Positions 1-64,000 of a DNA stretch of 64,000 nt are shown here, piece by piece. Where the stretch lies: assembly GCA_033764955.1 (NCBI GenBank), contig JANRIL010000015.1:69918-133917 (forward strand), given 5' to 3'. Both the position numbers and the translations under genes were made by a program. Within the stretch, counting starts at the first letter, position 1; every line of letters begins with the position of its first letter. The notes beneath the pieces were generated by a model. The model saw nothing but the letters and a program-made list of their open reading frames with translations. It was not told where the DNA came from and made no database searches. Source of the stretch: Cyanobacteriota bacterium. GTDB taxonomy: Bacteria; Cyanobacteriota; Cyanobacteriia; Thermostichales; Thermostichaceae.

Positions 1-18
1 TGGCTGAATAGCCCCCCT

Positions 19-399
19 TTGCGGGTCAAGGATCTGCGGGGTCACGTGGTGGCTGTGCAGTTTTGGACACTGGGCTGCATCAATTGTCAGCGTACCCTCC
101 CCCACGTCACCCAGCTTGACCGAGACTATCGGGAGCAGGGATTGGTTGTGGTGGGAGTGCATACCCCCGAATTTCCTTACGAGCGAGATCTGGGCAATAT
201 CCGCGCCGCCATCGACCGCTATGGCATCGAGTATGCCGTGGCTGTGGATAATCAATTCAAAACCTGGCAAGCCTATCAAAACCGCTACTGGCCTCACCTG
301 TTCATCGCCGATCAAAAGGGGCAGATCGCCTTTCACCACATTGGGGAAGGGGCTTACGACGAGATGGAGCAGACGGTGCAAGCGTTGCTGAAGGGGTGA
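19..399 (+). CDS. Thioredoxin-like redoxin (DipZ C-terminal type); probably 5'-truncated by the window edge
   Basis: FWTLGCINC CxxC motif, GVHTPEF and YWP motifs; frame is open to the window start. Confidence 0.85.
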   Translation: MRVKDLRGHVVAVQFWTLGCINCQRTLPHVTQLDRDYREQGLVVVGVHTPEFPYERDLGNIRAAIDRYGIEYAVAVDNQFKTWQAYQNRYWPHLFIADQKGQIAFHHIGEGAYDEMEQTVQALLKG

Positions 400-1085
400 G
401 CACTATGTCACTGTTTGGGTTGGCTTGGCTAGCCGGGATCCTGACCGTTCTCTCCCCCTGTATCTTGCCGATTCTGCCGATTTTGCTGGGACGCTCCTTG
501 GTCTGTCATCCCTGTGGCCCTCTGGCGTTGGTGGCGGGGCTGGCCACTTCCTTTGCCGTGATGGGATCCCTGCTGGCGGTATCGGCGGAGTGGTTGGGAT
601 CCCTGAGCCATTTGATCCGGCAGGCAGCCATCCTCGGCTTCGTACTGCTGGGCTTAGCTGCTGCCTTGCCGCGAGTCAGTCAACCGATTCTGGAACGGGT
701 GGTTCCTCGAGGGTGGAGGCAGCCGATGGCGGGCGCTACGCTGTGGCAGGAGTTTGGCATCGGTATGCAGATGGGCATTGTTTGGATCCCTTGTGCGGGA
801 CCGGTTTTGGGATCCATCTTGACACTGGTGGTGGTCGAGCAGGCGGTCGCCAAAGGGTTTGGGGCGCTCTGGCTGTATGGGCTGGGGGCAGGGATCCCCA
901 TGCTGCTGATTGCCTATGGAGGGCGGGGGTTGAGCCAACGCCTGTCAACGATCTACCCCTATCTCGCCAGGTTGCAACAGGTGGGGGGAGTGGGGATCGC
1001 CTTGACCGGACTTGCCATTCTCTGCGGTTGGGATGTCGCCCTGCAATGGCGCTTAGCCGATTGGTTTCCTCCTTTACCCCTCTAA
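396..1085 (+). CDS. ccdA: Cytochrome c biogenesis CcdA/DsbD-beta family membrane protein
   Basis: LSPCILP and WIPCAGP redox Cys motifs; several TM helices; GTGA overlap with the redoxin. Confidence 0.85.
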   Translation: MSTMSLFGLAWLAGILTVLSPCILPILPILLGRSLVCHPCGPLALVAGLATSFAVMGSLLAVSAEWLGSLSHLIRQAAILGFVLLGLAAALPRVSQPILERVVPRGWRQPMAGATLWQEFGIGMQMGIVWIPCAGPVLGSILTLVVVEQAVAKGFGALWLYGLGAGIPMLLIAYGGRGLSQRLSTIYPYLARLQQVGGVGIALTGLAILCGWDVALQWRLADWFPPLPL

Positions 1086-1169
1086 TCGGGATCGGTCGCA
1101 ATCTCCCCAACCGAAACTATTCCCCCCAATTTTGCGATAGCCTCGTAATGCAATAGCCTCGTCAACAGT

Positions 1170-2069
1170 GTGACTGCTGTTCTGGAGTATCGCGTGAGAT
1201 CTGCCCATCCGTCCGGTTCAAACTTTCAGTGGCCCCAACTCTCCTGGTTCCCGTTTTTGGGGGGATCCCTGGTGTTGCTGCTCTTGTTGGGGGTGTTGCA
1301 ATGTTTGGTAGTGGTGCCCGCCGGGGCGCGGGTGGTGGTGTTTAACTCCCTGGCGGGTCTGAAACCGCAGCCCTTGGGGGAAGGCTTGCATCTGCTGTTG
1401 CCCGTGATTGAGACCCCTATTTACTACGATGTTCGCACCCAAACCTATACAATGGCCTCCCAACGGTCGGAAGGGTTGGTGGGAGACGATGCCCTGCGGG
1501 TTTTGAGCGCTGATGGACAACAAATCAGCCTGGATGTGTCGGTGCGGTTTCGTCTGGATCCCGATCAAGTGGCTCACCTGCACCAAACCATCGGGCAAAA
1601 CTATATCGACAAAGTGATTCGCCCGGAAGTCCGCACCGTTATGCGCAATGAACTGGCTTTGCACCGAGCGATTGCCGTGTTTTCCGATGAACGGGAACAA
1701 ATTCAGGACAACGTGGAGCACCAACTGGCTGAGATCTTTGCTGAGAATGATTTGATTCTGCAAAACGTGCTTCTCAGAAATGTCCGATTCTCCGAACAAT
1801 TCCAGACCGCCATCGAACAAAAACAAATTGCCGAACAAGAAAAAGAACGGGAACGCTTTCTCGTAGACAAAGCCCAACTGGAAAAACAACGCACGATTAT
1901 CCTGGCGGAAGGAGAAGCCAAAGCCATTCAGTTGCAGGGGGATGCCCTCAAACAAAACCCCGAAGTGGTGCAGCTAGACTATGTGCGTAAGCTGGCTCCC
2001 GGCACCCGCGCCATTCTGAGTAGCCCCGATAGCCTGTCCCGTCCCGCCAAGGGATCCCCTTTCAAATAG
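1170..2069 (+). CDS. Prohibitin / SPFH (band 7) protein
   Basis: N-terminal TM, EGLH, LLRNV, AIEQKQIAEQE, AEGEA motifs. Confidence 0.9.
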   Translation: MTAVLEYRVRSAHPSGSNFQWPQLSWFPFLGGSLVLLLLLGVLQCLVVVPAGARVVVFNSLAGLKPQPLGEGLHLLLPVIETPIYYDVRTQTYTMASQRSEGLVGDDALRVLSADGQQISLDVSVRFRLDPDQVAHLHQTIGQNYIDKVIRPEVRTVMRNELALHRAIAVFSDEREQIQDNVEHQLAEIFAENDLILQNVLLRNVRFSEQFQTAIEQKQIAEQEKERERFLVDKAQLEKQRTIILAEGEAKAIQLQGDALKQNPEVVQLDYVRKLAPGTRAILSSPDSLSRPAKGSPFK

Positions 2070-2119
2070 GTCACATTGGCTCAGCCGCCTCACCTGGCTC
2101 TATTGGGAGCTGTTTCCCC

Positions 2120-2803
2120 ATGTCTCAGCTTGATCACATCCCTGAGCGGATCGCCCACCTGCGTAGCCGGATCCCACCCCACGTGGAAATCATGGCTGTT
2201 AGCAAGGGATATTCTGCCGAACATATTCGCGTTGCCTATCAAGCGGGCATTCGCCACTTTGGAGAAAGCCGAGTTCAAGAGGCCAGTCTCAAACAAAGCC
2301 AAGTCCAAGACCTCGACATCATCTGGCATTTAATCGGGCATCTCCAAACCAACAAAGTGAGCGCGGCTCTCTCCCTGTTTGATTGGATTGATAGCGTCGA
2401 TAGCCTCAAACTGGCGCAACTACTCCACCAACGACTCCTGACCAGCCCCCGTACCCCCCAACTCTGCCTGCAAATGAAGCTGGCTCCGGATCCCCAAAAA
2501 TATGGTTGGACGGTTCCCGAATTGCTGCAAACTCTACCCCAACTCATGCCACTGACCCGTCTCTCGATTCGAGGCTTGATGAGCATTTTGCCCTTGGGCT
2601 TAAGCGACCCCCAGATCCTCAGCCTTTTTCAAAAACTTCCCCAATTGGCTAACCACCTCAGATCGATTAACGAAAGCTACTTCGATATCCAGGTGCTTTC
2701 TATGGGCATGTCGGGGGATTATCCGCTAGCCATTGCTGCCGGAGCTAACCTGATTCGCTTGGGTCGTTTCCTATTTGCCGATCCATTACCTACGCCTGAT
2801 TAG
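2120..2803 (+). CDS. pipY: YggS/PipY PLP-binding protein
   Basis: AVSK, FGESRVQE, WHLIGHLQTNK, LSMGMSGDY; precedes sepF-proC. Confidence 0.93.
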   Translation: MSQLDHIPERIAHLRSRIPPHVEIMAVSKGYSAEHIRVAYQAGIRHFGESRVQEASLKQSQVQDLDIIWHLIGHLQTNKVSAALSLFDWIDSVDSLKLAQLLHQRLLTSPRTPQLCLQMKLAPDPQKYGWTVPELLQTLPQLMPLTRLSIRGLMSILPLGLSDPQILSLFQKLPQLANHLRSINESYFDIQVLSMGMSGDYPLAIAAGANLIRLGRFLFADPLPTPD

Positions 2804-3352
2804 CCTACCGAGCATCACCCTATGGATCCTCAAAAAATCGGCCTGGGGGAGGGAAAGCTATGTTATGGCTTGTTGACAAATCGGCCAGCAAAACCCAGAG
2901 GCAGCTTCGTAATTGATCTTAAAAAAACCTAAAGACTTGACCGAGCCACAGGTGCAGAAGTGTGGGTTTTTCGGTGCTTTGCTACTGTTTTTGCTAAGAA
3001 ATTGTGCTTTAGATTACTCAAAATTCTCAAGACAGATAGCGACTTTCGGGGATCGACAGAAATCCAAACTGAGATCGTGACTTTACCAAAAACTTCCGGT
3101 ATGATGAGCCGTAATTGACCTGAATTTATTAAACAAACCTAAAGATTCAGATCAAGTGATAAGAGGGTGACAATTTTCCTTGGCATAGGTAAACTCTACT
3201 GGAGTTTGCAAGCTTGAGATCCGTCATGCCAACCTACCTCTTCTCGGTGGGATCCCAAGGTATGACAAACCTCCTCAAGCATAAGGTGGCAAACCCTGAC
3301 CAAAACATGCCGTGACTTGAGTGTCGAGTTGATCTTTGTGAGGACATCGCCA

Positions 3353-4018
3353 ATGAGTGGACTGTGGGGTAGAGTGAAGGACTTTGTGGGTTGGACGGAT
3401 CCCGTAGATGGCTTAGAAGACTATTCTGAGATGGCGGATCAAGAGGATTATCAATCCCTGTTTGAGCAGAGCAAGCGTCATCCTCAAGCCTCGCAGGCTG
3501 CCATGTCCTCAGAAGGGGCCGAAGAGCCTGCCTCTGATTATGGCCAAGGAATGGGGACTCGCCCACGTCGGCAGCGGTCAACAGAATGGTCAGAAGCTAC
3601 GCATCGACGCACAAATCGGGAACGCTCTCTAGGTAACAACATGGCTAGCAATGTTATTGGGTTGCCCAGTGTCAACTCGGCCACCAGCGAAGTAGTGGTG
3701 ATGGATCCCCGCAGCTTTGATGAGATGGCGCAGGTCGTACAAAATCTGCGAGATCGCAAAACGGTGATCATGAACCTCACCCTGATGGATCCGGCTGATG
3801 CCCAGCGCTCCGTTGACTTTGTGGCGGGGGGAACCTACGCCATTGATGGCCACCAAGAGCGGATCGGCGAGAATATCTTTCTGTTTACGCCCAGCACGGT
3901 AGCGGTTACCACCTCCTCTAGCTATGGGGCGCAGCCAACCCAACGCACCATGCCCAGCCCTACCTCCATCTGGTCAGCGGTAGCCTATGATCCGGTTCAT
4001 GCTGTTGGTCAGCGCTAA
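3353..4018 (+). CDS. sepF: Cell division protein SepF (ATG 3353 preferred over TTG 3317)
   Basis: C-terminal [31 protein letters not shown]. Confidence 0.93.
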
Positions 4019-4033
4019 CCAAGGCAAACAAGC

Positions 4034-4858
4034 GTGACTTCTCTTTTGGGATCCCTTAGTCTAGCCGTGATTGGTGGTGGCGCTATGGGGTCAGCTCTCC
4101 TGAGAGGGCTGGCCAAGCGCCGCGTCTATCCCCCTGAGGCTGTGGGGGTGAGTGAGCCGGATGAAAGCCGTGCCCAAGCACTAGGGGAGGAGCTAGGGAT
4201 CCAGACCCTGCCCAGCAATGTTGAGGCGGCTACAGCCAGAATCATTCTCTTGGCGGTTAAGCCCCAGGTTTTTCCCTTTGTGGTTAATCAGATTGGTGGC
4301 GTACTGTCGGCTGAGCTAGTGATTTCAATGATGGCGGGCATCACGCTTGCAGATTTGGAATCCGCTTTTCCTGGTAAAGGGGTAGTGCGAACCATGCCCA
4401 ACACCCCAGCCTTGGTGGGATCCGGTATCACGGCCATCTCCTACGGACACCTCGTTTCCTCCACGCAAGCGGCGGAAGTCGAAGAACTTTTTCGGGCAGT
4501 CGGCTCGGTCATTACTGTAGCCGAGAGTCAGATGGACGCTGTGACTGCTCTCTCTGGTTCTGGCCCTGGCTACTTTGCGGTCATTCTAGAAGCCATGATT
4601 GATGGGGGGGTGCAGGCGGGCTTGGCACGTTCTGTGGCGACCCAGTTAGCCCTGCAGACGATGTTGGGAACGGCCACCTTGTTACAGCAAGAGAATCTCC
4701 ATCCAGCCCTCCTCAAAGATCGAGTCACCAGCCCAGGGGGCACTACCATCGCTGGGATCACGGTGTTGGAGCAAGCAGGCTTGCGAGGGATCCTGATCAG
4801 TGCCCTACAAGCGGCACAAGAACGATCTCGCCAATTGCGAATCGCTTCCTCCAGTTAG
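4034..4858 (+). CDS. proC: Pyrroline-5-carboxylate reductase
   Basis: GGGAMG, LAVKPQ, MPNTP, SGSGP, VTSPGGTT. Confidence 0.96.
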   Translation: MTSLLGSLSLAVIGGGAMGSALLRGLAKRRVYPPEAVGVSEPDESRAQALGEELGIQTLPSNVEAATARIILLAVKPQVFPFVVNQIGGVLSAELVISMMAGITLADLESAFPGKGVVRTMPNTPALVGSGITAISYGHLVSSTQAAEVEELFRAVGSVITVAESQMDAVTALSGSGPGYFAVILEAMIDGGVQAGLARSVATQLALQTMLGTATLLQQENLHPALLKDRVTSPGGTTIAGITVLEQAGLRGILISALQAAQERSRQLRIASSS

Positions 4859-4918
4859 GATCGAGCGATGATCAAAGCTGAAAAGGTCAAAGCTGAAAAG
4901 TTTCTCCTCGGCTTACTG

Positions 4919-5833
4919 TTAGCTGAGAAACTCTAGTAACAGGCGATTGACGGTTTGGGGTGCTTCCTGCTGTGCCCAATGCCCACATTCAGGGATATAT
5001 TCTTTGCGAATGGAGTTAGCAAAAAAACTATCCATACCCTCCGTTAATTCACGAGATAGGGCGAAGTCTTCCTCTCCCCAAATCAACAGGGTAGGAGCAA
5101 AAATCTGCCGCATGGGTTCTAAAAAGAGGCTTTGTAGAGTAGGTAAATTAAATAATTGTCGATAATAATTAATCGCAGAGGTTAATACTTTGGGTTTGGC
5201 TAAAGCAGCTTGATAAATCTTGAGATCTTGACTCGTAAAAGCGCCCTTTCGCACGGATGTATCTTGAAAAATCCGCTTGACCCAGTCCTGTAGATCCCTT
5301 TGCAGTAACCATTCTGGCATATAAGGCACCTGAAAAAATAACATATACCAACTGCGACGAATTTGATCCCAATTGCTGAGAAACTCTCGGCGGAAGCAAG
5401 CCGGATGGGGGGAATTAAGAACGGCTAGCTTGCGAATTTGTTGGGGGAATAATTGTGCCCAATGCCAAGCAATAGCACCTCCCCAGTCATGAGCCACCAC
5501 CGAAGCCGTTTGACAGCCAAAATGGTCTAAAAGCCCTCGAATATCGTTGGTGAGCGTATCCAAGTCATAGCCAGAATCCGGCTTGTCCGAATCGTTGTAA
5601 CCCCGCAGATCCGGAGCCACCACCCGAAAGCGGGTGGCGAGGGTGGGCAACTGATACCGCCAGGAATACCAAAACTCAGGAAATCCATGCAGGAGGATGA
5701 CCAAGTCACCCGTGCCCTGTGTCACGTAGTGCAGTTGAATGCCATTGCTCTGGGCATAACCATGTTGCCAGGATCCGATGGTTGCCTCCAGAATGGTTGT
5801 CTCCGGATCCGGTGAAGAGGGGATTTGAGCCAT
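4919..5833 (-). CDS. Alpha/beta hydrolase, epoxide-hydrolase-like
   Basis: LHGFPEFWYSW, HDWGG nucleophile Asp, GHW. Confidence 0.9.
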   Translation of the reverse strand: MAQIPSSPDPETTILEATIGSWQHGYAQSNGIQLHYVTQGTGDLVILLHGFPEFWYSWRYQLPTLATRFRVVAPDLRGYNDSDKPDSGYDLDTLTNDIRGLLDHFGCQTASVVAHDWGGAIAWHWAQLFPQQIRKLAVLNSPHPACFRREFLSNWDQIRRSWYMLFFQVPYMPEWLLQRDLQDWVKRIFQDTSVRKGAFTSQDLKIYQAALAKPKVLTSAINYYRQLFNLPTLQSLFLEPMRQIFAPTLLIWGEEDFALSRELTEGMDSFFANSIRKEYIPECGHWAQQEAPQTVNRLLLEFLS

Positions 5834-5987
5834 GAGATATTAACGGAGTCACCAAAAATATTCGTGTTCAAATATACTAACCAAAGGATGGCGGTTGCGG
5901 CTGTGGGTTTGGTTATTGGCTTGCCGATTAAGCTTCTGTCATTGGCATCTGTTTTGCATTAGTCATGTTTGCATTTGTCATTGAGCT

Positions 5988-6920
5988 GTGATTGCCTCAT
6001 TTCCCCCACCACTGTCCATAACGATTCTCGGATCCGGAGCTTGGGGATCCACTCTTTATGAGTTGGCAGTAGCGCAGGGGCATCGGGTCAGCCTGTGGGG
6101 TCGTCGCCGTGGGGATCCCTTGGGGGCAGCGGTGGCCGGAGCGGATCTGATCGTTTCAGCCGTGTCGATGGTTGGGGTGCCGTCTTTGGTCAACCAATTG
6201 CAATCGATGGACATTCCCCCCCAGAGCATTGTAGTCACCACAACCAAAGGGTTAGATGCCGTTAGCCTGATGACCCCCGCCCAGATCTGGCAACAAGCCT
6301 TCCCCAAACAAGCGATAGTGGTGCTGTCTGGCCCCAACCTCTCCAAAGAAATTCAGCAAGGATTACCCACCGCCACCGTTGTAGCCAGTAGCGTCTCTGC
6401 CGCCGCCGTCACGGTGCAACAGGCTTTTTCCTCAGAGCGGTTTCGTGTCTATACCAGCCAGGATCCCTTAGGGGTAGAGCTAGGGGGAACCCTGAAAAAC
6501 GTGATTGCCATCGCGGTGGGGGTATGTGATGGATTGCACCTGGGAGCCAATGCCAAAGCAGCTCTCACCACCCGTGGATTGGCGGAGATCATTCGGATCG
6601 GTACTTGCTTGGGAGCCAAGCCCGAAACCTTTAGCGGCTTATCAGGGGTGGGAGATCTGCTAGCCACCTGTCACAGTCCCCTCAGCCGCAATTATCAAGT
6701 GGGCTATGGGTTGGGGCAGGGCAAAAGCCTGGAACAAATTTTGGCCGATTTGGAAGGTACTGCCGAAGGCATCAACACAACCCGAGTTTTGGTGAGACTG
6801 GCTGAGCAGTTCGGGATCCCTGTGCCCATTTCCCAACAGGTTTATGCCGTTTTGCAGGGGGATGTTACCCCTCAGTCCGCCCTAGAGACCCTGATGGAAC
6901 GAGCCGTCAAACCCGAATAA
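5988..6920 (+). CDS. gpsA: NAD(P)H-dependent glycerol-3-phosphate dehydrogenase
   Basis: GSGAWG, LSGPNL, GGTLKNVIAI, GDLLATC-SRNY. Confidence 0.95.
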   Translation: MIASFPPPLSITILGSGAWGSTLYELAVAQGHRVSLWGRRRGDPLGAAVAGADLIVSAVSMVGVPSLVNQLQSMDIPPQSIVVTTTKGLDAVSLMTPAQIWQQAFPKQAIVVLSGPNLSKEIQQGLPTATVVASSVSAAAVTVQQAFSSERFRVYTSQDPLGVELGGTLKNVIAIAVGVCDGLHLGANAKAALTTRGLAEIIRIGTCLGAKPETFSGLSGVGDLLATCHSPLSRNYQVGYGLGQGKSLEQILADLEGTAEGINTTRVLVRLAEQFGIPVPISQQVYAVLQGDVTPQSALETLMERAVKPE

Positions 6921-7068
6921 GCTGTGCCAGACTGGCTAGATGTTGAGCCTTTCTGAGATTGAGCGATTTGGCTGAAGTTTTTTTGTAATAACTCGAATTA
7001 AATTAAATCATCCCTCCCATCAGTTGGCTAGCCAACCCAGAGGGAAGCAAACCCTCAGGGCGATTGAG

Positions 7069-7473
7069 ATGGCAACAATCCTAGTGATCGAGGACGAAAA
7101 ACCCATTCGCACCTATGTCTCTAAAATCCTTGAGGCAGAGGGTCATGCGGCTATCTGTGCCGAAAATGGTGAGGATGGACTGGATCTAGTCAAGCAGTGT
7201 CAGCCGGATCTGGTGCTGTGTGATCTGGTCATGCCCAAGCTGAATGGCTATGGTGTTCTGGATGCCTTAAAGCGGGATCAGAACACGGCTGGGATCCCTT
7301 TTGTTTTTTTGTCTAGCAAATGTTCCGAAGAAGACATTCGCCAAGGAATGGCGATGGGATCCGATGATTATTTGTCAAAACCCGTCGAAAAAAACAATTT
7401 GCTAGCGGCAGTGGCGGCTCAATTGCAGCGCATCACTGCTCCCGGTCAACGTGATGTGGCTTATGCCTCCTGA
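7069..7473 (+). CDS. Single-domain response regulator (receiver only)
   Basis: ILVIED, CDLVMP, FLSS, LSKP; ATG at 7069. Confidence 0.88.
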   Translation: MATILVIEDEKPIRTYVSKILEAEGHAAICAENGEDGLDLVKQCQPDLVLCDLVMPKLNGYGVLDALKRDQNTAGIPFVFLSSKCSEEDIRQGMAMGSDDYLSKPVEKNNLLAAVAAQLQRITAPGQRDVAYAS

Positions 7474-7503
7474 AGGGTGGGACAGGCGGATTCCATTTCA
7501 TCG

Positions 7504-8130
7504 CTAATCCTGGCAAGGGCTGCAACTTTCCCCCAGCGTTACCAATTGTTCCCGTAGCGCCGCCAAAGCACGACCGCGATGACTGACCTGCCTTTTTTGC
7601 TCCACCGACATTTCTGCAAACGTCAATCCCAGGTGGGGATCCCAAAAAATGGGGTCATATCCAAAACCTGCTTCTCCCCGAGGAGCGGGCAAAATCTCCC
7701 CACGGCACCGTCCCTCCGCTAAAGCCATGATTTCTCCGGCAGGATTGCTGAGGGCAATCGCGCAAGCAAACATGGCATGGCGATTGATGGATCCCTGCTG
7801 GGTTTCGATGGCAGCTAATTCGCTTAAAACCCTGGCAATCCGCTCACCATCACTGGGAGCATAGCGAGCCGAATACACCCCCGGCGCTCCTTTCAAGGCG
7901 ACCACGGCTAGCCCTGAATCATCCGCCAAGGCCCAGGATCCGGTGGCTAAAGCCACCCCGCGAGCTTTTAGTTCTGCATTCTCCCGAAAGGTTTTGCCGG
8001 TTTCTTCAATCTCCACATCCGCAGGCTTCAGTTGCAACTGCCAACCCGATGGCGTAGGCAAGCTGGCGAAAAACTCTTGAAATTCTCGCAGCTTGCCACG
8101 ATTGCCACTGGCTAAGATCAAAGGGGTCAT
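7504..8130 (-). CDS. rdgB: Non-canonical purine NTP pyrophosphatase (RdgB/HAM1)
   Basis: ASGNRGK, ADDSGL, PGVYSARY, GFGYDP, SHRGRA. Confidence 0.95.
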   Translation of the reverse strand: MTPLILASGNRGKLREFQEFFASLPTPSGWQLQLKPADVEIEETGKTFRENAELKARGVALATGSWALADDSGLAVVALKGAPGVYSARYAPSDGERIARVLSELAAIETQQGSINRHAMFACAIALSNPAGEIMALAEGRCRGEILPAPRGEAGFGYDPIFWDPHLGLTFAEMSVEQKRQVSHRGRALAALREQLVTLGESCSPCQD

Positions 8131-8208
8131 GGGTTTTCGGGGTAAGTAAGGGATTTTTTAGCGTTACCATCAGAGTTACTATCTAGAGACAGTCCAGTCC
8201 TGGCAGCC

Positions 8209-9162
8209 ATGAATATTGCCGAGAATATCACGCAACTGATCGGTCGTACTCCATTGGTACAACTGAATCGGATCCCGCAATCAGAGGGATGTCAGGCACG
8301 TATTCTGGTGAAGCTGGAGAGTTTTAACCCTGCTGCTTCCGTCAAAGATCGGATTGCCGTCAGTATGATCGACGCTGCCGAAAAAGCAGGCAAGATTGTC
8401 CCAGGAAAAACAATTTTGGTGGAACCCACCTCCGGCAATACTGGCATTGGATTGGCGATGGCCGCCGCCGCCCGTGGATATCGTTTGATTATCACGATGC
8501 CAGAAACCATGAGTATGGAACGGCGGCTGTTGCTGAAAGCTTATGGGGCTGAGGTGCATCTCGCTAGTGGTTCAGGCGGCATGGGGGAGGCCATTTGGAA
8601 AGCCGAGGAAATCGTGCGGCGGACTCCCGATGCCTATATGTTGGGACAGTTTAGCAATCCAGCTAACCCTCAAATTCATCACGAAACCACTGGCCCTGAA
8701 ATTTGGCAAGACACCGAGGGAAAAGTTGATATTTTTGTGGCGGGTGTGGGCACCGGAGGGACAATTACCGGAGTTGGCAGCTATCTCAAGCGGCAAAATC
8801 CCAACATTCAGATTGTGGCGGTGGAACCTGCAAGTAGCGCGGTTTTGAGTGGGCGGCGTCCGGGATCCCATCGCATTGAAGGGATTGGGGCAGGGTTTAT
8901 TCCTGATGTTTTGCGGCGAGATTTAATTGATCAGGTGATAGCTATTGATGACGAAACCAGTATGGTTTTTAGCCGTCGCCTTGCCAAAGAAGAAGGGATC
9001 CTTTCGGGAATCTCCACCGGAGCTGCCCTAGCTGCTGCCATCGATCTCGGATCCCGCCCTGAAAATGCTCATAAGTGGATTGTTTTTGTCCAGCCCAGTT
9101 TTGGGGAGCGCTATTTGAGTACACCTCTTTTTCGAGATTTAGAAACGATCCCCAACCCATAG
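8209..9162 (+). CDS. cysK: Cysteine synthase A
   Basis: [28 protein letters not shown]. Confidence 0.95.
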
Positions 9163-9184
9163 ATCATCCATCCACTGTAGGGAG

Positions 9185-9272
9185 TGTTATCGTTGCCCAT
9201 CACCCGCCGCCGATCAACTCTCGGACTCAACCAGTAACCTTTGAACGGTCGGGTGCATGGGCGTTGTTATAC
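9185..9272 (-). mobile_element. Integron attC site; R' box reads GAT instead of GTT
   Basis: Minus strand: GTATAAC-aac-GCCCAT(G)CACCCG...CGGGTGATGGGC-aac-GATAACA. Imperfect inverted repeat with an extrahelical G, starting 27 nt after the SnoaL stop. Confidence 0.8.
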
Positions 9273-9299
9273 GGCGTTTACATAGTTAACTATCTCGCC

Positions 9300-9707
9300 C
9301 TAAACTTTCTCAGTTATTTGCTTCCACAAGCGATCAAAGTCTATTTCATCCCAACACTCCGCAATTTTGCCATCCTGGATTCTGTAGATAACAATTCCGG
9401 TAAACTCTACTTTCCGATTAGTAGGAGAGATACCATGAAATTCTTTTCTATGGGTTCCTCTTGTCGTAACACGAAGTACAACTCTGTCATTTTCAGCGAT
9501 CATGTCTTCCACTGAATAATGAGAGTCGGGAAACGCTTCTACGAATGCCAACTCCAATTGCTGAAGCTCGTGAAAATCAATCACGCCGTCCCTACTACGC
9601 CCAACAAAATCCAAAGAGATATAATCTTCAAAGCCATTGGAAAACCCATTATTGGCATTAGCAATCCAATCTCTTATGAGATTTCTATTGATCTCTTGAT
9701 TCGTCAT
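9300..9707 (-). CDS. SnoaL-like / ester cyclase (NTF2 fold)
   Basis: AFPD, AENDRVVLR, GTH, GISPTNRKV, DGKIAECW. Confidence 0.88.
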   Translation of the reverse strand: MTNQEINRNLIRDWIANANNGFSNGFEDYISLDFVGRSRDGVIDFHELQQLELAFVEAFPDSHYSVEDMIAENDRVVLRVTTRGTHRKEFHGISPTNRKVEFTGIVIYRIQDGKIAECWDEIDFDRLWKQITEKV

Positions 9708-9733
9708 CGGTTCATTCCAATCAAATAAGAAAA

Positions 9734-10180
9734 CTATATTCTAGACGGTTCAACCATTTGAATACCATGCTTCTCAAGAATTGCAGGCATCTTGGTTAGA
9801 TCGCCAGGTAAATCTTTGATTTTCTCTGACATTTCAATGAAAAAATCGTCAATTTTACCTCCGACTGCCCATGCAAGAAACTTGACAGATTGATTGGAAT
9901 TGTTTTTGTAACCATGGGTTGTTCTAGCAGGCACATACACAAAGTCACCAGGCTTGATCATAAACTCTCCACCATCCAGATACATGATCATTGAGCCTTC
10001 TAGCATATAGTAGCTTTCCTCTTCTTTGGCATGAGTATGTGGAGGAACGAAACCGTTTGGAGGAACATCGACAGTCATAACTGCCATACTATTGAGTGTG
10101 TGCGTGGACTTTAATTTGATGCACACCCTATCACTCAAAACTTGTAGGCTTTGACCTTCTTCACCTTTCAGTACCATCAT
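9734..10180 (-). CDS. Cupin domain protein (ATG 10180 after an AGAGG RBS preferred)
   Basis: PPHTHAKEEESYYMLEG and GDFVYVPARTTHGY cupin motifs. Confidence 0.88.
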   Translation of the reverse strand: MMVLKGEEGQSLQVLSDRVCIKLKSTHTLNSMAVMTVDVPPNGFVPPHTHAKEEESYYMLEGSMIMYLDGGEFMIKPGDFVYVPARTTHGYKNNSNQSVKFLAWAVGGKIDDFFIEMSEKIKDLPGDLTKMPAILEKHGIQMVEPSRI

Positions 10181-10336
10181 ATTTTTGTTCCTCTCTGGAG
10201 CTAACACATAGAGGTACGTATGAACAGTTCGCTTGGATCTCCGGGTTCAAAAGTTTTGACCGATCTAGCCGTATAACAATCGGCTGTCCCCTGCCCTGGT
10301 TTTTGGCCTGCCGATCAGCAAGGTTTTCCTAGATAG

Positions 10337-10460
10337 CAGCATCAACGGGTTGACAAGGGGAGTAGTAGAACCAGCTACATTGAGGGGTTTAACGGCACCT
10401 TACGTCAGGGATCCTCGCCCCCAGTTCAGAAAGGGATGTGCTTCTATCAAAGAAAATTTA
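10337..10460 (+). pseudogene. IS1-family InsB transposase C-terminal fragment
   Basis: Translates QHQRVDKGSSRTSYIEGFNGTLRQGSSPPVQKGMCF, resembling the InsB T-x-x-IERFNxTLRQ...LVRK motif; no start codon. Confidence 0.6.
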
Positions 10461-10520
10461 TAGTCATTCCAATTTAATTTGAGAATCGCAAAGCCTATCA
10501 CAGCTTGGTTAGAATGACTT
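10459..10520. repeat. Short MITE-like inverted-repeat element
   Basis: TATAGTCATTCCAA ... TTAGAATGACT terminal inverted repeats. Confidence 0.4.
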
Positions 10521-10573
10521 GGCTAGTCGCATGCTTATCTGGAATAACGATAAGTAGCGTCGTAATATGTCCT

Positions 10574-11353
10574 TTACAAAAAACGAGTCATCTGCACCCG
10601 GTAGCGACCCTTTTTGGTCTCCGCCACATCGTCAATTTGTAGGCGTCCCCGACCCCGTATGGTCACCAGATCCTGAGGGTTGAGGGGATGGCTGGGCTGA
10701 GTAACCGTTTTCCAGTTAACCCGCACCTCACCCCGTTCAATTTCTTGTACCATTTTGCTGCGGGACATGCTAAACCCAGCCGAAGCTAGCGCATCCAGCC
10801 GCAGAGAGGCTTCCACAGAGGCAATCGCTTTGGTTTGGGGAGGGCGAATCTTGAGATCCCCCAAGGGGATCCCCTTCACCTTGACGGGAACCGAACGCAC
10901 CTGCGTCAGATGGGTTTGTAGATAGTCGGCAATTTCGGGCAAGACAATCACCTGGGATCCCTGTTCCCCCAAAACCAGCAGATCCCCCACCTTATCGCGG
11001 ACAATGCCTGTCCCCAAGATGGCTCCCAAAAAATCGGGATGGGTGGCTGTATCAAACAAAAAATTGCCCTGGATATTAAGGGCGGCTAAGGGAATCTGCT
11101 CACGACTCGGCAACATCTCGGGACGGGAGATAGCTAGCCGTTGTCGCTCCGCCTGGGCATAGCCTCCCCAAGCCACTGCCCCCACTTCCGTCAGTCGTTG
11201 AAAACGGCTAAGGGCTTCAGCAATTTCCGGTGGGGATAAAAAATCGGAATAGGTGACTTGCCACGTTTTGAGAGACTGCTCAGCAAGATCCAATAAGCGA
11301 GCCAAGCTTTCTCGATGCTCGGTTCCCTGCAACAGTTCACTTCTGGGTACCAT
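10574..11353 (-). CDS. Photosystem II S4-domain protein (YlmH/Sll1252 family)
   Basis: WGGYAQAERQR, GNFLFD, EASLRLDALAS, C-terminal S4 domain. Confidence 0.9.
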   Translation of the reverse strand: MVPRSELLQGTEHRESLARLLDLAEQSLKTWQVTYSDFLSPPEIAEALSRFQRLTEVGAVAWGGYAQAERQRLAISRPEMLPSREQIPLAALNIQGNFLFDTATHPDFLGAILGTGIVRDKVGDLLVLGEQGSQVIVLPEIADYLQTHLTQVRSVPVKVKGIPLGDLKIRPPQTKAIASVEASLRLDALASAGFSMSRSKMVQEIERGEVRVNWKTVTQPSHPLNPQDLVTIRGRGRLQIDDVAETKKGRYRVQMTRFL

Positions 11354-11427
11354 TCTGCAACCCCATCCTCATCCCCCTGATTGAAAACTCTACGAATATC
11401 TCTTGAGAATATCTCCTGAAAATAGGT

Positions 11428-12576
11428 CTACAATTGACGGTTTTCTAGCATCATCTCGACAAATTGGCGAAATAGGTAGTCGGCGTCATGAGGGCCAGGG
11501 CTAGCTTCAGGATGATATTGCACGGAAAAAATCGGTAATCTGCGGTGGCGAATGCCTGCTACGGTTCGATCATTCAGGTTGAGGTGGCTGATCTCAATGT
11601 CGGGAGCCGTGAGAGAATCCCCATCCACAGCAAATCCATGATTTTGGCTCGTGATTTCTACCTCTTGTCTTATCCCACAGGGATGATTAAGGCCACGATG
11701 CCCAAATTTCAGCTTAAAGGTTTGGCTGCCCATCGCCAAACTCAAAATTTGATGCCCCAGACAAATGCCAAACATGGGTTTTTCGGTAGCTAAAAGGTGG
11801 CGAACAGTGGCAATCGCCTGCGTCTCTGCTGCCGGATCTCCTGGTCCATTGGAAAGAAAGATACCTTCGGGATCCTCAGCCAACACCCTCTCAGGGGTGG
11901 CATCCGCAGGCAAAACCGTCACCTGGCAACCATAGCGGGTCAGCCGCCGCAGAATGTTCCGTTTCACACCAAAATCAAGAGCCACCACCCGTAAAGGCGG
12001 ATCCGGCAGAGTAACCGGGATCCCATAATCCCACTCGGCGGCAGAAGGCTCTTGCCAGTCGTAGGCTTGGGGAGTGGTGACCTGAGAAACCAAACTCAAA
12101 CCCTGCATAGAGGGGCTAGCTAAAACATGGGAGAGCAACTGCTGAGGATCCAAAATCTCAGTGGAAATTCCCCCATTCATGGCTCCTTGGGAGCGTAATT
12201 GGCGGGTGAGGGCGCGGGTATCAATGCCTGCAATCGCCGGGATCCCGTGCTGTTTGAGATAGTCGCTGAGGCTGTTCGTGGCTCGCCAAGAGCTGGTATA
12301 GCGAGAAACATTGCGGGCAATCACCCCTCTCGCCTGGGGCCGAACAGACTCTTCATCTAGGGAATTGACCCCCGTGTTGCCCAATTCTGGGCAGGTGAAG
12401 GTAATCAGTTGTCCACAATAGCTGGGATCCGTAATCACCTCTTGATAGCCTGTCATCCCCGTATTAAAAACTACTTCGCCGGTGGTGGTGCCTGCGGCTC
12501 CAAATGACCAGCCTGTATAGCAGCTACCATCGGCCAGAACCAAAAGCGCTGGGGGAAGTTGAGAGGCAAAAGTCAT
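11428..12576 (-). CDS. carA: Carbamoyl-phosphate synthase small subunit
   Basis: [38 protein letters not shown]. Confidence 0.97.
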
Positions 12577-12701
12577 AGGCCGCTGCCAGATAACAAGAGT
12601 GCCCCTATCCTACCGCCAAATCTCCGGCAAGCCCAAACAAGTCGTTCAACCCTAGACAAAACCGTTGATAAAGCTGTTATCATAAGAAAGACAAAAAATT
12701 A

Positions 12702-12773
12702 GGGACGGTAGCTCAGTGGTAGAGCATTCGGCTTTTAACCGACTGGCCGTGGGTTCGAACCCCACCCGTCCCA
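12702..12773 (+). tRNA. trnK: tRNA-Lys(TTT); CCA end not encoded
   Basis: Acceptor stem GGGACGG/CCGTCCC, D-arm AGCTCAGTGGTAGAGC, anticodon loop CTTTTAA, T-loop GGTTCGAAC. Confidence 0.96.
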
Positions 12774-12894
12774 TCAGCACTTTGCATGGGTTAGCTTGAC
12801 TGAATTAACCTAAAGGCAATTGGCGTTGAAATCTGTTCAACTGGAAAGATCCAGACAAGTTGTTGTAGCCAATCCATTTTGGCCGAAAACGCTC

Positions 12895-13329
12895 TCAAGG
12901 TAGAGGAGAAGGGGTGGGATCCGGCAGGATGTAAAGGGTTTCCACTTGTTGTCCGGCAGAGGGCAGAGCTTGAATGGTTCCCTCCCTGACCTGATAGGTA
13001 ATTTTTTCCGCCTGCAAGCGATTTTGTTTTTGGGTGATCACCACCTGCCCTTCCAGTTCGATGCGCTGCTCTTGCGTATAGTAGATAGCCTTTTGCGCCT
13101 TTGCTGTCACCTGTTCGGCAGGATAGGAGATAGACACATTGCCTACCGCAATGATCACCCCTGTATTGGCATTTGCCTCCTGCGAGTCGGCAGTGATTGA
13201 GATGGCTCGACTGGGCTGAGCCACCACAGGCTGCCAGTCACTCACTCCCCACCCCATCAAGATACTTATCCCCAGCCCCCAGCCGGAGAGGGATCCCCTA
13301 TACCTGGCCTTGCCACTTTTTCGATTCAT
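12895..13329 (-). CDS. LptA/OstA family periplasmic protein
   Basis: Signal-like N-terminus, ITADSQE, A-GNV, LEGQVVITQ, AEKITY beta-jellyroll repeats. Confidence 0.82.
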   Translation of the reverse strand: MNRKSGKARYRGSLSGWGLGISILMGWGVSDWQPVVAQPSRAISITADSQEANANTGVIIAVGNVSISYPAEQVTAKAQKAIYYTQEQRIELEGQVVITQKQNRLQAEKITYQVREGTIQALPSAGQQVETLYILPDPTPSPLP

Positions 13330-13349
13330 CGCTCATCACCACACCTTCT

Positions 13350-13518
13350 GGAGCCAGTTTAGCTTGTGCCAGGGATCCCGCCTATGCCCGGATGAAATGG
13401 CCATGGTGAGTCCGCCCAGGTAACTAAAGAAGCAATAGGATCAATCCCACCATTCCCCCTGGTGGCGAGACTAGCCTTCTCAGGACAACGCATGTTTCGG
13501 CAATCCTGCTCCTCTCCG
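13350..13518 (-). ncRNA. ssrS: 6S RNA (ends approximate)
   Basis: Minus strand ends pair (GGAG...CTCC, TGCC...GGCA). Segments TTACCTGG, TTTCATCCG and GGCACAAGCTAAACT resemble cyanobacterial 6S RNAs as I recall them. Confidence 0.72.
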
Positions 13519-13529
13519 TAAAATTTCTT

Positions 13530-13558
13530 TTGACAATCCCGGAAAAGCTGGATACGAT
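13530..13558 (+). promoter_or_regulatory. Sigma70-type promoter of the metK leader
   Basis: TTGACA (13530-35), 17 nt spacer, TACGAT (13553-58), about 10 nt before the riboswitch. Confidence 0.75.
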
Positions 13559-13567
13559 GACCTGAGT

Positions 13568-13706
13568 TCTTTATCCAGAGCAGACTGAGGGATCAGGCCC
13601 GACGAAGCTGCGGCAACCTAAATCGATCTTCAATTCCTAAAAGAATTCCCATAAGATCCGGTTTTGGTGCCAACTCCTGCGGTTAGATGGAACCGAAAGA
13701 TAAGGC
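13568..13706 (+). promoter_or_regulatory. SAM-I (S-box) riboswitch aptamer
   Basis: TTATCCAGAG, GAGGGA..GGCCC kink-turn P2, GGCAACC, GGTGCCAACTCCTGC, GAAAGATAAG; upstream of metK. Confidence 0.9.
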
Positions 13707-13840
13707 GAAGTTTTGGATGTTCAACCCACATGGCGTTTGCCAAGCTGGATCTTGATCACGCCCAACTTGGGATATTTATTGATATCGGTTTATCGGTCGT
13801 GACCCATGGGATCCCTTTTCCCTCAATGGTTTGGGTGAAG

Positions 13841-13872
13841 AACCCGCTTTTGATATAAGGCGGAGTTTTTTT
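13841..13872 (+). terminator. Intrinsic terminator in the metK leader (probable expression platform)
   Basis: AACCCGCTTT-tgatat-AAGGCGGAG followed by TTTTTTT, directly before the AGGAGG RBS. Confidence 0.6.
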
Positions 13873-13886
13873 AGGAGGGTCAAACC

Positions 13887-15134
13887 TTGGCTAAGGCGCA
13901 TCTTTTTTCTTCTGAGTCCGTGACAGAAGGGCATCCTGACAAAATTTGTGATCAACTGTCCGATACGATTTTAGATGCTTTGTTGACGGAGGATCCCAGC
14001 AGTCGGGTGGCGGCGGAGGTGGTCGTGAATACCGGACTGGTAGTGGTGACGGGGGAAATTACTACCCAAGCTCACCTCAACTATCCCCAGTTGGTGCGGC
14101 AAAAAATTAGTCAGATTGGCTATACCGACGCCAGCAACGGGTTTTCGGCGGATAGCTGTGCGGTGATGATCGCCCTCGATGAACAGTCTCCTGATATCGC
14201 CCAAGGGGTGAACCAAGCCCTGGAAGGACGGGAAACGCTGGAGGATCCTTTTGATCGAGTGGGGGCAGGCGATCAGGGATTGATGTTTGGTTTTGCCTGT
14301 AACGAAACGCCGGAGTTGATGCCCTTGCCGATTAGTCTGGCGCATCGGTTGAGTCGGCAGTTAGCTACCGTTCGCAAAAATGGTACGTTGCCCTATCTGC
14401 GCCCGGATGGCAAAACTCAGGTGACGGTCGCCTATGAGGAGGGTCGTCCGGTGGGTATTCACACCCTTTTGATCTCCACCCAACATGCCCCCACGATTGG
14501 CTCGCTCTCCGAAGATGTGGCGGTACAAAAACAAATTCGCTCCGATCTCTGGGATCTCGTGGTGCAGCCTGTGTTTGCTGATTTGCCAGTGAAACCCTCC
14601 GCCGAGACCCGTTTCTTAACCAATCCCACGGGCAAGTTTGTTATCGGCGGGCCACAGGGGGATGCCGGACTGACCGGACGCAAAATTATTGTGGATACCT
14701 ATGGTGGCTATTCGCGGCATGGTGGCGGGGCTTTTTCTGGAAAAGATCCAACGAAAGTAGATCGGAGTGCAGCTTATGCGGCTCGCTATGTGGCGAAAAA
14801 TATTGTCGCCGCTGGACTGGCCGAAAAATGTGAGATCCAAGTGAGTTATGCGATTGGCGTAGCCCGACCCATCAATATTTTGGTAGAAACCTTTGGTACT
14901 GGTCGCATCCCTGAGGCGGAGTTACTGGAGCTGATTCATCGGCATTTCGATCTGCGACCTGCCGCTATCCTGGCTCACTTTCAGTTGCGGGATCTGCCCC
15001 GTCTACACGGAGGGCGCTTTTATCAAAACGTAGCCGCCTACGGCCATTTCGGACAAACCCATCTCAATCTCCCCTGGGAGCAACTGGATAAGGTGGAGCT
15101 TCTCAAAGAGGCAGCGCTAACGACTGTAGGGTGA
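13887..15134 (+). CDS. metK: S-adenosylmethionine synthetase
   Basis: [28 protein letters not shown] start after AGGAGG. Confidence 0.98.
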
Positions 15135-15160
15135 AGGTGAGTTTACCTATGGCTTAAAAC

Positions 15161-15188
15161 AGGGATCCCCAGCCGTGAGGGGATCCCT
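15161..15188. terminator. Hairpin made of two GGGATCCC palindromes between convergent genes
   Basis: AGGGATCCCC-agccgtga-GGGGATCCCT, perfect 10-bp stem. Confidence 0.45.
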
Positions 15189-15202
15189 ACTGGAGAATTG
15201 AC

Positions 15203-15658
15203 TCAGTAAATATACACAGCCCCCGCCTCATCAATGTTGAGAACGCGATCCCCCTCCACATCATCCTTGACCGTAACTTGCACCTTCAGGCGATTCCCCT
15301 CCGCTTGCACGTCATAGCGCAGGGTGATTTCTGAAAAGGGCGGGCGGGTGGGGGTGCTGATGTTGATGTAGGCGGGTAGGGCAAGCTTTTCGAGGCGGGA
15401 GGTTTCTCCCGGTTCCATCTCAACGGGCGCAATTTCTGCACTACTCAAGCCATATTCTAGGGTGGAGCCGGAGAGGTTTTCGATCTCGATTTGTAAAGGC
15501 TTTTGTGGATTCACGCGAGCCACCGGTTGAAAGAATCCCGGCTGATAGGTGTCTGGGGCGGGCGTTTGGGCTTGACTCGGCAAGGGCGTGTGCAAGGTGG
15601 CATAACCGATACCAAGCAGAACAAAAGCCACGTAGGCAACTGGCAACCGTTGAGCCAT
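15203..15658 (-). CDS. Secreted hypothetical protein
   Basis: Signal peptide, YQPGFFQPVARV; ends IDEAGAVYIY. Confidence 0.75.
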   Translation of the reverse strand: MAQRLPVAYVAFVLLGIGYATLHTPLPSQAQTPAPDTYQPGFFQPVARVNPQKPLQIEIENLSGSTLEYGLSSAEIAPVEMEPGETSRLEKLALPAYINISTPTRPPFSEITLRYDVQAEGNRLKVQVTVKDDVEGDRVLNIDEAGAVYIY

Positions 15659-15835
15659 GGGATAAAGATTCCTTAACTATTGCAAGTCTGAGTAGTGCGA
15701 ATCCAGAGACACAAAAATGACAGGATGATCCGCTCTCAAGCCTACCTGCCTGGGGGCAAGTTGTCATCCCAATCTGCTCCTGACAAAGGGATCCTCCGTG
15801 CAATAGGCTAAGAAGAGTTAAGCAGGCTTATCACC

Positions 15836-16792
15836 ATGACCGCCATTGAGAGTGGGATCCCTTCCCTGTCTGCGTATGGGCAATCGCAGCAGATGCGATG
15901 GCGAGGCTGGTCGATTCACTACACCTATCAGCCCACCCTTGCATCTAGCTCCGTGGCGGCTCCTCTGCTCTTGCTGCATGGGTTTGGAGCTTCGGTAGGT
16001 CATTGGCGACACAACATTCAGCCCTTGGCAGTGGATCGTTCGGTTTATGCACTCGATTTGTTAGGGTTTGGGGGCAGTGCTAAACCCCGCCTCGACTATA
16101 CCTGTGATCTCTGGGTGGAGCAGGTGTTTGAGTTTTGGCAAACCCATATTCGGCAGCCCGTCATCTTGGTGGGGCACTCGATTGGGGGATTGATTGGGGT
16201 ATTGACGGCGGCTCAACATCCCGACATGCTCAAGGGTTTGTGCCTCATTAGTTGTGCTGATGGCCCCCACCCCGAAGATTTACCCCCCCCCCTACAACCC
16301 CTTGTGCAAGGGATTTTTTCAGGGATCCTGAATGTTTTAGGATTTCCCCCTACCTATCCCTACTTATTTAACTGGTTACGCCAAACTGATGTTTTGCGAA
16401 GCTGGGTCAAAAATGTTTATAAACAGGATCACGTGGTGGATGATGAATTGATTGAGATCTTTCAGCGACCGGCGTTTGATCCAGGTGCTGATTACGTTTT
16501 TTTGGATGCTCTACGGGCAATTACGATTCGTCCCTTTGGCAATCCCAAACATCTTCTCCCCCACATTAAGACCCCCATTTTATTGATTTGGGGGCGAGAA
16601 GATCCGGCAGTTCCCAGTTTTTTGGCTGATCAATTCAAACGCTGGCAACCTCGTCTGACGTTGATTAAGCTGCCGGGAGTTGGCCATTGTGCCCATGATG
16701 AACTGCCTGGGTGGGTGAATGCGCTGATTTCCGAATGGTCTGCCGGATTGGAAGTTACCCCCGAACATCTACCTTCCCGCTGGCTGCGTTAA
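15836..16792 (+). CDS. Alpha/beta fold hydrolase
   Basis: LHGFGAS, DLLGFG, GHSIGG, GHCAHDE. Confidence 0.9.
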   Translation: MTAIESGIPSLSAYGQSQQMRWRGWSIHYTYQPTLASSSVAAPLLLLHGFGASVGHWRHNIQPLAVDRSVYALDLLGFGGSAKPRLDYTCDLWVEQVFEFWQTHIRQPVILVGHSIGGLIGVLTAAQHPDMLKGLCLISCADGPHPEDLPPPLQPLVQGIFSGILNVLGFPPTYPYLFNWLRQTDVLRSWVKNVYKQDHVVDDELIEIFQRPAFDPGADYVFLDALRAITIRPFGNPKHLLPHIKTPILLIWGREDPAVPSFLADQFKRWQPRLTLIKLPGVGHCAHDELPGWVNALISEWSAGLEVTPEHLPSRWLR

Positions 16793-16844
16793 TTCCTGGG
16801 ATACAGCAGTCTAAGATTGGCAGTCCTCCAAAATGCAGAGAAGG

Positions 16845-17135
16845 CTAGTCGAAGGATGCCGGAGGGGCTTCGGATCCGGTCGAGAGATAGTCCTGAAAAG
16901 CGGAGTGGACGGAGGAGAGGGGCAAGCGCAGGCTACAGCTTAGCTTGTTCAGCAATAGCGATTGCAAAGCCGGGGGTTGCTGGGCAATGCGGCGAAAATG
17001 GTGAGTCCACCCCTCGGTAGCACTCATAGGGGGAGGAGGGGATGGGGAGTGGGTGGGTATCTGAAGGTCTGAGGGCGTCATATCCACCAGTGCTGATGTA
17101 AATAAATATAGCAATTCTTGGCTAACTTCAAACAA
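16845..17135 (-). CDS. Possible hypothetical protein
   Basis: 96-aa ORF filling an intergenic gap; start uncertain; no recognised motif. Confidence 0.3.
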   Translation of the reverse strand: MFEVSQELLYLFTSALVDMTPSDLQIPTHSPSPPPPMSATEGWTHHFRRIAQQPPALQSLLLNKLSCSLRLPLSSVHSAFQDYLSTGSEAPPASFD

Positions 17136-17435
17136 TCATAGATATGCGTGGACATGTATGTATGTTTATCAAATCCGGCAACCTAAATCAAAATAAAGCA
17201 TTGATAAACTTTTCAATTAGCAAACTTGCCAGCAAAACAATAAAAGCGTGATAGACAATACAGTTCTTGTTGCAAAAGGCTTTTAGGCTAATTTAGAAAC
17301 ATTTTGCCAGTAAAAACATGACATCTTATCGTGACTTGTATCAGACTCGACATATTCACAGGGATCCCTAATCGATGCTCCTAAAATCAGTGTAGAGGGT
17401 TGGCGAGTGTTCTCTTTTGTGAGGGTAATTAAGAG

Positions 17436-17669
17436 ATGCTTAAGATCATGATGAATAGCAATATGACCCCAGACATGATCCGCTCATTTTGGTCACTGGT
17501 GGCTGAGTTGGGCAAACCGGAGTTGCTGGCGAAGCGAGATGACGACCTTGTGCATGTGATCCTGGATGCCTGCCAACAGGAACACTCCTTGAAGATGATG
17601 GATCCTCATCAACTCAATGGCTATATCAGCACCCGTCTCCCTCTGATTCGAGATATGGTGCTTGGCTAA
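17436..17669 (+). CDS. Small hypothetical protein, cyanobacterial type
   Basis: MTPDMIRSFWSLV...YISTRLPLIRD; purine-rich RBS region. Confidence 0.7.
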   Translation: MLKIMMNSNMTPDMIRSFWSLVAELGKPELLAKRDDDLVHVILDACQQEHSLKMMDPHQLNGYISTRLPLIRDMVLG

Positions 17670-17782
17670 CGGCTAGCCGGACAGAATCCCTAAGCTGGTT
17701 GCAGCGTGTGAAGGGATATTACGCAATTTTACGGCTGGCCTGGGGGACGCGAGGGATCCCGTAACTTTCGCCTATTCTCAAA

Positions 17783-18148
17783 ATGTCGCTCTCTATATCG
17801 TTCTTTTCGATTATGACTATGCTGCAACTTGCCCAAATCACCCTGTTGGTCTACGCAGGACTTTTGTTGGTTGGTGGAATCATTGGCTATACCAAGGCTA
17901 AAAGCAAAGTTTCTTTGGCTTCCGGCATCGGGAGCGCCCTCCTAGCTTTAGGGGGATACGGATTATCCTTGGTGCATCCCGCCTGGGGAATTGGGTTGGC
18001 TGGGGGGGTCGCCCTCGGACTGACCAGCATCTTTTTGATGCGTCTACGCAAGACGGGCAAGTTGATGCCGGCAGGGATGATGTTTGGCTTAAGTTTAGCG
18101 ATGACGGGCTGGATCAGCTATGTCATGGCTCACTTGGCTGGGCTGTAA
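17783..18148 (+). CDS. TMEM14 family membrane protein
   Basis: GGIIGYTKAKSKVSLASG and KLMPAG motifs. Confidence 0.88.
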   Translation: MSLSISFFSIMTMLQLAQITLLVYAGLLLVGGIIGYTKAKSKVSLASGIGSALLALGGYGLSLVHPAWGIGLAGGVALGLTSIFLMRLRKTGKLMPAGMMFGLSLAMTGWISYVMAHLAGL

Positions 18149-18162
18149 AGGGGGTGATGGGG

Positions 18163-18903
18163 CTATTGCAGATAGCCTGACCAGGTGTTGAGAGCTGGTG
18201 GTGAGCCATACCAAGGGCGGCCTCCGCGGCTGGAGTGAAAAATCCCAGGAATCGTCAAGTTGGTTGCCCCATCCAGGTGGGCGGCGCTGATGGGAGTGAT
18301 GCCGTCCCCCCAAATATCCCCGACACCGACGGTCAACTGATAGCTGCTGTAGGCCAACCATGACAGCCAGGGTTGAGGGAGGGATGTCCAGCGCCATCGG
18401 CATCCCAACACGCTCTCCCCGGCTATACAAACATAGGAAATCTCCGGCCAAAAGGCTCCCGGATAGTGATCATTGACAAAATTGAGGTTCGTCAATGTCC
18501 AGCGCTCCTGGCTAGTATGGGGGCTGCCCAGGGTGACCAGACTGGCAATCTGTCTTCGACCCGCCCAAACCTGACCATGATAGGGAACGGATCCTAAGTA
18601 GATGCGGGCAATCCACCCTCCCGCCGAATGCCCCACCAGATTGACTTTCGGGCTAGCAAACTCGGCCTGGGTGGCTGCGATAGTTGCCTGCAATGCCTGC
18701 AAAATGGGAGTCACCGCCCGTCCCCCCAGCGTGGGGATCCAATCCTTGACCCGCAACGGAACCACGCGGCTAGGACAGCCGGACTCTTCAAGAGCCTGTT
18801 GCAGAGGGAAATAATCACGCGCTCCTGCCAAATATCCCGGCAAAATCACGGTTGGATAGATTGCCATAGTTCTGGATGCGGGGCTAAGTGAGTTTGCGGC
18901 CAA
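18163..18903 (-). CDS. Esterase/lipase family alpha/beta hydrolase
   Basis: GHSAGG, TLGSPH, GDGITP. Confidence 0.85.
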   Translation of the reverse strand: MAANSLSPASRTMAIYPTVILPGYLAGARDYFPLQQALEESGCPSRVVPLRVKDWIPTLGGRAVTPILQALQATIAATQAEFASPKVNLVGHSAGGWIARIYLGSVPYHGQVWAGRRQIASLVTLGSPHTSQERWTLTNLNFVNDHYPGAFWPEISYVCIAGESVLGCRWRWTSLPQPWLSWLAYSSYQLTVGVGDIWGDGITPISAAHLDGATNLTIPGIFHSSRGGRPWYGSPPALNTWSGYLQ

Positions 18904-18954
18904 GAGGGAAGGAAAGGGATCCGAGACTTTGAGGGAAGCCGCCAGGGGTAGGCA

Positions 18955-19461
18955 TTATCGGTGGGGATACCAAAACATCCCTTTGATCCCTTCCGGATCC
19001 GCCGTAAACCCCAGCCTCTCATAAAATTCCACCACACCCTGATCGGCAAACAAAGTAATATTACTGATGTCTTGGGTTCGCAGATCTCGAATCATCCGAT
19101 CCACTAACGCTTTCCCTAATCCTTTTCCTTGAAATTGCGGATGTACCACCACATCCCAGAGAGTGGCATTAAAAGCATGGTCAGAGGTAGCGCGGGCAAA
19201 CCCGATCAACCGTTTGTAGTTGCCCCGTTGCTGCCACATCGTCACCACCCAAAAGCTGTGTTGCAGCGCTTTTTTCACCTTGTGGATGGGGCGACGGGAC
19301 CAACCCACCGCATCGCACAATTCCTCTAGCTCATAGAGATCGAGATCCGCGTCGTTGCTAAAAAAAATGCGCTCTGACTCAGAAACCACTTCCACCGATT
19401 TCTGAGCAGGCTTAGGGGTGGGACTCTCCACAGGATTAAATAACCCTTTCCAAAAACTCAT
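18955..19461 (-). CDS. GNAT N-acetyltransferase (Ycf52-like)
   Basis: [40 protein letters not shown]. Confidence 0.88.
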
Positions 19462-19711
19462 GCCAGAACAATCCACAGGGTGAAAGGAACCAAAACCATT
19501 CTTGACAAGGGGATCATGGGGTGAAAGGGATCCTGCTTGAAACTTAGTATAACCCTGGATAACGGCGGGCTAACGGATTTTTGTCGCTGAGGCATGGTAC
19601 TCTTCCGCCCGCCGCCAAGGGGATCCCCCACGGCCTTAAGGAAAGGACTCTTGCGCTGGGTTACCGAAGCTTGGTAGAAGGATAGCGTCCTTGATTGGTA
19701 GGCAGATAGCT

Positions 19712-20161
19712 GTGGAACGTACCTTTATTGCAATCAAGCCGGATGGTGTGCAACGGCAGTTGATCAGCTCAATTCTCCAGCGGTTTGAGGCACGTGGCTT
19801 TCAACTGGTGGGGATGAAGTTGATGCAGGTGAGCCGTGAACTGGCAGAAACCCACTATGCCGAACATAAAGAACGTCCTTTCTTCAAAGGATTGGTGGAT
19901 TTTATTACCTCTGGCCCCGTTGTGGCTATGGTCTGGCAGGGCAAAGGTGTGGTGGCTGCCGCCCGCAAGCTCATTGGCAAAACCAACCCCCTCGACTCCG
20001 AACCGGGGACGATTCGCGGAGACTTTGGTATTGATATTGGTCGCAACATTATTCACGGTTCCGATGCCGTTGAAACCGCCCAGCGGGAGATTGCCCTCTG
20101 GTTCGATGATGCCGAATTGGTGGACTGGACCGCGGTCACCCATCCCTGGATTTACGAATAG
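19712..20161 (+). CDS. ndk: Nucleoside diphosphate kinase
   Basis: [28 protein letters not shown] start at 19712. Confidence 0.97.
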
Positions 20162-20508
20162 ATTAGAAATCAATCAACACCCGATAGAACCTAGCGAGAT
20201 ACCAACATAGCGACAACCTCTCTCCAGGGATCCCTGATTCATCCTGATGTGTGGTGATGTTACTTTTCACACAACTTCTGAACTTTTCGATAAGATGAGG
20301 TCAAGGTTGGCCAGGTTGGCTAAAGGGATCCCTGAGCAGAAATCACTGCTGAGGAAGAGCCTCCAAAGGAATCTGTGCTGTCGTCATTTACTCCTCCCTG
20401 TTGTCCATTGTCCTGATTGCCCCTGCTGAAATTGGCTACCCTGCCTGACCAAGACTGGGCTAATTCGCTCGGTTCAGGTCGAATTGAGATTGCCTGGTTG
20501 AGAGTTGC

Positions 20509-21948
20509 ATGAGTATCGTGATCAATAAGGGAGGATCCTTGAATAACCCATCCTATTTTTTGGATGTCATGGCTGACACCTTGCCCGAACAGCCAGAACC
20601 CGTTCTACAAATCTGGGGACGGCATCCTCTCAAGGGTCACGCTTCCATCAGTGGATCGAAAAACTCGGCCTTAGCCTTGATGGCCGGAACCCTGCTCAGT
20701 TCGGATCCCTGCCGCATCCACAATGTCCCTCGCCTGATGGATATTCAACGCATGGGAGAGATTCTGCAGGCCCTAGGGGTAGAGGTCTCCCATCAGGGTC
20801 ATACATTAGACATTAACCCCCGGCATCTGCGCTCCGCTCAGGCTCCCTACGAATTGGTCAGCCAGTTGCGAGCCAGCTTCTTTATTACGGGACCACTTCT
20901 GGCTCGGTTGGGGGTAGCACGGGTGCCTTTACCGGGGGGATGTGCGATTGGTTCTCGCCCGGTGGATCTGCATGTGCGGGGTCTCCAGGCTTTGGGGGCG
21001 ACGGTTCAAATTGATCATGGGGTAGTTCATGCCTACGCCCGCAAGCTAACGGGATCCCGTATTTATCTCGACTATCCCAGCGTGGGAGCCACTGAAACCC
21101 TGATGATGGCGGCAGTGGTGGCGGAAGGGGAAACCATCATCGAAAACGCTGCCCAAGAACCGGAGGTAGCGGATCTGGCGCGGCTTTGTCAGGCGATGGG
21201 AGCCAAAATTCGCGGCGTGGGCACCAACACCCTGATGATTGTGGGGGTTCCCCGCTTACATGGCACTGAATATACGGTCATCCCCGATCGGGTGGAAGCC
21301 AGCACCTTTTTGATTGCCGGAGCCATCACCCGCTCTACCATTACCATTGGTCCGGTTATCCCAGACCATCTGCGGGCTGTCATTGCCAAATTGCAGGCGA
21401 TGGGGCTAGAGATCAGCGAGGTTGCCCCCAACCGTCTTCAGATTGCTCCTAACCCCACCGAGTCCGGCTGGATTTGTCGCGCCACTGATATTGAAACGTT
21501 ACCCTATCCTGGTTTCCCGACGGATGTGCAGGCTCCCATGATGGCGCTGGCAGCACTGGCTGAAGGGGATTGCATTTTGGAAGAGACCGTTTTTGAAAAC
21601 CGGATGCACCACGTTCCAGAACTGAATCGGATGGGAGCAGATATCCGACTCAAAAATGGTGTGGCGATTATCCGAGGTGTGCCGATGTTGTCGGGAGCAC
21701 CCGTGATGGCTACCGATCTACGGGCTGGCGCTGCTCTGGTCTTGGCTGGGTTAGCTGCCGAAGGATTGACCACGATTCGAGGACTGCAACATTTGGATCG
21801 GGGCTACGAATCCATTGACCGCAAACTTCAGGAGTTAGGATCCCCGATTCGGCGCGCTCTTTCTACGGATCCCTCCCCCCCGCGCCCTGGCTCATCTCCC
21901 AGTTTGTCTGGTGAAGGGGTAGCCAGTTCTCGCCTGGTTGGTTCATGA
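20509..21948 (+). CDS. murA: UDP-N-acetylglucosamine 1-carboxyvinyltransferase (start may be 20569)
   Basis: [37 protein letters not shown]. Confidence 0.96.
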
Positions 21949-22020
21949 CATCTGGTAAGCAGCCGAAGCAGTGCTTAAGATAAAACGTAAGGCACAGGGC
22001 AGTAGCGAGGAAAAACCACC

Positions 22021-22794
22021 ATGTCTACACGCAAGGTTATCTACGGCATCTTTGGGCAACGGGCAGGCAGTGTGATTGTTGGGACATGGAATTGGCTGTG
22101 GGGGATCCCGGTGGAGCAGGGAGGGGCTGGAGCCGTCATGGTTGCCGAAGAGTCCTTGCGTACAATGCAGGAGTCGGTGCAAAAACTCACCGAAGCGGTG
22201 GCAACCCAGGTAGCCTCCTATCAGCGAGCCGAGCAGAAATATCTATTGAAGGTGAAGGAATATCAAAACCTGGAGGGAAAAGCCAAGCTAGCTATGCAGC
22301 AGGGCAACCAAGAAGCGGCTCGCTTAGCCATGTCTCAGGCGCTCCAAATTGAGGCAATCCTGCCTCCCCTCAAAGAAAACGTAGAAACCGCCGAGCGCTA
22401 TGTCACAGCGGCCAAAGAACGATTGCTGAGGGAGAAAGAAAAGCTAGCCGCCTATAAGAGCGAACTCAGCAACATGCGGGATATTAACGAGGTGAACCAA
22501 GCCCTCGAACAGATGACCCGTGTCAATAACAGCTACAACATCGACTCAGCCAAGTCTCAATTTGAAGCAGCCAAGAGCGCAGTGACCCGCAAACAGCTTA
22601 AAACCCAAGCGATGGCGGAGCTGTCTGACAACCCCACCGAAAAGCTGGCCGCTGATCTGGATCGGATGGCGCTAGATGATGAAGTCTCCCGTCGTTTGAG
22701 CCAGCTATCCGGCAACTCGTCCAATCCCTCACCCCTGCCTTTAGCCGATCTGGAAGAATTTCGCCAGATTCCTTCCCGTCCTGAAGAGCCTTAA
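22021..22794 (+). CDS. PspA/IM30 family coiled-coil protein
   Basis: Long coiled coil, GNQEAARLA, DDEVSRRL; amphipathic N-terminus. Confidence 0.78.
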   Translation: MSTRKVIYGIFGQRAGSVIVGTWNWLWGIPVEQGGAGAVMVAEESLRTMQESVQKLTEAVATQVASYQRAEQKYLLKVKEYQNLEGKAKLAMQQGNQEAARLAMSQALQIEAILPPLKENVETAERYVTAAKERLLREKEKLAAYKSELSNMRDINEVNQALEQMTRVNNSYNIDSAKSQFEAAKSAVTRKQLKTQAMAELSDNPTEKLAADLDRMALDDEVSRRLSQLSGNSSNPSPLPLADLEEFRQIPSRPEEP

Positions 22795-22936
22795 GGAGGA
22801 GAGGAATAGCGAACGGCTGGCTTCCTTGCTCTCATAGTGATCTCAAGTCAAGGATAATCCCCAACTTTGGGTTAAGTTAGCCATTACTTCAGAACGAAAC
22901 CGTTGTAGGTTGTCTATAAGAAGTGAGGGAGGACAA

Positions 22937-23602
22937 TCATAGCTCATTGAGGCGGGCTATGCTGGCATTAGAGCCAAGTACCACCAAAAGATCATCCTGG
23001 TTGAGACCATAGTCAGCCGGGGGAGAGACCACTAGTGACTGCCCATGCTTAACCACCAAAACCGTAATGCCAAAGCGGCGGCGCAGATCTGCTTCGATCA
23101 GGGTATGACCCACCATCGACTCAGGCACCTTTAGCTCGGTAATGCTATAGCCCGGTTCTAACTCCAGTTGATCCAGAATGCCTGGAGCTGTCAACACCTG
23201 AGCCAGTCTACGCCCTGCCTCTTGCTCTGGCAAAATAATCCGATCTGCCCCGACTCGATGCAAGATGGACTTTTGCTTTTCGGTGGAAGCTTTGCAGACC
23301 ACATTCTTAGCACCCAATGCTTTGAGGGCAACGGTGGTCATCAGATTGCTCTCAAAGTCACTGCCAATTGCCACCACGACCGTATCGAAGGAAACAATGT
23401 CTACGGCTCGCAGGGCATCTTCATCCGTTGAGTCTAAAGAGACCGCCTGGGTTAACTCATCCGCCATGCGTTGGACAATTTCCCGGCTGCGATCAATTCC
23501 CAAAACGTGAAAGCCGCGCTCCATTAGGGTTGTAGCTAAACTGGATCCAAAACGACCAAGCCCAATGACTGCGAATTCATGAGCACCACGCTGACGTGCC
23601 AT
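22937..23602 (-). CDS. ktrA: KtrA/TrkA potassium uptake regulatory subunit
   Basis: FAVIGLGRFG, GADRIILPE, C-terminal TrkA-C domain. Confidence 0.88.
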   Translation of the reverse strand: MARQRGAHEFAVIGLGRFGSSLATTLMERGFHVLGIDRSREIVQRMADELTQAVSLDSTDEDALRAVDIVSFDTVVVAIGSDFESNLMTTVALKALGAKNVVCKASTEKQKSILHRVGADRIILPEQEAGRRLAQVLTAPGILDQLELEPGYSITELKVPESMVGHTLIEADLRRRFGITVLVVKHGQSLVVSPPADYGLNQDDLLVVLGSNASIARLNEL

Positions 23603-23759
23603 TGCCTTGCCTGAAGGTTGAAGATCACCATCGCTTAGAATACCAAAACCCCACCCTCTCTGGTGGTAAGGGTGAACAGGGATCCCGATCGCCCATCCGG
23701 TTGGTTTTCAGGGATGGAGGAATAAGTAGGGATCCCCACGGAAGAGAGGCAGTACACCC

Positions 23760-25094
23760 TTAGGCTGATTCTGGTTTGGGCAGGGAGGAGGGATGGACAA
23801 TCAACTCGCCCGTCGAGCGGCGCTCCACCATCTCAGCCGTAATCAGACAGCGTTTGATGTCCTTACGGGAGGGGGCTTCATACATCACATCCAGCATCAA
23901 CTCTTCCACAATCGCTCGCAAAGCACGGGCACCAGTTTTGCGTTTATAGGCTTCTTTGGCAATTGCCGTGATGGCGGCTGGCTCAAACTCTAGCTCAACC
24001 CCATCCATCCGCATCAATTTTTGGTGTTGCTTAGTGATGGCATTTTTGGGCTGGGTGAGGATCGCCTCCAGAGCCTCTTCATCCAAGGGATCCAAGGTGG
24101 CAATCACCGGCAGACGTCCCGTAAATTCAGGAATCATGCCATATTTGACCAGATCATCTGGCTCTAGGGACTTGAGGGCATTGGCTGCCCGCTGTTCCCG
24201 TGGCACACTGGCTTCCCCCGTTTGGATAAAGCCCATTGATTTTTTGCCGGTGCGCTGCTCGATCACCTTCTCCAGACCCACAAAGGCTCCCCCACAAATA
24301 AAGAGGATGTTGGAGGTATCGATCTGGATGCAGTCCTGGTAGGGATGTTTGCGTCCGCCTTGGGGGGGGACATTGGCTACGGTTCCCTCCAACATTTTTA
24401 GGAGAGCCTGTTGCACCCCTTCGCCGGAAACATCGCGAGTAATGGAGGGGTTTTCGCTCTTGCGGGCAACTTTGTCAATTTCGTCAATATAGATGATGCC
24501 CCGTTGAGCATCTTCTACATCCAAATCCGCCACTTGCAGAAGGCGCAACAGGATATTTTCCACATCTTCCCCGACATAGCCCGCTTCCGTCAGGGTGGTA
24601 GCATCCGCCACAGCAAAGGGCACGTCTAACATTTTGGCCAGGGTTTCGGCCAGAAGGGTTTTGCCAGAGCCAGTGGGGCCGATGATCAAGATGTTGGATT
24701 TTTGGATCTCGATGTCATCCTCACTGGTCTGTCCAGCCGCCACCGAATTCAGGCGTTTGTAGTGGTTGTAGACGGCTACCGACAAAACCTTTTTGGCCTG
24801 TTCTTGGCCGATCACGTATTGGTCTAAATAGTTGAGGATTTCCCGCGGTTTGGGAAGCTGAGCCATGGAGGGCAGGCTGCGACCGGATTTTTTGCTGGCG
24901 GGTTCGCGGCGGGTGGCAGGGGGGGTGGCGGGCTGACTATGGTTCCCGTCGTAAAGTTCTTCGTCCAGAATTTCATTACACAGATCAACGCATTCGTCGC
25001 AGATATAGACTCCAGGTCCAGCAATCAGCTTGCGAACTTGCTCTTGCGATTTGCCGCAAAAGGAACACTTCAAATGCGAGTCATATTTTGCCAT
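23760..25094 (-). CDS. clpX: ATP-dependent Clp protease ATP-binding subunit ClpX
   Basis: CSFC/CDEC zinc finger, [21 protein letters not shown] loop. Confidence 0.98.
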
Positions 25095-25330
25095 TGGGGA
25101 TCCTCGTTGCTGAGACGCTCTGGTCGGAAAGTTTAGTTTTAGGTCTGAGGTTGACGGCTAACTAGGGGAGAGAGGTAGTGGAATAACTTACTAGTAGACA
25201 ATCAAGCCAAGGCAGCGGATCAATAAACTTTGGGCACAGAGGTTTTTTCTTAATCTATCCTACTCGATCTAACATTACCCCCCTTTTTACCCAAAATAGC
25301 CTGGATAACCCAGAGAAAAGGGTTGATTCC

Positions 25331-26743
25331 TTAAGCTTCCCCTTGGCAAACGGGAAACGCAACCGTAAAGGTACTGCCTTGATCCGGCTGGGACTCCAGG
25401 GTGATTTTGCCCCGCATTGTTTCTACCAAAATTTTGCTGATGGCTAGTCCCAGGCCAATTCCTCCCTCACTGCGGCTACGGGAATGGGAGACTCGATAAA
25501 AGCGGTCAAAAATATAGGGCTGATGTTCCACCGGGATCCCGATGCCGCGATCCTGAATGTGTAGAAGCGCCCACTCCCCCCTCGCCTCCAGATGGAGGGT
25601 AATCGGATCCTGGGGTTCGGAGTAGCGCATGGCGTTGGTCAGGAGGTTGAGTACAACCTGTTTCAACCGATCCGAGTCCGCCTTAATCCAAATCGGGGGA
25701 TCCGTGATCTGAAGGGTGAGGGGGTTGGATCCCAGTTGCTTGGCGAGAGCTGCCACCTCCACCACCCACTCATTCAACAAAATTGGCTCCAGTTGGAGGT
25801 GAAAGGTACCGGATTCAGCACGCGCCAAATCCAGCAAGTCCTTCAGCATTCGCGCCACCCGTTTGGTCTCTTCTAAAGAAATACTTAAACTTTCTGCCTG
25901 AATTTCCGTCAGATTGGATCCCCGCCGCAGCGTGCCCTCTAGGTAGCCTTGCACGATGGCTAGGGGGGTTCGCAGTTCGTGGGAAATGTTGCTGAGCAAC
26001 TGTTGTTCTTGTTCCCAGGCCATACCGAGTCGGTTCAACATGTCGTTGTAGGCGGAAGCCAGTTGTTTCATCTCACTGGGGGCATCTTCTAGCATGAGTT
26101 GCGCCTTGCCGATATGCTCTGCCGAAATGGAAGCGGTGAGATGGCTGATGTTGTGGAGGGGACGTAGCGCCTGCCGGATGAGCAGGAGACCCAGCAGGGT
26201 GGCAAGCAGAATGGCGATCCCGCCCGCTATCGCTAAGGTGCGGACAAAGGTGCGGTAGGTTTGGTAGGCATCACTGGCATCGGTGATGGCGGCAAATTGG
26301 ACGACCCGTTGATCCCGCAGGGTGAGCTGTTCTTGACAGACAATCAGGTCTTGGTCTTGGTAGCGCACAAGGGTGGGCTGGCTGGTCAAGTTGGCGAGAT
26401 CCATCCCTAGCAAGGGGATCCCTTCCCCCTGATCACGGGAGGATTGGGGGTGAAACCAGCGATCCACCTGGCTATGTTTTTCCACCGCCTTAGCTAGGGA
26501 CTCCTCTGGGGAAAACATCTCCTGATAGGTCGCCACATCTTGGCGAAACTGCTCAATAGCCCGCCGGTGATCGAGGGTGGTGCGAGCTAGCAGTTGTTGG
26601 TGCATCCGCAGAATGGTTAACCCTCCGGCCACACTAGGAACCAGCAGGGTTACGGTGATGGTCACCCCAATCAATCGACATTGCAGAGAATTCCAGAAGG
26701 AGAGCAGACGGGACATCTCTGGCCTCAGGCGACTGATTTCCAT
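25331..26743 (-). CDS. Membrane HAMP sensor histidine kinase
   Basis: Two TM segments, HAMP, SHELRTPL, NLLTNA, DRGIGI, GIGLGL. Confidence 0.93.
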   Translation of the reverse strand: MEISRLRPEMSRLLSFWNSLQCRLIGVTITVTLLVPSVAGGLTILRMHQQLLARTTLDHRRAIEQFRQDVATYQEMFSPEESLAKAVEKHSQVDRWFHPQSSRDQGEGIPLLGMDLANLTSQPTLVRYQDQDLIVCQEQLTLRDQRVVQFAAITDASDAYQTYRTFVRTLAIAGGIAILLATLLGLLLIRQALRPLHNISHLTASISAEHIGKAQLMLEDAPSEMKQLASAYNDMLNRLGMAWEQEQQLLSNISHELRTPLAIVQGYLEGTLRRGSNLTEIQAESLSISLEETKRVARMLKDLLDLARAESGTFHLQLEPILLNEWVVEVAALAKQLGSNPLTLQITDPPIWIKADSDRLKQVVLNLLTNAMRYSEPQDPITLHLEARGEWALLHIQDRGIGIPVEHQPYIFDRFYRVSHSRSRSEGGIGLGLAISKILVETMRGKITLESQPDQGSTFTVAFPVCQGEA

Positions 26744-26976
26744 GCTAGACGAGCGGGGATCCTTACTTTTGAGCAGAGGCTTGTATTTCCCTGAGCCGCT
26801 TCTCAGTAGTCGCCGTGAATCGAGGCGAGGCTACCCTTGCCGAGGGGCATTGATGTTTTTGGCAAGGGCTTGAACAAATGCAAAAGCAGGTTAAAAATCA
26901 AGGTATTGACAGTTCCTCGTTGCCACTTTTCGCCAGTCAAGGGCGGTCAAGGTGACAAAACCTTAGCGGAGTCAGA

Positions 26977-27771
26977 ATGGCTGTTTCTATCGCTGATGCT
27001 GCCATTGCCCTGTTGATCGATTTGGCTGAACAGGGGGAGATTGATCCGTGGGATGTACAGGTGATCGATGTGATTGATCGATTTCTCCTCACCCTTTCTC
27101 CCAACGCCAATACCCACGATCTCTCGGAATCTGGGCAAGCCTTTCTCTACGCGGCGATGCTGGTTTATCTGAAGGCGATGGCGCTGATGCAGCCCCAGGC
27201 GGCAGAGGAAGAACAAGAGGGGGATCCCCTGACAATGGCAGCCGCCGATCCGATTGCCACGTGGTCAGCCCGTCAATTGGAGGAAGTTTTGCAACCCCGC
27301 GCCGTACCGCGCCTCACCCGCACTCGCCCTATCACTCTCAAAGAATTGATTGGGCATCTGCAAGCATTGGAAAGCACCTTGCAGGAGGATCCCGAACCCG
27401 CCAGCAAACCCTTGACACCGCGCCTCTCCCGCCAGCAAGCCCTAGCGGCCATCACGGAACTAGCCCACCCCGAAAACTTGTTAGAAACCGCCGCCGCACT
27501 GGAGTCGGTGCTTGCCCAACTCTGGCAGCAAGGGATCCCTCACCTTCCCTTTGAAGCCCTCGTGGAGCGGTTTATCGGCAACGGGACGGATCAGTCTGGG
27601 TCACTGGGATCCGCGACTAGCCCTCACCGCATTCAGGTTTTTTGGGCACTGCTGCTGATGGCCTCTCGCTCTCAGGTGGAATTGCAGCAAGAGGAGTTTT
27701 ATGGAGATTTGAAGATCGTACCCATTAGAAGGGATTCACCACCACATATCCCCGTGCCGGAAAATAATTGA
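26977..27771 (+). CDS. scpA: Segregation and condensation protein A
   Basis: GEIDPWDVQV, AAMLVYLK, FWALLL, LQQEEFYGDL. Confidence 0.88.
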   Translation: MAVSIADAAIALLIDLAEQGEIDPWDVQVIDVIDRFLLTLSPNANTHDLSESGQAFLYAAMLVYLKAMALMQPQAAEEEQEGDPLTMAAADPIATWSARQLEEVLQPRAVPRLTRTRPITLKELIGHLQALESTLQEDPEPASKPLTPRLSRQQALAAITELAHPENLLETAAALESVLAQLWQQGIPHLPFEALVERFIGNGTDQSGSLGSATSPHRIQVFWALLLMASRSQVELQQEEFYGDLKIVPIRRDSPPHIPVPENN

Positions 27772-28006
27772 AATAGACCCCGTTGTAGACGTAGTAAGTT
27801 TTGCCAGCCACGGTAACGACTCGATAACCAACCGGTAAAGTACGGACAATCGTCCCTGTTCTCAAGCCAGGAGCAATCACAATCGCATTTCCAGCGGGGC
27901 CAACAATGACGCGGGGAGCAGCTTCTGCTGGATGGGGGGTGGCAAGCAGGGTGAAAGCTATCAAGCTGATCAAACCAAGCGATGGAAAGACCTGAGAGGA
28001 TTTCAT
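27725..28006 (-). CDS. Small secreted protein (DUF6515-like); 3' end overlaps scpA
   Basis: Signal peptide, VRTLPVGY, YYVYNGVYF, GYVVV. Confidence 0.7.
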   Translation of the reverse strand: MKSSQVFPSLGLISLIAFTLLATPHPAEAAPRVIVGPAGNAIVIAPGLRTGTIVRTLPVGYRVVTVAGKTYYVYNGVYFNYFPARGYVVVNPF

Positions 28007-28529
28007 AAAAAACTCCGGAGGAGATAAAGAGATCACAAAACTCTTTGAAAACTATATCTGCTGTGGAGGAGAAAAGCATCTGGACATCAGGATTCACCAC
28101 CTCAACCACACCGAATCGCGGAACCTACACTAAGAACTGGAATGAATAACTGAAATGGGTTAACGAGTCATCAAAGTATGGTTGATTTGCTTATAAAGTG
28201 AGAAAAGCAAAGCCTCTACAACAAAGGTTTTATCAGACTAGACTGCCTCAATTTTATCCACATTAACTATCACAACCTATCCCTGGATCACTTAGTGTGG
28301 CTCTCACTCCCAAATCCTCTCTTAATTCTGCAAGAGGGGAGTAAAGTTATATGTACGTAGTTATTGAGGGAGAGGAGATATGTGCATTGATCTCTCGGCG
28401 TAGCTGATCTCATGGACTGTGAACCCCTGATGAGCCGGTTCGAGAAGGAATCGGCAAACCGAGCCAATTCCAAGAAAAAATACATTAAATTGAGTAGTGG
28501 GTTTTTATCGTTAGCTTTCCTGTTTCACC

Positions 28530-29309
28530 ATGAGCCAGTGGGTGTTGACACAACAACGAGTCTTGGGTGTCGGAATCCATATCCCAGATAGTGAGGTGGC
28601 GTCGGGGGTGGACACGGCTGGGGTCTACAGGGATTGGCTCTGTCATCGGATCCAAGCGGGGTTGGCTACCCATGTGGTGACCTGTAATGCCGAGATGATC
28701 ATGTTGGCGCGCCGGGATTCCCTGTTCGCCGACATTTTGGCCACTGCTGATCTGGTGACCCCTGATGGGGCGGGGGTGGTCTGGGCTTTAGCTCGCCAAG
28801 GGATCCTCATTCAGCGTTGCCCTGGTATTGAATTGGCAGAAAGCTTAATGCAGGTGGCTGCCCAGCGGAATTGGCGGGTGGCTCTGATTGGCGGCAAGCC
28901 AGAGGTTGCCCAGGCTGTAGAGAGAGTTTGGCAGCAACGCTACCCCAACCTCTCCCTCTGGGTGCACCACGGCTATGGGGATGCTCAGCAAGAACAAGCG
29001 CTAGTGGCTAGCCTGCATGATTATGCCCCTCACCTGCTGTTGGTGGGGATGGGATCCCCCCGGCAAGAGATGTGGATTCGCCGCCAACAACCGCTTTTAC
29101 CCCCCGCTACCTGGATGGGAGTGGGCGGGAGTTTTGATATTTGGGCGGGTCTAAAAACCCGTGCCCCTCGCTGGTGGCGTGACCATCACCTGGAATGGTT
29201 GTATCGTCTTTATCAAGAGCCGTGGCGCTGGCGGCGCATGTTAGCCCTGCCTCATTTTGCTGGGCGGGTGCTGACCGCCGATTTGTGGCGTCATGTCCAT
29301 TCCTCCTAG
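28530..29309 (+). CDS. WecB/TagA/CpsF glycosyltransferase
   Basis: VTCNAE, PDGAGV, GMGSPRQE, GVGGSFD, EWLYRL. Confidence 0.93.
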   Translation: MSQWVLTQQRVLGVGIHIPDSEVASGVDTAGVYRDWLCHRIQAGLATHVVTCNAEMIMLARRDSLFADILATADLVTPDGAGVVWALARQGILIQRCPGIELAESLMQVAAQRNWRVALIGGKPEVAQAVERVWQQRYPNLSLWVHHGYGDAQQEQALVASLHDYAPHLLLVGMGSPRQEMWIRRQQPLLPPATWMGVGGSFDIWAGLKTRAPRWWRDHHLEWLYRLYQEPWRWRRMLALPHFAGRVLTADLWRHVHSS

Positions 29310-30147
29310 CGGCAGGATGTTCACCCAGGAGCTTTGTTTCGTTATGCGTTATCCTCACCCTTCCCTTTCGCTGCCCAGCCAACTCGCGTCCACCGCCAGT
29401 CTGCACGACTACCGGGATCCCGACACCGGTTGGGGCGAACATTCCTCTCCTCTTTCCCTGACAGCTCAGCCTGAACAGCCTGCCCCCTTGGTTTCCTTGA
29501 CTGGAGTGAGCAAGGTTTTTCCGAATGGGGTGAGAGTGCTAGATGAAATTGATTTGCAGGTCTATCCGGGGGATTTTATCTTTGTTACCGGGGTATCGGG
29601 GGCGGGCAAATCTACCCTGCTACGGTTGTTGTATGGAGCTGAGCAAGCCACGACTGGGCAGGTAATGGTCAATCAGATCAGCCTTGCGCGCATCCGTCCT
29701 CGCCCCTTGGCGTTGTTGCGCCGTCGTTTGGGGGTGGTGTTTCAAGACTATCGGTTGTTGACCAACCGTACCGTTGCCGAAAATGTGGCTTTTGTTCTAC
29801 GGGCGCAAGGCATGTCTCCTGGGGAGATTCGCCGCCGCCTGGGACCAACCCTCAAAATGGTGGGGTTAACGGAGAAACGGGATCGCTTTCCCCATGAGTT
29901 GTCGGGGGGAGAACAGCAACGCCTCAGTCTGGCGCGGGCGATAGTGTGTACACCGATTCTTTTGCTGGCGGATGAACCCACCGGCAATTTGGATCGGGAA
30001 AACTCTCTGCTGGTGCTGCAAATTTTGGAACGGCTTAACTCTTTTGGCGTAACCATCATGATGACCAGTCATGATCCCTATTTGATGGAACGGACTCAGC
30101 ATCGGGTGATTCGGATTGAAGCGGGTCATCTCTATGATGTGCGCTAA
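29293..30147 (+). CDS. ftsE: Cell division ATP-binding protein FtsE (true start probably further downstream)
   Basis: GVSGAGKST, VFQDYRLL, LSGGEQQR, DEPTGNLD; adjacent to ftsX. Confidence 0.92.
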   Translation: MSIPPSGRMFTQELCFVMRYPHPSLSLPSQLASTASLHDYRDPDTGWGEHSSPLSLTAQPEQPAPLVSLTGVSKVFPNGVRVLDEIDLQVYPGDFIFVTGVSGAGKSTLLRLLYGAEQATTGQVMVNQISLARIRPRPLALLRRRLGVVFQDYRLLTNRTVAENVAFVLRAQGMSPGEIRRRLGPTLKMVGLTEKRDRFPHELSGGEQQRLSLARAIVCTPILLLADEPTGNLDRENSLLVLQILERLNSFGVTIMMTSHDPYLMERTQHRVIRIEAGHLYDVR

Positions 30148-30240
30148 CGTGGTTGGGTTCTCAGGGGATCCCTGACTGGACAGACCGCAGGTGGTTTGCC
30201 ATACCATAAAAACCATGCGCCCGATTGAGGAGACAAGCTT

Positions 30241-31158
30241 GTGCTGGGATCCATTGCCCGCTTTTTCACCAAAATTCTTTATCTGATCCAAGAAACCCTG
30301 CTGGGGTTGCGCCGCGGGGGCTGGCTAAACTGGGCGGCGGTCAGCACCCTGATGGTGTTGCTGTTTTTGGTGGGAATCAGTCTGCAACTCTCCTGGGGGT
30401 TGGAACAAACGGTGCAATCCCTGGGAAGCCAGGTGGAGATTTCTGCTTATTTAGAGCCGGAGGTGAAGGGATCCGACCTGCAACCCCAAATTGAAAAGCT
30501 AGAGCATGTAGCGGCGGTGCGGCTGATTCCCAAAGAACAGGCTTGGCGGGATCTGTTGGTGGATATGGGTATCGCCGACAAGGACACGATTGAAAAACAG
30601 TTGAGTGAAGATAACCCACTCGTGGATGCTTTTCGGGTGCAGGCGGACTCCACTGAAACCCTGGCAATGGTGGCCAGCCATTTGCAGCAGGTGCAGGGGG
30701 TGGAGGAAGTTTATTATGGCGATCAAGTGGTGCAACAGTTGGGGCAACTGCGGGATACGTTGCGCTTAGGCTGTTTGACCATCACCGGAGTTTTAGCGCT
30801 GACTACGGTTGCGGTGATTACCACCACGATCCGCCTGATTGTCATGGCGCGACGACGGGAAATTGAGGTGATGCAGTTGGTGGGTGCCACCGCCGCCTGG
30901 ATTTATTTGCCCTTCATTTTGCAGGGATCCCTATTTGGTCTGGTGGGATCGGCGGCGGCGTGGGGCTTGGTGTTGGGATCCCAGCAATTACTGCACGATC
31001 TGTTAGTCAAGCTGATTGCTCTGCCCTTCTTGCAGATTCCCACCAGCGAAGATCCAACCAGTCTCTGGATCTTGCCTGCGGTCTTGGTGGGATTGGGAAC
31101 GTTGTTGGGGACAACCAGTAGTTTGATTGCTGTCAACAAGTCGGCGGCTCGTTCCTAA
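30241..31158 (+). CDS. ftsX: Cell division permease FtsX
   Basis: Four TM segments, NPL, TIRLIVMARRREIEVMQLVGAT. Confidence 0.93.
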   Translation: MLGSIARFFTKILYLIQETLLGLRRGGWLNWAAVSTLMVLLFLVGISLQLSWGLEQTVQSLGSQVEISAYLEPEVKGSDLQPQIEKLEHVAAVRLIPKEQAWRDLLVDMGIADKDTIEKQLSEDNPLVDAFRVQADSTETLAMVASHLQQVQGVEEVYYGDQVVQQLGQLRDTLRLGCLTITGVLALTTVAVITTTIRLIVMARRREIEVMQLVGATAAWIYLPFILQGSLFGLVGSAAAWGLVLGSQQLLHDLLVKLIALPFLQIPTSEDPTSLWILPAVLVGLGTLLGTTSSLIAVNKSAARS

Positions 31159-31253
31159 GCCTAAGAAAACCTTGAGATTGACCCAGAAGCTGATGGGAAA
31201 AGGATCCCCAAGGCTAGGATCATGGCTAACGGGAACAAAAGGCTGGATCAGTT

Positions 31254-31691
31254 ATGGCAACTCCTGCACAAGTCAAAGGGTATCTGGCCTGTTGGTTTCA
31301 ACTGGGCAAAAGGGTCATCCACGCAGACCCCCAAGGGGATCGGGTGATTTTTCCCGCTGCGGTTCTTAGCCTCAGCCAGTTCAGTCCTGAGTTTGAGGCA
31401 TGTTGGGAAGAGATGGCTGCCCATGCCTCCCGCTGCTATTTAGAAGGAACCCAGCAAACCATTGCGGATTTGTTATTGGATCGCTGGCAGATCGCCGACT
31501 GTGCCCGCTGTCGTTTACCGATCCCCCTCCTCCACCAGGGGATCCCGGATCTAGGATCCTGTCCTTGTGCTGATCTCACCTCTTGGCCCAACCAGGGAAT
31601 TATTCCTCCCCGCATTCAAAATGACGAGTTTAAGCGGACGGTACGGCTAGAGCGGCTGCAAGAAAAATTGGCGACTGTCTCTTTCTATTGA
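31254..31691 (+). CDS. Hypothetical Cys-rich protein, cyanobacterial type
   Basis: YLACWFQLGK, YLEGT, CARC, CPCADL. Confidence 0.75.
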   Translation: MATPAQVKGYLACWFQLGKRVIHADPQGDRVIFPAAVLSLSQFSPEFEACWEEMAAHASRCYLEGTQQTIADLLLDRWQIADCARCRLPIPLLHQGIPDLGSCPCADLTSWPNQGIIPPRIQNDEFKRTVRLERLQEKLATVSFY

Positions 31692-31717
31692 GCGAGACTA
31701 GGCTTTGCTTTCCCAAC

Positions 31718-32653
31718 TTAAGCCTCCTGAGAATTGACGAAAATATTTCGCAAAGCTAGCGGTAAATCGGGGTAGCAAAAGGTAAATCCGGCGGCGGCGG
31801 CACGACTGGGTAAAACCCGTTGCCCGGTCAAGACCACCTGAGCCGCCTCGCCTAAGAGCACCTCTAGGGCTAGAGCCGGCACAGGGATCCAAGACGGTCG
31901 CCCAATGACTTGCCCCAAGACCTGGCAAAAGTCTTTCATCTGGACGGGGTGAGGAGCGGTTCCATTCAGAACTCCTGCCACCTCTGGGTGGGTCAGGGAA
32001 AATTTTATGAGCGCCACCAGATCATCGCGGTGGATCCAGGACAACCACTGTTGACCGCTGCCAATCGGGCCGCCGATAAATAACTGAAAAGGGGTGACCA
32101 TCAGAGCCAGCGCCCCACCATCGGGGCCTAAAACAATGCCTGTCCGCAGGATGACAAGGCGGATACCAAAGGCTTGTACCCGCTGAGCGGCAGACTCCCA
32201 GTCTTGGCTGAGTTGGCCTAAAAAATCCTGGGCGGGGGGATCACTTTCCGTCCGTTCTCGGTCATCCTGCTGTGACCCGTAGTAGCCAATCGCCGAACTG
32301 GAGATCATCACCGCTGGTTTTTGTTGCAGACTGCCGAGAGCGTCCACCAAGCAGCGGGTTCCTTCCACCCGACTGCGGCGAATTTCGGCTTTTTTGGCGG
32401 GTGTCCAGCGCGTACCTGCCAGCGGCTCTCCGGCTAGATTGACGACCGCCTCGATGCCTTCCAGGTGTGCCGACCAGGTGAGCGGCTTCAGGGGATCGTA
32501 AGCGATCAGGCTCATCTGGGGGTGCGTCCCCAAAACCTGGGCGGCGGCTGGGGGGTTACGGGTGAAAACCTGCACCTGATGATGCTCAGCCAGCAGGGAT
32601 TTCACCAACTGCCGACCCACAAAGCCACTACCTCCTGTCACCGCAATTCGCAT
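31718..32653 (-). CDS. TIGR01777 family epimerase/oxidoreductase (ThyD/SulA-like)
   Basis: TGGSGFVG, NLAGE, SAIGYYG, RTGIVL, GSGQQWLSWIH. Confidence 0.9.
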   Translation of the reverse strand: MRIAVTGGSGFVGRQLVKSLLAEHHQVQVFTRNPPAAAQVLGTHPQMSLIAYDPLKPLTWSAHLEGIEAVVNLAGEPLAGTRWTPAKKAEIRRSRVEGTRCLVDALGSLQQKPAVMISSSAIGYYGSQQDDRERTESDPPAQDFLGQLSQDWESAAQRVQAFGIRLVILRTGIVLGPDGGALALMVTPFQLFIGGPIGSGQQWLSWIHRDDLVALIKFSLTHPEVAGVLNGTAPHPVQMKDFCQVLGQVIGRPSWIPVPALALEVLLGEAAQVVLTGQRVLPSRAAAAGFTFCYPDLPLALRNIFVNSQEA

Positions 32654-32722
32654 CGTTTTCCTGTGGATAGGGGATCCGCATCAGCTTATCAGGTTCACCA
32701 CTACCCTAGGCTAGGGATGCGG

Positions 32723-33370
32723 CTAACGGCGGGAGACGGCGGGGTGATCGCGGATATACCAGCGCCAAGGAGTCTCTACCCCCTGAGTCAGGCCAATCCG
32801 TGTGGTTTGAACTCGATCCAAAGATGCAGCCTCTCTGCTGGGAAATTCCAACCAGATAGCCGCTCCAGTCGGTTGAGGATGCAGTGGACATCCATTGAAG
32901 GAACGGTCAATTTGCAACGTTTGACAGACCAACCCTGGCCCAGCCGCCCGCCGTATCCAGGGGCGAGGCTTTTTTCCCGAAACGGGGGGAGGATCTACAA
33001 TCTCCTGCGGGGATCCCGCGAGGGCTAGGGCACGCACCAACACGGCGCTGGCAACCCCTGGCTGATCCGTCACGATATTGAGGCAGCAGTAGAGACCATA
33101 GATCAAATACACATACAGATGTCCGGCAGCCCCAAACATCACAGCATTGCGGGCGGTCTGGCGTCGATAGGCATGACAGGCGGGATCCCCTGGCGCATAG
33201 GCTTCCGTTTCCACGATCAGACCCCGCTGGATCCGGCCATCAGCATGTTGTCGCACCAACCAACAGCCCAATAACTCGGGAGCCACCTCCTCAGCCGCCC
33301 GACTGAGCCAATTCGGCAGAATAATACTGCTTTGTGAGCTTTCTGGGATCCCTCCACCGTTGATAGCCAT
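32723..33370 (-). CDS. DNA-3-methyladenine glycosylase (MPG/AAG)
   Basis: IVETEAY, YVYLIYG, AVLVRAL, GPG, RIGL. Confidence 0.92.
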
Positions 33371-33426
33371 CGTTTGGCCTCGATCTCTCTACAAACCGCC
33401 GCTTGACTCCACAGGCATGGGGATCC

Positions 33427-34230
33427 CTAGCGGAGCGGCCACCAATGCACCTTGTCGCGGGTTGTGCCATAGACCTCCTTCAGCATTTCGGGGGCAACCA
33501 CGCGCAGCAAGTCGCTGCTGGAGTCATGATCCTCTACCACCTGCAACAGCCCCACTTTGCTCATCCCCTTTAACACCTGTTCGACCGTCCGCTGATTGAG
33601 TTGACTAGCACGGGCGATGATATCAATCGGCAGATCAAACAAATAAAACCCTTCTTCGGTGGGTTGATTGCCCAACTCACGCTCTTGATAAATCAGGGCA
33701 CGCAACAGCGAGGCCACGGCTTGGGGAGGATAAGCACTACAGTTGAGCAGATGGTATTGAAACTTCTCGCGCAGTTCAAAGAGGGTGTGGTAGCGATCTT
33801 GAAATTCCTGGCTATTTTGATAAAGATTTTGAATTGCGGTCAGAGGGATAGTAATGACATTAGCGGTTTTATAAGCCTCCACCAAACTGGGAAAGGCATA
33901 TTGAATGCCACCAAAGGCCACTGGCAAGTTACGCATTCCAAAGCAACTGCCGGGGTAGGTAATGCCAATCACGCGATCCAGGGGGGTGCTGCGAACAATC
34001 ACAGGTCCGCCCGACACGAGGGCATACAGGACTTGAATGGGTTCCCCCGGCTGAAAAGCGGTATAGATGGGGCGGCTGGAAAAAAACTTTTCGGCTTTTA
34101 GGCTTTCCAGAGGCAGGTAGGTCGCTAACCAACTGGATTCAAACCCTTTGAAGAGAAAATTGGTTTGAATCAAGGTCTGTACTAGGTCAAGGTGGTGCTC
34201 ATCTTTGGCTAGCGGTGTCCTTTTGCCCAT
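33427..34230 (-). CDS. Crp/Fnr-like transcriptional regulator
   Basis: cNMP-binding-like N-terminus (PGSCFG); C-terminal HTH IARASQLNQRTVEQVLK. Confidence 0.7.
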   Translation of the reverse strand: MGKRTPLAKDEHHLDLVQTLIQTNFLFKGFESSWLATYLPLESLKAEKFFSSRPIYTAFQPGEPIQVLYALVSGGPVIVRSTPLDRVIGITYPGSCFGMRNLPVAFGGIQYAFPSLVEAYKTANVITIPLTAIQNLYQNSQEFQDRYHTLFELREKFQYHLLNCSAYPPQAVASLLRALIYQERELGNQPTEEGFYLFDLPIDIIARASQLNQRTVEQVLKGMSKVGLLQVVEDHDSSSDLLRVVAPEMLKEVYGTTRDKVHWWPLR

Positions 34231-34411
34231 GATCCAGTCGTTATGCCCCCTCCGAGCGGAGTCCTGTTTTTTCAGTCCGTCAATATCCAGGCACAGTGTA
34301 ACTCAATTATTTCCCTTCCCCATAGCTAACGGTCGGCGTCATCCCTTTCCCAATCCGACCTAAAATCAAAGGGAAGAAAATGGATTAAACACAAGGTGAT
34401 GAAATAGCCCC

Positions 34412-34921
34412 ATGACAACTTCCTCTTTTGCTTTGGGAGCAGAAATTTTAGGGATCCTTACCCTGCTATTGATGGTGATCACGATGGTTGTCTGGTGGCG
34501 GCAGCTCGCTTGGCGATTTGCGATGGTCGGCTATACCGGATTTGCTTTGGTCTTAACGGTGGGGTGTTTTGCCCTCTCTGTACAGCCCATCATGCCTGCC
34601 ACCTTGTCAGGCTCTGTGCGCTATACCACGGTCTATGATCGGGGGACGGAGCAGGCTGTGATTGCGGTGGATCCCAGCATTACTCCTGAACAACTGGATC
34701 TCACCCTGCGACAGGCTGCTCAGAATCTTCTCTCCAGTGGACGCTACTCCACGGGATCCCCCTTGTTTACGCTGCGGGCTAGAACGGTGCTACACCCCGC
34801 ACCAGATTATTCGCTCCCCCTCTATTTAGGGCAATTGCAGCAACCCCTGGTCAACCGCCGGGATCCCAATCCCCAGGTGGAGATCTTTGCAGCGGCTTTT
34901 GAGCAACTCTCCCCCACCTAA
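34412..34921 (+). CDS. Ycf51 / DUF2518 family protein
   Basis: WRFAMVGYTGF, VYDRG, AVIAV, TLRQAA, RARTVLHP. Confidence 0.82.
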   Translation: MTTSSFALGAEILGILTLLLMVITMVVWWRQLAWRFAMVGYTGFALVLTVGCFALSVQPIMPATLSGSVRYTTVYDRGTEQAVIAVDPSITPEQLDLTLRQAAQNLLSSGRYSTGSPLFTLRARTVLHPAPDYSLPLYLGQLQQPLVNRRDPNPQVEIFAAAFEQLSPT

Positions 34922-34989
34922 CTCCTAGCTACACTGGCGGGAAGTGACGGTGTCAGCAGGCAAGATCTTTATTGTCCGTCCAATTTTAC

Positions 34990-36459
34990 TTAAGTTACGG
35001 GAAACTGCTCTTTGGCCTCGGTCTCAGCGCGAAACCACAAAAAGTCAAACCCAGGAGGTTTGATGCTGAGCAATAGCAAGTTATAGCTTGCCCAAAGGAT
35101 AGCAAACCCAAAGGCATAGCCATCCACGTCCCACCCCCGCGCCTGACGGATGACGCCTACGGCTATGGCACTCAACGTTAAGACTATCAGCAAGCCCTGT
35201 GGCCCCAACGACAGTTGAGAGGGCTGTTCTCGGTAGGGAATATCCTGCCGCCAAGACTGCACCCACGCCTGCATCGATTGAAAAAACTGGGATCCGGTTT
35301 GTCGCTCTGACCACCAAGCAGAGCCATATTCGCAGGGTCGAAAGAGGAGCAGCCAACTGAGGCGTCCCATCAGAATATAGGGTAAAAAGTGCCACAAAAA
35401 GCTTTGGTCAAAGGTCAGAACCGCCGGGATCCCCAAACAAAGAAAGATAATGGGCACCATCAAATAGATAAACTGAGCGAGACCACTGCTACTCCATAAC
35501 CCCAACCAAAGGTAATGCAGCCGTTGCCAGCCATCCAACTGCCCTGATCCAAAGGGATTCATTTGCAGGGCACGCAGCAGAGCCAACAGAGCAATCCGGC
35601 GATTCCGCAGGGGGAGTAAGGCTCCCGTGACTTCTGTGGTGGAACAGAGATAGGACTTCCATCCTTGCAAATGCAACTGACAGCCCAAGGCTACCGGATG
35701 ACGAGAATCCAAGTTGGTTAAAGATTGCAGAGCTTTTCGCCGGAATAAGGCTCCTGTTCCTAGGTAGGGAGCAACGCCCCCCCCATCTTGCCCCACGGCT
35801 AGCCGCTGTTGGAGAGGATGATCCGGGATGTGATGACCCAGCGCCCGTAACTGAACCTGGACAAAGCCTGTGGTGTTGGCAATCGGAGCGGTTGTGGCCT
35901 GATCAAAAAAATATGGCAAGGTTTTAAGCAGTAAATCGGGATCCGGAAATTGCCCTGCTTCTAAAACCAGGCAAAACTCGCCAAAGGTAGAAATCTCATC
36001 CAGCACAAACCGTAAGGGATCCACTGTCGGAGAGGAGCAACTGACATACTCACAAGGGATAGCCTGAGCCACCTCACCCATAGTCGGATCTGCTTCCAAA
36101 TCTACGACATAGACAAAAAAACGGTGCCAAGGATAGTTGAGGCGAAGGGCGGCTAAAGCGGTCTGACGGGTGACTTCCACCGAGTCCCAACGACGAATGA
36201 CCAGCACATCCACATAGGGCAGTTCCGCAAAGGCTTTTGACAAAGACTCCAGCGAACCCGTCACCGATACCGAAGACGCGGGATCCCGCCAGCAACTGAC
36301 CGTAAAGGCAAACGTTGCCAAGAAAACAAATAGCTCTGCCGCCAAAAAAGCCACCCCCAACAGGGTCGGGGATACTCCGCGAGTGAGCCGCCACTGCAAG
36401 TAAAACAGACCCAATCCTAGGTGCAAGACGCCCATCATGCGAGAAAGATGCTGCCTCAT
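34990..36459 (-). CDS. Cellulose-synthase (BcsA)-like GT2 membrane protein with degenerate catalytic motifs
   Basis: BcsA-like layout (YLQWR, VDV, LNYP, FVQ, GTGALFRRKAL, LH-QGW); no D,D,D,QxxRW. Confidence 0.75.
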   Translation of the reverse strand: MRQHLSRMMGVLHLGLGLFYLQWRLTRGVSPTLLGVAFLAAELFVFLATFAFTVSCWRDPASSVSVTGSLESLSKAFAELPYVDVLVIRRWDSVEVTRQTALAALRLNYPWHRFFVYVVDLEADPTMGEVAQAIPCEYVSCSSPTVDPLRFVLDEISTFGEFCLVLEAGQFPDPDLLLKTLPYFFDQATTAPIANTTGFVQVQLRALGHHIPDHPLQQRLAVGQDGGGVAPYLGTGALFRRKALQSLTNLDSRHPVALGCQLHLQGWKSYLCSTTEVTGALLPLRNRRIALLALLRALQMNPFGSGQLDGWQRLHYLWLGLWSSSGLAQFIYLMVPIIFLCLGIPAVLTFDQSFLWHFLPYILMGRLSWLLLFRPCEYGSAWWSERQTGSQFFQSMQAWVQSWRQDIPYREQPSQLSLGPQGLLIVLTLSAIAVGVIRQARGWDVDGYAFGFAILWASYNLLLLSIKPPGFDFLWFRAETEAKEQFPVT

Positions 36460-36635
36460 GGCTCACCTCCCGCCATCATGGCATTAGCCATACTGAGTCT
36501 CATCAAAACCCAACCCTAAAGGGATCCCCTTGCGGATTTAGCCAGCTAGCTAGTTGTTCTCGGCAATGGCAGCCCATGATGCTCACACGAATGGCAACAG
36601 AACTGGAGAAAAATTCCCTGTACAGCCCTTAACTA

Positions 36636-36920
36636 TTAACTAGCTTCTGCCGTCTCTGGAACATCAGGCAACGGATAGACACTGATGCGCTGGCGGCGCT
36701 TGCCATAACGCTCAAAGGTGACGATCCCAGCCACTTTAGCAAACAAGGTGTCATCTCGACCGATGCCGACATTTTGCCCCGGATAAAATTGGGTTCCCCG
36801 CTGCCGCACCAAAATATTGCCACTCTTGACCAGTTCACCACCATAACGCTTCACCCCTAACCGTTTGGCATTAGAATCCCGACCGTTGCGGGTACTGCCT
36901 GTTCCTTTTTTGTGAGCCAT
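36636..36920 (-). CDS. rpmA: 50S ribosomal protein L27
   Basis: [16 protein letters not shown]. Confidence 0.99.
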
Positions 36921-37038
36921 TTTGTTTCTCCTAACAGCGCTACTAGCACAAATCTTTCCACAACGCTCTCTCAGACCAAATGTTGCGAAAGCAATGATGA
37001 TCCAAAACCAGTTGGCAAGGGATCCCTTATGGTTAGGG

Positions 37039-37428
37039 TCAAACCTCTACCATCTCCGGGCTGGTCTCTGGGCTGGTTGTTTCTGAAGCCACAGCTCCAC
37101 TGACCACGGTATCCCCCAGTTGAATAGCCTCGATCAGCAGGCGGGTCAGGTTTTGCCGATGCCCATTTTTCTTGCGGGTTTTCTTTTTGGGACGCATCTT
37201 ATAAACGATCACCTTGCGGGATTTGCGATGCATCAACACCCGTGCCTTGACAACGGCATCCACAACATAAGGATGTCCAATCGACAACTCGCCATCGTGG
37301 TTGACCAACAAAACCTCAGTAATCTCTAGCTGGGTGTCAGGCGGAACATCCATCAGTTCCACATCATAAAAACGACCAGGCTCAGCCCATAGCTGCTTGC
37401 CGCCTGTTTCAATAATTGCATAGGTCAT
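37039..37428 (-). CDS. rplU: 50S ribosomal protein L21
   Basis: [17 protein letters not shown]. Confidence 0.98.
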
Positions 37429-37822
37429 GGTTGTCCTTGGGTTGCCGTACAGGTGATTTTGCCTAGGGAGAATGAGCGAAAGCTCATTTGTTAGGAAAAC
37501 AACTTAAACCTGATCCGTGCCTAGTGTTTTGACGATTTTTCATCATAAGGGATCCCAAGGCTTGCTGTCAGGCTGAGAGAGGAGATTTTCAGAAAAACTT
37601 CTGTGAGCCGCATGCAAAATAAAGGGGGGATGGGCAGAAGAAAGGGTGGCAACCTCATGCTAAGACAGAAGAGCAAGGGAACTGAGAGTAGAGGCAAAAG
37701 GCTCTGCTCAGGTGGCTGAGGACGTGATGAATCTTTTTGGAGAACCACTAAGATAGAGAAACTGGATGGCAAAAAGGCTGCAAGAGTAACATCTAGGCAA
37801 ACCGATAGGGAGTTAAAAGCAC

Positions 37823-38602
37823 ATGGGATTATTCGATCGGGTCAGTCGAATTGTCAGGTCTAATGTCAATGCGATGGTGAGTGCGGCTGAGGATCCCGAA
37901 AAAATTCTCAACCAAACGATCAACGATATGCAGGAAGACCTGATCCAGTTACGGCAGGCGGTTGCTACAGCCATTGCCAGCCAGAAACGGATGGAGCGTC
38001 AATACGAACAATCGAAACAAAGTGCGGATGAGTGGCAACGGCGAGCAGAGTTGGCGATTCGCAACAATGACGAAAATCTTGCCCGCGAAGCCTTAGTTCG
38101 CAAAAAAACGTTTGTGGAAACGGCTCAGAGCATGAAGAAGCAGCTCGACGACCAAACCAACCAGGTGGGTCTGCTGCGTACCAACATGACCAAGCTGGAG
38201 GCCAAAATCTCAGAGGCCAAAACTAAGAAGGATATGTTAATTGCGCGGGCACGCTCGGCCAAAGCCTCCCAGCAAATTAGCGAAGTGATCGGCAAGGTCA
38301 ATACCACTTCTTCCTTTTCAGCTTTTGAACGGATGGAGGAAAAGGTCAATCAACTGGAGGCTCATTCCTCAGCGGTGGCTGAGTTGTCTGCTGATAATTT
38401 GGAGAGCAAGTTTTTGCAGTTGGAAGTGGGGGGATCCGATGTGGAGAGTGAACTGGCTCTCTTAAAAGCCTCCATGCAAACCGCTTTGCCCAGTGCCACC
38501 CCCCCGGCTCAGCAGGCGCTACCCCAACCCACCCAGGCGGGAGCGGATCCTGAAGTGGATCTGGAGTTGGAGAAACTGAAAAACGAGATCGATCAGCTCT
38601 AA
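37823..38602 (+). CDS. vipp1: Vipp1/IM30
   Basis: MGLFDRVSRIVRSNVN, AEDPEKIL, AFERMEEKV, C-terminal extension helix. Confidence 0.9.
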   Translation: MGLFDRVSRIVRSNVNAMVSAAEDPEKILNQTINDMQEDLIQLRQAVATAIASQKRMERQYEQSKQSADEWQRRAELAIRNNDENLAREALVRKKTFVETAQSMKKQLDDQTNQVGLLRTNMTKLEAKISEAKTKKDMLIARARSAKASQQISEVIGKVNTTSSFSAFERMEEKVNQLEAHSSAVAELSADNLESKFLQLEVGGSDVESELALLKASMQTALPSATPPAQQALPQPTQAGADPEVDLELEKLKNEIDQL

Positions 38603-38786
38603 GCTGCTCTACTGAGTTCTATTGAGTTCAGTACACCCATTACTTACCCATCACTAAGATGAAACCGGATCCTTTTGCTCACCGGTGTGCAGAGGGATCC
38701 TTATATCTTTATCTGTTGTTCCGCTTGCTTCACGGAAGCCAGAGGATGATCCAAAAAACGATGGTGTTGCCACGATGGCCAACATC

Positions 38787-40082
38787 CTAAATATGAAGAC
38801 GGGCAAAAATCTCATCGAGATGCTGCAAGTGATGAGAGGGATCCAGACAGGCATCAATGTCTGAGGGAGAAAGGTGGCTCAAAATACGGGCATCGGCTAG
38901 AAGATTGGCGTGAAAATTGCCGTCAGGTTGATTCCAGGCACGATGGGCATTTTCCTGGACTAGGGTATAGGCAGCTTCGCGGCTCAAGCCTTTTTCCACC
39001 AGCGCCAACAACACCTGCTGGCTAAAAATCACCCCACCATAGAGGTTGAGATTGCGCTGCATGTTGGCGGGATAAACCTGGAGGCGGTTGATCAAATCGG
39101 TGGCTTGTACCAAGAGATAATGGCTGAGGATAGAGGCATCTGGTAAGGTGACCCGTTCAACGGAGCTGTGGGAAATATCCCGTTCATGCCAAAGGGCAAC
39201 ATTTTCCAGAGCCGCCACCGCATATCCCCGCAGTAGGCGAACCAAACCACTCAGTTGCTCCGATTTGATCGGATTGCGTTTGTGGGGCATCGCCGAGGAT
39301 CCCTTCTGTCCCTGGGCAAAATACTCTTCTACCTCCAAGACATCACTGCGTTGCAAATGGCGAATCTCAACCGCAAACCGCTCGATGGAGGATCCCAACA
39401 GCGCCAGCGCTTGCACATATTCGGCATGGCGATCCCGCGAGATGACCTGTGTAGAGGCAGGATCAGGGGTTAGCCCCAGTTGTTGACAGGTGATCTGCTC
39501 CACCTGTGGGGGAACATTGGCATAGGTTCCCACGGCTCCCGAAATTTTGCCGACTGCCACCCGTGAGCGCAGGTTGTGCAATCGCTCTTGATGTCGCAAA
39601 CATTCCGCCAGCCAACCCGCTAGCTTAAAGCCAAAGGTGATGGGTTCGGCGTGAATACCGTGGGTTCGCCCTACCATCAAGGTCTGACGGTGTTGACGGG
39701 CTTTTTCGCGCAGGGTTTGGATCAGATCATCAAGGCGCAGCAACAGCAGATCTAGACTGGCTAGCAACTGCAATGAAAGAGCCGTATCCAAGACATCTGA
39801 ACTGGTCAATCCCAAATGAATATAGCGTCCGGCTTCGCCAACAAACTCATTGACATTGGTCAAAAAGGCAATCACGTCATGGCGAACTTCTACCTCAATT
39901 TGCTGAATACGTTCACTGGAAAAGTTGGCCTTGGCTTTGATCTCGGCTAGGGCTTCCACCGGGATCCGTTGCAGATGGGCCTGCGCTTCACAAACGGCAA
40001 TTTCGACCCGCAACCAGGTTTGATATTTATAGTCTTGGCTCCACAGGTGAGCCATCTCCGGTAGGGTATAGCGTTCGATCAA
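38787..40082 (-). CDS. purB: Adenylosuccinate lyase
   Basis: MIERY, RHDV, GRTHG, GSSAMPHKRNP. Confidence 0.97.
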   Translation of the reverse strand: MIERYTLPEMAHLWSQDYKYQTWLRVEIAVCEAQAHLQRIPVEALAEIKAKANFSSERIQQIEVEVRHDVIAFLTNVNEFVGEAGRYIHLGLTSSDVLDTALSLQLLASLDLLLLRLDDLIQTLREKARQHRQTLMVGRTHGIHAEPITFGFKLAGWLAECLRHQERLHNLRSRVAVGKISGAVGTYANVPPQVEQITCQQLGLTPDPASTQVISRDRHAEYVQALALLGSSIERFAVEIRHLQRSDVLEVEEYFAQGQKGSSAMPHKRNPIKSEQLSGLVRLLRGYAVAALENVALWHERDISHSSVERVTLPDASILSHYLLVQATDLINRLQVYPANMQRNLNLYGGVIFSQQVLLALVEKGLSREAAYTLVQENAHRAWNQPDGNFHANLLADARILSHLSPSDIDACLDPSHHLQHLDEIFARLHI

Positions 40083-40253
40083 GGCAGCAACCTTCTACTT
40101 TGCCAGCACACTATTTTATCAGTAGGGTGATCAGCAGGCACAGGCCACCAGTCGAGAAACTGGCACAAGGGATCCCGATTTCTGGGGGGGGATCCCTGAC
40201 AATCATCGGGTGAAGGAATCGATGCACAGTTCAACAGCTAAGGATGCAGCACT

Positions 40254-41048
40254 ATGGCTTCCAAAAGTTTTGCCAACTATCTGGGGTTTGGCCTCTCGTT
40301 AACGATTATCACCTTGATTGTCTTTGGTCTATTGCACTGGTTGGATGTGCCCGCCGGACAGTTGGCGGATTGGGCGTTGGGGCTAGCCAGTTTTTGGTGG
40401 CTTTTGGTGATCGTCACTGTCCCCTGGAATATCTATTTTCAAGCCAAGGAAGTGTTGGCGGAAGCCCAACTGTCTCTGGAAAATCGCATTGCTGTTGATA
40501 CTCAGCAGTTGAGTTATGTGCGGCAAACCCAAAAGGGATCCCTGCGCTTGGCGATTGTGCTGCACATCGTTTCGGCGGTGGTTTTGTATGGGTTGGCGGC
40601 AACGGGGGTTAGTTCGGTGGGATATATCAGTGGTGGATTGGCCTTGCTATTGACGGCGCTGCGTCCCACTGTGCGAGCCTACGAATATGTGGCCTTGCGC
40701 TTGCAGACAGTACAGCAGCAGGTGAACTATCCACGGGAAGATGTGGTGGAACTGCGGCAACGGGTGGTTCATCTGGAAAATCGGCTTGATTTGGGGAACT
40801 ACGACAGTTGGGCTTCCGAACAGCAACGCCAGCAGAGCTTTTTACAAGAGCAGCAACAGGAACTCAAAATCGAAACCCGCCGCGAACTGGCGGAACTGGG
40901 TGTGCAGGTGCAACGGCTGCAAGCCAGCAACCAGGAGGAACATCGCCAACTGGCACAAGAAGCTCGTCAAGCCATCGCCCAGATCAGCGCCGATGGGCAG
41001 TTTCTGGAGCATGTGCGGGAGATCATTCGCTTTTTTAAGTCGGCATGA
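40254..41048 (+). CDS. Hypothetical membrane protein with C-terminal coiled coil
   Basis: Four TM segments (VTVPWN, ALRP, YPREDV) and a Gln-rich coiled coil. Confidence 0.78.
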   Translation: MASKSFANYLGFGLSLTIITLIVFGLLHWLDVPAGQLADWALGLASFWWLLVIVTVPWNIYFQAKEVLAEAQLSLENRIAVDTQQLSYVRQTQKGSLRLAIVLHIVSAVVLYGLAATGVSSVGYISGGLALLLTALRPTVRAYEYVALRLQTVQQQVNYPREDVVELRQRVVHLENRLDLGNYDSWASEQQRQQSFLQEQQQELKIETRRELAELGVQVQRLQASNQEEHRQLAQEARQAIAQISADGQFLEHVREIIRFFKSA

Positions 41049-41145
41049 ACTAGGGATCCCAACCTCTGCTGGGCTGGCTGAGGATCCAATAGCTTGAGAT
41101 AAAGTTAATCAGAAGCGATCATGGCAGGGTGGTGGTCATCCATAA

Positions 41146-41880
41146 ATGGCATTACAAACGGTGATGATGGGGTTTAGTGGGGTGTTGATGAATGACGAGG
41201 CGATCCACGCTGACATCATCAACCAACTCCTGATCGCCGAAAACCTCCGCCCCATTCCCTTAACTCCCTCCGAACAGTATCGCCTGCGCTATTTGGGCTT
41301 GGGGGATCTGATCCGCCTACGCACCCTCTGGTTAGAGCAGGGACGAGTTCTCACCCCCAGCAGTTTCTATGGTCTGCTCAAGCGTAAACAGGAGGCCTAT
41401 CAAAAGCGGGTGACTGAGTTGCCTCGCCTGCCCCTCATTCCCTATTTGGTCGAAGCCCTAGAAACGATGGAGCGGCTGGGTTTATCGCTGGCCTTGGTGA
41501 CGGGCTTAGCAGGTGAGCAGGTACGCTATTTTCTGGAACGCACCCAGTTGTCCAGTCGATTTAGAGTTGTGATCACCGGAGAGGATATCCCCCTCGATCA
41601 ACTGGAAAATCCCGGTTATCTGCATCAACAAGCTTTGCAGCAGTTGCAACTATCTCCGGAGCAAGCCTTGGCGATTGAAGCCACCTACCGAGGGATTGCG
41701 GCCTCCCAAGCGGCGGGGATCCCTGTGGTGGGGTTGACCACCTTTTTCCCTTTTCACATGCTGCAACGACGAGCCAATTGGGTGATCGATAGTTTTCTAC
41801 AAATGGAATGGGAGCGAATCCTCTATTGGGCAGCAACCGGAGCCGATCGCCCCCACCGGGATCCCGCGCGGATCCCCTAG
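41146..41880 (+). CDS. HAD-family hydrolase-like protein with degenerate motif I
   Basis: GFSGVLMNDE, LVTG, VITGED, LAIEATYRGI, HMLQRRANW. Confidence 0.8.
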   Translation: MALQTVMMGFSGVLMNDEAIHADIINQLLIAENLRPIPLTPSEQYRLRYLGLGDLIRLRTLWLEQGRVLTPSSFYGLLKRKQEAYQKRVTELPRLPLIPYLVEALETMERLGLSLALVTGLAGEQVRYFLERTQLSSRFRVVITGEDIPLDQLENPGYLHQQALQQLQLSPEQALAIEATYRGIAASQAAGIPVVGLTTFFPFHMLQRRANWVIDSFLQMEWERILYWAATGADRPHRDPARIP

Positions 41881-42059
41881 GGTGGGGGCTGGTTAACGTA
41901 TTGAAACCAAGGAAAGCATACCAATTTTTGACAAGACATAGACACCCATTAATCTTAGTCTTTATATGCACTGCCTCGTAAATCAGTAGCCACACAGAGT
42001 TAAGAATAAGCGGTTTCAGAGAATGCGATTTTTTATTGATCCGGCGAGTCAACAAATAT

Positions 42060-42749
42060 TTAAGGCTTGATCACCGCTATTCTCACAAAACGGTCGTTAT
42101 TATAAAGCTCATAGTTCAGGAGTTGAAATCCGATAATTTCTAACATCCACAACAAATCATCATAGCTATAGCGATTGTGTTCCCAAAAATGGGTAATTTG
42201 GTCATCCAGATAAGCCGTATCCGTAGCGGGATCCAATAATTTATCAACGGTGGCGGGATCAAAATAATCACGAATGGAAGCTCTTACCCAATCCACAATC
42301 AGTAACCGTCCTCCCGACTTGAGCAGACGATGAGCCGTTTGCAACAAACGAAGCGGCTGAACCATTTCATGCAAAACCATAACCGCCTGAGCCACATCCA
42401 CGGATCCCGCTGCTAGGGGCAGTTGCGGGTCATGCAAATCCGCTTGCAAAAGTTGCAGACGGGGAATATCGGCTAAAACTTGTTGCGCTTTTTCCAGCAT
42501 GTAGGGCATCAGATCCACCCCTACGTAGCGAGCCTGAGGATAACGGCGATGCCAATGTTCGATCACCAACCCTGGCCCTGTACCCAAATCCAAAAGACAA
42601 GGGGAACCATCCCCAATAGCAGGCTCAAGGTGGACTTTCCAAAACTGCCAAAATGCCTCACCAAAACGACCCGGAGCCGTCGCCACCATCAGTTCAGAAA
42701 ACTCAGCCCCTCGATGGTGTTTGCTTAAGAGATTGACGGTATCTACCAT
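42060..42749 (-). CDS. Class I SAM-dependent methyltransferase
   Basis: LLDLGTGPG, GVD, VLHE, LKSGGRLLIVDW. Confidence 0.88.
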   Translation of the reverse strand: MVDTVNLLSKHHRGAEFSELMVATAPGRFGEAFWQFWKVHLEPAIGDGSPCLLDLGTGPGLVIEHWHRRYPQARYVGVDLMPYMLEKAQQVLADIPRLQLLQADLHDPQLPLAAGSVDVAQAVMVLHEMVQPLRLLQTAHRLLKSGGRLLIVDWVRASIRDYFDPATVDKLLDPATDTAYLDDQITHFWEHNRYSYDDLLWMLEIIGFQLLNYELYNNDRFVRIAVIKP

Positions 42750-42836
42750 AGCTGTTTTTTAGAAAGGGATCCCTTTTACTATCCCACACGGGGCTAGCGG
42801 CTCCTGGATGCGGCTCGTCTGTTAACCCCCGAAGGC

Positions 42837-43697
42837 TTACGGAGTTAAGAGGCGCTCGAGCACGACCTGTCGCATCACCTCCACCGGAACGGTGGATCCC
42901 AACCAGGAGGAGAGGGCAATGGATCCCTGTTGCACCAACATTTCTAGCCCATCTATGGCCATCAGGCCAACCCGCATCGCTTGATCGAGGAGGAGAGTGG
43001 GGCGGGGGGTATAGATCAGATCATAGACAATGCTCCCCCCAGGCAACATCCCTAACTGGGGGAGAGAAAGGGGGCTATCGTTGGGGCTTTTGCCCAACAT
43101 GCCAATGGGGGTGGTATTGACCAGAAGGTGGGTGTGAGGCAAGCAGGCTTCTAATTCCCCCCAAGTACGAATCAAGAGGGCAGGCCACTGTTGCTGAAGC
43201 GCCAGCAACCCCTCTGGAGAGCGTCCTACCACCTGCACTTGCCCAACCCCCAGATGCCAGCAAGCCTGGATGACCGCACGGGCGGCCCCCCCTGCCCCCA
43301 AAATCGTGGCGGTTTGCTGATCCCACGGGATCGGCAGAGTCAGAAGTGGAGCCAGAAACCCCTGCCAATCGGTGTTGCTGCCTATCCATCCCCCACTTGG
43401 GTCGCGGCGGTAAAGGGTATTGACCGCCCCTATCGCTTTAGCAGCCGAATCAATGGCTATCAGGTGGGGGATGACTGCCTGCTTGTGGGGAATCGTAACA
43501 TTGAGCCCTTGCACCCCGATAGCGGCTAATCCGGCTAGAGCAGAGGGCAAGTGCTGACTAAGCACTGGAAAAGGCAAATACACATAATTTTGACCCAAGC
43601 TTTGCAGAGCTGCATTGTGCATGACAGGCGAGAGGCTATGGGCAACCGGATCCCCAATAATGCCCAGCAGTTGGGTCGTACCATCGATGGTTGTCAT
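42837..43697 (-). CDS. aroE: Shikimate dehydrogenase
   Basis: HSLSPVMHN, NVTIPHK, GAVNT, NTD, GAGGAARA. Confidence 0.96.
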   Translation of the reverse strand: MTTIDGTTQLLGIIGDPVAHSLSPVMHNAALQSLGQNYVYLPFPVLSQHLPSALAGLAAIGVQGLNVTIPHKQAVIPHLIAIDSAAKAIGAVNTLYRRDPSGGWIGSNTDWQGFLAPLLTLPIPWDQQTATILGAGGAARAVIQACWHLGVGQVQVVGRSPEGLLALQQQWPALLIRTWGELEACLPHTHLLVNTTPIGMLGKSPNDSPLSLPQLGMLPGGSIVYDLIYTPRPTLLLDQAMRVGLMAIDGLEMLVQQGSIALSSWLGSTVPVEVMRQVVLERLLTP

Positions 43698-43708
43698 TGC
43701 TTAGCCCT

Positions 43709-44878
43709 TCAAGGTGAAGGCTCTAGGGGCTGAAGGGCTAAAAACTGCTCAAGCTGTTGCTTGAGGGCTTGATTTTCTGCCTCCAGATGACTGAGCTGTT
43801 CTAGGCGAAGGCGGAGTTCTTGATTTTGTATCTCTAGGGCTTTTACCCGCTCCTGTAACTCCTGTTCGCTCGAGGACAGGCTAACCGCAGTTAAGGGAGA
43901 AACAACCAGCGAACTGGGCTGATTTTTGCTGTCTCGCATCACCTGCGCCGCCCGCATCAGCAACGCTCTCCCCTGCGGATCATCACTTTCGGTTAAGTTA
44001 GCCGTGCCAAACTGAATTTGTACCTCAACGGGCTGTGCTTGAATGACAAAGGGCTGTTGAACCATCCGTTGACAGCACCGTTCGACGGCAATCTGAGCTG
44101 CGGGTAAGGTGGTAGCTGTCAAAATCACGATGTATTGTCCTTCGTCATAGCAAAACAGATCATCCTCTTCCCGCAGGTTGTGGATCAAACGATTGGTAAA
44201 CCCCTCTAATAGTTCTTGGCGAGAGGATTCGTTGAGGGCTTTGCTGAGTTGTCCCAAATTGGCTAGGCGCAGGATAAATAAGCTGAGGGGCTCGTTGAGT
44301 TTGCGGGTCTGTTGGATGCGAACGGGCAAGGTGGCGATCAGGGTTTGGCGGGTGCCAATAGTGGGCAGTCCAGCATTGGGCAACCCAGGGATCCCTTCCA
44401 CCTTGTGGGCTGCTTTCAGTTGTTGACGGCGCAATTCGACGATCCGTAAGCCTGCCCTGACGCGGGTCATCAACTCAGCCGCCTGAAAGGGTTTAGAGAG
44501 AAACTCATCGGCTCCGGCCTCCAGAGCGCGATCCATGTTATCGTTGCCCTCACGGGCGGTCATAATGATGTAATAAATCCAGGAATATTCTGGGGTCTTC
44601 CGCAGTTGGCGGCAAAGAGAAAGACCATCTAGAGTGGGCATTACCCAGTCGGCAATGATCAAATCCGGTGGCTGCTGACGCACTTGATCAAGAGCCGCCG
44701 AACCATCCAAAGCATAGGAAATCGTACAGCCCTGCTTGCCCAGGAAGCTAGACAGCATCTCTGCCACCATATAGCTGTCATCCACAATCAAGATGCGTGC
44801 TCGCAGCCCCCCACTATCAGGGGATCCCAGGGAGGAGGTCGCAACTTCGGGGTGAGTCGTTGGAGGGTTGGATGACAT
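43709..44878 (-). CDS. Response regulator with degenerate GGDEF-like domain and coiled-coil tail
   Basis: Receiver (IVDD, DWVMP, T, KP); YDEGQY sits where GGDEF is expected. Confidence 0.8.
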   Translation of the reverse strand: MSSNPPTTHPEVATSSLGSPDSGGLRARILIVDDSYMVAEMLSSFLGKQGCTISYALDGSAALDQVRQQPPDLIIADWVMPTLDGLSLCRQLRKTPEYSWIYYIIMTAREGNDNMDRALEAGADEFLSKPFQAAELMTRVRAGLRIVELRRQQLKAAHKVEGIPGLPNAGLPTIGTRQTLIATLPVRIQQTRKLNEPLSLFILRLANLGQLSKALNESSRQELLEGFTNRLIHNLREEDDLFCYDEGQYIVILTATTLPAAQIAVERCCQRMVQQPFVIQAQPVEVQIQFGTANLTESDDPQGRALLMRAAQVMRDSKNQPSSLVVSPLTAVSLSSSEQELQERVKALEIQNQELRLRLEQLSHLEAENQALKQQLEQFLALQPLEPSP

Positions 44879-45316
44879 TGCTAGGGGAGAGAAGAGAAAG
44901 AAAAAAGTTCTCTATCTTTAGTTTTTAGCAGAATGCTGCTAGATCGCAGGGAGATCCTCAAGAGATTGACAAAAATTAAGATTTGCTAAGTATTGACACA
45001 AGGACAAATGGGATACGGATAACTTACCTGAAAAATTAGCAACAAAGCAAGAACAGGGAACGGCTGTCAAAGGCTTTTGGTATAGTCACTTATCAAGATT
45101 GTCAACCCATCACAGTTGTGAATCAAGGCATGGCATTAGGGATAGCAATAACAAGTCCGTTGATAATCCGTCTATGCAGGATGAGTCCATTAACCTTGTA
45201 AGCCCCATAGTTTTGGGTAGATTGGCAAGTTTTATCTAAAACCCCATCTATCGAGCGTAAAGGAACGATAAAAAAGGGAAACCTAAGGATGGGAGCTGTT
45301 GGGGATCCCCTGAGTC

Positions 45317-45802
45317 TTAGTTTTCAGCAAAGGATTTGCCCAGCCAAAACCCTTGAGTGACAAATCCCGTTTGCGTATAGAGACCGATGGCGGTTTGATT
45401 GCTGGCGAAGACTTGCAGACACAACCCCGATAACCCCTTTTGCCTTGCCCAAGTCTCTCCGGCTAAGAGGAGGGTACGCCCTAACCCACGCCGCCGATGA
45501 TCGGGATCCACTCGCAGCATGAACATATACCCGACGGACTTGCCTGTGATCTGATCCAACGAAGTGCCGATCCACAGACAGCCAATCCGGTTCAGTTGCC
45601 CCAGCATGATCCACCAGCAGGGGGTAGATAAGGGATCGTAAAGGCGGGCAACGGTAGCCTCCAGATGACGCCAATCTTGTTGGTCAGGAAAAGATTCCTG
45701 GAGGGTGGCCTGGAGCCACTCTTGAACTCGGACTCGATCCCGTTCTTTTCCCTCCTGCCAACGATAGCCCGCTGGTAAAGGGATCCCGTAGGGCAGTTCC
45801 AT
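45317..45802 (-). CDS. GNAT N-acetyltransferase
   Basis: VDPDHRRRGLG, LQVFASN, LYTQTGF. Confidence 0.88.
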   Translation of the reverse strand: MELPYGIPLPAGYRWQEGKERDRVRVQEWLQATLQESFPDQQDWRHLEATVARLYDPLSTPCWWIMLGQLNRIGCLWIGTSLDQITGKSVGYMFMLRVDPDHRRRGLGRTLLLAGETWARQKGLSGLCLQVFASNQTAIGLYTQTGFVTQGFWLGKSFAEN

Positions 45803-45970
45803 TTAGCTCGACGGGGCTGAAACTACCCAGGCTACGCTATCCTCCGTCAGGGGGGCTGGTTGTGCCATATCCTCTGGCAAGAAGGAGCGAATGCTCACCA
45901 CCACGAACGTGAACAAAAACACCAATAAAATCAGGGCAGGCATAAGGTACTGGCGAAAGAAAGCTTTCAT
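45803..45970 (-). CDS. Small membrane protein (55 aa), not in the ORF track
   Basis: MKAFFRQYLMPALILLVFLFTFVVVSIRSFLPEDMAQPAPL...; TAA directly abuts the GNAT ATG. Confidence 0.7.
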   Translation of the reverse strand: MKAFFRQYLMPALILLVFLFTFVVVSIRSFLPEDMAQPAPLTEDSVAWVVSAPSS

Positions 45971-46058
45971 AAGCTACAACAAACGGTTAATTTTCTTTAC
46001 GATAATCCAAATAGCGGCGGCGGAGAAGGGTTCTCCCATGCCGAAACAGTCCAGCAAC

Positions 46059-46535
46059 TTACCCTTGCACAGTTAAGACTGAGCAGGGGGCATGGTGAAG
46101 GACATAATTGCTGACACTGCCCTGAACCCATTCATTCAATCCGGTTAGACCACGCCGACCCACCACAATCAGATCGGCGTCCCAGCTTTTGGCCAATTCA
46201 CAGATGCTATGTCCGGGATCCCCCAAGGAAAGGCTAAATTCAGCCTTGATTCCTGCTTGACTGGCGGTGTTAGCCAGACCACAGAGATAATCGAAGCGAT
46301 TTTTTTCAAAGGCTTCCCGCTGCTGACGATAGGCATCCCACAGCTCTTGGGTGATGGCTGCGCCATAATCGATACCCGCCAATGTGGGGATGAGGGGGGC
46401 ACCCTCTGCCTGGGGGGTCAACACATGAATCAGCATCAGGGAGGCGTCGGTGGCTTTCGCTAAGGAAAGGGCATAACCAAACACCTGCTCACTATGAGGG
46501 GAGGGATCCACGGCCACCAAAATCTTTTTCATCAT
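46059..46535 (-). CDS. Universal stress protein
   Basis: KILVAVD, GDPG, DLIVVGRRG, GSVSNYVLHHAPCSV. Confidence 0.93.
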   Translation of the reverse strand: MMKKILVAVDPSPHSEQVFGYALSLAKATDASLMLIHVLTPQAEGAPLIPTLAGIDYGAAITQELWDAYRQQREAFEKNRFDYLCGLANTASQAGIKAEFSLSLGDPGHSICELAKSWDADLIVVGRRGLTGLNEWVQGSVSNYVLHHAPCSVLTVQG

Positions 46536-46819
46536 GGGTTAACCTATGGGGCTAGGAGATCAAAACCGATTGGCTTCTGGATACTTTATTCATCATAGCG
46601 ATGTTGGGGGCAGCTTTTTCTCAAGATTAGGTTAGTAATCTTGAGGTTTCAGCCCATATTTTTCAGCCCATTTAGTTGTTTACCCTAATGGGAGGGATCC
46701 CGACATTACCCGACATCATTAGGTGTTGGAATGGGGAACAACGGGATGCGGAGAGAGATACCTTTCCTGGTTTGAGATGATGCTTAGAGATGACTATTAG
46801 GAGATCGTGGGGATAAGCT

Positions 46820-47779
46820 ATGCCGTTTCGAGCCACTAGTCAGGTGCTGATTCAGGGAATCACTGGACATTTAAGCCAATTACAGACCCCCAGTATCGTT
46901 GCCTATGGGACTCAGGTGGTGGCAGGGGTTAGTCCCGGACATGGGGGGGAGAATTTCCGGCTGACGGATGAACGCTCCATCCCCGTTTTTGATCGGGTGG
47001 GGGATGTAGTGGATCGTCTAGGGGGGATGGATGTCTCACTGGTATTTGTACCGGCGGATGCGGTTTTGGATGCCGGTCTAGAGGCGATAGCCGCCGGCAT
47101 CCGCCAAGTGATTTTGCTGGCGGAGGGGGTTCCTCCCCTGGATATGGTGCGCTTATTAAGGGTGGCCGAACAAACAGACACTGTTATTATTGGCCCGAAC
47201 TCACCGGGGGTAATCGTGCCAGGGCAGGTCTTGCTGGGGATCCATCCCCCTCACCTTTATCAACCGGGCAACATCGGCATTCTCAGCCGCAGTGGGACGC
47301 TCACCTTTGAAGTAGCCGCCTGTCTGACCCGTGCCGGTTGGGGGCAGTCGATTTGTATCGGGATTGGTGGGGATCCGATCATTGGCTCCTCTTTTCCCCA
47401 GTGGTTGCAGTTTTTGGAAGAACATGAACCCACGCAAGCGATTGTTTTGGTGGGGGAAATTGGTGGCAGTGCTGAAGAGGAAGCAGCCCACTATATTGCT
47501 GAGGCGATTGATAAACCCGTCGTGGCCTATATCGCGGGGGTAACCGCTCCAGAAGGCAAGCGAATGGGACATGCTGGAGCGGTCATTAACCCTACCGAAG
47601 GGTGGCAGCAGGCTCATCCCCAGCTCTGGCGAGACTCCCCTACCTTTTGGGATGCCGGACGAGCCTGTGGCTCAGCCCAGCACAAAATCGCTGCCTTAGA
47701 ACTGGCTCAGGTGGCGATAGCGGAGCGCCCTAGCCAGATTCCAGAACTATTGGAATGGCTGGTGCCCCGGCACAATTAA
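46820..47779 (+). CDS. sucD: Succinate--CoA ligase alpha subunit
   Basis: QGITG, IGPNSPG, SRSGTL, GIGGD, MGHAG phospho-His. Confidence 0.9.
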   Translation: MPFRATSQVLIQGITGHLSQLQTPSIVAYGTQVVAGVSPGHGGENFRLTDERSIPVFDRVGDVVDRLGGMDVSLVFVPADAVLDAGLEAIAAGIRQVILLAEGVPPLDMVRLLRVAEQTDTVIIGPNSPGVIVPGQVLLGIHPPHLYQPGNIGILSRSGTLTFEVAACLTRAGWGQSICIGIGGDPIIGSSFPQWLQFLEEHEPTQAIVLVGEIGGSAEEEAAHYIAEAIDKPVVAYIAGVTAPEGKRMGHAGAVINPTEGWQQAHPQLWRDSPTFWDAGRACGSAQHKIAALELAQVAIAERPSQIPELLEWLVPRHN

Positions 47780-47789
47780 CCCGTCAGGA

Positions 47790-48830
47790 TCAGTCAGAAA
47801 GAGAGTCCGCGACACAGGTTAAAAATGCTGTGACATGGGAAGGCTGGGTATCAAAGGCCGTTACCAAGCGGATGGTGGTTCGAGGATCCCTAGGGATCCA
47901 GGGATAGAAGCGAAAGCCTGCGGCTTGCAGTTTTTCAATGGTGGAGTTAGGCAGCGAGACAAACAACTCGTTGGCCTCTACCGGAAAGAGCAGCTCAACC
48001 CCAGCTAGGGTTTGTAAACCTGCCGCCAACTGACTAGCCATCTGGTTAGCCTGACGGGCATAGTCCAACCAACGGTCGGCTTCTAAGTAGGCCAAAAGCT
48101 GGGCAGAAAGAAAACGCATTTTGGAGAAAAGATGTCCCGCTCGCTTGCGCCGAAAGGGAAAACTGGCGGCCATGTCGGGCTGAAAAAAAATCACCGCTTC
48201 CGCCGCCATCGCTCCATTTTTGGTGGCTCCAAAGGAGAGCATATCAATACCTGCTTGCCAGGTGAGGGCGGCAGGACGGCACCCCAAGCTCACCAGGGCG
48301 TTGGCAAAGCGTGCCCCATCCATATGTACGACTAATCCATGCTGATGAGCCACATGGCTGATGGCTTTGATTTCCTCCAGATGATAGACAGTGCCTGCTT
48401 CGGTGGCTTGCGTCAGGCTAACCGCCGCTGGCTGCACATGATGAACCACCCCAGCCCCAGCCGTGGACAGCACTTGAGCCAGATCAGCGGCGGCGATTTT
48501 GCCCGCGGCTCCGGGGATCCCGACTAATTTGGCTCCCCCCGTAAAAAGTTCCGGACTTCCGCACTCATCAACATTGATGTGGGACTGGGGATGGCAATAA
48601 ATGGCTCCGTAGGGGGGCACCACGCTGGAGAGCGCCAGGGCATTGGCGGCGGATCCCGTAGCAACCGGAAAAACCGCCAAGGGGGTTTCAAACAGATCTT
48701 CAAACCGCTGCTGCAATTGCTCCGTCAGATCGTCTCCACCATAGGGCATGGCAGCTCCTTGGTTGGCTTTGATCAAAGCTTCTAAAATAGCTGGAGCTAT
48801 GCCTGTCACGTTATCGCTGCAAAAATTCAT
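47790..48830 (-). CDS. ltaE: Low-specificity L-threonine aldolase
   Basis: FCSDN, TGSAAN, HMDGARFANA, GATKNG, SKMRF. Confidence 0.88.
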   Translation of the reverse strand: MNFCSDNVTGIAPAILEALIKANQGAAMPYGGDDLTEQLQQRFEDLFETPLAVFPVATGSAANALALSSVVPPYGAIYCHPQSHINVDECGSPELFTGGAKLVGIPGAAGKIAAADLAQVLSTAGAGVVHHVQPAAVSLTQATEAGTVYHLEEIKAISHVAHQHGLVVHMDGARFANALVSLGCRPAALTWQAGIDMLSFGATKNGAMAAEAVIFFQPDMAASFPFRRKRAGHLFSKMRFLSAQLLAYLEADRWLDYARQANQMASQLAAGLQTLAGVELLFPVEANELFVSLPNSTIEKLQAAGFRFYPWIPRDPRTTIRLVTAFDTQPSHVTAFLTCVADSLSD

Positions 48831-49048
48831 GATGGATCCTTAGGTCATGTGGATGGTTCCCCTCAACCCCAAAAGTCCACTGACAAGATGCTGGCCACAA
48901 GAAAGCTGAGGTCATTTCCTGCGAGTTTATCAAATGAAGGGTAGTTGCCCTACAGGTAATGCCGACAAGTTCAGCAGACTACTTACTGAGAATGAGCGAA
49001 GTCTACAACCCTCATTTCAGGTTGTCTATTCTCAATAATCTAATCCTA

Positions 49049-49141
49049 TATAGCAATCTGATGTAATTCATGAGAGCAGGTTCTAGGCATAGCAAGCAGT
49101 TGAGGCCGACTTTTTCTCACAAATGGCGACCGATTGCTATA
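49049..49141. repeat. MITE-like element bounded by TATAGCAATC / GATTGCTATA
   Basis: Perfect 10-bp terminal inverted repeat plus inner TGAGA/TCTCA. Confidence 0.6.
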
Positions 49142-49273
49142 GTATATTTTGATATTTCATAGCCATTACTTAAGTAGAGCTACCCTCACGTAAAAGTGAG
49201 AATAGCAAAGCTTCTACGACTTGGTTCAGTTGCTCAATTAATGGCTTAGAGACCTTGACAACTTAGAGTCTCC

Positions 49274-50176
49274 CTAATTCTGGGTACGGTTAAGCATCCG
49301 CATCGCCATTGCTAGACTCAGCTTCATCCGATTAAAGGCATCAGCCAGGGATCCCATTTCATCTTTGCTATTGCTTTCAAACTCTACATCTAACTGCCCA
49401 GTGCTGACTTGATCGGCTACCGCCACCATCCGGTTGAGGGGACGAATCACCGCTCGATTCAGGAGAATATTCACTAACAAAATCGCCAGGGCAAACACCC
49501 CAAAAGCAATGGTCATTAACAGGAAAAACGATTGATAGGCATTACGAAATACCTCACTAGCAGGGACAGAGACGATCTGTGCGCCTACAATTTCATTGAG
49601 TTGCCAACCAAAGCCATTCTCTCTACCGTAGGTGGCCAACATGCTTTTGGGAGCAGCCTCAGGAGTGCTGTGACAACGCAGACAACTTTCTTTGGTGATG
49701 GGAATAGGGCGAGCAATATAAAACAAATTGCCACTGGGAGTGGGACGAAAGCCTGTGAGTTCAGTTAGAGAAGATTGACCCCGAAACTGATTGACCAAAG
49801 TGGTTTCAAAGGTGTCACTTTTGTCACGGGGATTGGTAGGGTTGAGGGTAGCTTCCTTATAAAAGAATTCGTTATATTCGGGGTTTTTCCGCAAGTCTTC
49901 AAAAACCTCACGGGCAGCATATCCGGGCACCGTTTGAGGAATAAACTCCTCCTCCGTCTCCAAACGGGGAGCGAGTTCAGGAGTGACCTGACCATTTGTA
50001 TAGCTACGCACGGAATTGATGGTTTGCATGAGGAGGAGGGCTTTTGCGGTCACCTGTGCCTCAGCGTTTCCGATCAAAATCGTCGTAAAGGCAGATCCCG
50101 TTAGCAAAATGCCCCCAAAAAAGATGGCAATTAGCAGTAGATTAAATTTCTTAGCCAGATTCAGTTGGGTAAACAT
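49274..50176 (-). CDS. DUF3365/Tll0287-like c-type heme sensor with HAMP and no output domain
   Basis: TM, periplasmic domain (YKEATLNPTNPRD, CLRCH), TM, HAMP (DEMGSLADAFNRM), stop. Confidence 0.85.
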   Translation of the reverse strand: MFTQLNLAKKFNLLLIAIFFGGILLTGSAFTTILIGNAEAQVTAKALLLMQTINSVRSYTNGQVTPELAPRLETEEEFIPQTVPGYAAREVFEDLRKNPEYNEFFYKEATLNPTNPRDKSDTFETTLVNQFRGQSSLTELTGFRPTPSGNLFYIARPIPITKESCLRCHSTPEAAPKSMLATYGRENGFGWQLNEIVGAQIVSVPASEVFRNAYQSFFLLMTIAFGVFALAILLVNILLNRAVIRPLNRMVAVADQVSTGQLDVEFESNSKDEMGSLADAFNRMKLSLAMAMRMLNRTQN

Positions 50177-50402
50177 AAGACATCAGGAAGGTAGCTGAGC
50201 GGAACTGGCGGCATTAAGTGCCATAACTTCAAGGTAATACTAACCCTGCCATACTAAGATGCAATCAAGTGAAATCACTTCGATGTCATAACTTTCAGGC
50301 ATAACTCAAGGGTAAAACCAGACCAATGATGTCAGGGTGATCGCCGGGATCCCTGAGTTGGGTCTACCTAGACTAAAATAGAAGGCTAGCATCTTCAAAA
50401 CT

Positions 50403-51263
50403 ATGCTTTACCGCCGCCATATTTTGCTGGGATCCCTGATTACCTTGATCAGTCTAACAAGCTGCTCAACTGCTCCGCGCCTTCCAAAGGGAAAATTAAC
50501 GATTGGTGTGGTGGCCTATGGAGACGCGACCCGCTCGATTGAGCAATATAGTCAGCTTGTCGAGTATTTGTCCCAACAGACCAATTCAGTGATTGAATTA
50601 GAACCCGCTTTTAATGAGCGAAAGGCCCTCGACCAAATTGCCCGACAAGCCTGGTCGATAGTGTTTGCCCCTTCTGGGTTAACGGCGATTGCCATCGATC
50701 GTCACCAATACATCCCCATTTTCCCAACACGGGAAGGGGCACTGGCTCGCTCGGTGATTGTGGTTAAAACCGATAGCACCATCCAAAAGTTGGCGGATTT
50801 AGCCAATCAACCTATGGCATTGGGTCAGCCCGGATCGGCCACCGGATATTATCTGCCGCTCTACGATCTGTATGGACTGACCTTAGCAGAACTGCGTTTT
50901 GCCCCTACCCCCAAGAATGGATTGGAATGGGTGGCGGCTGGAGAGGTGACGGCCACAGCCCTGGCTAAAGGCGAATTTGATAGCTTGAAAACCGCCTTTC
51001 CCAATAATTCCTTTCGCATTCTGCATACCAGTCGCCCCATTCCGGGGGGAGCGGTTCTGTTGGGACCATCGGTGGATCGCAACCAACAGGATTTGATTGT
51101 CAAAGCCATGAATGACTTGCCCCCTAATGTGGTGGAAACGATAGGCTATATTCCCAATAGCGAGGTGTCAGATTATCAATATCTGATTGATTTGATCCGC
51201 AAGATCAAGCCAATTGAGAACCAAGTTACGCAGAAGCCCGCTGTCCTTTTTCTAAAGAAATGA
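50403..51263 (+). CDS. PhnD/PtxB-like phosphate/phosphonate-binding lipoprotein
   Basis: Lipobox LTSC, GSATGYYLPLY, SVIVV; no ABC permease genes nearby. Confidence 0.8.
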   Translation: MLYRRHILLGSLITLISLTSCSTAPRLPKGKLTIGVVAYGDATRSIEQYSQLVEYLSQQTNSVIELEPAFNERKALDQIARQAWSIVFAPSGLTAIAIDRHQYIPIFPTREGALARSVIVVKTDSTIQKLADLANQPMALGQPGSATGYYLPLYDLYGLTLAELRFAPTPKNGLEWVAAGEVTATALAKGEFDSLKTAFPNNSFRILHTSRPIPGGAVLLGPSVDRNQQDLIVKAMNDLPPNVVETIGYIPNSEVSDYQYLIDLIRKIKPIENQVTQKPAVLFLKK

Positions 51264-51291
51264 GGGAAGGGATCCAGGAGCAGATTGATCT

Positions 51292-53067
51292 TCAGGCTGT
51301 CTCAAAATCGCCGGTACAACGTAATATCAACACGGTCAGATCATCTGCCAAGGTTTCCGTCAAAACAGCCATTTCCATAATTTTTTCTACCGCCTCTCGA
51401 GCGGAGCTGACTTGCTGCAACAGAGCAATAATGGGGGAAAAATCCTCTTCCAAACTGGGATAAGCATCCAACAGTCCGTCACTATACAAGATCAAGGCAT
51501 CCCCCACCTGAAACCGAATGGAGCCTTGAAAATAGGGATCCCCCGGCAACGCACCTAGGGGGACTCCCCGTGGGGATAATCTCTCGATAGAGCCATTTGC
51601 CCGCAATAACAAAACATGCCCATGTCCGGCATCAATAAACTTGAGGATCTGACTCTCGGTATCAAGCTGAGCATGAAAAAGGGTAACAAAGCTTTCGGAA
51701 CGCAGTAAATCCGGCTCTAGGGCACGGGCGGCATAATAGATGTTCATTTCTGGATCGGTCTGACGACTGACCGCCCGCATCGCCGCCCGTACCGTTGCCA
51801 TGAGTAGCGCCGACGGCAGTCCTTTGCCCATGACATCTCCCAAGGTGAGATTGAGGACTCCGGTTGCGGGGGTTTGCCAATCATAAAAGTCGCCACTCAC
51901 TTCACGGGCAGGAATGCAACGAGCCGCCAACTCAAAACCCGACAACACCGGCACCTGCCGGGGCAAAAGTTCTGCCTGAATTTGAGCCGCACGAGCCATC
52001 TCTGCTTGCAGTTGGGCACTTAAGGAGGCGTTTTGGCGGCGCAGGGAGAGTCGTTCGACCGTGCGCTTGAGAACGGCCTGAAACTCGGTGAGATCAAAAG
52101 GTTTGTGGAGATAGTCATCAGCCCCCCGCCGCAAAGCATCAATCGCTACCTTAATCGAGCCATAGGCGGTTGTCATGATCACTCCAATGTCTAACCCCCG
52201 TTGCCGCACCTCCTGCAACACCTCTAGTCCACTCATCCCCTCCATCAAAATATCCAGAAAGATCAGATCGGGTCGTGCTTCCTCTAAACGCAGCAGGGCT
52301 TCTTCTCCACTAAACGCCGCCTCCACCTGATATCCACAAACCTGAAGCCACTTTTGCAGCAGTTGGTTGATTTCGCTATCATCATCCACTACCATCACCC
52401 GTTCGATCCGCTCCGCCTCACTGCCCACGCTTGGCATGGTGCGAATCCAAAGGTCAGATTCATTGGCGAGATCCTCTGGGGTTTTCGGATGAGGAGAAAC
52501 CTCTGGGCAAGGGATCCCCGATGCAGAGTCAGCAGGTTTGGGTGGGCTGGAGGGAGAGAACACCGGCATCCCTGGGGCTTCTGGGGAGGGGGAGGGCAAA
52601 AGCTGGACGTGATAGCCCTGGTTCTGCCATTCCTGCTGGAGGCGTTGGCTGAGATCAGGATCATCGCTATAAAAATAGATCCGGCTGGGGGGGGGATCCA
52701 TCACGGGTGGAGGAGCCACCACTGCTTGCCGCATCGCGGCGATCAACTCAGAAATTTGCGCCATTCGCTCCCAGGACAGAGGCGGATCCGCAAGCATCAA
52801 CTCACTGCAATAATTTTCTAGGGCACGCGAACAGTCGCTCAACGCCTTAAAGCCAAAGGTTGCCCCGGATCCTGCTATTCGGTGAGCCAAGCGATGCAGC
52901 GTAGGCAACCACTCAGGATGAGTCGGATCCACCTGTAACTGCTGCCAAGTCCGATCAATTTCCTCAATTTTGCCCAAGAGCTGCTGACTATAGGCTTGTT
53001 GCAACACCTGAAATTGGGCTTTTAATTCGGAACTGTTCATAATACTTATACCCAAAGCCCTTGACAT
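51292..53067 (-). CDS. Hpt-receiver-PP2C (SpoIIE/RsbU-type) phosphatase
   Basis: HRIAGSGATFG Hpt, receiver DILM, VSGDFYD, GDVMGKG, YSDGL, DDLT. Confidence 0.9.
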   Translation of the reverse strand: MSRALGISIMNSSELKAQFQVLQQAYSQQLLGKIEEIDRTWQQLQVDPTHPEWLPTLHRLAHRIAGSGATFGFKALSDCSRALENYCSELMLADPPLSWERMAQISELIAAMRQAVVAPPPVMDPPPSRIYFYSDDPDLSQRLQQEWQNQGYHVQLLPSPSPEAPGMPVFSPSSPPKPADSASGIPCPEVSPHPKTPEDLANESDLWIRTMPSVGSEAERIERVMVVDDDSEINQLLQKWLQVCGYQVEAAFSGEEALLRLEEARPDLIFLDILMEGMSGLEVLQEVRQRGLDIGVIMTTAYGSIKVAIDALRRGADDYLHKPFDLTEFQAVLKRTVERLSLRRQNASLSAQLQAEMARAAQIQAELLPRQVPVLSGFELAARCIPAREVSGDFYDWQTPATGVLNLTLGDVMGKGLPSALLMATVRAAMRAVSRQTDPEMNIYYAARALEPDLLRSESFVTLFHAQLDTESQILKFIDAGHGHVLLLRANGSIERLSPRGVPLGALPGDPYFQGSIRFQVGDALILYSDGLLDAYPSLEEDFSPIIALLQQVSSAREAVEKIMEMAVLTETLADDLTVLILRCTGDFETA

Positions 53068-53256
53068 CCAAAGCCCTTAGTCTTCTGTTTGGCAACAAAA
53101 CAGCTACGATACAAAACAGTGGGGTTATTCTTCCCCTAGTTTGAGGATCCCACAGGTAGGGATACGGATCCTCACTCCATCATGCCTCCTCATGATTGCC
53201 CACCACCTTCCCTCCACCCGGTTTTTGTCCTCGATTTTTGGCAAGCGAGTCATCCT

Positions 53257-53556
53257 GTGAGCGTATCTTTACCCTTCTTGAGTAACTGGATCCTACATCC
53301 TTTACTAGCAACCTATATTCTTCTGTTTGTTTTGCGAATTTTTCTGTCTTGGTATCCTCAGCTCGATACTCAACATCCTCCTTATAACTGGGTTGTGGCT
53401 GCTACCGAATTTTTGCTCAAACCCACCCGTCGGTTGATTCCTCCCTTGGGAGGGGTGGATATGACTCCGGTGGTCTGGGTTGGATTGGTGGCGTTGCTCC
53501 GTGAGTTGTTGTTGGGGCAACAGGGGCTATTGACCATGATTCAGTTAGCCTATTAG
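53257..53556 (+). CDS. YggT family membrane protein (GTG 53257 preferred)
   Basis: RIFLSWYP, TEFLLKPTRRLIPPLGGVDMTP. Confidence 0.88.
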   Translation: MSVSLPFLSNWILHPLLATYILLFVLRIFLSWYPQLDTQHPPYNWVVAATEFLLKPTRRLIPPLGGVDMTPVVWVGLVALLRELLLGQQGLLTMIQLAY

Positions 53557-53620
53557 TTCCTGGAAAATAGGATTCACTTACTCGATATTGGTTTGGGATA
53601 ACTGAGCTAAAGCAAATAGT

Positions 53621-53747
53621 CTATAGCAAGCCCAAGTGATTTGTAAAAACTACCCCCCAAGCTCCTCTTGATAAAGGGGGTGCCCGATAGGGGGAGAGTA
53701 TCCTTAGGAGACCTTAGCTTTCACGACTCTTATTAAGATTGCTATAG
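53621..53747. repeat. MITE-like element bounded by CTATAGCAA / TTGCTATAG
   Basis: 9-bp terminal inverted repeat; internal C-run/G-run hairpin (CCCCCC...GGGGG); lies between convergent genes. Confidence 0.6.
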
Positions 53748-53763
53748 CGGGATCAGCAAAACT

Positions 53764-54300
53764 CTAGGAACAGAGATATCCCAAAGCTTTTAACTTGTCG
53801 ATCACTTTTTGGCTGCTCTCCTCAATTGTTTCTTGATCGGTATTGCAAATAACTTCGGGATGAAGCGGGGGTTCATAGGGATCACTGATCCCCGTAAAAT
53901 TAGGAATTTCTCCCAGCCGTGCCTTTCGGTATAATCCTTTAACATCCCGAGCTTCACAAACTGAAAGCGGGGCATTGACATAAACTTCTACAAAATCTCC
54001 GATCAATTGGCGAGCTTGATCGCGGGCTTCTCGATAAGGAGAAATGGCTGAGACAATCACTATCACCTGATTGCGAGTCAGTAGATGGGCGACAAATCCG
54101 ATGCGGCGAATGTTTTCGTTGCGATCCGCCTGACTAAACCCCAAATCTTTGGTCAGATTTTGTCGCACCACATCTCCGTCCAAAACCTCGATCCGGGATC
54201 CCATCGTTCGCAATACCTTTTCCACATGGCGGCTGACGGTAGTTTTGCCCGCTCCACTTAGCCCTGTAAACCAGATGGTCACACCTTTATGATTGGTCAT
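53764..54300 (-). CDS. cysC: Adenylyl-sulfate kinase
   Basis: WFTGLSGAGKTT, LDGD, ISPY, RDVKGLY, FTGISDPYE. Confidence 0.96.
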   Translation of the reverse strand: MTNHKGVTIWFTGLSGAGKTTVSRHVEKVLRTMGSRIEVLDGDVVRQNLTKDLGFSQADRNENIRRIGFVAHLLTRNQVIVIVSAISPYREARDQARQLIGDFVEVYVNAPLSVCEARDVKGLYRKARLGEIPNFTGISDPYEPPLHPEVICNTDQETIEESSQKVIDKLKALGYLCS

Positions 54301-54403
54301 GTTTGGGGATCCACGCGATGGGATATAGAGAGGTGAGGGGATCAAAAGTCTTGGCGGACTAGCTCTAGGGCATTATCCAGCAGAAGTAAGCAGAAAGCTG
54401 TGA

Positions 54404-55339
54404 TCAACCCACTTGCTTTTCCAACCAAAATGCCACCTGTTCGGCTAAATCTAATCCCTGCAAACGACTGATCTCTTGGAGCATGGTGGGACTGGTGACA
54501 TTGATTTCCGTGAGCCGTTCCCCAATCACATCCAACCCAACAAAGTATAGTTTCTCGCGTCGCAAAACGGGAGCAATAGCCTCGCACAGTCGCCGTTCCT
54601 GTTCTGTGATCTCCGTTGCGGCTACATGACCTCCCGCCGCAATGTTACCGCGAAAATCCCCTTGGCCTGGGATCCGATTCACCGCCCCCAAGATCTCTCC
54701 TGCCAAGAGCAAAATCCGTTTATCCCCCTGGGTGGCCGCCGGCAGGTATTCTTGCAGCATGACGGGCAGTTGTCCCTGCTGGGTACTGATTTCGATGAGG
54801 GAGTTGAGGTTAGGATCCCCCCAGCTTAAAAATAGGATCCCTTCCCCACCTTTTCCGCCCAGGGGTTTGAGCACTGTTCTGCCCTCCTGCTCGATGAAGC
54901 GAAGCAGCGTAGCTTTGTTGGCGCTCACCATCGTGCGCGGGATCCACTCCCCAAATTGCAGAGCAAACAGCTTTTCGTTGGCGGAGCGTAACCCTGCCGG
55001 ATGGTTGAGGACCAGCGTAGGAGGGGGGATCAGATCCAACAAATAGGTGGCATAGAGATAGGCGGTGTCTACGGGGGGATCCTTCCGCATCCAGACTGCT
55101 TGCAGACTACTTAGGGGAACCTGGAGGTGATCCACCACCTCGTACCAGAGAGATTGACTCAAATCCAGCCGGAGCTGATAACAATTCCCCCAAGTTTCCC
55201 CAGCCTGAACAAACAAATCGGATAGCTGCAAGCTCAACACTTGGTGTCCCCGTCCCTGAAGAGCAGACATCAAGGCCAAACTGGTATCATGATTGGCCTG
55301 CAATCGATCCAGGGGATCCAAAATAAACGCTACCCGCAT
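54404..55339 (-). CDS. gshB: Glutathione synthetase
   Basis: MRKDPP, NEK, GDKR, RGNIAAGG, EINVTSPT. Confidence 0.96.
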   Translation of the reverse strand: MRVAFILDPLDRLQANHDTSLALMSALQGRGHQVLSLQLSDLFVQAGETWGNCYQLRLDLSQSLWYEVVDHLQVPLSSLQAVWMRKDPPVDTAYLYATYLLDLIPPPTLVLNHPAGLRSANEKLFALQFGEWIPRTMVSANKATLLRFIEQEGRTVLKPLGGKGGEGILFLSWGDPNLNSLIEISTQQGQLPVMLQEYLPAATQGDKRILLLAGEILGAVNRIPGQGDFRGNIAAGGHVAATEITEQERRLCEAIAPVLRREKLYFVGLDVIGERLTEINVTSPTMLQEISRLQGLDLAEQVAFWLEKQVG

Positions 55340-55532
55340 AGCTACCTAGCACCCAACTGAGAAATTATGGAGCAGAAACCGCCTGCTCTCGTCCTCATCC
55401 TACGGCACAGCAGAGCCTAGTAGGGGCATGAACGGCTAGCCGGGAAAACCACCGGACTTTTTTAATGATTTATTAACCCATTTGGCTCCGTGACCAGTTA
55501 GTTTAGTAACAATTGGAGCTTGGCTGACCCTT

Positions 55533-56279
55533 ATGTTGGGATCCCAGAGTGTGACAACTCCACCATCAGAACGGCCGGAACCTCTACGCATCGAGACGAC
55601 CCGTGATCTTTTGGATGCGATTCGCAACAAGCATTCTCTGTTGGGGGCTGACTTAGAGAATGCCACCCTGTCGCGGGGATTGTTCGATCGGATTCAGATG
55701 CCCAAAGCCTCCTTTCATAAGGCAAATTTGCGCGGCATCAGCATGAAAAATGCCGATCTGCGGTTGGCGGTATTTCGGCGAGCCGAGTTGGAACGAGGTA
55801 ATTTTACGGCAGCCGATCTGCGGGGGGCTAATTTTGCTCAGGCGATGGGAGATTACTGTGTCCTCACCCAATGCAAACTCGATAAATGTTCTTTTCAGAC
55901 CAGCCGCTTTACTAATGCCTCCTTCAAACAGACCAGTTTGATTGCTGCCAGTTTGGCAGAGGGTAATTTTTTTGAATCGGATTTCGAGGGATCCGTCCTG
56001 CAACGAGCCAATCTCACCAATGCCTCCCTGATGAGTTGCAATTTGACGGGAGCCGACCTGAGACAGGCAGTTTTGGTAGGAACCACCTTGCAGGGGAGTA
56101 ACCTGACTAGCCTGCAAATTGAAGGAGCTGATTTTACGGAAGCCAAGCTTTCCGATGACCAACGGGCTTTCCTGCTGGATATCGCTTCTGGCATCAATGA
56201 AACCACCGGTAGAGAAACCATCGAAACTCTGCGAAGTGGCTCCTCCCCCAAATCCAAAAAGAAATTCGGTCTATTTTGA
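55533..56279 (+). CDS. Pentapeptide repeat protein
   Basis: Tandem A(D/N)Lxx repeats; ASGINETTGRET C-terminal cap. Confidence 0.92.
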   Translation: MLGSQSVTTPPSERPEPLRIETTRDLLDAIRNKHSLLGADLENATLSRGLFDRIQMPKASFHKANLRGISMKNADLRLAVFRRAELERGNFTAADLRGANFAQAMGDYCVLTQCKLDKCSFQTSRFTNASFKQTSLIAASLAEGNFFESDFEGSVLQRANLTNASLMSCNLTGADLRQAVLVGTTLQGSNLTSLQIEGADFTEAKLSDDQRAFLLDIASGINETTGRETIETLRSGSSPKSKKKFGLF

Positions 56280-56530
56280 AGTCACCGCTCATGGACTCCC
56301 GCTGCCGCCCAGCTTTGTTGGCTAGTTCCAGAAATGATTCAGGAAATTTACCCCGCCATTAGCCTACGGGTTTTCTTTTTTGTAAAGTTAACGATTGAAG
56401 GATCCCATCGGCACATCGTCGGGGATCCCGTTATCGAACCTGTGAATGGATAGTTTCTGTTGTCAAGGATCATGCTCTGCATACTTAGGTATGGGCGAGC
56501 TTTCAGGTGTGAGGCGTTAGGAGGAGTGAT

Positions 56531-57160
56531 GTGGTGAAAATGCGACTGACATCGGTGGTGAAAAACGCAACCTTGCGCGTAAAGACCCTGTTGAGAACCT
56601 TACAACAACAGGAAGGTGGCGGCAAGAAACAGCGAGCCAGAGGGCTGTGGTCTGCCTTGACGCTGCCCCTGTTGTTAACCCTGCCCAGTTGGGCACTAAC
56701 CGGGGTAGAACGACCCAGCTTGGGGAGTCTGAAGCGGGCGGAAGTGATCCGTGTCCTTAACGAAAATACCCTGGTGGTGCAGGTGGTGGGAGAAATGGAG
56801 ATGCGATTGGTCTCCTTAATTGGGGTGGATCCATTACCTCCCATCAATCCAGCCTGGACTTCCCTGACGGGTGAGACCCCCTTAGCTCTCTACCATTCCG
56901 GCCAATTTTTACAAGAGGCCATCAATCGACAAGAGATTTATTTGGAAGAAGATCCGCAAATTGGCAGTTTTGAGGGAGTCACGCCTGCTTATGTTTGGAG
57001 AGGAACTCATTTGGTGAATCAAGAGCAGCTTTTTCAAGGACATGGGCTTTTGAATGAAGAAGCTACCACTCTTAAGTACGGCGATATTTTGGCCGAAGCC
57101 GCTCAGGTAGCTCAAAAACAGGGACGGGGCATCTGGACTTTTTATGGCCCGCAGCCCTAA
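56531..57160 (+). CDS. Thermonuclease (SNase)-like exported protein
   Basis: LIGVDP, AYVW, VNQEQLFQGHG, AQKQGRGIW; catalytic residues missing. Confidence 0.72.
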   Translation: MVKMRLTSVVKNATLRVKTLLRTLQQQEGGGKKQRARGLWSALTLPLLLTLPSWALTGVERPSLGSLKRAEVIRVLNENTLVVQVVGEMEMRLVSLIGVDPLPPINPAWTSLTGETPLALYHSGQFLQEAINRQEIYLEEDPQIGSFEGVTPAYVWRGTHLVNQEQLFQGHGLLNEEATTLKYGDILAEAAQVAQKQGRGIWTFYGPQP

Positions 57161-57318
57161 TCCAGCCCTCATTCACAACCCCCATTCAATAGGGGATCCC
57201 CAACTATTTACTGTCACTCCTGCTATAGAGAAAAAATCACGCCACCAGCAGAACCAAAATCAGGGAAAATACGTCAGAACCTCTTGGTGTTTCTATCAAT
57301 TTGTGAGGAACTGATTTC

Positions 57319-58761
57319 ATGTCTGCATCCACCCCCCGCCAACCTGCTGGGCTACTTCTCTCCTTACTAGCAGGAGCAACCCTTTTCACTTCCGCTTGTG
57401 GTAGTAATAGCTCTTCTAGCTCAGTCCCTGAACCCACGGAACCGTTTACCGTCAACGGAACTGTTGTGGCCAGCATTGAGGTGGATGGGGCTGAAATTTT
57501 GGATACCTCTGCCGATGGAAGTTTTGCGGTGGCGGTGGGGGGCGATACCCTCTCATTGGTGTCGATCAGTGGCAGCAGCCTGTCATTGGTGGGAACCTTG
57601 GTCTTGCCCGAAGCCAATCTACCGGAAGGATCTGGCGAAGCAGAATTTACGGGAACTTCCATTAGTCCCGATGGCAGTTTTGCTCTAGTGGGGGTCAAAG
57701 ACAACGATGATGCCAACCTAGATAGTTTTAATGAAGTGGCGGGGAAGGTGATTGCGGTCAGTCTGCCAGGGCTGCAAGTCATTGGTGAAGTCACGGTGGG
57801 ACGTGGTCCCGACTCGATTGACATTGCTCCCAACGGCGAGTTTGCTGCCGTCGCCAACGAAGATGAAGAGGATGAAGAAGCGCTACCTGGCCCCCGTCCG
57901 GGTTCCGTCTCCATCTTGGATCTGCGGAATGGCGCTGCCAACCTGACGGAAATTGAGCAGGTGGCAATTCCCCCCGCAGGGATCCCGGTTTTCCCCAGCG
58001 ATCCCCAGCCGGAAACTGTGGTGGTGGCTCCCGATAGTAGCTATGTCTTGGCTACTCTGCAAGAAAATAACGCCGTGGCACGCATCGAGATCAACAGTTT
58101 GGCCGCAGGTGGCTTCAGTGTCACCAATTTTGATGCCGGACAGCGCACAGGTCAGGGGTTCATCCAGGGAGAACTGGGGGATCCCACTTGTCTATCTAGC
58201 AACGGCTATGCGGGCGGTACATTAGAGGCATTTACCTCTTCCCGCGAGCCGGATGGGATTGCTATCACATCCCTGGGCACTTTTGTTACTGCCGATGAAG
58301 ATAATGTGGCGGTAGCCGCCAGTGGAGCAGGGATTGGCGGGCCTTTTGGTTCTCGTAGCATCAGTGTGTTTGATGCCTTCTCAGGAGCCTTCTTGGGGGA
58401 TAGTAGCAACTCGATTGAAGCCGCCGTGGTCTCGGAACGCTTGCCCCAACGGTGTGATGCCAAAGGCCCCGAACCGGAAGTAGTGGATGTGGGTGAGATT
58501 GAAGGAAGAACTCTGGCCTTTGCTTCCCTAGAGCGCGCTGATGCCATCACCATCCACGACATCACGGATCCCAGCGATATTCAACTGTTGGATATCGTTG
58601 TTTTGGTTCCCGATCCAGCGGATCCGAACTATGTGGTGGGCAACGATCAAGAAGCCAAGCTAGAACCCGAAGGGATCAAGTTTATTCCCTCCCGCAATCA
58701 AGTCATGACTTCTAACCCAGAAGCAGGCAGTCTCACCCTGATCAACCTGGCAGTCAACTAG
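57319..58761 (+). CDS. Acidic beta-propeller lipoprotein (choice-of-anchor I / alkaline-phosphatase-associated type)
   Basis: Lipobox FTSAC, GPDS, VANED, LQENNAVA, TADED, KGPEPE, LER, PEG. Confidence 0.75.
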   Translation: MSASTPRQPAGLLLSLLAGATLFTSACGSNSSSSSVPEPTEPFTVNGTVVASIEVDGAEILDTSADGSFAVAVGGDTLSLVSISGSSLSLVGTLVLPEANLPEGSGEAEFTGTSISPDGSFALVGVKDNDDANLDSFNEVAGKVIAVSLPGLQVIGEVTVGRGPDSIDIAPNGEFAAVANEDEEDEEALPGPRPGSVSILDLRNGAANLTEIEQVAIPPAGIPVFPSDPQPETVVVAPDSSYVLATLQENNAVARIEINSLAAGGFSVTNFDAGQRTGQGFIQGELGDPTCLSSNGYAGGTLEAFTSSREPDGIAITSLGTFVTADEDNVAVAASGAGIGGPFGSRSISVFDAFSGAFLGDSSNSIEAAVVSERLPQRCDAKGPEPEVVDVGEIEGRTLAFASLERADAITIHDITDPSDIQLLDIVVLVPDPADPNYVVGNDQEAKLEPEGIKFIPSRNQVMTSNPEAGSLTLINLAVN

Positions 58762-58933
58762 ACCAGCCAAACTAAGGGATCCCTTCCCTTTGGGGGACTG
58801 TGGGTAAGTTGCCCATTTTCCGGGATCCCTTTGCCCTTGTCGGCAACCCAAAACTTGTATCCACGGGCTTGAGGGGCGGTGCTAAACTGCTCATCAACAC
58901 TCACCCTTTTGGCTCCCTTTGGGTTTGGGGATC

Positions 58934-59551
58934 ATGGCTACTCGCAAGCAGCAATACACCGCCTATCTACCGGATGACCTCAGCCACGCTCTCCTACAGT
59001 GGCAACACCAACAAGGGATCCCCTCAACTAGTGCGGCGATTGTCAGAATTGTCCAGACCTATTTGCAGACCCAGGGTGGTAGTGCAACGACCCAACCTCC
59101 GCTAGCCCCAGCAAATGCTTGCTCTGAGAGCGACCTGGAAAAGCGATTGGAGGCAAAGATAGCGGTTTTGCAACAAGAAATCGCAGATCTCCGGCAAGCC
59201 TGGAGGGAGGGGCAGCAGGGGATCCCGTCGGATCCACCATCCCAAGAGTCCATGCCCTCATCCCTCCCGATCCACCTATCCACCCGAGATTGGGTCAATC
59301 CTCCAACCCCACCGAGTCCGCTTGTCCGTCCCGTGGTTGCTGCTGCCCCCTCTTCAGCCTCTGGATTTCAGGTGGGAGATTTGGTTCGCTACTATTCGCG
59401 GGGGCGCAACCTAATCGAGCGGGTTTTAGAAGTCATCCCAACCGTCCACGGCATTGACCAACTGCTGTTGCCTAGTGGTCGCATGACGCTGAGTGGCCCA
59501 GAATTGGATCGCTTTCCCTCTACGATGGTGGTTCTCTATCAGGAAAGTTAG
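58934..59551 (+). CDS. Hypothetical protein: RHH-like N-terminus, coiled coil, SH3/KOW-like C-terminus
   Basis: YTAYLPDDL...SAAIVRIVQTYL; FQVGDLVRY. Confidence 0.6.
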   Translation: MATRKQQYTAYLPDDLSHALLQWQHQQGIPSTSAAIVRIVQTYLQTQGGSATTQPPLAPANACSESDLEKRLEAKIAVLQQEIADLRQAWREGQQGIPSDPPSQESMPSSLPIHLSTRDWVNPPTPPSPLVRPVVAAAPSSASGFQVGDLVRYYSRGRNLIERVLEVIPTVHGIDQLLLPSGRMTLSGPELDRFPSTMVVLYQES

Positions 59552-59581
59552 CCCAGAGATTCAGTCATTTTTAGGGATAAG

Positions 59582-59896
59582 ATGCCTCCCTCTCCCGATC
59601 CGATTGAGCGGTTAGCCTCGGTAGCGGATCGATTTATCGATGCTTCTACAGCACGGTTTAACCAACAAGATGAACGTATCGAACAGTGGATTGATGTAAC
59701 CAGTCGCCGCTTTCAGTAGCAGGATGAGCGAATGGAGCAGTTGATTGATGGTCAGCTAGCCCTACAGCGACTAGGGGGTCACCTATCTGACGTTGTGCTG
59801 GAGATTCGCCAAGAGTCTCAACAGCTCCAGCAACGACAAGCAGAATCGGATCAACGCTTTGAGATTTTGCTTCAAGAAATCTGCTATTTGATTTGA
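59582..59896 (+). pseudogene. Coiled-coil protein gene interrupted by an in-frame TAG
   Basis: MPPSPDPIERL...RRFQ*QDERMEQ...QRFEILLQEICYLI*; TAG at 59717-59719 falls inside a repeated RF-QQDER motif. Confidence 0.6.
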
Positions 59897-59940
59897 CGAG
59901 AGGAGGGATCCCAGCCTTGAGTTTCCTGACAGTGGGTCAG

Positions 59941-61401
59941 TCAAATTCCTAAGTCAAATACCTCTGGGGTAAACATGCCATGCAACCCATAGGGAACGTG
60001 ATGCTTGAGGTGAAGTAGGGCTAAGGGTTTCTTACTAAACGATTGCGCGTCTAAGATAGCCACCATGGATCGTTGGGTAGCCGCATTAAAGACGAGGACG
60101 ATCACCCAGCCATCATCCTCTGCCGTTGATCCAGGCCGGGGCACATAAACAGGCTCGCCAACGAAACCACGGGGAGCAAAGCTATGCAACTCTTGCTGGC
60201 CAGTTTTGACATCCACTTTCAGGATGGCTTGCAGGGGGGCATTTTTCCCAATGGCATGGGTAGCCCCAATGTAGATGTAGCGATGGGATCCCCCCACTGT
60301 GCGCGGGTGAATGGTGGGGAACTCTACGGAACGTTCACTTAAAGGATAACGGTTGACCGTTTTGGTTAAGAGATCCAACTCAAAACGATAGAGCTTTCCG
60401 GCGGGCACATAGTCAAAATTGATCTGGCGATAGTCTTCGTTGGGCTTCAGGCTAGGATACTCCTCATAAAAAATCACATCCATCACCAGTTGCTGATCTG
60501 CCTGCTCAAAACCATTGACATAGTGAAAGACAAATCCTGGCTCTGTCTCTAGGGTGATCATCTCCCCCTGCCAGTTAAAAATCAAAATACGGGTGGCTGC
60601 CTTGGGATCCAGTTTTAGACAGGTTCCCGCACTTTGCCAACCCAAAATAAACGGAAGCGGGTTAAAGGAAACGGGATTTTGGAAGAAAACTCGGTAGTGG
60701 GGAGTCCAGACAAAATCATGCAAAAAGGCAAATCCTGGAATGCGATGCTCTGATTTTTCTACCAACTGACCTTGGGGATTGATCCGATAAAAAAGCAAGG
60801 TAGAATCCAGACCAGCCCGCACCCCAAAGGCGAACAAATCTCCAGTATGGGGATCCAATTTGGGATGAGCCGTAAAGGGATCCTTATTCCCTAAAACTCC
60901 AGCAAATGTTTCCTGTTGCCGCGTCTCTAGAGTGACTGGATCCAATTGATAGGGAAGACTAGCCTCCCAGAGTGCCCATAACTTTTGAGCATGATAGATG
61001 ACATGAGTATTGGCGGGATTTTTGAATTGCAGATCAAAGCAGTTGGCTAACCAGCCCCCTGGCTTTTGTGTGCCGAAGACACCCCGATAAAGGATTTTTC
61101 CGGCTGCTTGTTCCGCCAGAAATTCGGGGGTTTTGACAAAGGCATTGGCGAAATGTGCCCGTCCCGCCTGGAACTGAATGCGGGCAATCATGCCGTCCCC
61201 GTCAAAGGGATGACCATAGAGATGATCCTTAACCCCCAGACGACCAGGGCCATTGCGAAACAGGCATCCCTCCAACTCTGCGGGAATCTGCCCCTCCACC
61301 TCATCAATCCAATAGCTGTGTTCCTGCAAAAGCGAGGCATAGCCCTGCTGCCAGTCGGCATTGCTATAGCTGCGGGAAGTGGGGGTAGCTGCCGTTACCA
61401 T
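59941..61401 (-). CDS. Carotenoid cleavage oxygenase (apocarotenoid oxygenase family)
   Basis: RNGPG, HPFDGDG, four Fe-binding His (AHPK, HDF, FHY, LHG), EDDG. Confidence 0.92.
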   Translation of the reverse strand: MVTAATPTSRSYSNADWQQGYASLLQEHSYWIDEVEGQIPAELEGCLFRNGPGRLGVKDHLYGHPFDGDGMIARIQFQAGRAHFANAFVKTPEFLAEQAAGKILYRGVFGTQKPGGWLANCFDLQFKNPANTHVIYHAQKLWALWEASLPYQLDPVTLETRQQETFAGVLGNKDPFTAHPKLDPHTGDLFAFGVRAGLDSTLLFYRINPQGQLVEKSEHRIPGFAFLHDFVWTPHYRVFFQNPVSFNPLPFILGWQSAGTCLKLDPKAATRILIFNWQGEMITLETEPGFVFHYVNGFEQADQQLVMDVIFYEEYPSLKPNEDYRQINFDYVPAGKLYRFELDLLTKTVNRYPLSERSVEFPTIHPRTVGGSHRYIYIGATHAIGKNAPLQAILKVDVKTGQQELHSFAPRGFVGEPVYVPRPGSTAEDDGWVIVLVFNAATQRSMVAILDAQSFSKKPLALLHLKHHVPYGLHGMFTPEVFDLGI

Positions 61402-61616
61402 GGCCGGATCCTTAAAAAATGCAAATACCTTCTGCCATTGTCGCCTTAAGTTTTGTTAAGCGCTAGAGGGGATCCCCCTATTCTCCCTCCCATTCGGGAA
61501 TGGCGGATTTCAGGATTGGGCAGGTTTCGGCAAGCAGGAGATACTAGATCTACGGGGCATCCTCAGGAAAACAGGTTTGAGCTGAAGGTGGGGATCCCGT
61601 TGACACGCTTGGGAGG

Positions 61617-62927
61617 ATGACTGTGGCGGCAAAAACCCTTGTCATGGATGCGGTAGAGCAACTGGATTTTCGGGTGACGGTGGGGGACGTGGCCTCCTCC
61701 ACGGGCTTAGCTCTAGGGGAAGCTCGTCGGGAGTTATTGAGCTTGGCGGCAGAGGCGGAAGGGCATCTTCAGGTGTCTGGACAAGGGGATATGGCTTTTG
61801 CCTTTGCCAAAAACTTTCGGCAAATTTTGACCCGCAAACAACAACAGGATCGGCAGGCACAGCTACGCCAAAAACTCTGGCAAGCTCTCCTCTACGGGCT
61901 ACGCATCTCCTTTGGCATTTTGCTGATTGTGTCGATTGTCCTGATTATTCTGGCCTTGATTGCCCTGCAAACCGCTAGCCAACAGGAGAATCAAAACAAT
62001 CGTCGGCAGGATCGGGGGGGAGGCTTTGGCTTTTTCTTCTTCCCCAACCTGTGGTACGGCAATCCCTTCTGGGATCCCGATGGCTATGATTCGGATCGCC
62101 GTTCTCGCCGCTCCCGCAGAGGCGAGGAAAAAGCGGAAATGAATTTTTTGGAGGCGGTCTATTCCTTTTTGTTTGGGGATGGAGATCCCAATGGGGATCT
62201 AGACGCCGAGCGTTATCGCTTAGTGGGTCAGGTGATTCGTGCCCATGATGGCGTGGTAGCGGGTGAACAATTGCTACCGTTTTTGGATGTCAACCCTGGT
62301 TCGACAGCTTTGGAATATGAAGACTATATGCTGCCGATTTTGGTCAAGTTTGATGGGCAACCGGAGGTGAGTGAAGCGGGGCAAATTATCTATCGATTTC
62401 CCGAATTGCAGGTGGTGGCGGCAGATCGCCAAAAACAACGCCCCCCCGTATTATTGCAGGAAAAACTTTGGCCCTTTAGCCGCGCTACCCCCGGACAACT
62501 CACTCTGGCTGGCGGATTGGGGCTGCTCAATCTGGTGCTCGCCTCCATGCTGTTTGGGCTACGCGGACAAGTGGCTACTGCTGCCGCGCAGGGATCCGGT
62601 CTATTGGCGCTGATTAATCCTCTGATTGGGGTGCTCTGGATCTACGGGCTTTTGTTTATGGGGATCCCGCTTGTTCGTTGGCTAACGCTGCGCCGCCGCA
62701 ATCAAAAGGTTGCCCACCGTAATCAACAACGGCGGCAATGGGCGGAGCAACTGCGAACTCCAACCGAATTCCTCGCTCACAAGCTACAGTTTGCCCGTCA
62801 GTTTGCTCGACAAGCCATTGTTGGGCAACAGGATATTATTTACTCCACGGAGCATAATCTGGTGGAACAACGAGACTATGAGCTGGATCGCCCTGAATTT
62901 CAAGCGTTACTGGATTCGGAGCCTTGA
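61617..62927 (+). CDS. Conserved cyanobacterial/plastid membrane protein of unknown function
   Basis: RVTVGDVA, RISFG, FLEAVYSFLFGDGDPN, FDGQPEVS, IIYRFPELQ. Confidence 0.8.
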   Translation: MTVAAKTLVMDAVEQLDFRVTVGDVASSTGLALGEARRELLSLAAEAEGHLQVSGQGDMAFAFAKNFRQILTRKQQQDRQAQLRQKLWQALLYGLRISFGILLIVSIVLIILALIALQTASQQENQNNRRQDRGGGFGFFFFPNLWYGNPFWDPDGYDSDRRSRRSRRGEEKAEMNFLEAVYSFLFGDGDPNGDLDAERYRLVGQVIRAHDGVVAGEQLLPFLDVNPGSTALEYEDYMLPILVKFDGQPEVSEAGQIIYRFPELQVVAADRQKQRPPVLLQEKLWPFSRATPGQLTLAGGLGLLNLVLASMLFGLRGQVATAAAQGSGLLALINPLIGVLWIYGLLFMGIPLVRWLTLRRRNQKVAHRNQQRRQWAEQLRTPTEFLAHKLQFARQFARQAIVGQQDIIYSTEHNLVEQRDYELDRPEFQALLDSEP

Positions 62928-63691
62928 TTGCCGAGGATGTTCTCATGCCACAAGAATGGTTAGCCATCATCGAAGGCAATACCCATCATCGCTGGGGCTG
63001 GTTTCGGGCTAATCAGTTACAAAAAGTGGAAGCTTTTTCTCCTCTAGAAGCACCCGATTGGCCGGAAAATCAAGAGATTTGGCTGGCCTCTGTTGGCCGA
63101 CCTGTGTATCAAAGGATAACTTCGCAACAGATTGTGCGCCTGCAATTATCCGATGTTCCTTTAGCAGGGCTATATGCCAACCTGGGGCTGGATCGGGCGT
63201 TGGCGCTCTTGGCGGCAGGGTGGCGGTATAGTTGGCCCAGTTTGGTGATTGATGGGGGTACGGCTCTCACCCTCACCGCCGCTGATGGCAAGGGACGTTT
63301 TGTCGGAGGAGCAATTTTGCCGGGGTTGGCGCTACAGGCGCGGGCACTGCATGAATACACAGTCGCCTTGCCTAACGTTGACTTTACGGCTGATATCCCT
63401 GAAGGGGAGTGGCGGGTAGCCTGCAAAACCCGTTGGGGCATGAATACGCAGGATGCCATTCACTCCGGCATTTTGCGAACTGTAGTGGCAGGATTGGCTG
63501 ACTTTGTTCAGGATTGGTGGGGGAGCTATCCCAACGGTTGCTTGGTGGTGACGGGGGGGGATAGTCCGTTGCTCAGCCGCTGGCTGGGATGGCATCTCAG
63601 CAACACTTTGCCCCAGTGTCAGGTGCAACGGGATCCCGATCTGGTTTTGCAGGGTATCGCCATTTGTCGGGCTAACAAAGTCCCGCCCTAG
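62924..63691 (+). CDS. coaX: Type III pantothenate kinase
   Basis: GNT, GLDR, VIDGGTALT, GGAILPG, VTGGD. Confidence 0.9.
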   Translation: MIAEDVLMPQEWLAIIEGNTHHRWGWFRANQLQKVEAFSPLEAPDWPENQEIWLASVGRPVYQRITSQQIVRLQLSDVPLAGLYANLGLDRALALLAAGWRYSWPSLVIDGGTALTLTAADGKGRFVGGAILPGLALQARALHEYTVALPNVDFTADIPEGEWRVACKTRWGMNTQDAIHSGILRTVVAGLADFVQDWWGSYPNGCLVVTGGDSPLLSRWLGWHLSNTLPQCQVQRDPDLVLQGIAICRANKVPP

Positions 63692-63863
63692 CGATTTAGG
63701 ACATGTCATCAATTGAAAGCGGATAACTGAACTCTCGATGCAATAGCTCTACTTTTCTTGCGTGCTAAGGAGTCATGGCTCATCCGCAATGGGATCCCGT
63801 ACTCTATCCCGCCGCATCCTGGCATAGCGTTTAATGAGTAGAGAATGAAACGACCAATCCACT

Positions 63864-64000
63864 GAGCTTCTTGCAAAAGAGGGAAAAGGGGGATAGACCC
63901 AGGGAGAAGGTAGACCCACCCCTAACCCATGAGATATGAAGAAATCCAGCAACTACCCCGTGCCCAGTTCAAGCGATTGTGTGGGGTGATGCCAGAAACG
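63864..64000 (+). mobile_element. Left end of an IS5-family (ISL2-like) element; transposase starts at 63929 and runs off the window
   Basis: GAGCTTCTTGCAAAAG terminal-repeat-like end; MRYEEIQQLPRAQFKRLCGVMPET resembles the FKRLxGV N-terminus of these transposases. Confidence 0.6.

Follow-up and report, generated by a model that had tools for sequence, protein, structure and literature searches.

The insertion of resistance cassettes at secondary GTT-like sites of plasmids is a classical phenomenon, in which the integron integrase places a cassette outside attI at a minimal triplet. A route into genomes at large is described in the attG preprint (10.1101/2022.09.11.507474), in which the insertion sites have a 5'-GWT-3' consensus and resemble neither attC nor attI, and single cassettes of this kind are treated as SALINs. 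The same source reports that cassettes inserted in the genome can undergo precise excision at the insertion point and can be expressed from nearby promoters. Further, the IntegronFinder survey records integrons in Cyanobacteria as well as integrase-less attC clusters, the CALINs (PMC4889954).

Here we examine a locus in a 64-kb stretch of cyanobacterial DNA (hereafter the window), which we interpret as a single integron cassette lying outside any att site and which was probably inserted by the attC x attG route at a G|AT target, forming a SALIN. As in the insertions of the attG preprint, there is a lone cassette with one attC far from other att sites and from intI, a G|WT junction, flanks unlike attC and attI, and genes that point toward the attC. 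The insertions described there were made by class 1-3 integrases in Escherichia coli and Vibrio cholerae, whereas the present one is inferred in a cyanobacterium with two integrases of its own; moreover, the right-hand CRGM motif described for the E. coli hotspots is absent, with positions 6-9 reading ACTC. The classical plasmid case resembles the window case in the placement of a cassette outside attI at a minimal triplet; the former, however, concerns clinical resistance cassettes on plasmids, and the latter a chromosomal cassette of unassigned function in an environmental phototroph. With the sedentary chromosomal integrons and CALINs, as presented in the survey (PMC4889954), the genome shares complete integrons, here two, each with intI, attI and an array (of 4 and 7-8 sites), alongside many integrase-less attC clusters, and its attC architecture also matches theirs in the R boxes, the unpaired central spacer, the bulges and the variable loop. 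Unlike in the arrays of such integrons, the window cassette stands outside an array and the attC sites of the genome are unusually scattered.

SALINs, attG sites and cyanobacterial integrons are thus already on record, and the window case is a further example. Our literature search found no paper on attG insertions in cyanobacteria, although there may be a SALIN list with such genomes in it.

Architecture and composition of the locus

The cassette is situated where cysK and a ylmH-like gene converge with their 3' ends (Table 1), and neither flanking direct repeats around it nor an adjoining transposase were found at the locus. The initial annotation had drawn attention to an AT-rich block of about 1.09 kb with two co-oriented minus-strand genes. 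Its AT-richness is evident from a GC content of 0.417 in the cassette against 0.526 in the remaining window, and from a sliding profile that runs at 0.37-0.43 within the block and 0.50-0.57 beyond it; both genes are real, with matches to SnoaL (PF07366) and Cupin_2 (PF07883), but the limits proposed for the block, 9185-10277, had to be corrected to 9191-10276.

The window is rich in the octamer GGGATCCC, a HIP1-like over-represented palindrome, which has 89 occurrences in the 64 kb (about one per 720 bp) against 2.5 expected. That the block is free of this octamer, as was initially remarked, is literally true but carries little weight, gaps of such size being common: the chance of a 1.1-kb gap is about 0.2 and several 2-kb gaps are seen elsewhere in the window. 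We accordingly discarded the gap as evidence for a cassette. The spacer on the ylmH-like side additionally holds a MITE-like dispersed repeat of about 95 nt (10456-10552) with short inverted ends at 10462-10472 and 10509-10519, of which the genome contains at least 17 further copies (73-96% identity) and which lies 180 nt from the cassette.

Table 1. Features of the cassette locus, in window positions, and of the two resident integrase genes, in contig positions
Feature	Position	Strand	Details
cysK (name used here), PLP-dependent enzyme of the cysteine-synthase type, housekeeping	8209..9162	+	PF00291, E 1.8e-77
cysK-side target flank	9163..9190	.	28 nt, from cysK stop codon to crossover
Whole cassette: attC, SnoaL gene, cupin gene and start TTATACGGC (minus strand)	9191..10276	-	1086 bp; limits set by the crossover C (9191) and by the end of the far-end box (10276|10277)
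attC, shown on recombining (bottom) strand	9182..9275	+	covariance model R1, 65.7 bits, E 1.9e-16
attC hybrid outer box GTGTTAT|C	9184-9191	+	G|AT on gene strand; crossover between 9190 and 9191
attC outer spacer GTT	9192-9194	+	unpaired
attC 5' arm	9195-9209	+	
attC 3' arm	9246-9262	+	bulged T9249 and C9256, 7 nt apart
attC inner spacer GTT	9263-9265	+	unpaired
attC inner box GTTATACGGC	9266-9275	+	
SnoaL-like protein gene	9300..9707	-	135 aa; PF07366, E 5.9e-29
Cupin_2 protein gene	9734..10180	-	148 aa; PF07883, E 3.3e-18; ATG at 10180, upstream GTG at 10207 also open
Far-end box GCCGTATAA|CAA (cassette start in reverse complement)	10268..10279	+	crossover between 10276 and 10277
ylmH-like-side target flank	10277..10573	.	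297 nt; contains dispersed repeat at about 10456-10552
YlmH-like S4-domain protein gene, housekeeping	10574..11353	-	PF17774 and PF01479; co-oriented with, and upstream of, cassette genes
Integrase gene	C9:16-1116	-	366 aa
Integrase gene	C38		351 aa

The attC site

The palindrome at 9182-9275 is a genuine attC site. Collection of comparable sites by a BLAST search of the 101-nt element against its own genome, followed by two nhmmer rounds, yielded about 68, with a common layout comprising an outer box ..TAA|C, a 3-nt spacer, a stem whose sequence diverges yet stays complementary, two bulged bases on one arm, a variable loop with a GCAGATAAC-like motif and a closing inner box GTTAG or GTTAT. 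From 20 of these, excluding the window site and including 7 from the two integrase-adjoining arrays, we built the covariance model R1. This is a custom-made model, the training sites of which were first found by their likeness to the window attC, but the covariation in them is independent of how they were found. In the 20-site alignment, with a hand-drawn structure, 89.8% of the cells are paired and 12 of the 19 pairs have changed on both sides in a compensatory manner. Shuffled controls reached the observed value in 0 of 500 cases on four of five measures, and in 1 of 500 for the number of pairs with a change on each side; sliding the partners lowered the pairing to 23-44%.

The initial description of an attC-like hairpin is vindicated by its R1 score (Table 1), and the covariance-model check proposed along with it, for which we used R1 rather than the model of IntegronFinder, returned 9182-9275 as the single match that the 64-kb window yields up to E 10. 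Genome-wide, R1 recovers 82 sites at E 0.01 or better, among which the window attC ranks 24th. Scanning 9000-10600 against Rfam (E up to 10) gave only chance-level matches; the attC family is absent from that library.

The hairpin folds with an energy of -19.4 kcal/mol (z -2.4) and has the form of an imperfect palindrome, with an unpaired GTT/GTT central spacer and two bulges on one arm. An unpaired spacer and an extrahelical base had been described at the outset, and the hairpin is indeed of that kind, though with two bulged bases rather than one. By eye, the column of the T bulge (68) is invariant across the 20-site alignment and that of the C bulge (76) is C in 18 of 20 rows. Canonical attC bulges are a T and a G about 8 nt apart. 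The inner box (R'') retains the GTT/AAC triplet, reading GTTATAC at 9266-9272 on the + strand, in a column that is invariant in the alignment. The outer box (R') lacks the standard AAC of the bottom strand and reads TTAT|C, or G|AT on the gene strand, and is the sole non-standard pair in the alignment of the window attC to R1. Such an outer box would be expected of an insertion, because the letters beyond the crossover would then come from the target.

Ends of the cassette and the junctions

Both ends of the cassette are precise integrase crossover points. The 12 letters at 9264-9275, TTGTTATACGGC, are the perfect complement of those at 10268-10279, and the cassette begins with a TTRRRY motif complementary to its own inner box. 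This inverted complement had been noticed before as an exact match of 10 bp; its exactness holds and its actual length is 12 nt. A perfect complement at the far end is what is expected of a circular cassette opened at G|TT, and even an exact 9-mer complement would be found by chance only about 0.02 times in 6 kb per site. At least 13 other attC sites of the genome have exact 9-mer complements, 0.4-3.8 kb away, which coincide with the next attC in the arrays and with attI in C38.

On the + strand the attC-side junction reads ...GGAGTGTTAT|CGTTGCCC, where other sites of the genome have ..TAA|CG.., and the far-side junction reads GCCGTATAA|CAATCGG. Three independent comparisons agree on these points and thereby fix the ends to the base. 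In the first genome, G327, the cassette is shared from its first base (..CAGTTG|TTATACGGCTGG..; start G|TTATACGGC) and the flank is unrelated; in G003, the cassette start (G|TCATACAGC) directly follows another attC in an array of seven R1 matches; and in the metagenome runs X1 and X2, nine of the attC-like contigs listed have their match begin precisely at position 9191, with one more in X3 and four that begin at 9187 or 9194. The letters that precede the match in the X1 and X2 contigs, where listed, end in canonical ..TAA or ..GAA, and the cassette contigs of 94% identity in these two runs stop matching at 10279.

The GAT reading of the distal box in the initial annotation is confirmed (GTTAT|C on the + strand), as is the finding that the left flank is neither attC- nor attI-like, since it has no R1 match and no likeness to either attI. 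More generally, no second R1 match occurs in the window at E up to 10, and comparison with both attI of the genome revealed no likeness in the left flank or in the 297 nt on the ylmH-like side. A G|WT junction with flanks unlike attC and attI, as in the products of attG insertion, is therefore what we see here. The left flank agrees in 10 of 18 letters with the arm of the attC that precedes the cassette in G003, which we take to be a chance likeness as R1 finds no attC there.

The cassette genes

Both ORFs are intact, and our best guess is that they encode small enzymes for the tailoring or detoxification of a small molecule; neither the SnoaL nor the cupin ORF reaches a curated cut-off of NCBIfam. 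Both are also open in the copy of the genome G039. Relative to that copy, the codon differences of the SnoaL gene comprise 28 synonymous-only and 15 amino-acid-changing ones, and those of the cupin gene 26 and 37, respectively. By this comparison the SnoaL protein looks to be under constraint and the cupin looks less constrained. A protein-pattern scan of genome contigs with the cupin retrieved one relative of 58% and one weak match, neither of which was informative.

Both genes are directed toward the attC. A scan for promoters and terminators found 4 promoter-like sites against 3.1 expected, which is chance level, and a terminator-like hairpin that overlaps the end of the ylmH-like gene, upstream of the cassette genes. 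As no promoter of their own stands out, their expression would depend on read-through from the ylmH-like gene.

Integron content of the genome

The host is a cyanobacterium, as indicated by 11 phycobilisome-protein matches; that protein family has matches only in Synechococcus elongatus among 14 control genomes. Its genome, searched for intI and further attC copies as had been recommended, contains two intact integron integrases (TIGR02249 scores of 462.5 and 451 bits, where the cut-off is 265) with the C-terminal motifs ..HTFRHSFATHLL.. and ..MIYTHV... Each intI diverges from an array in which the attC sites share one orientation, with 7 full and 1 partial site on contig C9 and 4 on C38. The attI regions (C9:1101-1200 and C38:63340-63480) share the palindrome TTATACGGAAA(A/T)TTTCCGTATA, followed by a ..TAG|TTAG crossover. 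The half-site of this palindrome, TTATACGG, is identical to the start of the studied cassette. Fragments or pseudogenes of intI also occur on four contigs (C36:180-860, C4:4-123, C30:655-831 and C38:182627-182934), some interrupted by in-frame stops, others located at contig ends.

In all, the 82 attC sites of this 3.8-Mb genome are distributed over 47 loci on 28 contigs; 30 of the loci are single, and 24 of those are more than 5 kb from a contig end. The nearest attC to that of the window on its contig is 64.6 kb away and the intI genes are on C9 and C38, so that it is, like a SALIN, a lone attC with no other attC, attI or intI nearby. The cassette is thus an orphan in the sense of standing outside arrays and not of being without an integrase: its initial description as such is accurate for the locus, but not for the genome with its two intact intI, each with an array. 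Likewise, the integrase that had been surmised to act in trans does have candidates on other contigs, although these are resident rather than foreign.

The crossover letters of the 80 full-length attC sites are AAC in 66 cases and ATC in 4, and other types of decay, namely AAG, AGC, ACC and AAT, are also represented. All ATC crossovers are in singletons (4 of 29, versus 0 of 51 arrayed sites; hypergeometric probability about 0.015 by our own arithmetic), and a fifth site of the ATC type, C42:17034, was found by nhmmer only. The far ends of all five ATC-type sites were sought and were found only for the window site and for one on C36. GGAT|C is read at three of the five G|AT-type junctions. By a hand tally, GAT is present at about 4 of the roughly 47 locus-ending attC junctions, a share below that of a free choice among GWT triplets; either the integrase prefers GTT or a different origin applies to many of the lone sites.

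A further lone cassette of the G|AT type, at C36:55216 (locus L002 of this genome), carries two small ORFs on the minus strand (112 and 171 aa) and is bracketed by a 103-bp direct repeat (L002 1397-1499 and 2611-2713) that is absent elsewhere in the genome; the second repeat copy lies about 150 nt from the cassette start. This repeat is not explained by simple integrase insertion. Separately, a 22-nt flank, GGTCTGTCATCAATTCGATAA|C, recurs at the end of six or seven attC loci (C11:33775, C23:45255, C27:18905, C27:112533 and C4:15557, with variants at C38:64789 and C43:30567). Beyond it the sequences diverge, often just after the stop codon of a gene, and a near-copy without an attC is seen at C7:103480; a shared right half was sought at the other ends of these loci and none was found. 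The flank could represent either a favored secondary attachment site or a remnant common to these loci.

Spread of the cassette and the search for the empty site

Among 400 other genomes of the class, 7 have DNA matches to the cassette at E 1e-20 or better, in six families, with 1 of 22 genomes in its own family. The identity is 83-85% in G003, G039 and G327 and 68-75% in the remaining four genomes, as against 66-76% at the DNA level for the flanking housekeeping genes in relatives, and a copy of 94% identity is present in freshwater metagenomes. Its low GC, its patchy occurrence and, in three genomes, an identity exceeding that of the flanking genes mark the cassette as foreign and mobile.

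The copies differ in their extent. That of G327 comprises the first 613 nt only, and that of G003 differs at its 3' end and by 140 nt inserted between the genes. The latter answers the earlier question as to whether the cassette occurs in arrays elsewhere: the array in G003, a relative from the host's own family (L029, G003:C56 3828-12204; the seven R1 matches mentioned above), carries it. The attC at 3828-3922 of this array has arms near-identical to those of the window attC and a canonical ..ATAA|C end. The G039 copy includes both genes; a canonical attC (..CTAA|C) follows 490 nt further on and is the only attC in 14.8 kb.

Under a GAT target, the empty site is predicted to read ...GGAGTGTTAT|CAATCGGCTG... 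(also written GTTATCAAT); a GTT target would give ...GTTAAC... instead. Exact scans of a metagenome collection with the 20-nt left flank and with the predicted joined 20-mer gave 0 matches each. Three sequencing runs sharing few words yielded attC sites of other organisms and the 94% cassette copy; neither the window locus nor its joints were seen in them. In 40 relatives, none of the same genus, the flanking genes of the 2.8-kb locus are never neighbours, being 62-262 kb apart or on different contigs. As the empty site was not found, GAT as the target triplet is a deduction from the occupied junction.

Origin of the insertion

We propose that a circular cassette, consisting of the cupin gene, the SnoaL gene and the attC, was inserted by one of the integron integrases of the genome itself, its target being ordinary chromosomal DNA in the spacer toward which cysK and the ylmH-like gene converge. 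The folded bottom strand of the attC (the + strand of the window) would have recombined at its A|C crossover with a non-att partner, 5'-G|AT-3' on the gene strand, leaving a single attC outside any array. The agency of IntI and the GAT triplet are the parts of this scheme that we infer. The initial annotation had likewise proposed a natural attC x attG insertion in a cyanobacterium; the attC, the base-exact ends, the non-att flanks and the G|AT junction uphold it, with the identity of the target triplet as GAT being the part that stays presumptive. The accompanying suggestion that the cassette is probably immobilised is unsupported and conflicts with the precise excision reported in the attG preprint (10.1101/2022.09.11.507474). 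Were the cassette to be excised, the circle junction is predicted to read GCCGTATAA|CGTTGCCC.

The same event could have used a GTT target, with the junction having since become GAT by one A-to-T substitution in the outer box, a course that would fit the junction itself equally well. The outer box TTAT|C is indeed only one base from TTAA|C, the predominance of AAC over ATC among the attC sites of the genome agrees with it, and the bases outside the crossover would be freed from selection for pairing after integration. Yet the confinement of all four ATC sites to singletons fits letters derived from the target better than random decay, and GAT is an accepted triplet within the GWT consensus of the preprint (10.1101/2022.09.11.507474), which leads us to regard a later change as unlikely. 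An origin of another sort, wherein the cassette is the last survivor of a former array or CALIN whose other cassettes and integrase were deleted, might be entertained in a genome where arrays evidently break up, as the intI fragments on four contigs and the many short attC clusters attest. But both ends of the 1086-bp unit lie exactly at crossovers, which would call for two improbable independent deletions, and the unit abuts housekeeping DNA, the cysK stop being 28 nt away and the 297 nt on the opposite side being free of att-like remnants; we consider this history quite improbable.

Least credible of all, to a degree that makes us give it hardly any weight, is the arrival of the block without an integron integrase, as part of a larger foreign fragment or with another mobile element, the palindrome being incidental. 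The dispersed repeat in the same spacer and the 103-bp flanking duplication of the sister case on C36 might be cited in its favor; however, with its conserved bulges and spacer the palindrome receives the score of an attC, agreement of the ends with the crossover is exact to the base in three genomes, and neither direct repeats nor a transposase flank the cassette. Hence, insertion by the attC x attG route at a G|AT target is the reading that we favor as the probable one.

Implications

The attG route rests on a laboratory demonstration with clinical integrases, in the light of which lone attC sites of genomes came to be regarded as the trace that it leaves in nature. Junctions of natural origin mostly read GTT and cannot be told apart from ordinary attC ends. 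The combination of a G|AT junction, base-exact ends and resident integrases therefore makes for a clean example from nature, in a phylum remote from the model systems. Integrase and target, both native, are also available here as a testable pair, with which one may ask whether environmental integrases use genomic sites in the way the clinical ones do.

What lifts the case above the routine is this base-exact natural G|AT junction together with the wide scatter of cassettes, which suggests that integrons have a share in cyanobacterial gene gain well outside their arrays. As only two integron platforms stand against 47 attC loci, of which 30 are single, and at least six junctions share GGTCTGTCATCAATTCGATAA|C, it is conceivable, if rather doubtful at present, that insertion outside the integron is the main fate of cassettes in this lineage and that the 22-nt flank is a dedicated secondary attachment site of a hitherto undescribed kind. 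If so, the integron would be a genome-wide gene-insertion system in a polyploid phototroph.
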